32,000 nucleotides of DNA from Promethearchaeota archaeon (lineage in GTDB: Archaea > Asgardarchaeota > Lokiarchaeia > Sigyniarchaeales > SOKP01): assembly GCA_030606485.1 (NCBI GenBank), contig JAUWGH010000008.1, forward strand, positions 150,001 to 182,000. The letters run 5' to 3'. A program made the translations under genes and the position numbers. This document shows positions 1 through 32,000 of this stretch, piece by piece (position 1 is the stretch's first letter; every line of letters starts with the position of its first letter). The notes under the pieces are model-generated. The model had not been told where the DNA came from. It ran no database searches and was given only the letters and a program-made list of their open reading frames with translations.

Positions 1-1
1 A

Positions 2-2110
2 CAAGCGCCTGGTTCAGCCTATGTAGACATTTGGATTCCTACCGCTTCGGGACATTCACGATTACCAGCAGGTTGGGGTACATATTCGATCTACTTGCCA
101 ATAAGTGGAAACGTATATGTTTCTGTCACTGATCAATATTATCAAAATCTTTATAGATATTCCTTATATCTAACGAAGATACCAGCTACATATTGGAATA
201 TGAGTACTACTTTGGATACTTCCATCAAGGTATCAAAAGATGAAATAAAAGGTGTAGATTTCACTATAGAAGAAGACTCATTTGTTAGAATAAATTCAAC
301 GAGTTACGGTAGCGGAGAAGCTGATTGGGGACGCAGGACTGGATCTCAAGCGTTGATTTTTAAAGATGCGAAAAAAATTGCTGGTTTTGAAGAAATCGCT
401 CCAATTGAAACCAAGACCGTTGATGGTAATAATTTTTATTACTATTATTTACCTAAAGGTGAATATGAGTTCATAATATGGAATACAGAACCTAAATACG
501 ATAGCGTTTTACAATTAAGTTCCAAATTTGTTAAATACAGTACTGCTAAAATCCCAATAAATCCATTAACTTATCCAAACCATAATCCATCAATATCTGC
601 AGCAATTGAATTCACTCCTGATGAATATTATACAAGCCTTAAAGAAGCATATTGGGTTGAGATTAACATTACAGAACCAGGACAATATAGATTGAATACC
701 ACAATTTGGGTATCTGATCATTCAAGTTATCTTCCTGCCACAGTGAATCCATCTGCAGTTATTGTATATAATAATAATACAGATACATATCATGATTGGA
801 CTGCAGAATGTATTGACGCTACACTTTCTTTCCCCGCATTTCCTGAGAACCAAGTTGGTGATTGCCTTTTTATTGCACATCCACAGAAATGGGCGGATAT
901 ACATTATGATTTCTCGCAATTTGGGAGTTCTAGGCAGGTTTCTCTATACATATGGGATGGGGATTGGAATAATCCTCTATCTTATACTGATAATACAGTA
1001 GTTGGATGGTCGGCTTTCAGGCAAGATGGTAGTCAAGATATCAATATAAAAGATAATAATTTTACAGAGTGGATAAAGGGATGTGATTTTGATGTTCTAG
1101 ATATTGATGAGGATTTATATTATTGGATGGCAATAAACTGTTCTGATAATATTGGAACTGGATTGCCGTATATTCAACACTTAACCCTGTCAAATATTAC
1201 AATCGATGGAGATGTTAATTTTTATCTTATAGGAGAGAGCGGTTATGAATATTGTGATTTTTGGGAACCTTCAGCGATAAACCAACCAGACAGTATAGAT
1301 AATGGAGATGATGATTTTGTTATTAACATAAATCAATCTAATAATTTTGCCACTGGTGAAACATGGATTTTAGATCAGGACAAAAATCATCACATGATCG
1401 GAATTGAGCCAGGTGCATACAAACTTTTAATAATTCCTGCATATTGGAGTCATCCTGGTCCAATAAAACTCCGTTTTGCTATAGAAAATTATATGCCTTA
1501 TGCTATGAAAAGATCTTATAATATTACAACAAATCCAACTTACCATCCATGGGAAATAATTGATGATGTACTTGATCCGGAAAAACCATGGCAAAAAGTA
1601 AATTATTCACTCTATTCATACGGAGCAACTATTAAATTTAATAATACATTAGTCGATATTGATCCATTGAGTCCAGACGGTAGTAAAGTATTTGTCGAAT
1701 GTTATGGTAATGCAATTGATTGGACTCAATTGGTTGTATGCATTAATAATGTTAGTTCCTATGATCTCTACTTAATGCAGAATCTTACATGGATAGACAA
1801 TTTTGGACCAAACGATGAAATTAAGGCTATTGCTACAGGTGTTAATGATAATAGTACATTTGAATTTGGAGTATTGACTGATACTTTTACTCTTATCTTT
1901 GTATTTGATGAACAAATGGCAAATGAAACAATTACCTTCAAACTTGGATTAAGTCAATATGATACAATTCGAATCTTAGCAGAAACGCCAATTACAACAG
2001 TTCCAGGTATTGATCCAGTTCTGCTATTAGGGATAGTAATAGTGATATCTATAATTGCAGGAGTGGCAGTTGTAATCGTTGTAATTTTAAAGAAAAAAGG
2101 CCGAATATGA
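2..2110 (+). CDS. Large cell-surface/S-layer-like glycoprotein with C-terminal membrane anchor (5'-truncated by window edge)
   Basis: Frame is open from base 2 (QAPGSAYVDIW...), so the TTG at 95 is probably internal. Beta-rich Tyr/Asn/Asp composition, recurring 'PGxYxL'-type beta-sandwich motifs (PKGEYEF, EPGQYRL, EPGAYKL) and many NxS/T sequons. Ends VPG + ~25 hydrophobic residues + KKKGRI. Confidence 0.8.
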   Translation, partial: QAPGSAYVDIWIPTASGHSRLPAGWGTYSIYLPISGNVYVSVTDQYYQNLYRYSLYLTKIPATYWNMSTTLDTSIKVSKDEIKGVDFTIEEDSFVRINSTSYGSGEADWGRRTGSQALIFKDAKKIAGFEEIAPIETKTVDGNNFYYYYLPKGEYEFIIWNTEPKYDSVLQLSSKFVKYSTAKIPINPLTYPNHNPSISAAIEFTPDEYYTSLKEAYWVEINITEPGQYRLNTTIWVSDHSSYLPATVNPSAVIVYNNNTDTYHDWTAECIDATLSFPAFPENQVGDCLFIAHPQKWADIHYDFSQFGSSRQVSLYIWDGDWNNPLSYTDNTVVGWSAFRQDGSQDINIKDNNFTEWIKGCDFDVLDIDEDLYYWMAINCSDNIGTGLPYIQHLTLSNITIDGDVNFYLIGESGYEYCDFWEPSAINQPDSIDNGDDDFVININQSNNFATGETWILDQDKNHHMIGIEPGAYKLLIIPAYWSHPGPIKLRFAIENYMPYAMKRSYNITTNPTYHPWEIIDDVLDPEKPWQKVNYSLYSYGATIKFNNTLVDIDPLSPDGSKVFVECYGNAIDWTQLVVCINNVSSYDLYLMQNLTWIDNFGPNDEIKAIATGVNDNSTFEFGVLTDTFTLIFVFDEQMANETITFKLGLSQYDTIRILAETPITTVPGIDPVLLLGIVIVISIIAGVAVVIVVILKKKGRI

Positions 2111-2146
2111 CTAAATTCAAAAAGATGAAATATTAAATTATAATTC

Positions 2147-2157
2147 TTTTTTTTTTT
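2147..2157 (+). terminator. Oligo-T tract, likely archaeal intrinsic terminator of the + strand surface protein gene
   Basis: T11 run 37 nt after the stop codon, in a convergent intergenic region. Confidence 0.45.
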
Positions 2158-2264
2158 CCAAATTTTAATTAAAATAAAAGCTCTTTTTTTTCCCTTGAGT
2201 TGAAATATAGATCTTGGAGGGCATTTTATGTATAAATAGTATATTCTGATAAAATATTACAAGC

Positions 2265-2276
2265 AAAAAAAAAAAA
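2265..2276 (-). terminator. Oligo-T tract (A12 on +), likely terminator of the - strand surface protein gene
   Basis: A12 run about 35 nt downstream of the - strand stop at 2310. Confidence 0.45.
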
Positions 2277-2309
2277 TTGAATTAAAATTTTGATGGTTTT
2301 CAGTAGATT

Positions 2310-4478
2310 TTACTTTGATTCTCTCTTTTTATAGAATTTTAAGGCTACAACGGCAATTGCAACAAACGAGAAGCTTAGGATTATGAATATTGGATAACCA
2401 GGAATTATAGGAGCCTCGACGGGGACCTCATAAGTTACTGTTGCTTTAAAGGTACCTATATTATGATATCCATCATCAGTATGTGAATCTAATACAATGT
2501 AATATTCAGATACTTTACAAGTATATACTACCCCGTAATTACCTCCGGAAAAGGCTGTGATACCGAAACATTTTCCATCTATTGATCTAACATTTGAATC
2601 ATATGTCCAAGGAGAATGGACATTTGCTTTGCCGCTAATTGCTTCAATATTAATGTAACAACAACAATCCAATGTCCCGTTTAATAAAGTTAGATCTTCA
2701 CCTCTATTGCGATCGTATTCTGTACCAATTGATATTGGTTCATTCCAATCATAAGACATAGTAAATGAAGTTGAATTTTGAGTTGGATATCCTGAACCTG
2801 GGAAACTATCATCAGCTAAGAGGACCCATGTTTCTTCAAAAATTGCCCATTCGGTAATATATTTATCAAGGTTAGAAGTTTCATAAGTTGAATTTTTAAA
2901 TGTCTTACTTTTCGAAAGCCATAGGGAATATTCTGGGATTATGCCCCCACCTGTGGGAGTTTCAAGTGTCAAGGTTGTCGTTGCATTATCGCCCATTGAG
3001 TCCATTAAAAATCCAACTACAGTATTAGTTGTGTTTACTGGGAGTTTATAAATCCCCTCATCATCACTATCCGAAATTGAACTAAAACTATATGTTTTTG
3101 TTGTAGGTAGATCTACAGGTTGCTTTGAAGATTCTTTAAAACTGAAAGTTAATGATGTATCCGTAAAAGGGACTGATGTGTTGTGTATCTGCACATATAT
3201 AATCAAATCAATTGCATCATTTGATATATTAAATTCACAACTTTTACTAATATGTTCATTAATGCCGTAATATCGTTCAAGAGAATCTCCTATATCTTCG
3301 TCATACCCACCAAGCATCAGTGTTTCCATATTAGGCATTACTTCTCCGTTTAATTTACACTCTCTAGGATCTTTTGGTGGAATAAAAATCATTGCTCCAG
3401 ATTCCGTTTTATTTTCTCCTCTCTTATTATGTAAGTAATAAGGCCCCGTTATGAAGGGAAAAAAAAGTTCAACATCGAAACCATTAGGACAAGAAACAGA
3501 CCAGTCATATAAGACACGAGATTCAAGACCTGAAACATTTATTCCCTGAATTGCATAATTATAAGAAGACATGTTAGCACTATAAAAATTTACATTAATT
3601 GAATCAACTATAGGTGGCGAAACAGCTGGTAATAATACTTCTTTAATATTGAGATCGAAGGAGCAACCTTCGTATAAATAATATGGTTGTGCATAAAGAT
3701 AGTATATACCTTGACATAAGTAAAATTGCCAAATGTCAGCCTCATCGGTTAAGTTAGAATCATCCAGATAGCCTCTACGTCTTTCGAGATTCATTCCTCT
3801 AAAATCGGGCTCATAAATGAAAATTTGTGTATCATTTACTGTAGAATTTAAAACAAATTGATATAATCCAGTAGAGGTAATATTTAATTTTTTATACTTG
3901 AAATCTTCAGAAGTTGCTAATGATGTACTCCAAGTTATTGCACTTGTTTCATCTACATTTGTTGAAGTTACTTCTGATACTGTAATACTACCTCCTAAAT
4001 CCTCCCAAGCGATAGAGCCATTTCTATCGGAAGGTGTACTATAACAGTTGATCATTAAGTTATAATCACGAATAGCAAAATAAAAAAAATCTTCTGAAGT
4101 TGCATTCCAATCTGTAAAAAACCAAACACCCATATCAAAGTAATCTAAACTCTCTCCTTTCATTCTCGGTATGCCAATTCCACACCCATCACATTCAACA
4201 AGATAATCCGGCCAATACAAGTTCGCTATGATGTTACAGCCTTTCTTATTTGTTAGTGTTATTTTATATAAATTATCTTTCGTAAAATTAATTGCATATG
4301 AAGCGATATGAGTATCATTTGTATAAGAGAAAGATTGTGGTGTCCCTAAAGTTAAGGTAGTCGGTGTAGCAGCGCTTGAGGGAGTTACTAGAAAAAATAT
4401 GCTAAAACCCGTAATCATAGAAGTGCATAGTATAGACATAATTGTTAAAATTTTAAGATTTCTTCTCATTATATTCAC
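2310..4478 (-). CDS. Secreted cell-surface glycoprotein with Loki-CTERM-like (IPGY) sorting signal
   Basis: N-terminal signal peptide (MRRNLKILTIMSILC...SSA; start may be the ATG near 4469), many NxS/T sequons, several Cys, C-terminal IPGYP + TM helix + KKRESK. Confidence 0.85.
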   Translation of the reverse strand: MNIMRRNLKILTIMSILCTSMITGFSIFFLVTPSSAATPTTLTLGTPQSFSYTNDTHIASYAINFTKDNLYKITLTNKKGCNIIANLYWPDYLVECDGCGIGIPRMKGESLDYFDMGVWFFTDWNATSEDFFYFAIRDYNLMINCYSTPSDRNGSIAWEDLGGSITVSEVTSTNVDETSAITWSTSLATSEDFKYKKLNITSTGLYQFVLNSTVNDTQIFIYEPDFRGMNLERRRGYLDDSNLTDEADIWQFYLCQGIYYLYAQPYYLYEGCSFDLNIKEVLLPAVSPPIVDSINVNFYSANMSSYNYAIQGINVSGLESRVLYDWSVSCPNGFDVELFFPFITGPYYLHNKRGENKTESGAMIFIPPKDPRECKLNGEVMPNMETLMLGGYDEDIGDSLERYYGINEHISKSCEFNISNDAIDLIIYVQIHNTSVPFTDTSLTFSFKESSKQPVDLPTTKTYSFSSISDSDDEGIYKLPVNTTNTVVGFLMDSMGDNATTTLTLETPTGGGIIPEYSLWLSKSKTFKNSTYETSNLDKYITEWAIFEETWVLLADDSFPGSGYPTQNSTSFTMSYDWNEPISIGTEYDRNRGEDLTLLNGTLDCCCYINIEAISGKANVHSPWTYDSNVRSIDGKCFGITAFSGGNYGVVYTCKVSEYYIVLDSHTDDGYHNIGTFKATVTYEVPVEAPIIPGYPIFIILSFSFVAIAVVALKFYKKRESK

Positions 4479-4603
4479 TTTTTAATTAAATTTTACATTA
4501 AGGATTTCAAAAAAATAAATGTGTTAAGTATATTTTATGCATTTTGTGTTTTTAAAAATTATTATTTAATCATAATTGTTAATTTTTAAAATAAAAAATT
4601 CAG

Positions 4604-5350
4604 TTATCTTGGTAAATAAAACTTGCATAGACCACACTGATATACCATCATTCTACGTTGAGGGCCTAATATCACAAAAGAGCGTTTCATTTCACCCCCA
4701 CACTTAGGGCAACGTCTTTCGAAAGATTCCTTTAAACGAATTAATGTCTGAGAAATTGATTCTTCTAATAAATCTGTCTTAGTTGTATCGATCTGTTTGG
4801 CCGCTATTGTATCCAAATCGATTTCAGGTGACCATTCTAAATCAAATATATCATCAAATTCTGAGACATACTCGAATTCTGGAATCTCTTCAAATTCGAT
4901 AACATCTTGTTCTTTCTTTTTACTTAAATCTGGCGAAATAATTGTCGGTTCTATAAAAATTTGCTTTATTTTTCTAAGACCCTTAGAAATTTTGGGTTTG
5001 AATTCAGAAGGTTTTTTTTTTAAAGTTATGATTTTTTGTCGTTTTTTCCATTGGAGATAGATTTTTGTAACTTTATTTCTCCAAATTGCATGACGCCCCG
5101 TTGAATCTTCAAAAACTTTCATTAATTTTGCTTCTTCCAATTCACTAAGCTGTTCGGGTGAAGCTTTCTTTAATTTTTGAGTTTTAGTAAGAGATATTTC
5201 CGGGAAAGAAGGTTTTTCTTTTGAAATTAACAAATTTTGTCTTTTTTTCCATCGGAGGTATATTTTGGTTATTTGTCCTCTCCATATGGCATTTTTACCA
5301 GTAGTCTCTTCAAAATATTTCATAAGTTCAGCTTCGTTTAATCGACTCAA
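4604..5350 (-). CDS. Hypothetical protein with two ~45-aa internal repeats (FEExTGxxAIWRxxxTKxYLxWKKRQ) and a C-terminal CxxC...CxxC zinc ribbon
   Basis: Repeats are 67 aa apart; acidic linker; CPKC-x17-CGLC at the C-terminus. The true start may lie upstream (frame open to 5437). Confidence 0.8.
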   Translation of the reverse strand: MSRLNEAELMKYFEETTGKNAIWRGQITKIYLRWKKRQNLLISKEKPSFPEISLTKTQKLKKASPEQLSELEEAKLMKVFEDSTGRHAIWRNKVTKIYLQWKKRQKIITLKKKPSEFKPKISKGLRKIKQIFIEPTIISPDLSKKKEQDVIEFEEIPEFEYVSEFDDIFDLEWSPEIDLDTIAAKQIDTTKTDLLEESISQTLIRLKESFERRCPKCGGEMKRSFVILGPQRRMMVYQCGLCKFYLPR

Positions 5351-5602
5351 TTTTTCTGGTGGAATTATCTTTCCGTTTATTTCTTTAGGAATAGTTTCCT
5401 TTCTTGAATTTAATTTGTTTTTTTGAGTTGGAATTTTTTATCCCGCCAGATTTATAATGATTCTATCTCAATAAAATACTATCGAAAATATATACCTACT
5501 TTATTTTTAAAAAAATGGGATATATACATAATATAATCTACTAGGATTGGAATAAAAAAAATTTCCAATTAATTTAAAAAAAATAAAAATAAGATGGATT
5601 AT

Positions 5603-6322
5603 TTAAAGCTGACGACCTACTCCATAATAAACGAGGTAAGCACCTAAAACAATTATTATTCCACTTAAACCAAAAACAAGTCTAAAAGTTTCATTATCTA
5701 AAAGATTGTTTATACATGTCCCGATACCAATATACCAAAAGATACACAAACCTAATGTGAAAAATCTCCATTTCTTTTGTAAGCTTTTGTCTTCAAATTT
5801 AAAATAGACTACTACACATAACCGATATGATATTCCAATAGTTATTCCAATTATTGTTAGTGTATAAATTACAAAAACAATACCCCAAACAGGAGCTAAT
5901 TGAGTTCCATCAGGCTGAATTTCCACTTTTGCACCAAAAGGTTCGGGAATAAAAAATAGAACTGATAATAATACAGCGTAAATTAGTACGATAAGGATTT
6001 GTTTTCGAGTATTAATAATTTTCTCAGATTTATTTACAATCATTATAAAAATAAGTAAAAAAGCCATAGATAAAACAACAAAGTAGATTGTAAATATATT
6101 CAGAATAGTAGCTAACCATTGAAGATTTGGATCATCAATCGGTGCATAAATAAAGTTAACAATTAAACTCGCTGCTACAATTAAAAAAAATAATGAGAAT
6201 ATCTGATTTAATCGTTTTTTAGGATTTCTTTTAATTATTTTGTACCCAATAAAAAAAAAGAAAAGACAAACTGCTCCTTGGATAATATATACTTGCAGAA
6301 TCCGGGTAAAGGACATTACCAT
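5603..6322 (-). CDS. Stand-alone seven-transmembrane protein (HisKA_7TM-like sensor domain, no kinase domain)
   Basis: Seven hydrophobic segments countable by eye; basic loop after TM1 (KRNPKKRLNQIFSLFF) typical of HisKA_7TM-like domains. Confidence 0.7.
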   Translation of the reverse strand: MVMSFTRILQVYIIQGAVCLFFFFIGYKIIKRNPKKRLNQIFSLFFLIVAASLIVNFIYAPIDDPNLQWLATILNIFTIYFVVLSMAFLLIFIMIVNKSEKIINTRKQILIVLIYAVLLSVLFFIPEPFGAKVEIQPDGTQLAPVWGIVFVIYTLTIIGITIGISYRLCVVVYFKFEDKSLQKKWRFFTLGLCIFWYIGIGTCINNLLDNETFRLVFGLSGIIIVLGAYLVYYGVGRQL

Positions 6323-6562
6323 AATATTTCACTCAAATAAAATCTATTTTTCATTTATTATATAATATTTTGAAACTAGATTATATATAAGCTTATTTAT
6401 GATAGGATTAAAAATAATATTATTTCGCTTCTTATATTATTCTAAATTATTCCCTATTAGAAATTTTAAAATTAAAATAATAAGGGTTAATGGAAAAAAA
6501 AATAAAATTGAATAACTAAAAACTTATTTCATAAAGAAAAATCCATTAATTTTTAAAAAATT

Positions 6563-7543
6563 TTAATATTCTTCTCTCCATTCTGTTTTACAGAAGCCAC
6601 ATCTAAATTTACGTCCATAAATCCTTGGATAAGCTAATAAAACTTTATCTCTATTTTCAGATTCATGGATCATGGCTTTATTTGCATTATCGCAGATAGG
6701 GCATTTTCTCCTACCTTTTGGTTTTTTGATTATTAAAATTACCTCATGTTTTTTGATAATTTTGTTAATAATCTTTTCTTCTTTTATTTGTTCTGTGAGG
6801 TCGATTATTTCTTCTCTAATTTTCAGATCATTTTTGACATCTTCTTGCATTTGACTATAGGCTTTTTCCAAATTTAATACTCTGGAAGTTCCAGATCCTT
6901 GAGTCTGGGTTAAGATTGTTTCAATGGGTTTTTCTTCTAATTCTTCAAAATCTACCAAATTTTCGTAAGTTTTTACTTTTTCAAATAAATCAGGACTTGT
7001 AAGTTGTATTTTAAAAACATAATCTTTAATGATTTTTTTAAAAATCTCATTTAAATCATCATAGTTTTTCAAATCTGCTTCAAAACAATATAAAATGTTT
7101 AAATCTAACGATTTTTTGATAATTTGTTCTCTATCGATTTGTACTCCTGTTGAATTTCCATAATTTATCCCGATCATTATAATTGATTCAGAAAATTCAA
7201 ATACATTTATAATTTTATTAAAATCTTCCTTTTTCAGAAATTTAAATGAATCAATATCATGAATATCAAAAATCAAAAGTAGAGAATTGATTTTTTGAAT
7301 GATATCATACATTTCCAACATGTTTGAAAATGTATTGATTATCCAAATCTTAATTATTAGAGGAATATTATTATATCTTAAGGATTTTTCATATTCAAGA
7401 AAATTTTTTGTATCTCCATAATCCAACTCTCCTTCAGTTAATTTAAAACCATACGTGTGAAGAAACTGTATAGATTTTTCATAATTTGAACCAATGAGTA
7501 AAACTTTTATTATTGAGGGGCTCTTCTTCAAATATTGACTCAA
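6563..7543 (-). CDS. Degenerate Rab/Ras-like small GTPase domain + coiled linker + C-terminal zinc ribbon
   Basis: Secondary-structure order matches small GTPases: IKVLLIG (G1 strand), LIIKIW (G3 strand), SLLLIFDIHDIDSFK, IIMIGIN (G4 strand), YCFEAD...LNEIFKKII (G5/helix 5). C-terminus has CPIC-x31-CGFC. Confidence 0.7.
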   Translation of the reverse strand: MSQYLKKSPSIIKVLLIGSNYEKSIQFLHTYGFKLTEGELDYGDTKNFLEYEKSLRYNNIPLIIKIWIINTFSNMLEMYDIIQKINSLLLIFDIHDIDSFKFLKKEDFNKIINVFEFSESIIMIGINYGNSTGVQIDREQIIKKSLDLNILYCFEADLKNYDDLNEIFKKIIKDYVFKIQLTSPDLFEKVKTYENLVDFEELEEKPIETILTQTQGSGTSRVLNLEKAYSQMQEDVKNDLKIREEIIDLTEQIKEEKIINKIIKKHEVILIIKKPKGRRKCPICDNANKAMIHESENRDKVLLAYPRIYGRKFRCGFCKTEWREEY

Positions 7544-7700
7544 CCAAAACTTAAAGTAATCTACTTAACATTATTTTTAGTAAATAATTACTTTAAATAT
7601 TTTCTCAAAAAAAGAATAATTTATAATCACTAATCTTAATATTTTTTAGTTAATCTTCATTTAATTTTAATATAAATAACAGTTAAGAGCATTAAATTAA

Positions 7701-8618
7701 ATGGAAATACTTCCTCCTGAAGTTATAGTTATACGTCCGCCAGTAGAAGCTTATTCTTTATTAATTGCTGTAACTGGTGGCTGTTCTTGGAATTCCCAGA
7801 CTGGTGGTTGTAAGTTCTGTGGGACGTATAAGGGAATTTATGGAGGAATACAGCCGTATGCTATAAGACCTTTGGAAGATGTTCTGCGAGATATTGATAA
7901 ATATGGTAAATTGCATTATGATGGATTTCCAGTCTTTTTAGCTGGAGGTAATCCAAGTTCACTTCCCACTGAACACCTTGCTACAATTGTAAGATATGTA
8001 AGAGAAAGAATCAAAAATGTTCCTAGAGTGAGTTGCTACGCAAGAGCTTTAGATATTTTAAGAAAATCCGATGAAGAATTAAAAAAGTTAGCTGAAGCTG
8101 GGCTTGATATTGTTTATTGTGGATTAGAGAGTGGATCTGATACAATATTACGGATGATGAGAAAGGGTATAAATTCTAAAGGATATATAAAAGCAGGGAA
8201 AAAAGTAATGAAATCGGGAATAAAATTATCTCTATATGTAATTTTAGGTTTAGGTGGCTATAAATATACTGAAGAACATGCAATAGAAACAGCGAGAGTT
8301 CTTACCGAAATAAATCCAACAATATTTAGATTTCGAACCCTAAATATTTTACCAAATACGGAGTTATATAAAGAGGTGCAAGAAGGAAAATTTAAAATAT
8401 TGAAACCTGTTGATGCATTAAAGGAAGAGTATAAAGTTATTGATAATTTAGGACCAAACGTTACATCAGCATTTAGAAATGATCATATATCTAATTATTG
8501 TGACGTAGAATCAGAAAACATTAGAGAAGATCGCGCAGTTGTTTTAAAGATATTAGATTCATTTATCAATGACCCGAGAATTATCAATATGGAACCTAGA
8601 AATCTAATTTATATGTAA
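7701..8618 (+). CDS. Radical SAM superfamily protein (stand-alone core, IRPPxEA-type family)
   Basis: IRPPVEAYSLLIAVTGGC...CKFC cluster motif, FLAGGN, GLESG, VILGLGG, and a TEL motif in the PxTxL position. Confidence 0.85.
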   Translation: MEILPPEVIVIRPPVEAYSLLIAVTGGCSWNSQTGGCKFCGTYKGIYGGIQPYAIRPLEDVLRDIDKYGKLHYDGFPVFLAGGNPSSLPTEHLATIVRYVRERIKNVPRVSCYARALDILRKSDEELKKLAEAGLDIVYCGLESGSDTILRMMRKGINSKGYIKAGKKVMKSGIKLSLYVILGLGGYKYTEEHAIETARVLTEINPTIFRFRTLNILPNTELYKEVQEGKFKILKPVDALKEEYKVIDNLGPNVTSAFRNDHISNYCDVESENIREDRAVVLKILDSFINDPRIINMEPRNLIYM

Positions 8619-8725
8619 TTTCTCCTTTTATAGAAAAATTTTTACAGCATAAACAGTTATATTTTTAACAGTTTATTTATTTTTAATAATTTATTTAAGA
8701 AAAGAAATTTAATAGGTTTTTTCGA

Positions 8726-10204
8726 ATGGCTGGAAATTATAGAAAAAAAATATTAGCCGATCAAGGTTGGATGCATGCATTTGATGATGTGTTAATAAAG
8801 CCAGGATTTACAAATTTTGATCCTAATAAAGTAGATATATCGAGTAGTTTAGGTCCATATAAATTTAATATTCCAATAATGTCAGCGGCAATGGATACAG
8901 TTACAGGAGTGAAAATGGCAATTCAAATGGCATTATTGGGTGGTCTTGGGGTACTTCATAGAAATTGTTCTTGCGAAAAGAGACTTGAAATGGTTAAAAA
9001 AGTTAAAAGAGCCCGCTCTTATATCGTTGATGATGTAGCAACTATTTTTCCAAATTCTCCAATACATGAGGCAATATCTAAAATGGAGCAATTAGAAATC
9101 AGTGGTTTAGTGGTTGTTGATGACAATAATAAAGTTGAGGGGATCCTTACTTCGAGAGATATACCTTTCGACGCAAAGCTGAAAGAAAACGGCTTAGTAA
9201 AAGATGTTATGACAAAAGAATTAATCACCGGAAATATTGGTATTTCAAGAATAGAAGCTGCTAAAATGTTATATAAGTTTCGGAAGGAGAAATTACCAAT
9301 AATAGATAAGGAGGGAAGGTTAGTTGGGTTAATTACAAATAAGGATCTTAAACCGGATTTTCCAAAAGCTTCTCTTGATAAGAGAGGTCGGCTATTATGT
9401 GCTTTAGCAGTTTCTCCCGTTATGCCTCCTACTGTTAAAGAAAGAAAGATATTTGAAGAGATTGTTGAATATACCGATATATTCTTTATTGACGTTGCAG
9501 ATTTTTATAAAAAACAAGATATTGAGAATACTAAAGAAATAATGGAAACTTTTAACGTTCATTTTATATTGGGGAATATTGGGACTTTTGAAGCAGCTGA
9601 ATATATTTTAACTAAAATTGATTATGACAGAGATAAATTTATTGCATTAAAAGCAGGAATGGGGTCTGGTTCTATATGTTCAACATCAATTCAAACTGGT
9701 GTTGGCGCTCCAACTTTATTTGCTACAGCTCAAATTGCAGATGCAATACAAAAGTATGATCCAAAAATGGGTTTAATTGCAGATGGTGGCTTTAAAAATT
9801 TAGGTGATTTACCTAAGGCATTTACCGTTGGAGCAAATATGATAATGACAGGGCATTTTTTTGGTGGGTGTGTTGAGAGTCCAGGGTTTGTGGATACAAT
9901 TCAAGGTCGTAAGGTTAAAGTTTATCGAGGTATGGGAAGTAAAGAGGCAAGACATGTTATGGGAGATTATATTATGGATCGTTATTCTAAAGAGACAAAA
10001 ACATTACCGGAAGGTGTGAGTGATTATATACCTTTTGTCGGACCCGTAGAAGGAGTTATTGAGCAAATGAAAACAGGAATTAGAAATGGTTTGGTTTATG
10101 CTGGGGCAAAAAACATAAAAGAGATGAAAAATGTCGAGATAGGAATTATTACAATGAGTGGTAAATTAGAAAGCGAGCCTCACGATTTAATTGGTAAATG
10201 GTAA
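8726..10204 (+). CDS. guaB: IMP dehydrogenase with tandem CBS domains
   Basis: FDDVLIKP, IPIMSAAMDTVT, GGLGVLHRN, CBS pair, catalytic-loop GSGSIC, ADGG, YRGMGS, flap Arg-Tyr dyad (DRY) and PEGV, C-terminal ESEPHD. Confidence 0.9.
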   Translation: MAGNYRKKILADQGWMHAFDDVLIKPGFTNFDPNKVDISSSLGPYKFNIPIMSAAMDTVTGVKMAIQMALLGGLGVLHRNCSCEKRLEMVKKVKRARSYIVDDVATIFPNSPIHEAISKMEQLEISGLVVVDDNNKVEGILTSRDIPFDAKLKENGLVKDVMTKELITGNIGISRIEAAKMLYKFRKEKLPIIDKEGRLVGLITNKDLKPDFPKASLDKRGRLLCALAVSPVMPPTVKERKIFEEIVEYTDIFFIDVADFYKKQDIENTKEIMETFNVHFILGNIGTFEAAEYILTKIDYDRDKFIALKAGMGSGSICSTSIQTGVGAPTLFATAQIADAIQKYDPKMGLIADGGFKNLGDLPKAFTVGANMIMTGHFFGGCVESPGFVDTIQGRKVKVYRGMGSKEARHVMGDYIMDRYSKETKTLPEGVSDYIPFVGPVEGVIEQMKTGIRNGLVYAGAKNIKEMKNVEIGIITMSGKLESEPHDLIGKW

Positions 10205-10306
10205 TGGTATTATTTAATTCAATTTTAATATATTTTTCTGATTTCTTGAATTTAGGATTAAGATTTTTAAATTATTTTAATAATAAAAGATGAGATTGGT
10301 ATAAAT

Positions 10307-11905
10307 ATGCAAAAAATTCATAGAGCATTAATTAGCGTAAGCGACAAAACAGGAATTGTAGAATTTGCTAGGATCTTAGTTGATGAATTTGGAATAGAAA
10401 TATTATCTACAGGTGGAACGGGAAATCTATTAGAAAAAAACGGGATCATTTTTAAAAAAATTTCAGAATATACACAAACAGATGAAATGTTTGATGGTAG
10501 AGTTAAAACATTACATCCAAAGATTCAAGGTGGTATTTTATTTCGACGAGATATAGTTGATGATATGAAAGATGCTGAAAGATATAATATCCCCCCCATT
10601 GATTTAGTGGTCTGTAATTTATATCCATTTAAAGCCATAATTTCTAAGCCTAAATCTACTTTAACAGAAGCCTTAGAAATGATCGATATTGGAGGCCCAA
10701 CGATGATAAGGGCAGCCGCAAAAAATTATCCAGATGTAGCCGTTATTACTAATTCAAAAGATTATCCACTCATTATAAAAGAGCTAAGGGAAAATGAAGG
10801 AGCAATCAGTGAAAAAACTAGGGCCTTCCTAGCTCAAAAAGTTTTTACTATTATGGCAGAATATAACGCAAATATTGCAAATTATTTACAAAAAATCAAT
10901 TTCCCTGATAAAAAATTTGGAGATAATGTAATAAAAATATTTAAAAAAGTGTTTGATGTTAGATATGGAGAAAATTGGGATCAAGATGCTGCATTGTACA
11001 AGGATCTCTCAGCAGATTTTGGACTTCAAAATATTAAACAGATATCAGGAAAAGAAATCTCTTTCAATAATTATTTAGATATTGATGCATGCATGCAAGT
11101 TCTTTTAGAGCTTGGAATAAAAGATTACGTTTGTTCAATTTTTAAACATACAACTCCAAATGGAGTTGCAATAGATAGAAAAAGTCAATTGAATGCAGTA
11201 AAAAGAGCTTTTAACACCGATCCTTTATCTGCTTTTGGAGGAATTTGGGGATTAAATAAGGAATTAACAGTTGAGATTGCAGATTTTATTGTGAATCAAA
11301 AGAAAATTTTTGTAGAAGTCCTACTTGCACCAGCGTATGAAGAAGGTGCTTTAAAAATTCTTAAATCTAAAAAAAATATGAGAATTCTTGAATTCGGAGA
11401 TTTTTTAATCAAAAGAAAAAGTATATATAAAAATCCAGAAATAAGGAGTGTACTTGGAGGAGTTTTATTTCAAGATTATGATTTCGGTCCTATAATAAAA
11501 GAATGGAAAGTTGTTAGTGAAAGGAAAATCTCTATAGATGAAAAAAAAGCATTAATTTTTTCATATATAATATGTAAATATGCAAAATCAAATTCTGCTG
11601 TATTTGCGAAATGGGACCATGATGGAATTTATACTATTGGGATAGGAGCAGGGCAACAGAGCCGAGTTCATGTTGTTAATTTGGCGCATCAAAAAGCCTT
11701 AGAATTTAGGCATGACCTTTCAGGTAGTGTGATGGGTACAGATTCTTTTTTTCCTTTTCCGGATGGATTAGAAGCTGCAGTAAAAGCTGGTGCTATTGCA
11801 ATAATTAATCCAGGAGGATCCATTCGAGATAATGAAGTTATAAAAAAAGCAGATGAACTTAATTGCGGTTTAGTATTTTGTGGCAAACGAGTGTTTCGAC
11901 ATTAG
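10307..11905 (+). CDS. purH: Bifunctional AICAR transformylase / IMP cyclohydrolase
   Basis: RALISVSDKTG, STGGT, GRVKTLHP, IDIGGPTMIRAAAKN, RYGEN, catalytic KH dyad (FKHTTP), DSFFPFPDG, PGGSIRD, RVFRH end. Confidence 0.95.
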   Translation: MQKIHRALISVSDKTGIVEFARILVDEFGIEILSTGGTGNLLEKNGIIFKKISEYTQTDEMFDGRVKTLHPKIQGGILFRRDIVDDMKDAERYNIPPIDLVVCNLYPFKAIISKPKSTLTEALEMIDIGGPTMIRAAAKNYPDVAVITNSKDYPLIIKELRENEGAISEKTRAFLAQKVFTIMAEYNANIANYLQKINFPDKKFGDNVIKIFKKVFDVRYGENWDQDAALYKDLSADFGLQNIKQISGKEISFNNYLDIDACMQVLLELGIKDYVCSIFKHTTPNGVAIDRKSQLNAVKRAFNTDPLSAFGGIWGLNKELTVEIADFIVNQKKIFVEVLLAPAYEEGALKILKSKKNMRILEFGDFLIKRKSIYKNPEIRSVLGGVLFQDYDFGPIIKEWKVVSERKISIDEKKALIFSYIICKYAKSNSAVFAKWDHDGIYTIGIGAGQQSRVHVVNLAHQKALEFRHDLSGSVMGTDSFFPFPDGLEAAVKAGAIAIINPGGSIRDNEVIKKADELNCGLVFCGKRVFRH

Positions 11906-12095
11906 AAAATATTATTCATTATTACATTATTAAAGCAATTAATTCAATTTTTTTAACAAACTCTAAAAATCAGTTTAAATAACTCTTAGATTAACTTGAA
12001 ATAAAAGTTTAAATAATTTACGGTGTAAATTAATAATGTTTAATAAAATATTATATATAATTAGGTAACTTTATTTTTTTGAGGGTATTCTCTCC

Positions 12096-12392
12096 ATGGA
12101 CTTCTTTATCGAAAATTTAAGAGAGACTGTTAGTGCTGTAAATAAAGTAATTGCCCGAAAGATTAGTTATGTTGATGTTAAGAGAATTAGAAAAACTATT
12201 AATATTAAATCCTCAAATAGGTCAAAAATCAATTTTATTTGGCGTTCTTTGAAAGTTCTTGAAAATCATGGAATCCTTAGATGCAGTGGAAGTAATAGCC
12301 CAAAAACCTATAAAATTATAAAAATGCAAAAAATAGATTTTGACAGTCTATTAGAAAAAGTTAAAGGAAAGAAGAAAGTTAATAAAGTATAA
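12096..12392 (+). CDS. Small basic winged-helix-like putative DNA-binding protein
   Basis: ATG start after an AT-rich promoter-like region. Helix-helix-recognition helix (SKINFIWRSLKVLENHGIL) followed by a beta-wing (RCSGSNSPKTYKI). Lys/Arg-rich. Confidence 0.6.
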   Translation: MDFFIENLRETVSAVNKVIARKISYVDVKRIRKTINIKSSNRSKINFIWRSLKVLENHGILRCSGSNSPKTYKIIKMQKIDFDSLLEKVKGKKKVNKV

Positions 12393-12581
12393 ACCTACTT
12401 ATTTATATCCGATTTTTTAAAGATTTTTACTTTATTTTTAAAACTTAATAAGAAAATTTTATTTTTTTATAATTAAATACCATATCTAAGAGATTATTAT
12501 TTTTTAGTAGATACTGTATTGGTTAAAATTTAAAATTTTGAGTGAATAAAAAATAAAAGATTTAAAAATTTAAAGATAAAT

Positions 12582-15299
12582 ATGGTTATGGATATTAATC
12601 CTAATGATTTTATCGATAAAAATTTAATCAAAACTATTAATAAGCTAAATAAATTTATAGATAAGGTTAAAAAAGAGAAAATTAAGGAAATTATTGAAGA
12701 GTTAGAGCAATTTACAAAAGTTGAACATCTTAATGTTCAAGCTTTATATATTTTAAGTATTCTTGCGGAGAAATTTCCACAGCTTTTCGAGAGAAATAAT
12801 ATAGAATCTATTAAAATAAATCTGGATTCCAATAATGTAAAAGCAAAAATAAATACATTAATAATTATTGGATTTTATTTACGTGAAAACCTTAAAAAAG
12901 AAAAAGTATTAGTAAAAAGATTTCTAGACTATTTAAAAGACGATGAGGAAGAGATTGTTGAAAATATACTATTTTTTTTAAATTATTTTGCTGAAAATGA
13001 ACCGGATATTATTGAAAATAATAGCGATTTACTTTTAAATTTATTCTATACAGAGACGGATATTAATAAAATAAATATACTTTTAGAAATTATTGATAAG
13101 TTTAAACTAAGAAGTCTTTCAGTAATAATAAGAATTAGAGATATATTACAATTTTTAATTCAAACCTATGACAATGAATATATATTAAAGAAAGCAATTG
13201 AAATTCTCTCAAAATTTATTTCTGAAGTAAAAAATATTAAATACTCTAAAAAAAAAAAGAGAAATATATTAGAAATAATTGCAAAGAAAATTCTACTGAA
13301 AAGATATAATTTAATCATTAAAAATGGAAATCTAGAAAATATAATTAATGATTTCAAAAAAAAAATAAAAAATACAATAAAAAATGAGAATATATATTAT
13401 TGCTACATAAAGGATAAAGAGAAACTATTTTTTATTGAATTTGAAAAATCTAAAATCTTACACTTTTTAGAAAATAAACGGGTATCTCTTAAGGAGCTAC
13501 TAGAAGTCTTATCTGAAGTAATCGAAAACACTTCACAATTAAAGTTATTTCTGTTAAATTTGATTCAATTTAAATTAATAAAAGGATATGTTTCTGAGTT
13601 TTATTTTTACTCTTATGGTTATGTAAAAACAAATATATTAACCAATATCGTGGATAAAGGCTTTATTGATTTAACTGAGTATAAGCATATTGAACCCAAT
13701 TTTATTGAATTAATTCTTGAGGATATAAAATCTGAATTAAAATATACATTATTATATAATAAATCTAAGAAGGTTGTTTACTCTCTCAAAAAGATTATTG
13801 AAGATATTTCTCATTTAGCCTCAAAAGAAAGTGTTATAAATCTGAAACTGTATCACGGATTATTTGATGATAATAATTTTCTAAAAATTATAAAGAAACT
13901 TCCCAAAGGTTATTTAACAGATTATCATATAAGAACAAATTGGCTAACTAATGTTGGAAAAACAAAAATAGTAAATGAATTTGAGAACTCTAAAAAAATC
14001 GGTTTTTTTGATAAGAAGAAGATTAGTGAAAAATTGAGTATTCCTGAAATTCTTCTTGATTCATTTATCAATTCAATTTTAAATTCACAATTAGGTTTTT
14101 GGGATAAATTTCAAGAAATTTTCTATTATTCTAAATATATTCAAGACCAAATAGATAAATTTAGAACCGTTACCGATGAGAAGATAAAAAATCAAAAAAT
14201 TTATTCTTTAGCACAGAAGTTAAATATAGATCAAGACCAAATTCAATTGAAAATTAATGAAGAAATTCAGAAATTTGGTGAAAAAATTAAAAGCAAAGGA
14301 GAAATAAGTATTTCGGAATATATGGATAAAATGGGGATGGATTCTAAAAGATTTTTTAATTTTATTAACAGTTTAAATATTACTTATTTCAAAAAAGGCG
14401 ATTTACTTTACTTAAATGAGGATAAAATATTAGATATAAAAAATGAAGTTAGAAAACAGATAAAGCTTCAATCGAAATCTCAATCTCAACTAATTTTAGG
14501 GAATTTTAATATAAAACAATCAATCGTCAAAGAAATTATTGAAGATTTAGAACAATCAGAGAATTTAAAAGGAATTTTTTGTGAAGAAGGGAATCAAATA
14601 ATTTTTTATACTAAGAAGGGAATTAATAACAAAATTCTGGAATCTACCGATATTTTCTTTATAGATGAATTATTTCCTGGGAAGAAATTGACGGATGATA
14701 AGTATATATTGATTGAGAATATTATAAAATCTCTGATTAAAAATAAAACTCTTATTGGAACATATGATGAATCGAATCGCAATTTTATAAGTTCTGATAT
14801 TGAATTTTCAACGAGTTATAATGATGCTATTAACCAATTCGTAAATTTAATTGAATATTATTGTACTATATTTGAAAGGACATTTAAATCTATTAGGAGT
14901 ATATTAATAAAAGATAATGAGATAATTAGACCAGCTGAAATTACTTTATTACAAAATTCTTTTGATGAATTAATAAAATCTTATGTACGTTGGCGCTCTC
15001 AAATAAGTATAATGAAATCTAAACAAACATCTATTTTTTTGAAACAACAAAGCATATATTCAAAAAAAGAATTTGAACTTTTATCTGAAGAGGAGAAAAA
15101 TGAAATTAAAGATTTCAAAGAAGAACAACGGATTAAAGAGGCAGAAGATATTTTTAATGCGTGGGTAAAATTATTTAAAGAATTAGAATTAAATTATGGA
15201 AAATTAATATTTTATCAAAAAAAAATGTTAATTAATCCAGATGATAAGGAAACTAGAAAAAAATTGAAAGAACTCTACGATTTTCTAGATTTGAAATAA
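12582..15299 (+). CDS. Large protein: N-terminal HEAT/ARM-like repeats, central tandem winged-helix (PCI/UFL1-like) repeats, C-terminal helical region
   Basis: HEAT-like units (LDSNNVKAKINTL; LKDDEEEIVENIL). Repeated helix + 'L(I)xG' + aromatic beta-hairpin units (LIKGYVSEFYFYS, QLGFWDKFQEIFYYS, LKGIFCEEGNQIIFYT, LIGTYDESNRNFIS). Confidence 0.65.
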   Translation: MVMDINPNDFIDKNLIKTINKLNKFIDKVKKEKIKEIIEELEQFTKVEHLNVQALYILSILAEKFPQLFERNNIESIKINLDSNNVKAKINTLIIIGFYLRENLKKEKVLVKRFLDYLKDDEEEIVENILFFLNYFAENEPDIIENNSDLLLNLFYTETDINKINILLEIIDKFKLRSLSVIIRIRDILQFLIQTYDNEYILKKAIEILSKFISEVKNIKYSKKKKRNILEIIAKKILLKRYNLIIKNGNLENIINDFKKKIKNTIKNENIYYCYIKDKEKLFFIEFEKSKILHFLENKRVSLKELLEVLSEVIENTSQLKLFLLNLIQFKLIKGYVSEFYFYSYGYVKTNILTNIVDKGFIDLTEYKHIEPNFIELILEDIKSELKYTLLYNKSKKVVYSLKKIIEDISHLASKESVINLKLYHGLFDDNNFLKIIKKLPKGYLTDYHIRTNWLTNVGKTKIVNEFENSKKIGFFDKKKISEKLSIPEILLDSFINSILNSQLGFWDKFQEIFYYSKYIQDQIDKFRTVTDEKIKNQKIYSLAQKLNIDQDQIQLKINEEIQKFGEKIKSKGEISISEYMDKMGMDSKRFFNFINSLNITYFKKGDLLYLNEDKILDIKNEVRKQIKLQSKSQSQLILGNFNIKQSIVKEIIEDLEQSENLKGIFCEEGNQIIFYTKKGINNKILESTDIFFIDELFPGKKLTDDKYILIENIIKSLIKNKTLIGTYDESNRNFISSDIEFSTSYNDAINQFVNLIEYYCTIFERTFKSIRSILIKDNEIIRPAEITLLQNSFDELIKSYVRWRSQISIMKSKQTSIFLKQQSIYSKKEFELLSEEEKNEIKDFKEEQRIKEAEDIFNAWVKLFKELELNYGKLIFYQKKMLINPDDKETRKKLKELYDFLDLK

Positions 15300-15321
15300 A
15301 CTTATTTATATAAATTTAGTA

Positions 15322-16131
15322 TTAGTTTATAAAATTAATCAAATCTGAGATTTTATTCAAAATAATATCTGGTTTAATTTCTGATTTTTCAATCATTTCT
15401 CGTGTAGTTTCTCCCGATAATACACAAATAGTAGATACTCCAGCCTTTATTCCCATTTTTATATCTGTATATAACCGATCTCCAACAATTACTGCATCAT
15501 TTGGAGAAATTCCTAACTCTCTTAATTTAAATAGAAGCATTTCTTTATTGGGTTTTCCAAAAATTTTAGGTTTCTTTCCAGTTGCCTCATATAGCAGAGA
15601 AATTATTGCTCCTGCATCAGGGATATATCCTTTTTTTGTGGGACATACTTTATCAGGATGAGTAGCGATAAAAGGAATGTTATTTTGTAAGAAATATGAA
15701 GCTTTTACTAATTTCTCATATGTAAGTTCTTTATCGAAACCTAAAACAACAATTTCTGGATCCTTATCCGTAATTTCAAATCCTTTTTCAATAAATTCGG
15801 ATTGTAATGATTTTGTGCCAAGAAGAAATATTTTCTTAACATTTTCTTTTTTTAAAAAATAAATCGTTGGATGTGTTGAAATAATAACATCTTCAATACT
15901 TACATCTAAACCTAACTTATTTAATTTTAGAACATATTCTTTAGTAGAAATACTTGAATTATTTGATAAAAAAAAGAATCTCTTATTGAAGATTTTCATT
16001 AATTTTATTAATTCTTGAACTCCTTCAAATAAAATATCTTCTAAATAAAGAGTACCGTCTAAATCAAAAAAAAATACCTTCTTTTTTCTCAAAAACTCTA
16101 AATTTATACTGAAATTGGTTTTTTTTATCAT
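15322..16131 (-). CDS. HAD-superfamily subfamily IIA hydrolase (NagD-like phosphatase)
   Basis: DLDGT motif I, SNNS motif II, GKP motif III, GDRLYTDI motif IV, cap motif ATHPD. Confidence 0.92.
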   Translation of the reverse strand: MIKKTNFSINLEFLRKKKVFFFDLDGTLYLEDILFEGVQELIKLMKIFNKRFFFLSNNSSISTKEYVLKLNKLGLDVSIEDVIISTHPTIYFLKKENVKKIFLLGTKSLQSEFIEKGFEITDKDPEIVVLGFDKELTYEKLVKASYFLQNNIPFIATHPDKVCPTKKGYIPDAGAIISLLYEATGKKPKIFGKPNKEMLLFKLRELGISPNDAVIVGDRLYTDIKMGIKAGVSTICVLSGETTREMIEKSEIKPDIILNKISDLINFIN

Positions 16132-16481
16132 TTATGTATATTAAATTCTTTTCACTTATATAGACTTACAAGGAAATTTTCAAAATTTTATAATTAAACA
16201 ACTATAAAAATCTAAAAAGTAGAATTTTCTTATGCTGGGTCTTATTAAGATTGATATAATTTTTACTTTAGATAAATCAATATTTGTACTATTAAAAATT
16301 TCAATTAGTCTTTTTATAATCATATAAAATTTTTAAAATTTTTTCCAATATTTATTTTTCTTATTTATTTTAAGAATATTAAAAATAATTATAACTAATT
16401 TTAAATAAAAGTTAATTTCCAATATTCAATAAAGAAATTCATCATTTTAATATGGTTATTTATAGAATAATGGTTTTCATC

Positions 16482-18167
16482 TTACGGTATCATATGTGGA
16501 GGTGGGGTTTTTAAACAAAATCCACATTTACCAAATGAAGAAATTGTTTGATCCCAACAATGTTTATGATATAATCTTTCACAATACGGACATTCCGTTC
16601 GACATTGATTACCATCAGCAGATGCAATAGGTAGTTTACAGGTACCGTCAGGACATTGAATTTGATGACAAATTACACATGAAATAACCGATACTTCAAA
16701 AATCTTTTTAGATATTGCGTTAAATAAATCAATCAGATATGTAAAAGGAGTCCAGTCATCAAAAAATTGCTGAATAGATGCTTCAAGTTTCTTTTTTATT
16801 GGCTCATGGATCTCATCTTCAAATTCATTTAATACTTTAAGTTCGGGAGGATTCATAGGATAATTTGGGGGTAAAATTGCTTGAAATTCAAAAATTATAT
16901 TCTCGGTTTTCATTTTACCTTTCATTTTCAGATTAATTGTATTTGTGAAAGCGTCAAATTGAAGCTCATCAATGCCACCTTTTAACAAATTAATCTCAAA
17001 ATTTACTCTCGAATTTTTATCAACTAACCAAGATATTTCTCTTAAAATATCCACTACTTCTGATTGTTTAGGTATCCAACTCTTGATTGAGTCTAACTTA
17101 GAAGGAGAAGTTTGTATTAAACTATTTAATTCTGGGCTATATTGCAAAACGGGTGGGTTTGGATATTTGCTAATATCTATCTCTAAATTATATTCTTTAA
17201 ATCCATAGGTAAGTAAATGAACATTCAACTTTGAAATATTTCCCTCTATTGATTCAGCTTGATATTCTCCTGATATTTTTTTACATTGAACTTCAATATC
17301 TTTTATAAAAAATAATTTACTTTCGATTTCTCTTATTAACTCTGCAATATGTGGGGGTGATTTTGAGTTCCATTTTTTAAGCAAATCAAGTTCTTTCTCT
17401 GGTTCTCCCAAAAGATTAATTACTTTTTCTGGAAATGTAACAATGGGTTTTTTGGGGTAGTCATTAAAATCAATCCCGATGATAAATGTTTTTTCTAAAG
17501 TAATTGTGAGATATACGTCGATATATGCTTTATTTTTACCTTTTTGATCAATTGGATATTCCATTTGGATTAATCCTAATTCTGTAGTGACTTCTAAAGG
17601 CATAGTAAATGTTTCTTCAGTAAAAGATTGCGTTTCTGGTTTTAGGGGTTGAAATGATTCTTCTTTTGGTTTTTCTTCTTCATAATAGTCAGGAGTAATG
17701 AATGAGTCTTGCTGAAGAGAAAGTTCTTCTGCAGGATATTTGGAATAATCTGGAGTAATATACTCTTCTGATTTCTGGGATTCTTCGTTAAATTTCTGCT
17801 CTAAAACAGATTGTTCAACAATTGGTTGAATGGGAGCTAAATCTTCTTCAATTTTTGCTGTTCCACTTAAAGTACTTTGAATTTTTCCTTTTAATTCTTT
17901 TATTATATCAACAACTCTTAAATCAGGAGTCCAATTTTTCATGTTATCAAGATTTATATCTCCTAATAAATCTTTTATTTCTTGATGAAGTATTATTTGA
18001 GGAGGGGCATGAGGAAATGTTTCATCAAATTTCACCTCTATAATGAATTTTTGTTCTGAGGTTTCATATACTGCTCCATATAAATGAGCAATATTTCCAG
18101 ATACCATCCAAAAAGAAAATTGTGATGCAATAATTTGAGCTTCTTTTAAAATTCTCTGCTTTTCCAT
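16482..18167 (-). CDS. Four tandem UBC/RWD-like (UEV) domains + C-terminal Cys/His-rich RING-like domain; putative E3 ubiquitin-like ligase
   Basis: Four copies of the UBC-fold signature (F/Y)Pxx(P)P ... LDxL/IxxW(T/N/I)P ... VxDII. C-terminal CxxC...CxxC-x4-H-x2-C-x10-CxxC. Confidence 0.75.
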   Translation of the reverse strand: MEKQRILKEAQIIASQFSFWMVSGNIAHLYGAVYETSEQKFIIEVKFDETFPHAPPQIILHQEIKDLLGDINLDNMKNWTPDLRVVDIIKELKGKIQSTLSGTAKIEEDLAPIQPIVEQSVLEQKFNEESQKSEEYITPDYSKYPAEELSLQQDSFITPDYYEEEKPKEESFQPLKPETQSFTEETFTMPLEVTTELGLIQMEYPIDQKGKNKAYIDVYLTITLEKTFIIGIDFNDYPKKPIVTFPEKVINLLGEPEKELDLLKKWNSKSPPHIAELIREIESKLFFIKDIEVQCKKISGEYQAESIEGNISKLNVHLLTYGFKEYNLEIDISKYPNPPVLQYSPELNSLIQTSPSKLDSIKSWIPKQSEVVDILREISWLVDKNSRVNFEINLLKGGIDELQFDAFTNTINLKMKGKMKTENIIFEFQAILPPNYPMNPPELKVLNEFEDEIHEPIKKKLEASIQQFFDDWTPFTYLIDLFNAISKKIFEVSVISCVICHQIQCPDGTCKLPIASADGNQCRTECPYCERLYHKHCWDQTISSFGKCGFCLKTPPPHMIP

Positions 18168-18247
18168 AATCGATCAAAAAATTATCTTTAGATTCACTAA
18201 TTATGTATTAAAATCGAACTTCTGGAATAAAAATATATGTAAAATAA

Positions 18248-19147
18248 CTATAAATTTTTATGCTCTTTCATAAAATTGAGACCCTCATCTAAATCTAAAA
18301 CTTTTAATTTATTTCCCAATATTTTTTTAAGCTTGGATATATTGAGTGAAGCATTTTTTGGTCTAATGGCTTTTTGTTTAAAAAATTTAATTGGTTGGAT
18401 TAAATTTTGTGAAAAATTAAAAACTTCAGCACATTTTACTGCCATTTCATATCGATTGAGAGCACAATCTCCAACAGTATGAATAATTTCTGATTTATTA
18501 TGATCAATTAAATGTAATAAAATTTCTGCTAAGTTATTTGCTAAAGTTGGAGAATTTATTTGATTAGTAATAATTTTTATTTTATTACCATTTTCTAGAT
18601 TATTTAATATCCAAGTTATGAAATTCTTCCTATGTGGATACCAACCATACAAAACAGCAGTTCTGCAAATTATATAATCAATTCCTGCATTTGTAATGCG
18701 TTTTTCACCTTCAAATTTCGTTTTCGCATAGTAGTTTAATGGCTTAGGGTCTTCAGTTTCTGAATAATCTCCTTTTTTGCCATCAAAAACAAAATCTGTT
18801 GAGAGGAATATTATTTTTGAATTTATTTTTTTGCATCCTAAAGCTACATTTTCAGGACCAAGAATATTTAGATCATGAGCAAATCTCTTCTTATCTTCGC
18901 ATTCATCAACATTGGTATAGGCTGCAGTTAAAATAACAGTATTTGGGTTTATTTTTTTAATAGTCTCTATAGTTTTTTCCCTATTTGTAATATCAATTCT
19001 CTTAAAATCAATCTCTTTTGGGATTCTATTGTTTTGAATGTCTGAAGCAATTGGAATAAATTTATGGTTGTAATTTTCATTTTGAATATAGTGAATTAAT
19101 TTACTCCCTAAGAACCCATTTGCTCCTATTATTAAAACTTTCTGCAA
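18248..19147 (-). CDS. rfbD: dTDP-4-dehydrorhamnose reductase
   Basis: GANGFLG, AAYTNVDECE, STDFVFDG, YAKTK (YxxxK), SPT, RP motifs. Confidence 0.93.
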   Translation of the reverse strand: MQKVLIIGANGFLGSKLIHYIQNENYNHKFIPIASDIQNNRIPKEIDFKRIDITNREKTIETIKKINPNTVILTAAYTNVDECEDKKRFAHDLNILGPENVALGCKKINSKIIFLSTDFVFDGKKGDYSETEDPKPLNYYAKTKFEGEKRITNAGIDYIICRTAVLYGWYPHRKNFITWILNNLENGNKIKIITNQINSPTLANNLAEILLHLIDHNKSEIIHTVGDCALNRYEMAVKCAEVFNFSQNLIQPIKFFKQKAIRPKNASLNISKLKKILGNKLKVLDLDEGLNFMKEHKNL

Positions 19148-19177
19148 GATTTCTTAAAACCAATTTTTTTAAAATAT

Positions 19178-20200
19178 TTAACGGTCCTTATACATTTTTT
19201 CATAATATTGAAGATAATCTTCATTGATAACATGGTCTAGCCAATCTTGATTTTTTAAATACCATTGCACTGTATACTTTAATCCATCTTCAATATTGGT
19301 TTTTGGTTCCCAAGATAACTCATTCATAATTTTCTTAAAATTAATTGCATATCTTAAATCATGCCCCGGTCGATCTTTTACAAATTTAATTAAAGTTTCT
19401 GATTTATTTAAAATAGATAAAAGTTTTTTGACCAATTCTAAATTTGAAATTTCAGAATTGCCCCCAATATTATAAATCTCTCCTGGAATTCCATCCTTTA
19501 AAATTAAAAATATTGCTTCGCAATGGTCTTCTACAAAAATCCAATCTCTGATATTTTGTCCGGTTCCATAGATTGGCAATTCTTGATTATTCCTCGCATT
19601 ATTAATCATTAAAGGTATTAATTTTTCAGGAAATTGATAAGGACCGTAATTATTTGAGCAACGGGTGATATTGACTGGTAAATCGAAAGTTTTAAAATAT
19701 GAGCGGACGATTAAATCTGCCGATGCTTTACTTGCAGAATAAGGACTATTTGGTTTTAGTGGTAGATCTTCAGTAAAAGCAGGGTCTTTAAAATTCAACG
19801 ATCCATAGACTTCATCGGTTGAGATTTGGATAAATTTTTTAATTTTTAATTTTTTTGCTACGTTCAGTAAAGATTGAGTTCCTAAGATATTTGTTTTTAT
19901 GAAAATATCAGGATTATCAATAGACCTATCTACATGTGTTTCTGCCGCAAAATTTACAATATAATCGATATTTTCATTCTTTGCGACTTCTAGAATATGA
20001 TCAAAATCACAAATATCGCATTTATAAAATTTATATAAATTCTCATCAAAACCTTCAAATTCTAATAGATTTTCGGGATTTCCAGCATATGTTAAATAAT
20101 CTAAATTAATAACTTTATAATTTTTATGAGTTTTTAATAAGTAGTGAATAAAATTGCTTCCAATAAATCCCATGCCTCCAGAAACTAAAATCGATTCCAT
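19178..20200 (-). CDS. rfbB: dTDP-glucose 4,6-dehydratase
   Basis: GGMGFIG, DYLTYAGN, AAETHVDRSI, STDEVYG, PYSASK, RCSNNYGPYQFPEKLIP, DRPGHDLRY. The in-frame ATG at 20200 is preferred over the TTG at 20215. Confidence 0.96.
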   Translation of the reverse strand: MESILVSGGMGFIGSNFIHYLLKTHKNYKVINLDYLTYAGNPENLLEFEGFDENLYKFYKCDICDFDHILEVAKNENIDYIVNFAAETHVDRSIDNPDIFIKTNILGTQSLLNVAKKLKIKKFIQISTDEVYGSLNFKDPAFTEDLPLKPNSPYSASKASADLIVRSYFKTFDLPVNITRCSNNYGPYQFPEKLIPLMINNARNNQELPIYGTGQNIRDWIFVEDHCEAIFLILKDGIPGEIYNIGGNSEISNLELVKKLLSILNKSETLIKFVKDRPGHDLRYAINFKKIMNELSWEPKTNIEDGLKYTVQWYLKNQDWLDHVINEDYLQYYEKMYKDR

Positions 20201-20227
20201 CTTTCCTTTCTCCAAGTAATAAAATTT

Positions 20228-20692
20228 CTAACCCATTTTAATTTCCCAATCATAATCTATTTCTTTTGAATCGTATGGTAATCGATATTCATCTGGAGTA
20301 TCATAGTTATAAAGTTCCGTTGGACAATTTAGAATTACGGCTTCTTTTCCCCCAATAGCTTTAAACCCATGCCAAACATGATTGGGAATAGTCAATAAAA
20401 TCGGATTTTTCTCCCCCATAAAAAATTCATTTATCTTTTTATATGTTGGTAAATCTTTGCGATTATCACATAAAACAATTTTAGCATTACCTTTGATACA
20501 AACAAAGTAATCAGTTTGAATTTTATGATAGTGCCACGCTTTAACTACGTTTGGATATGCCACTGTAATATATACTTGTCCAAATTTTTTAAACATTGAC
20601 CAATCCGACCTAAAACATTCCATTAAATAACCTCTTTCATCTAAAATTGTATTTAACTTTTTTATCTTAACTCCTTCTATTAAATCTTCCAT
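20228..20692 (-). CDS. rfbC: dTDP-4-dehydrorhamnose 3,5-epimerase family (short cupin type)
   Basis: DERGYLME, VKAWHYH, VWHGF, located inside the rfb cluster. Confidence 0.9.
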   Translation of the reverse strand: MEDLIEGVKIKKLNTILDERGYLMECFRSDWSMFKKFGQVYITVAYPNVVKAWHYHKIQTDYFVCIKGNAKIVLCDNRKDLPTYKKINEFFMGEKNPILLTIPNHVWHGFKAIGGKEAVILNCPTELYNYDTPDEYRLPYDSKEIDYDWEIKMG

Positions 20693-20725
20693 AATTTTTT
20701 CCTCAATTTTTGAATATTATATAAT

Positions 20726-21466
20726 TTATTCTTTATTCAATTGATTTTTTACAAAATTACTGCATTTCAATAATGTCTTAAAAGTTCCTGCATCAGACCA
20801 AAATCCTTTAAAAATTTTAGATTTAGTTTTTCCCTTTTTTATATAATAATTATTAACGTCAGTTATTTCTAATTCTCCCCTTGCTGAATAGCCAATCTCC
20901 TTAATTACATTTTCAATAATATCAAAGACATTCTCATCATAAAAATATAATCCGGTAACGCATAAGTTTGATTTTGGCTCTTTGGGTTTCTCCTCAATAT
21001 TAAGGATTTTCCCATCTTCATCAATTTCTGCAACTCCAAATCGTTCAGGATCAGGTACTTCTTTTAAAAATAACATACACTCCCAATTGTTGGAATTTTC
21101 AAATTCTTGGACCTCCTCCTTAAATTTATCTTCAAAGATATTATCACCTAATATAACAGCGATTTTATGACCTTTAACTATATGTTTTGTTAAACTTAAT
21201 GCCTCAGCAATCCCACCAGCACCTTCTTGATAAACATAACTAAACTTTGCCCCAAATTCTTTTCCATCACCTAGTAATTTAATAAAATCTCCAACGCTTT
21301 CTCCACCTAAGACAATTACAATATCATTTATTCCTGAATTTGATAAAGTTTTTATGACTTTATAAATCATAGGTTCATTATAAACCGCTAATAGATGCTT
21401 ATTGGTAACTTTTGTCAATGGAGATAATCGAGAACCAGTTCCTCCAGCCAATATTACTCCTTTAAT
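20726..21466 (-). CDS. rfbA: Glucose-1-phosphate thymidylyltransferase (short, SpsI-like type)
   Basis: KGVILAGGTGSRL, NKHLL, YQEGAGGIAEA, ILGDN, PERFGV, ELEITD, WSDAGT. The conserved N-terminus extends upstream of the ORF-track TTG at 21451; start placed tentatively at ATT 21466. Confidence 0.88.
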   Translation of the reverse strand: MKGVILAGGTGSRLSPLTKVTNKHLLAVYNEPMIYKVIKTLSNSGINDIVIVLGGESVGDFIKLLGDGKEFGAKFSYVYQEGAGGIAEALSLTKHIVKGHKIAVILGDNIFEDKFKEEVQEFENSNNWECMLFLKEVPDPERFGVAEIDEDGKILNIEEKPKEPKSNLCVTGLYFYDENVFDIIENVIKEIGYSARGELEITDVNNYYIKKGKTKSKIFKGFWSDAGTFKTLLKCSNFVKNQLNKE

Positions 21467-21869
21467 TATAAATCACAATATTCTTCTTTTTTTTTGATAA
21501 GTCAATAAAAGTAATATTAAATAATAATAAGCTAAAAATAATTTAAAATTTAGTAAGAATTTTATTTTTCTAAAAATTTGATTTTATTCCAAAAAATAAT
21601 GAAGAATATATTTTAAAAAAAAGATCCAAAAATGGAAATTTGATTTTTTTTAAATCAATCTATTTAAAAGTATTTAAACCATTTAAAGGGTTATTTCCGG
21701 TAAAATATTTCGAGATTAACATAATTCTTTTAATCTCATTATTAATTAGACTCATTTTCTGAATAGTTTTATTCATAATTGGATTTATTATTATTTTTCT
21801 CTACTTTATTATTTTCTTCAATATACTTATTCTCATTTTTAAATGATTTCTTTTAAAAATATAATTTTT

Positions 21870-21880
21870 AAAATTACATC
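21870..21880 (+). repeat. Left copy of 11-bp direct repeat AAAATTACATC
   Basis: Identical to 23267-23277; sits exactly at the switch from very AT-rich to ~50% GC DNA. Confidence 0.75.
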
Positions 21881-21975
21881 CATGGTTTTCAGCCAGGCTT
21901 CTGTCTCGGCTTTTTACTCAAGCATAAATGGATCGGTGGGACGAATTCTCGGCGTGAGGGGGTAGAGGTCGCATA

Positions 21976-23139
21976 CTATTGAAAACTTAAATTCAATTTA
22001 AATCCGGGAACAGCTGGAAGTTCAACCCAACAGATTCCCTCAAAATCGTTAACTCTTTCCGTAACATAATGGACCTCTTTGTTGGGAGAAGTGACTTTTA
22101 AATTTTTTCTAGAAGTAAATTCAATCTTGATGGTAATGTTTGAAGATTCCCATCTGGTATCCCATTTATCTATCTTAATTTCGATTAAGGAATTTGTCAA
22201 AGTAGCGAAATAAGAGTTTCTTTCGATGTATAGCCTACACGCAAGATCTATGGGAGAGCACCACCAAATTTTCTCTCCATATTCATCTATTAATGCATTG
22301 ATTACATTGCAAAATACATCGAAATTATCGCTTTCAGCCATTTCCCAAAAATGATCAAATAAATTATAAATCTCTACTTTTCTTTCTATAAAATCTTGTA
22401 TATTACTCTTGTTATGATAAAAGTATATCAGAGGAATGGTAGGAATTCCTAAAAACTCGTTTCCGTCCGTTAAATTATTCCACTTTTCCTGATAATCGGG
22501 GGTGAACTGAAAAAATCCCAGAAAATTCAAATCTCGAAGGGCTCTTAGAGCTTCTGACGTATATTTGTGTCCAGGAAATCTCATTAACAAGATTTCGTTA
22601 TTGTTCAGTCCTATATTCGCATATGCTTGTCTCGCTTTATTCAACCGTTCGTAACAATATTCATATTTCACTGCTTGGGGGTCGCAAATTGGATTAAATT
22701 CGTGGTCTGTACGAGATCCGTTTGGAGGGCGATGATAGTAACCGTGATTCCCTAGCGTGATCCACTCATAATTTTCACCTAATTGAAGTAATTTCCATAA
22801 ACTTCGGCCGTTTATCTCATTTGTGTATGATTCGTCAACAGTTTCAATATTTTGTTTATTATTATCATAAATGAGAAGATTGCACGGGACAGTTTGTAAA
22901 ATGACTTGGATTTGTGGATACTTCTCGTGAAATACATTTATTAAAAAGTCTAAATCAGACAATTTAGAAGTGGCTACAATATCATCAGGGGAATAGAATA
23001 CTGCGATCTCCTTTTTAATTGGGAATTTCATAATTTTTACATTCTTTATTGAATCTCCAAAATGAACACATAATATGGAGAGGAAGCAAAAAGAAGAGAG
23101 AATCAGAAGGATTAATCCAATTGTTGCTTTAGTCTTCAC
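21976..23139 (-). CDS. Membrane-anchored/secreted polysaccharide deacetylase-like protein (NodB/CE4-type fold, DUF2334-like)
   Basis: N-terminal hydrophobic helix; SPDD (motif 1-like), LGNHGYYH (metal-binding His pair), MRFPG motif. GGTGAG RBS 4 nt before the GTG start. Confidence 0.65.
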   Translation of the reverse strand: MKTKATIGLILLILSSFCFLSILCVHFGDSIKNVKIMKFPIKKEIAVFYSPDDIVATSKLSDLDFLINVFHEKYPQIQVILQTVPCNLLIYDNNKQNIETVDESYTNEINGRSLWKLLQLGENYEWITLGNHGYYHRPPNGSRTDHEFNPICDPQAVKYEYCYERLNKARQAYANIGLNNNEILLMRFPGHKYTSEALRALRDLNFLGFFQFTPDYQEKWNNLTDGNEFLGIPTIPLIYFYHNKSNIQDFIERKVEIYNLFDHFWEMAESDNFDVFCNVINALIDEYGEKIWWCSPIDLACRLYIERNSYFATLTNSLIEIKIDKWDTRWESSNITIKIEFTSRKNLKVTSPNKEVHYVTERVNDFEGICWVELPAVPGFKLNLSFQ

Positions 23140-23220
23140 TTAACTCACCATAATTGGGAAATAGGTATTTTTTACCAATAATCTAGCCGTTTGGGTATCT
23201 ATTGATATTTGGGACAAATT

Positions 23221-23249
23221 GCACCTCGGAGGTGCGCCGCCACTCGGCG
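23221..23249. other. Two abutting GC-rich hairpins (GCACCT-cgg-AGGTGC; GCCG-ccact-CGGC)
   Basis: Perfect inverted repeats visible in the sequence, in an otherwise AT-rich intergenic region. Confidence 0.7.
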
Positions 23250-23266
23250 ACATCAATATTTATATG

Positions 23267-23277
23267 AAAATTACATC
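23267..23277 (+). repeat. Right copy of 11-bp direct repeat AAAATTACATC
   Basis: Identical to 21870-21880; abuts the stop codon of the truncated rfbA copy. Confidence 0.75.
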
Positions 23278-23580
23278 TCAATTTTTTACTAGTTTTTCTT
23301 TTTTTGCTTCTGCAATACCACCAGCACCTTCTTGATAAACATAACTAAAGTTAGCTCCAAATTCTTTTCCATTTCCTAATAATCTAATAAAATCTCCAAC
23401 ACTTTCTCCTCCTAATACTATAATAATATCTCTAATCCATGAATTTGTTAAGGTTTTAATCACTTTATAAATCATTGGTTCATCATAAACCGCCAATAAA
23501 TGCTTATTAGTAACATTTGTTAATGAAGACATTCGAGATCCAGTTCCACCAGCTAATATTACTCCTTTAATTTTTCTCAC
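23278..23580 (-). pseudogene. rfbA: Truncated paralog of glucose-1-phosphate thymidylyltransferase (N-terminal ~90 aa only)
   Basis: 78/89 aa identical to the start of the full rfbA. Homology stops after GIAEA (~23305) and is followed by an A-rich tail (KKEKLVKN*). Has a G-to-W change. GTG at 23580 is the likely start. Confidence 0.85.
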
Positions 23581-23704
23581 TATTTTTACTTTATCTTCTA
23601 ACAATTGCTGATTATTTATAAATAATATATAAAGAAAATTATTTAAAAATTAGATAGAAACTAATTAATTATAAAGATTTAGAAAAAAATGAATAATTGT
23701 ACGA

Positions 23705-23995
23705 CTATAAGTTAAGGATTTTGAGTATTTGACTGTTCTGATTATCATAATAAATTTTTAATTTACTAATTTTGCTTAAACTTATTGCATCCTTTTTATT
23801 TTTAACTAATGTGATAACTTTTACTACTGAAGAATCTTGTAATCTATTTTCATTTTCGATAATATATTGTTTAAATGTATTGGGAAATAAATTAGGAAAT
23901 TGGTCAAAAAGCAATTTTAATTCATTTACTCCCAAATCTTTAATTAAAATATTTGGTTCTTCTGCCTTTTCTAAAAAATTTTGAACAATATTCAA
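23705..23995 (-). CDS. Hypothetical protein
   Basis: 96-aa ORF (TTG start), co-directional with rph, amino-acid usage like its neighbours; no motif recognised. Confidence 0.5.
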   Translation of the reverse strand: MNIVQNFLEKAEEPNILIKDLGVNELKLLFDQFPNLFPNTFKQYIIENENRLQDSSVVKVITLVKNKKDAISLSKISKLKIYYDNQNSQILKILNL

Positions 23996-24078
23996 ATTTA
24001 ATATATTTTCCAGATTTTATCACATATTAATTTCAATTTTAATAATATAAAAAGGAAAAGAATATTTTAAAATAATTT

Positions 24079-24813
24079 TTATTTTAAGTTTAAAGATTTT
24101 CGTTGGAGTTCTATTATTTCTATTATTCCCTTTTTCCCCAGATTTAATAGATCTAGTAATTGTTGATGATCAAATGGATTTTTTTCTGCTGTTCCTTGAA
24201 CCTCAATAAACTTCTCTTGTTCATTCATTATAATATTCATATCTACATCTACTCTTGAATCTTCTTCATAATTTAGATCTAATATTGGATATCCATCTCT
24301 CATTCCTACAGATATCGCAGCAGTGATTACGTAATCGGGGAATTTCTGAATTAAACCCTCGTTATGTAAGTATCTTATTGAATCAAACACTGCAACAAAT
24401 CCTCCAGTTATAGATGCACATCTTGTCCCTCCATCTGCTTGGATTACATCACAATCCACTTTTATTGTTCTTTCTCCCAATTGTCTTAAATTAAAAGCCG
24501 CTCTCAAACTTCTTCCTATTATCCTTTGGATTTCAATAGTTCTTCCTCTTAAAAATCCTCTTCTACTTTCTCGATTATTTCTGATTTGCGTTGCTCTCGG
24601 AAGCATATTATACTCGGCAGTTATCCAACCAGAACCTGAATCTTGTAAAAACCTTGGGACTGATTCATCAATCGAAGCTGTTATTACTACTTTAGTATTT
24701 CCTTGGGAAATTAAAACTGATCCTTCTGGATACATTAGGTAATTACGTTCAATTTTAAGTTTCCGTAAGTCATCATTTTTTCTTCCATCAATTCGTTTAT
24801 CTAATAGTGTCAT
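24079..24813 (-). CDS. rph: Ribonuclease PH (bacterial type)
   Basis: EGSVLISQGNTKV, GWITAEYNMLPRAT, GRTIEIQRIIGRSLRA, DCDVIQADGGTRCASITG, DLNYEED, DMN, EVQGTAE. Confidence 0.93.
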   Translation of the reverse strand: MTLLDKRIDGRKNDDLRKLKIERNYLMYPEGSVLISQGNTKVVITASIDESVPRFLQDSGSGWITAEYNMLPRATQIRNNRESRRGFLRGRTIEIQRIIGRSLRAAFNLRQLGERTIKVDCDVIQADGGTRCASITGGFVAVFDSIRYLHNEGLIQKFPDYVITAAISVGMRDGYPILDLNYEEDSRVDVDMNIIMNEQEKFIEVQGTAEKNPFDHQQLLDLLNLGKKGIIEIIELQRKSLNLK

Positions 24814-24960
24814 TTAAGATTACCAGAAATGTTCAATTATGTTTTATAAATAACTCAAATCTTATAATATTTTACATATTAACAAACATATAATGGGTAG
24901 TAATGCGTTAATTAATTGGAAAATTTGATTGAGTGTAAATTTATGTATATAATTAAATGT

Positions 24961-26052
24961 TTATTTATTTTCGAAAGATTTTGGAACAAAAGATCCCAAA
25001 ATTTTATACCAGACTGTGATATCTTTCATTTTATTAAGAACTGATTTTATTACTTTGTCGTTTTTGTGACCTTCAAAATCCATTAAAAAAATATATTCCC
25101 AGAGTCCTTGTCGTCTTGGTCTCGATTCTATTTTTAATAGATTTATATTTTCTTCGGCAAATATTCTTAAAACATTATATAATGCACCTGGGGTATGTTT
25201 TGTTGCAAAAACAATTGATGTTTTATAGATATCTGCTGATTCTTTACTTTCTTTTTTAGAAATTACTAAAAATCTTGTGTAATTAGACGAATTATCTTCT
25301 ATTCCCCTAGCGACTATTTCTAAATTATTTAGATTTGCTGCAATCTCGCTTCCAATTGCAACATTTCTATTATCGTCTAGATTCACAATTTTTTTTACAG
25401 CTTGTGCTGTGGAATTTGTTTTAATGATTTCTGCATTAGGAATATTACTTCTAAGCCAAATTCTAGTTTGAGATATTGCTTGTGGGTGTGAATAGACAGC
25501 ATTGATTTTATTTATTTGAGTATCTTCAAAGCCTATTAAGTTTTGAATTATCCTAATCTCGAATTCACTATAAATCTTTAAATTTTTTTCAATTAATAAA
25601 TCTACAGTTTCTCTTACAGTCCCTTGGAGACTATTCTCAATTGGAATGACTCCATAATCTACTTTTTCAGTTTCTATTTCTTTAAATATATCAACAATAG
25701 TATAGGCGTTAATTAATTCAGTTCCAGATTTAGGAAAAAATGTTAATGCTGCCTTATGAGCATGAGTTCCTTCTGGGCCTAAATAGCTCACTTTTATTGT
25801 TTGTCCTTGAACTTCCTTGCAAGCACTGATGATTTCTTTCCAAATTGTTATTATGTTTGTCCTTAATAATAAGCTTTTTTCTTGAACATTCTTAATTACT
25901 ATTTTTTCTCTTTCGGGCTGATAAATATTTATTCCTAATTTTTCCTTTTTTTCTCCGATTAATTTTGAAATTTCAGCCCTTTTTTCTAATAATTCAACGA
26001 TTTTTTCGTCCAGTTCATCAATTAAGGCTCTAAATTTTTTCAAGTCTTCCAT
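24961..26052 (-). CDS. pheA: Bifunctional chorismate mutase / prephenate dehydratase with ACT domain
   Basis: N-terminal AroQ (RALIDELDEKIVELLEKR), YLGPEGT, PIENSLQG, SHPQA, NYTRF, ACT domain PGALY...NLLKIESRP. Confidence 0.93.
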   Translation of the reverse strand: MEDLKKFRALIDELDEKIVELLEKRAEISKLIGEKKEKLGINIYQPEREKIVIKNVQEKSLLLRTNIITIWKEIISACKEVQGQTIKVSYLGPEGTHAHKAALTFFPKSGTELINAYTIVDIFKEIETEKVDYGVIPIENSLQGTVRETVDLLIEKNLKIYSEFEIRIIQNLIGFEDTQINKINAVYSHPQAISQTRIWLRSNIPNAEIIKTNSTAQAVKKIVNLDDNRNVAIGSEIAANLNNLEIVARGIEDNSSNYTRFLVISKKESKESADIYKTSIVFATKHTPGALYNVLRIFAEENINLLKIESRPRRQGLWEYIFLMDFEGHKNDKVIKSVLNKMKDITVWYKILGSFVPKSFENK

Positions 26053-26067
26053 TATTCTTCCTTTTTC

Positions 26068-27762
26068 TTATATTAATTGCTTTCCTAGAAATTTATTCAT
26101 GTCCATTTCTAAAGCTGCGACAGGAAATTCTAAATTAAAATTTAGAATTACTTCAGGGTTAATTTCCCCAATTATACCAATGGATTCACTATTATATGAT
26201 ATCTTTCCGACTCTTCCTTCAATATAAGTTGGACTAGTTGTTGGCATGACTTTGATTTTTTCATTAATTCCAAGTGAAATGGTTAAATGATCTAATAAAC
26301 TCCTAATCTCTGTGAAATTGGAGTTCTCATGGTATGTAACAGCCGCCAGATGTAAATCTTGTCTTGCACCAGTTTCTGTAGATAAATCAAGTTCAATTAT
26401 TTCTCCAACTTCAAATATTTTAATTGGTTTTTCCTCAGATCTATTATAGAGTAAATTTTCCATAAGTCCAGGAAGTAATTGTGTTCGAGTAGTATCAAGT
26501 TCTTTTGATTTTGGGTTTAAAATTTGTATAAGGTCTTTTAAGACATATTCTCTTTTCATAAAATTATAATGTCTTTCAGAATTTGTGAGCAGAAAATTTA
26601 TAACTTCTAAATATTGTGCTCCAATCATTATTTTTCTAATCAAATTGCATAGTTCTTGAAATGGATGAAACTCACCAATACAACCTTCTCGAATAGTTGT
26701 TGGTAGATTGAAATAACCATACCCTATAGCACACTCCTCTACAAAATCTACAGCATGCATAATATCCACTCTGTATGCTGGAACCCAGATGTCAACCATA
26801 CCCTTTTCTTTCGAAGGTTTAGCATTAAATCGTACTTTTTGAAAACATTTAATCATTTCTGTTTCACTTAGATTAACTCCTACATAATCATTAATGTATT
26901 TTTTTGATACTGTCCACTTCATTAAATTTAAATCGGGTGTTGTAATTTGCCTTCTATCTTCATTATAATTTACTTTAACACTTTCTATTTTTGCGCCCAT
27001 TTCTGCTAAAGTTGTAGAAAGAATGTTTAAAGTATAATTTATAGCTCTAAAATCAGTTCCCGTTATATCAATAAATAAATTTTTTGTATCATCAGTTACC
27101 ATTGTAAGAATCCCATTAATTATCGGAGGAAAAGAAATAACTTCTTTATTTTTATCGAATATTATCGGAAATACTTCTTTACCTTCCAAGATATGTGCAT
27201 ATTTGATTCCTTTTGGATGCTCCTTTAAAATTTCAGCTAGAGTTAATTCAAACCGTTCTAATTGTAATGCACGAAATTTACAACTATCGGGTTTGACTGC
27301 TGTGTAAAGGTATGGCGGAACAATTTTATCTAAATCGTGCACACCTATTGCAACTTTTTTCCTATCTCTACCAAGTGCCCAATGCAAGTCTTCTTGAATA
27401 TTCATTAAAGTCGCAACTTCATCCTCATCTAAATCAATATTTCTAATGATTCCTCCCACTATATAGGGTCGAACTTTATTAACTATTGGATCTACATTGA
27501 TTTCTAATGATCCTGGATTTACTTTATATGTTGGAGCTCCCAATTCTAATTCATAATACCCCTTTAAAGTTCTGGCGATACCTTCTGGACTGGAAAAATC
27601 AGGTCTGTTTGGACTATATTCTACTTTTATTTTATTTTCTTTCTCATCTATGGATTCTAAATCTAAGCCAATCCATTGAAGATCATACTCAAGATCTTTT
27701 ATATTTAATTTTTTACCGACTAATTTTTCCAATCTTTCTACTTTCAATTCAAGTGTTGGCAT
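26068..27762 (-). CDS. pheT: Phenylalanine-tRNA ligase beta subunit (archaeal/eukaryal type)
   Basis: NRPD, RKKVAIGVHDLD, SFPPIING, PAYRVDIMHAVDFVEE, KIFEVGE. ATG 27762 is preceded by a strong RBS, GGAGGGAT. Confidence 0.95.
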   Translation of the reverse strand: MPTLELKVERLEKLVGKKLNIKDLEYDLQWIGLDLESIDEKENKIKVEYSPNRPDFSSPEGIARTLKGYYELELGAPTYKVNPGSLEINVDPIVNKVRPYIVGGIIRNIDLDEDEVATLMNIQEDLHWALGRDRKKVAIGVHDLDKIVPPYLYTAVKPDSCKFRALQLERFELTLAEILKEHPKGIKYAHILEGKEVFPIIFDKNKEVISFPPIINGILTMVTDDTKNLFIDITGTDFRAINYTLNILSTTLAEMGAKIESVKVNYNEDRRQITTPDLNLMKWTVSKKYINDYVGVNLSETEMIKCFQKVRFNAKPSKEKGMVDIWVPAYRVDIMHAVDFVEECAIGYGYFNLPTTIREGCIGEFHPFQELCNLIRKIMIGAQYLEVINFLLTNSERHYNFMKREYVLKDLIQILNPKSKELDTTRTQLLPGLMENLLYNRSEEKPIKIFEVGEIIELDLSTETGARQDLHLAAVTYHENSNFTEIRSLLDHLTISLGINEKIKVMPTTSPTYIEGRVGKISYNSESIGIIGEINPEVILNFNLEFPVAALEMDMNKFLGKQLI

Positions 27763-27776
27763 TTTGATCCCTCCTT

Positions 27777-29312
27777 TTAATAGGATACCTCCCTTAACCA
27801 TTTTAATGGATTTCTATATAGATCTCTAATATCTTCCCGCCCATATTTTAACATCGCTAATCTTTCTAAACCTAACCCCCATGCCAAAACTCTTGTTGGA
27901 TCTTTAATTCCCCACGGATAAGTGACTTCTGGCCTGAATATACCTGATCCTCCAAGTTCAAGCCATTCACCTAATTTTTCAGAATAAACTGCTATTTCTA
28001 AACTAGGTTCAGTATAAGGGAAGAAACTAGGACGTGTGATTATTTTAGAAAAACCCATTTTTCGATAAAACTCTGTTAATAATCCTCTTAAATCACATAA
28101 AGTTACATTCTCATCAATTACAATTCCTTCAATTTGCATAAATTCAGCAAGATGAGAATGATCTAATCTTTCATTTCTGAAAACCTTATCAATTGAAAAA
28201 ACTTTTACTGGTGGTTTTTCATTTTCTCGATAGAATTGAGCTAATCTTCTACAAGTCGTTGCTGTTGTATGTGTTCTTAGAACCACTTTTTTTGCAATAT
28301 CATAACTCCAATCATATCCCCATCCTATTGAACCACAACCTCCTCCATTTTCATGTGTCGCTTTTACCGCCTCGACTCGCTCTCTTTCAGGCAATTTAGA
28401 TTGTTTAGGATTATTAAGATAAAAAGTATCTTGCATTTCTCTTGCTGGATGATCTTGAGGTTGAAATAATGCATCAAAATTGAAAAAAGCAGATTCAACT
28501 ATAGGTCCTTTTATTTCAGTAAATCCCATTGAAAGAAAGATTTCTCTAATTTCATTGATTATATTTATTAATGGGTGGATCTTTCCTGCATGAATTCTGG
28601 GACCTGAAATCGAAACATTGAAAGGTTTTAAATTAATATGTTTCCATTCTCCAGAAATAAGCATCTCCGAAGTAATCTTACTTACTTCTTTTAATATTTC
28701 AATTTTCCGCACATCTATTTTTTTACCTTCTGGAGTTAAGAAAATTAATCTTTGAGTACTCTTTTCTCGACGGATTAAATTTCTTTTATTTAGAATCTCA
28801 ATTAATTCTACTTCTTCCTTAGATAATTTACTTTTATCATAAAAAGGTTTTTTTTCAAATGTTTTAAGAAAAACTTCCAATTCTGTATTTGGGAAATCAT
28901 CTGCAACCAAAAACACTTTATTTTCACCAGTTGCTTTACTAGTAGCAATCCATTTATTACGTCTTAAGTTTTGAATCGCTCTATAAAAAGGTTTATCAGT
29001 TAATTCCGATTTCTCTTTTAATTTCGCTATAGATATTTCCTTAATTTTATTTTTAACTAAGTAATTTATTAGTTGTCTACTTGGAAGGCCTTTTTTGAGA
29101 TAATTAAGTCCTTCATCGGTTAAATATAGATAATCGAGATATTTCTCTTTAAAACCTCCCAAATTCGCCTTATCTAAGTCATTTACGGCGGACATTAGAA
29201 CAATATAGTCTAAATTGAGATCTTTTGCTAATTCTGATGCATCACATTCTATATTTTTTTCTTGAAGTGTTTTTAAAATTTCTAAGACATTTTGTTTTAA
29301 TTTAATTCCCAA
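27777..29312 (-). CDS. pheS: Phenylalanine-tRNA ligase alpha subunit (archaeal type with N-terminal wHTH domains)
   Basis: GKIHP, FNFDALFQPQDHPAREMQDTFY, LRTHTT, VFRNE, HLAEFMQIEG, FFPYTEPS, GGSGIFRPEV, WGLGLERLAM. Confidence 0.96.
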   Translation of the reverse strand: MGIKLKQNVLEILKTLQEKNIECDASELAKDLNLDYIVLMSAVNDLDKANLGGFKEKYLDYLYLTDEGLNYLKKGLPSRQLINYLVKNKIKEISIAKLKEKSELTDKPFYRAIQNLRRNKWIATSKATGENKVFLVADDFPNTELEVFLKTFEKKPFYDKSKLSKEEVELIEILNKRNLIRREKSTQRLIFLTPEGKKIDVRKIEILKEVSKITSEMLISGEWKHINLKPFNVSISGPRIHAGKIHPLINIINEIREIFLSMGFTEIKGPIVESAFFNFDALFQPQDHPAREMQDTFYLNNPKQSKLPERERVEAVKATHENGGGCGSIGWGYDWSYDIAKKVVLRTHTTATTCRRLAQFYRENEKPPVKVFSIDKVFRNERLDHSHLAEFMQIEGIVIDENVTLCDLRGLLTEFYRKMGFSKIITRPSFFPYTEPSLEIAVYSEKLGEWLELGGSGIFRPEVTYPWGIKDPTRVLAWGLGLERLAMLKYGREDIRDLYRNPLKWLREVSY

Positions 29313-29443
29313 TTACAAAACCTTATTATATTTATTTTTTTTCCTATATTTTTTTTAAATCTTTGATTTATTTAAATCTTTTGGAGAATATCTCTAAAAT
29401 TTTCAACTAAAATGCTCTAAACTTAAATTAGATTATAAAATCA

Positions 29444-29580
29444 CCTCTTTACGTTAAAATTTTTCATTAAAGAAAATTTTAGCTAATAACTTTCATTTTA
29501 AAACTCCCAAGAGAACTTATCAAAACATGTCTCTTGGGTTAAATAAAGAATAAAGAGGCTAGACTAAAAACTACTCCCAT
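29444..29580 (-). promoter_or_regulatory. Possible leader-peptide/hairpin regulatory element upstream of pheS-pheT-pheA
   Basis: uORF 29580-29539 (MGVVFSLASLFFI*) immediately followed by a 9-bp stem CCCAAGAGA/TCTCTTGGG and AGTTTT. CCTCTTTA inside the uORF can pair with TAAAGAGG at 29451-29444. Confidence 0.35.
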
Positions 29581-29697
29581 TTCATCTATTGTTAAATAAT
29601 CGTAACCCTTCTGAGTAATCTTTTTTCAACTATAAATTTCTTAATATTTTAAATCTAGCTTATTTAAAATAACATATAATTTTTAAAATTACTTTTA

Positions 29698-30135
29698 TTA
29701 AAGATTTTTTCTGATATTTGTAGAACTAATTTTTTTACCATTTTTGCCTTTGAGTAATGATATGATTATAAATATTAGAGGTTTGAAACTCTTTTCTTCT
29801 CTAATCTCATTTATTTTAATTGCATTGGGAAGTGTTTCTAAACTAAATACTAATGCTTCATAATCCTCATCTTCAATTGGAGGACCATAAGGATCATTCA
29901 ATTCTATAATTTCAAGACGGCTTAATTCAGTGAACGATTGAACAAAATTTTCAATATTTTGTTTTCTCGTTGAATAATCTTGAATTTCTTCTTTATATTG
30001 CTTCTTTTGATTCATTTTTTCGGTAGTTAAACCAATTACCAGCTTTTCTGAAACTTTAAGTGCAGTATTTATTAAATATTTATGTCCTTCATGTAAATGA
30101 TCGAAACAACCACCCATTCCTACTAGTTTGAACAT
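29698..30135 (-). CDS. coaD: Phosphopantetheine adenylyltransferase (archaeal type)
   Basis: GGCFDHLHEGH (HxGH), IGLTT, DPYGP, LVFSLET, KISST motif. Confidence 0.9.
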   Translation of the reverse strand: MFKLVGMGGCFDHLHEGHKYLINTALKVSEKLVIGLTTEKMNQKKQYKEEIQDYSTRKQNIENFVQSFTELSRLEIIELNDPYGPPIEDEDYEALVFSLETLPNAIKINEIREEKSFKPLIFIIISLLKGKNGKKISSTNIRKNL

Positions 30136-30147
30136 ACTTTTTCAAAA

Positions 30148-30531
30148 CTAAGATTTTTCAGTTTTTAATTTTACTGAGTAAATATCATTGATTTTCATTG
30201 AGCCATCACATTTTGAGCATTTTCCTGCTACTTTAAAAACAAAATCCCCTTCTTTATAATCTTGAACTTTTGTATAATCACAAAGATCACATCGAAGTAC
30301 ACATAGAGTTTGAATTAACGGTTCTTTGGGCCTTTTCTTAACATTTAGAAAAAAAGATGCTATGCACATTATAGAAACACCTATCCAGAATAGATAAGTC
30401 ACCCCCAAGACATTTCCAAGGGCAAGTATTATTACTCCTATAATTACAAGAATAAAAGTTAAAATACTCTTTATAATTGATTTTTTACTTTTTTTCTTGT
30501 TTAAAAAATCTTCATCTTCTTCTTCAATCAA
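30148..30531 (-). CDS. Conserved archaeal two-TM membrane protein with C-terminal zinc ribbon
   Basis: Two hydrophobic helices, then CDLC-x20-CSKC with a YKEGDFVF motif. Confidence 0.75.
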   Translation of the reverse strand: MIEEEDEDFLNKKKSKKSIIKSILTFILVIIGVIILALGNVLGVTYLFWIGVSIMCIASFFLNVKKRPKEPLIQTLCVLRCDLCDYTKVQDYKEGDFVFKVAGKCSKCDGSMKINDIYSVKLKTEKS

Positions 30532-30719
30532 TGAGTTCCACTTATGTTCTAAATAAATTAATCAAAAAATCAAATTTTAACTACTAAATAATAATTAATA
30601 ATGGAAAAAAATAAATCTTTAGATTATTTCTTCTAGAATAAAATGAAATATCAAAGTTTTTATTTTCGTTTTTTTTAAAAAATATAATTCTTAAGAGAAA
30701 TAATAAAGTTTGATTTATT

Positions 30720-31862
30720 ATGATTTACCAGTTTGGCCAAACTCAAGGAACTGATCCGATTTCACTACTATTAAGTATGTTCTTTTATGTTATATTTATT
30801 ATTTTTATGTTTTATGGAACCAAAATTCAGGCGTGGCGTGCCTCAAGGGAAATTGGAGTAGCTTTAGTTGATCTAAAAGCGTGGAATGATGAGGGAAAGA
30901 GTCTTGTGTTAAAAAAGATGCAAAAATATAAAGACGAAAATTTATCTTCTAAAGATTTAAAAGTAAAAATTGAAGATATTATGACGTTTGTAACGATTTC
31001 ACCGACTAATTTGGATCCAGCTGGAATTATACCAAAATTGGACCATTTAATAAATGTTAGAGATGACCGATTCAAAGAGGAAATCAAGATCTTAGCCCCT
31101 AGTGCCGACTCTGTGACCGCTAGTAATCTTGAGAATCTCTTAGAGGCATCAATGGCTTTGGATTTCATTTATCGTCTTATTAGGCATTATTTGATCTTAG
31201 GAAAAAAAAGTAAAAGTATGTTGTTATTGATGCAGATTCAAATGCAATTATCATTAATTATGACAATGGCTAAGTCTTATTTACATGCAACTAGAGCATT
31301 TAAGGAAGGTAGTCCCATCGGGGATGCACTTGGACCATTAGTTGTAGCTAGTTTTATTCGAGATATTTCAAATAGAGATGATGTCGAAGCTATTGAGATA
31401 GCTAAGGATACAATCTATCAACAAGTAGAGTTTGAGGATAGAACAATTTTTTTAGTAAGAGCCAAAGGACCAGGTGGAACTGTCGGAAAACCCGGAGAAG
31501 CCATTAAAATATTAGTAGAAAAGCATAAAAACGAGATATCAAGGATTATTATGATTGATGCTGGTTTAAAATTAGAAGGTGATCGCACAGGTTCGCTTGC
31601 AATAGGTGTTGGTGCGGCTATTGGTGGGATTGGAGTTGAAAAATTTAAAATTGAGGAATCAACTTCTGGCGTGAAAATACCTATTGATGCTGTAATTTGT
31701 AGAGAAAGCTTAGAAGATGCAATAACAACAATGAAACGACCGATTACCCGTTCTGTTCCCAAAATAATTGAAAAAATTAAGCAAGCCATCAGATCAAGGA
31801 CAGAAAAAGGAACAAAAATAATTATTGCGGGAATTGGAAACACAATTGGTATAGGAATTTAA
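30720..31862 (+). CDS. DUF1512 family protein (N-terminal TM; C-terminal YyaC/GPR-peptidase-like domain)
   Basis: TM helix, PTNLDPAGII, PIGDALGPLV, KGPGGTVGKPG, IIMIDAGLKLEG, GVGAAIGGIGVEK, GIGNTIGIG: pattern recalled for archaeal DUF1512. Confidence 0.85.
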   Translation: MIYQFGQTQGTDPISLLLSMFFYVIFIIFMFYGTKIQAWRASREIGVALVDLKAWNDEGKSLVLKKMQKYKDENLSSKDLKVKIEDIMTFVTISPTNLDPAGIIPKLDHLINVRDDRFKEEIKILAPSADSVTASNLENLLEASMALDFIYRLIRHYLILGKKSKSMLLLMQIQMQLSLIMTMAKSYLHATRAFKEGSPIGDALGPLVVASFIRDISNRDDVEAIEIAKDTIYQQVEFEDRTIFLVRAKGPGGTVGKPGEAIKILVEKHKNEISRIIMIDAGLKLEGDRTGSLAIGVGAAIGGIGVEKFKIEESTSGVKIPIDAVICRESLEDAITTMKRPITRSVPKIIEKIKQAIRSRTEKGTKIIIAGIGNTIGIGI

Positions 31863-31897
31863 AGGAAAAAAAAAATAAAATAAGAAAATTTTTAATT

Positions 31898-31999
31898 TTA
31901 ATAGAGATGTGTATCTGTAGCAACAACGCTATTTACCATTTCTTGGGCAGCTTTAGTTGCACGCATTACCTTTGCCATATTACCAACTAGCTTAAATTT
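31898..31999 (-). CDS. C-terminal fragment of an SCP2 sterol/lipid-binding domain protein (5' part outside the window)
   Basis: Own translation: KFKLVGNMAKVMRATKAAQEMVNSVVATDTHLY*, matching the SCP2 'KLKxxGxMxxxM' C-terminal motif. An A-tract (T-tract on the - strand) follows. Confidence 0.65.
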   Translation of the reverse strand, partial: KFKLVGNMAKVMRATKAAQEMVNSVVATDTHLY

Positions 32000-32000
32000 C

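Follow-up and report, generated by a model that had tools for sequence, protein, structure and literature searches.

The DNA examined here (hereafter the window) is a stretch of 32,000 nucleotides from an Asgard archaeon. On its reverse strand, at positions 16482-18167, the ORF list and translation give a gene of 561 codons plus a stop, the product of which is designated P0001. The region is AT-rich, with a GC fraction of 0.21-0.34 across the window. Four UBC folds, a linker, and a RING make up the protein; neither Pfam nor the structure model indicates a HEAT region. All of its features, like the gene itself, are given below in coordinates of the window and lie on the (-) strand. Downstream of the gene is a HAD hydrolase (15322-16131, -), and farther along is a 905-aa, Lys/Ile-rich protein (12582-15299, +), whose sole Pfam match is a weak one of Cnd1/HEAT type (27.5 bits, aa 52-157).

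Unit 1 (aa 1-102; 17862-18167), assigned by Pfam and the model, is a UEV-like pseudo-E2 that carries the motifs FPHAPP and GDINLD, with the Asn of the latter at the position of the E2 active-site Cys. When scanned alone, it matches the Pfam families UQ_con (E 5.7e-6) and UEV (E 0.058); it is modeled with a pLDDT of 90-97 and lacks any conserved Cys. After the linker comes unit 2 (aa 186-287; 17307-17612), a UBC-like domain identified by hhalign and Pfam BRE, which occupies the position of the ELF domain of FANCL. By sequence, it comes closest to the N-terminal UEV of BRE, and the Pfam BRE model matches 4 of 30 members (E 3.4e-6 at best). Within this unit P238 is invariant, and W266 is at least 90% conserved. 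Unit 3 (aa 288-385; 17013-17306; hhalign and model) is UBC/RWD-like and forms the first lobe of a double-RWD-like pair, while unit 4 (aa 386-494; 16686-17012) has a canonical RWD/UBC fold without Cys and, scanned alone with Pfam, gives RWD at E 1.9e-4 and UQ_con at E 4.6e-4. A motif of the form [FY]PxxP(P) is present at aa 51, 237, 335, and 436, and a Trp lies 28-36 residues beyond each (aa 79, 266, 364, and 472).

The preliminary description of this DNA, made from the sequence alone, had proposed four UBC-fold units, none with the catalytic Cys of an E2, and had held that the proposal would fall if the units did not model as UBC/RWD folds. In the AF2 models they do so, each consisting of a helix, then 3-4 strands, then helices, and the motifs, Pfam, and unit-unit profiles agree. 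With the whole protein as query, Pfam returns UQ_con at 36.4 bits (cut-off 27) and RWD at 26.3 bits (cut-off 22.8); across 30 aligned homologues, UQ_con is found in 30, RWD in 29, and the listerin UBC_like family (PF23009) in 23. Profile comparison of unit against unit by hhalign gives E values of 2.4e-10 (units 1 and 2), 4.1e-9 (1 and 3), 1.9e-12 (2 and 3), and 3.9e-6 (1 and 4), and these relationships indicate that the repeat is real rather than a chance pattern; the comparisons of units 2 and 3 with unit 4 did not reach significance. The profile of units 2-3 had no significant match among PDB sequences (BRE, E 0.16), and a second look with the aligner VIA pertains to unit 4 alone. The helix, the meander of 3-4 strands, the following helices, and the YPxxxP-type motif are those of the non-catalytic branch (UEV, RWD) of the UBC/RWD superfamily, and the catalytic Cys that follows HPN in an active E2 is absent from all four units. 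The presence of only one Cys within aa 1-496 had been noted previously; it is C295, and it is not conserved among homologues.

The linker of about 85 aa that separates units 1 and 2 (aa 103-185; 17613-17861) is acidic and, as judged from pLDDT values below 50 over aa 103-140 and 144-185, disordered, and both its length and its sequence differ between homologues. It contains a short linear motif (aa 134-146; 17730-17768) with the consensus EEYITPDLNAYPPD, drawn from 30 sequences, in which P139, D140, and P145 are invariant and E134, Y136, T138, and Y144 are at least 90% conserved. A second, looser motif, [YF]ITP[SD], follows it in the linker.

The C-terminal finger (aa 495-556; 16500-16685) was assigned as RING-type from the conservation of its ligands and from comparison of its profile with the PDB. 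Ten Cys lie within aa 497-551. In an alignment of the family fingers together with fingers from unrelated fusion proteins, 11 ligands are invariant or nearly so, and H536 is conserved in addition. The preliminary description had called this a C4HC3 finger. The eight positions of such a RING (C497, C500, C526, C529, H534, C537, C548, and C551) are indeed invariant or nearly so and in C4HC3 order, but there is more to the finger than this, as C505, C510, C522, and H536 are also conserved. The first three of these are placed between the first two ligand pairs, and H534, H536, and C537 form the sequence H-x-H-C. The pattern of conservation suggests zinc sites composed of C497/C500/H534/C537 and C526/C529/C548/C551, which would be paired in a cross-brace, and a third site composed of C505/C510/C522/H536. 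H536 is replaced by Cys in two relatives and by Arg in the sole relative that lacks C505, C510, and C522, a covariation that supports a putative third site of the Rbx1 kind. H501 was considered as a ligand and rejected, as relatives have H, Y, F, K, G, or R at this position.

Among solved structures, the best match to the family finger profile is the RING of Pirh2 (E 1.5e-5), followed by APC11 (E 1.5e-4) and Rbx1 (E 8e-4), and the APC11 alignment is collinear with the finger, inserted Cys cluster included. In the model, a helix at aa 535-545 that starts at H534/C537 corresponds to the central helix. I499 and W538, at the usual E2-contact positions of RINGs, are kept hydrophobic. The residue after the last zinc ligand, the linchpin site, which is Arg, Lys, or Asn in many active RINGs, is Leu or Met in this family and is followed by K, R, E, or Q. 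Weak profile matches to PHD and C1 fingers (E 0.002-0.025) and to Rubicon-homology fingers also occur. When unit 4 plus the RING was modeled in complex with the only canonical E2 of the genome, the prediction scored 0.30, where the mark was 0.32, a result that carries no weight on either side as regards binding.

The AF2 model of the full protein has a pLDDT of 83.6, and that of aa 186-561 a pLDDT of 87.5 and a pTM of 0.70. A long helix (aa 371-398) joins unit 3 to unit 4, as in double-RWD proteins. The preliminary description had likened the architecture to that of FANCL and, secondarily, to BRE/BABAM2, and had called for AlphaFold modeling and a Foldseek search. In that search, both models retrieve FANCL first from the PDB (7kzp_L, E 1.4e-8, 404 columns against a 370-aa chain), followed by BRE/BABAM2 as the second structural family (6gvw_C, E 1.7e-7), the RWD-RING of listerin (9ofv_e, E 6.8e-6), and fly FANCL (E 1.5e-4). 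Further matches are the FANCL double RWD 3zqs, the kinetochore double RWDs of Knl1 and CENP-O, and 9a0j_L and 3k1l. A fold search of the ESM Atlas returns the protein's own family, then FANCL clusters, then listerin clusters, and then RNF25 and BRE, and FANCL is likewise the first non-self family by language-model features (0.89, to be taken as a lead only). Both likenesses have thus held up, and the domain order of FANCL (ELF, double RWD, C-terminal RING) is found in aa 186-561, which align with it end to end. The TM-scores are low (0.29-0.37), and the orientations of the domains differ; the resemblance lies in the order and the folds of the domains rather than in a rigid shape.

More than 300 full-length homologues, with 50-97% identity, were found, and wherever their source is named it is an Asgard metagenome bin. 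A search of 1.84 billion representative proteins adds short relatives of about 365-460 aa, which correspond to units 2-4 plus the finger. The finger alone is also found fused to beta-helix/NosD proteins (P0175, P0177, P0180, P0181, and P0185) and to an LRR protein (P0182), and these fusions read as a family of modular candidate E3s. At their C-terminus, a conserved Pro-rich tail follows the putative three-zinc finger. In a sample of about 300 genomes from across the phylum, the full architecture is present in 52 of the 68 genomes of the window's own family by single-protein search (65 of the 68 by profile search, some by one domain only) and in one genome of a sister family that belongs to the same taxonomic order. 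Two more families of the window's class have three-unit forms. In the other sampled classes, only single-domain matches were obtained, apart from an RWD-RING protein of 190 aa found in one family (6 of 6 genomes). The full architecture was therefore not found outside one class among the sampled genomes, which is not proof of absence, and this one-class distribution has not been reconciled with the source labels of the homologues, which name several Asgard groups. Metagenomes of cold-seep, marine-sediment, and subsurface origin, drawn from nine studies, contain DNA nearly identical to 16482-18167. In addition, a 296-nt metatranscriptome contig corresponds to 17888-18170 with one mismatch; the rest of the gene is uncovered, and carry-over of DNA is possible.

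Given the likeness to FANCL, it might be postulated that P0001 is a true homologue, descended from a common ancestor in which the ELF/double-RWD/RING order was already present, and that it carries out monoubiquitylation in genome maintenance. The first rank of FANCL in the Foldseek search of the PDB, and among eukaryotic families in the ESM Atlas and by language-model features, would fit such a descent, as would the existence of FANCL-sized forms of 365-430 aa and a weak match of an operon-encoded RWD-RING relative, described below, to the Pfam model FANCL_C (19.1 bits, E 0.0017, below cut-off). However, the FANCL Pfam models matched neither P0001 nor any of its parts, even with E as high as 10, and a scan of the whole genome with FANCL_C and FANCL_d3 did not return the gene. 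The low TM-scores and differing orientations also argue against it, as do the putative extra zinc site and a RING sequence that is nearer to Pirh2, APC11, and Rbx1. Furthermore, listerin and RNF25 fit unit 4 plus the RING at least equally well; the listerin clusters of the ESM Atlas superpose on this portion with an rmsd of 3.3 A over 119 residues. Units 1-3 resemble internal duplications, which fits an independent assembly, the full architecture is confined to one class among those sampled, and no DNA-repair link or context was seen. Homology in this strict sense is consequently judged to be distinctly unlikely. The earlier suggestion of a FANCL relative thus stands as regards architecture but not as regards a Pfam match, and descent from or to FANCL is a candidate relationship.

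The genome to which the window belongs encodes a minimal ubiquitin set at other positions. It has one canonical E2 (90.4 bits), which contains HPN and the active Cys, a 530-aa E1-like protein, the gene for which (L005 1192-2784, -) adjoins that of the E2, and an 84-aa Ub-like protein that ends in GGI. The E2 gene (L001 1423-1932, +; contig 10 of genome G000, about 380.5-381.0 kb) lacks an ATG, GTG, or TTG from which all 169 aa, the length that homologues share at 100% coverage, could be translated. Its frame starts with ATT, 6 bases 3' of GGTG, which suggests a non-canonical start codon. It is adjoined by an ORF that extends past the boundary of the locus (L001 3-977, -), the C-terminal Cys-rich motif of which appears to resemble that of a TnpB/IS605 OrfB transposon protein. 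A HAD protein of a subfamily different from that in the window is encoded between the E2 and E1-like genes (L005 552-1175, +); the presence of HAD genes beside both this pair and the four-unit gene may be a coincidence.

The preliminary description had also asked for a survey of the gene neighborhood, and its outcome is mixed. Ubiquitin-system genes are present neither in the window nor beside the full-length gene in five other loci. Relatives of the gene do adjoin them, which supports the reading of an E3 that had been put forward. In one locus (L016), genes for JAB, Ub, E2, and E1 are followed by one for the 190-aa RWD-RING protein, which matches the family profile at E 7e-16 and unit 4 plus the RING of P0001 in pairwise comparison at E 7e-6. 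In another (L013), the gene after that for a three-unit form of 429 aa is E1-like, and this E1-like product matches the E1-like protein of the window's genome at E 4e-68, with 59% identity over the first 158 aligned residues. In two further families of the same class (L014 and L015), a three-unit short form adjoins a two-RING protein. These neighbors (L014 4853-5950, -, and L015 7174-8301, +) are 365-375 aa long and have a zinc ribbon and two tandem zf-RING_2 domains (30-32 bits). An Asgard E1/E2/RING cascade is active in vitro according to two reports [bioRxiv 10.1101/2023.07.25.550441; PMC5654768].

A different role has to be weighed because all four UBC folds are inactive and the canonical linchpin residue is absent. 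P0001 could be a non-catalytic, ubiquitin-binding scaffold or adaptor, like BRE/BABAM2 or the UEV of ESCRT-I, in which the finger binds protein, lipid, or nucleic acid. The rank of BRE as second structural family, its Pfam model in 4 of 30 members, and the weak finger matches to PHD, C1, and Rubicon-homology fingers are in keeping with such a role. So is the binding of ubiquitin by Asgard UEV domains, which also bind a PxxP motif [bioRxiv 10.1101/2023.07.25.550441]. However, the best and most numerous profile matches of the finger are to solved RING E3 domains, the hydrophobic E2-contact positions I499 and W538 are retained, and the fusion of the finger to varied putative recognition domains is what is seen with the RINGs of E3s. 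In addition, the one-RWD relative fills the E3 slot of the Ub-E2-E1 operon. A purely scaffolding function is thus unlikely.

The genes that do surround P0001 raise another possibility. Directly upstream in the window and on the same strand are rmlA/C/B/D (18248-21451, -), and two other loci (L010 and L012) as well as the contig of P0011 likewise have the gene directly downstream of rml or other sugar genes on the same strand. The gene directly upstream in L011 encodes a GT2 glycosyltransferase, past which lie an epimerase and further glycosyltransferases. Sugar genes also accompany divergent short forms from another family, with a sugar nucleotidyltransferase next to the short form in L013 and a GT4 plus a GtrA gene next to that in L014. 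Thus, the protein might be an E3 or adaptor tied to the synthesis of cell-envelope glycans, either co-regulated with the adjoining sugar machinery or acting upon it. However, most of these genomes belong to one family, and the gene order may simply be inherited; sugar genes are not adjacent in L008, L015, and L017. IleRS, which is often a downstream or divergent neighbor (L011, L012, L017, and the contig of P0011), adjoins the gene equally often. Such a tie is very unlikely. A 108-aa ORF elsewhere in the window (23278-23604, -) matches only the first 90 of the 245 positions of the NTP_transferase model and may be a gene fragment.

Taken together, these results indicate that the gene product is probably a ubiquitin E3 ligase of RING type that belongs to the Asgard ubiquitin system and has pseudo-E2 domains as its scaffold, with ligase activity as a prediction. 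This reading follows from the four UBC/RWD folds and the FANCL-like layout; from the match of the finger profile to solved RINGs, with the central helix and the covariation of the third-site ligands; from the fusion of the same finger to beta-helix/NosD and LRR proteins, as would be expected of a portable E3 module; and from the Ub-like, E1-like, and E2 proteins encoded in the same genome, together with the relatives that adjoin Ub, E2, and E1 genes. It should be noted that the lack of a ubiquitin-system neighbor at the gene itself, the Leu/Met at the linchpin site, the failure of units 2 and 3 to match the sequence of any solved protein significantly, and the weak PHD/C1 matches are points against it. 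In the mechanism proposed for such a ligase, the RING would recruit the charged E2 by way of I499 and W538, and units 2-4 would together act as a fairly rigid platform on which a substrate or partner is held, by analogy with the double RWD of FANCL. Unit 1, on its flexible acidic tether, would bind either ubiquitin or the ITPD/YPPD motif of the linker (EEYITPDLNAYPPD), a role for which the ELF domain of FANCL, Mms2, and the UEV domains of Vps23/Tsg101 provide precedents by analogy.

As to its origin, the protein probably arose when duplicated pseudo-E2 domains were added to a simpler RWD-RING E3 such as that in Asgard ubiquitin operons. A more far-reaching and rather unlikely version of this idea is that the FANCL-type plan itself was assembled in Asgards through stepwise duplication of pseudo-E2 domains onto an operon RWD-RING E3 and that this family survives as a relative of the stock that gave rise to eukaryotic FANCL and perhaps to the RWD-RING modules of listerin and RNF25. 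The series from the one-RWD RING of the operon through the three-unit to the four-unit form provides a testable path of domain accretion. The protein is probably an undescribed archaeal ubiquitin ligase; in the literature searched on Asgard and archaeal proteins of FANCL, RWD, UEV, and RING type, no description of this architecture was found, and one Asgard RWD-like sequence has been remarked upon [PMC6601020]. New here are the relatives in ubiquitin gene contexts (the L016 operon and the E1-like gene of L013) and the restricted distribution.

To our knowledge, the archaeal RING E3 ligases described so far are small, single-domain proteins, and a multi-domain E3 scaffold that handles substrate or ubiquitin is otherwise seen in eukaryotes only. 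If P0001 is active, then a complex E3 architecture either predates eukaryotes or arose in parallel, a matter that bears on how eukaryotic ligases arose. An active P0001 would also be a small, tractable model for cooperation among ELF/RWD/UEV domains and a RING, with a cognate system of one E2 and one E1.

The place of P0001 is in the RWD/UEV-plus-RING class of ligases, where it is laid out like FANCL yet fails the sequence test for FANCL. The latter, the E3 of the Fanconi anaemia core complex, is composed of ELF, double-RWD, and RING domains [PMC4951507]. In both proteins, a C-terminal RING with its ligands in C4HC3 order comes after three UBC-like folds that lack Cys, and a long helix links the last two lobes; they are also similar in size, the human chain having 370 aa and aa 186-561 of P0001 having 376. 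They differ in that P0001 has an extra N-terminal UEV unit on a linker of about 85 aa, a putative third zinc site in its RING, and no match to a Pfam FANCL model, and in the orientation of the domains (rmsd about 26 A, TM 0.29). FANCL works with UBE2T on FANCD2/FANCI within its core complex, and we know of no FA partners in archaea.

Listerin/Ltn1 and RNF25 also have an RWD fold directly before the RING, and in the case of listerin, the Pfam family that matches unit 4 in 23 of 30 members is its own (PF23009, LTN1 UBC_like). In contrast, P0001 has three further pseudo-E2 units and a RING with a putative three zinc sites, and it lacks the HEAT-repeat arm and the N-terminal ribosome-binding domain of listerin. 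With the RING-H2 fingers of Rbx1 and APC11, the finger of P0001 has in common the order of CxxC, an inserted Cys cluster, a ligand pair, H-x-H-C, and CxxC, with a putative third site between pairs 1 and 2 for which H536 appears to behave as the fourth ligand. However, in P0001 the second ligand pair is C-x2-C and not C-x-H, a cullin-binding N-terminal strand is missing, and the finger is fused to pseudo-E2 domains instead of being a free subunit. BRE/BABAM2, the tandem UEV scaffold of the BRISC and BRCA1-A complexes, is similar in its array of inactive UBC folds and in the matches of its Pfam model to unit 2 in some members; unlike P0001, it has no RING and serves as a scaffold for a JAMM deubiquitinase. 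Finally, the RWD-RING protein of the Asgard operon (190 aa, L016 6022-6594) is homologous to unit 4 plus the RING, but it comes from another class of the phylum, and it has one RWD-like domain and a two-zinc C4HC3 finger without the inserted Cys cluster.
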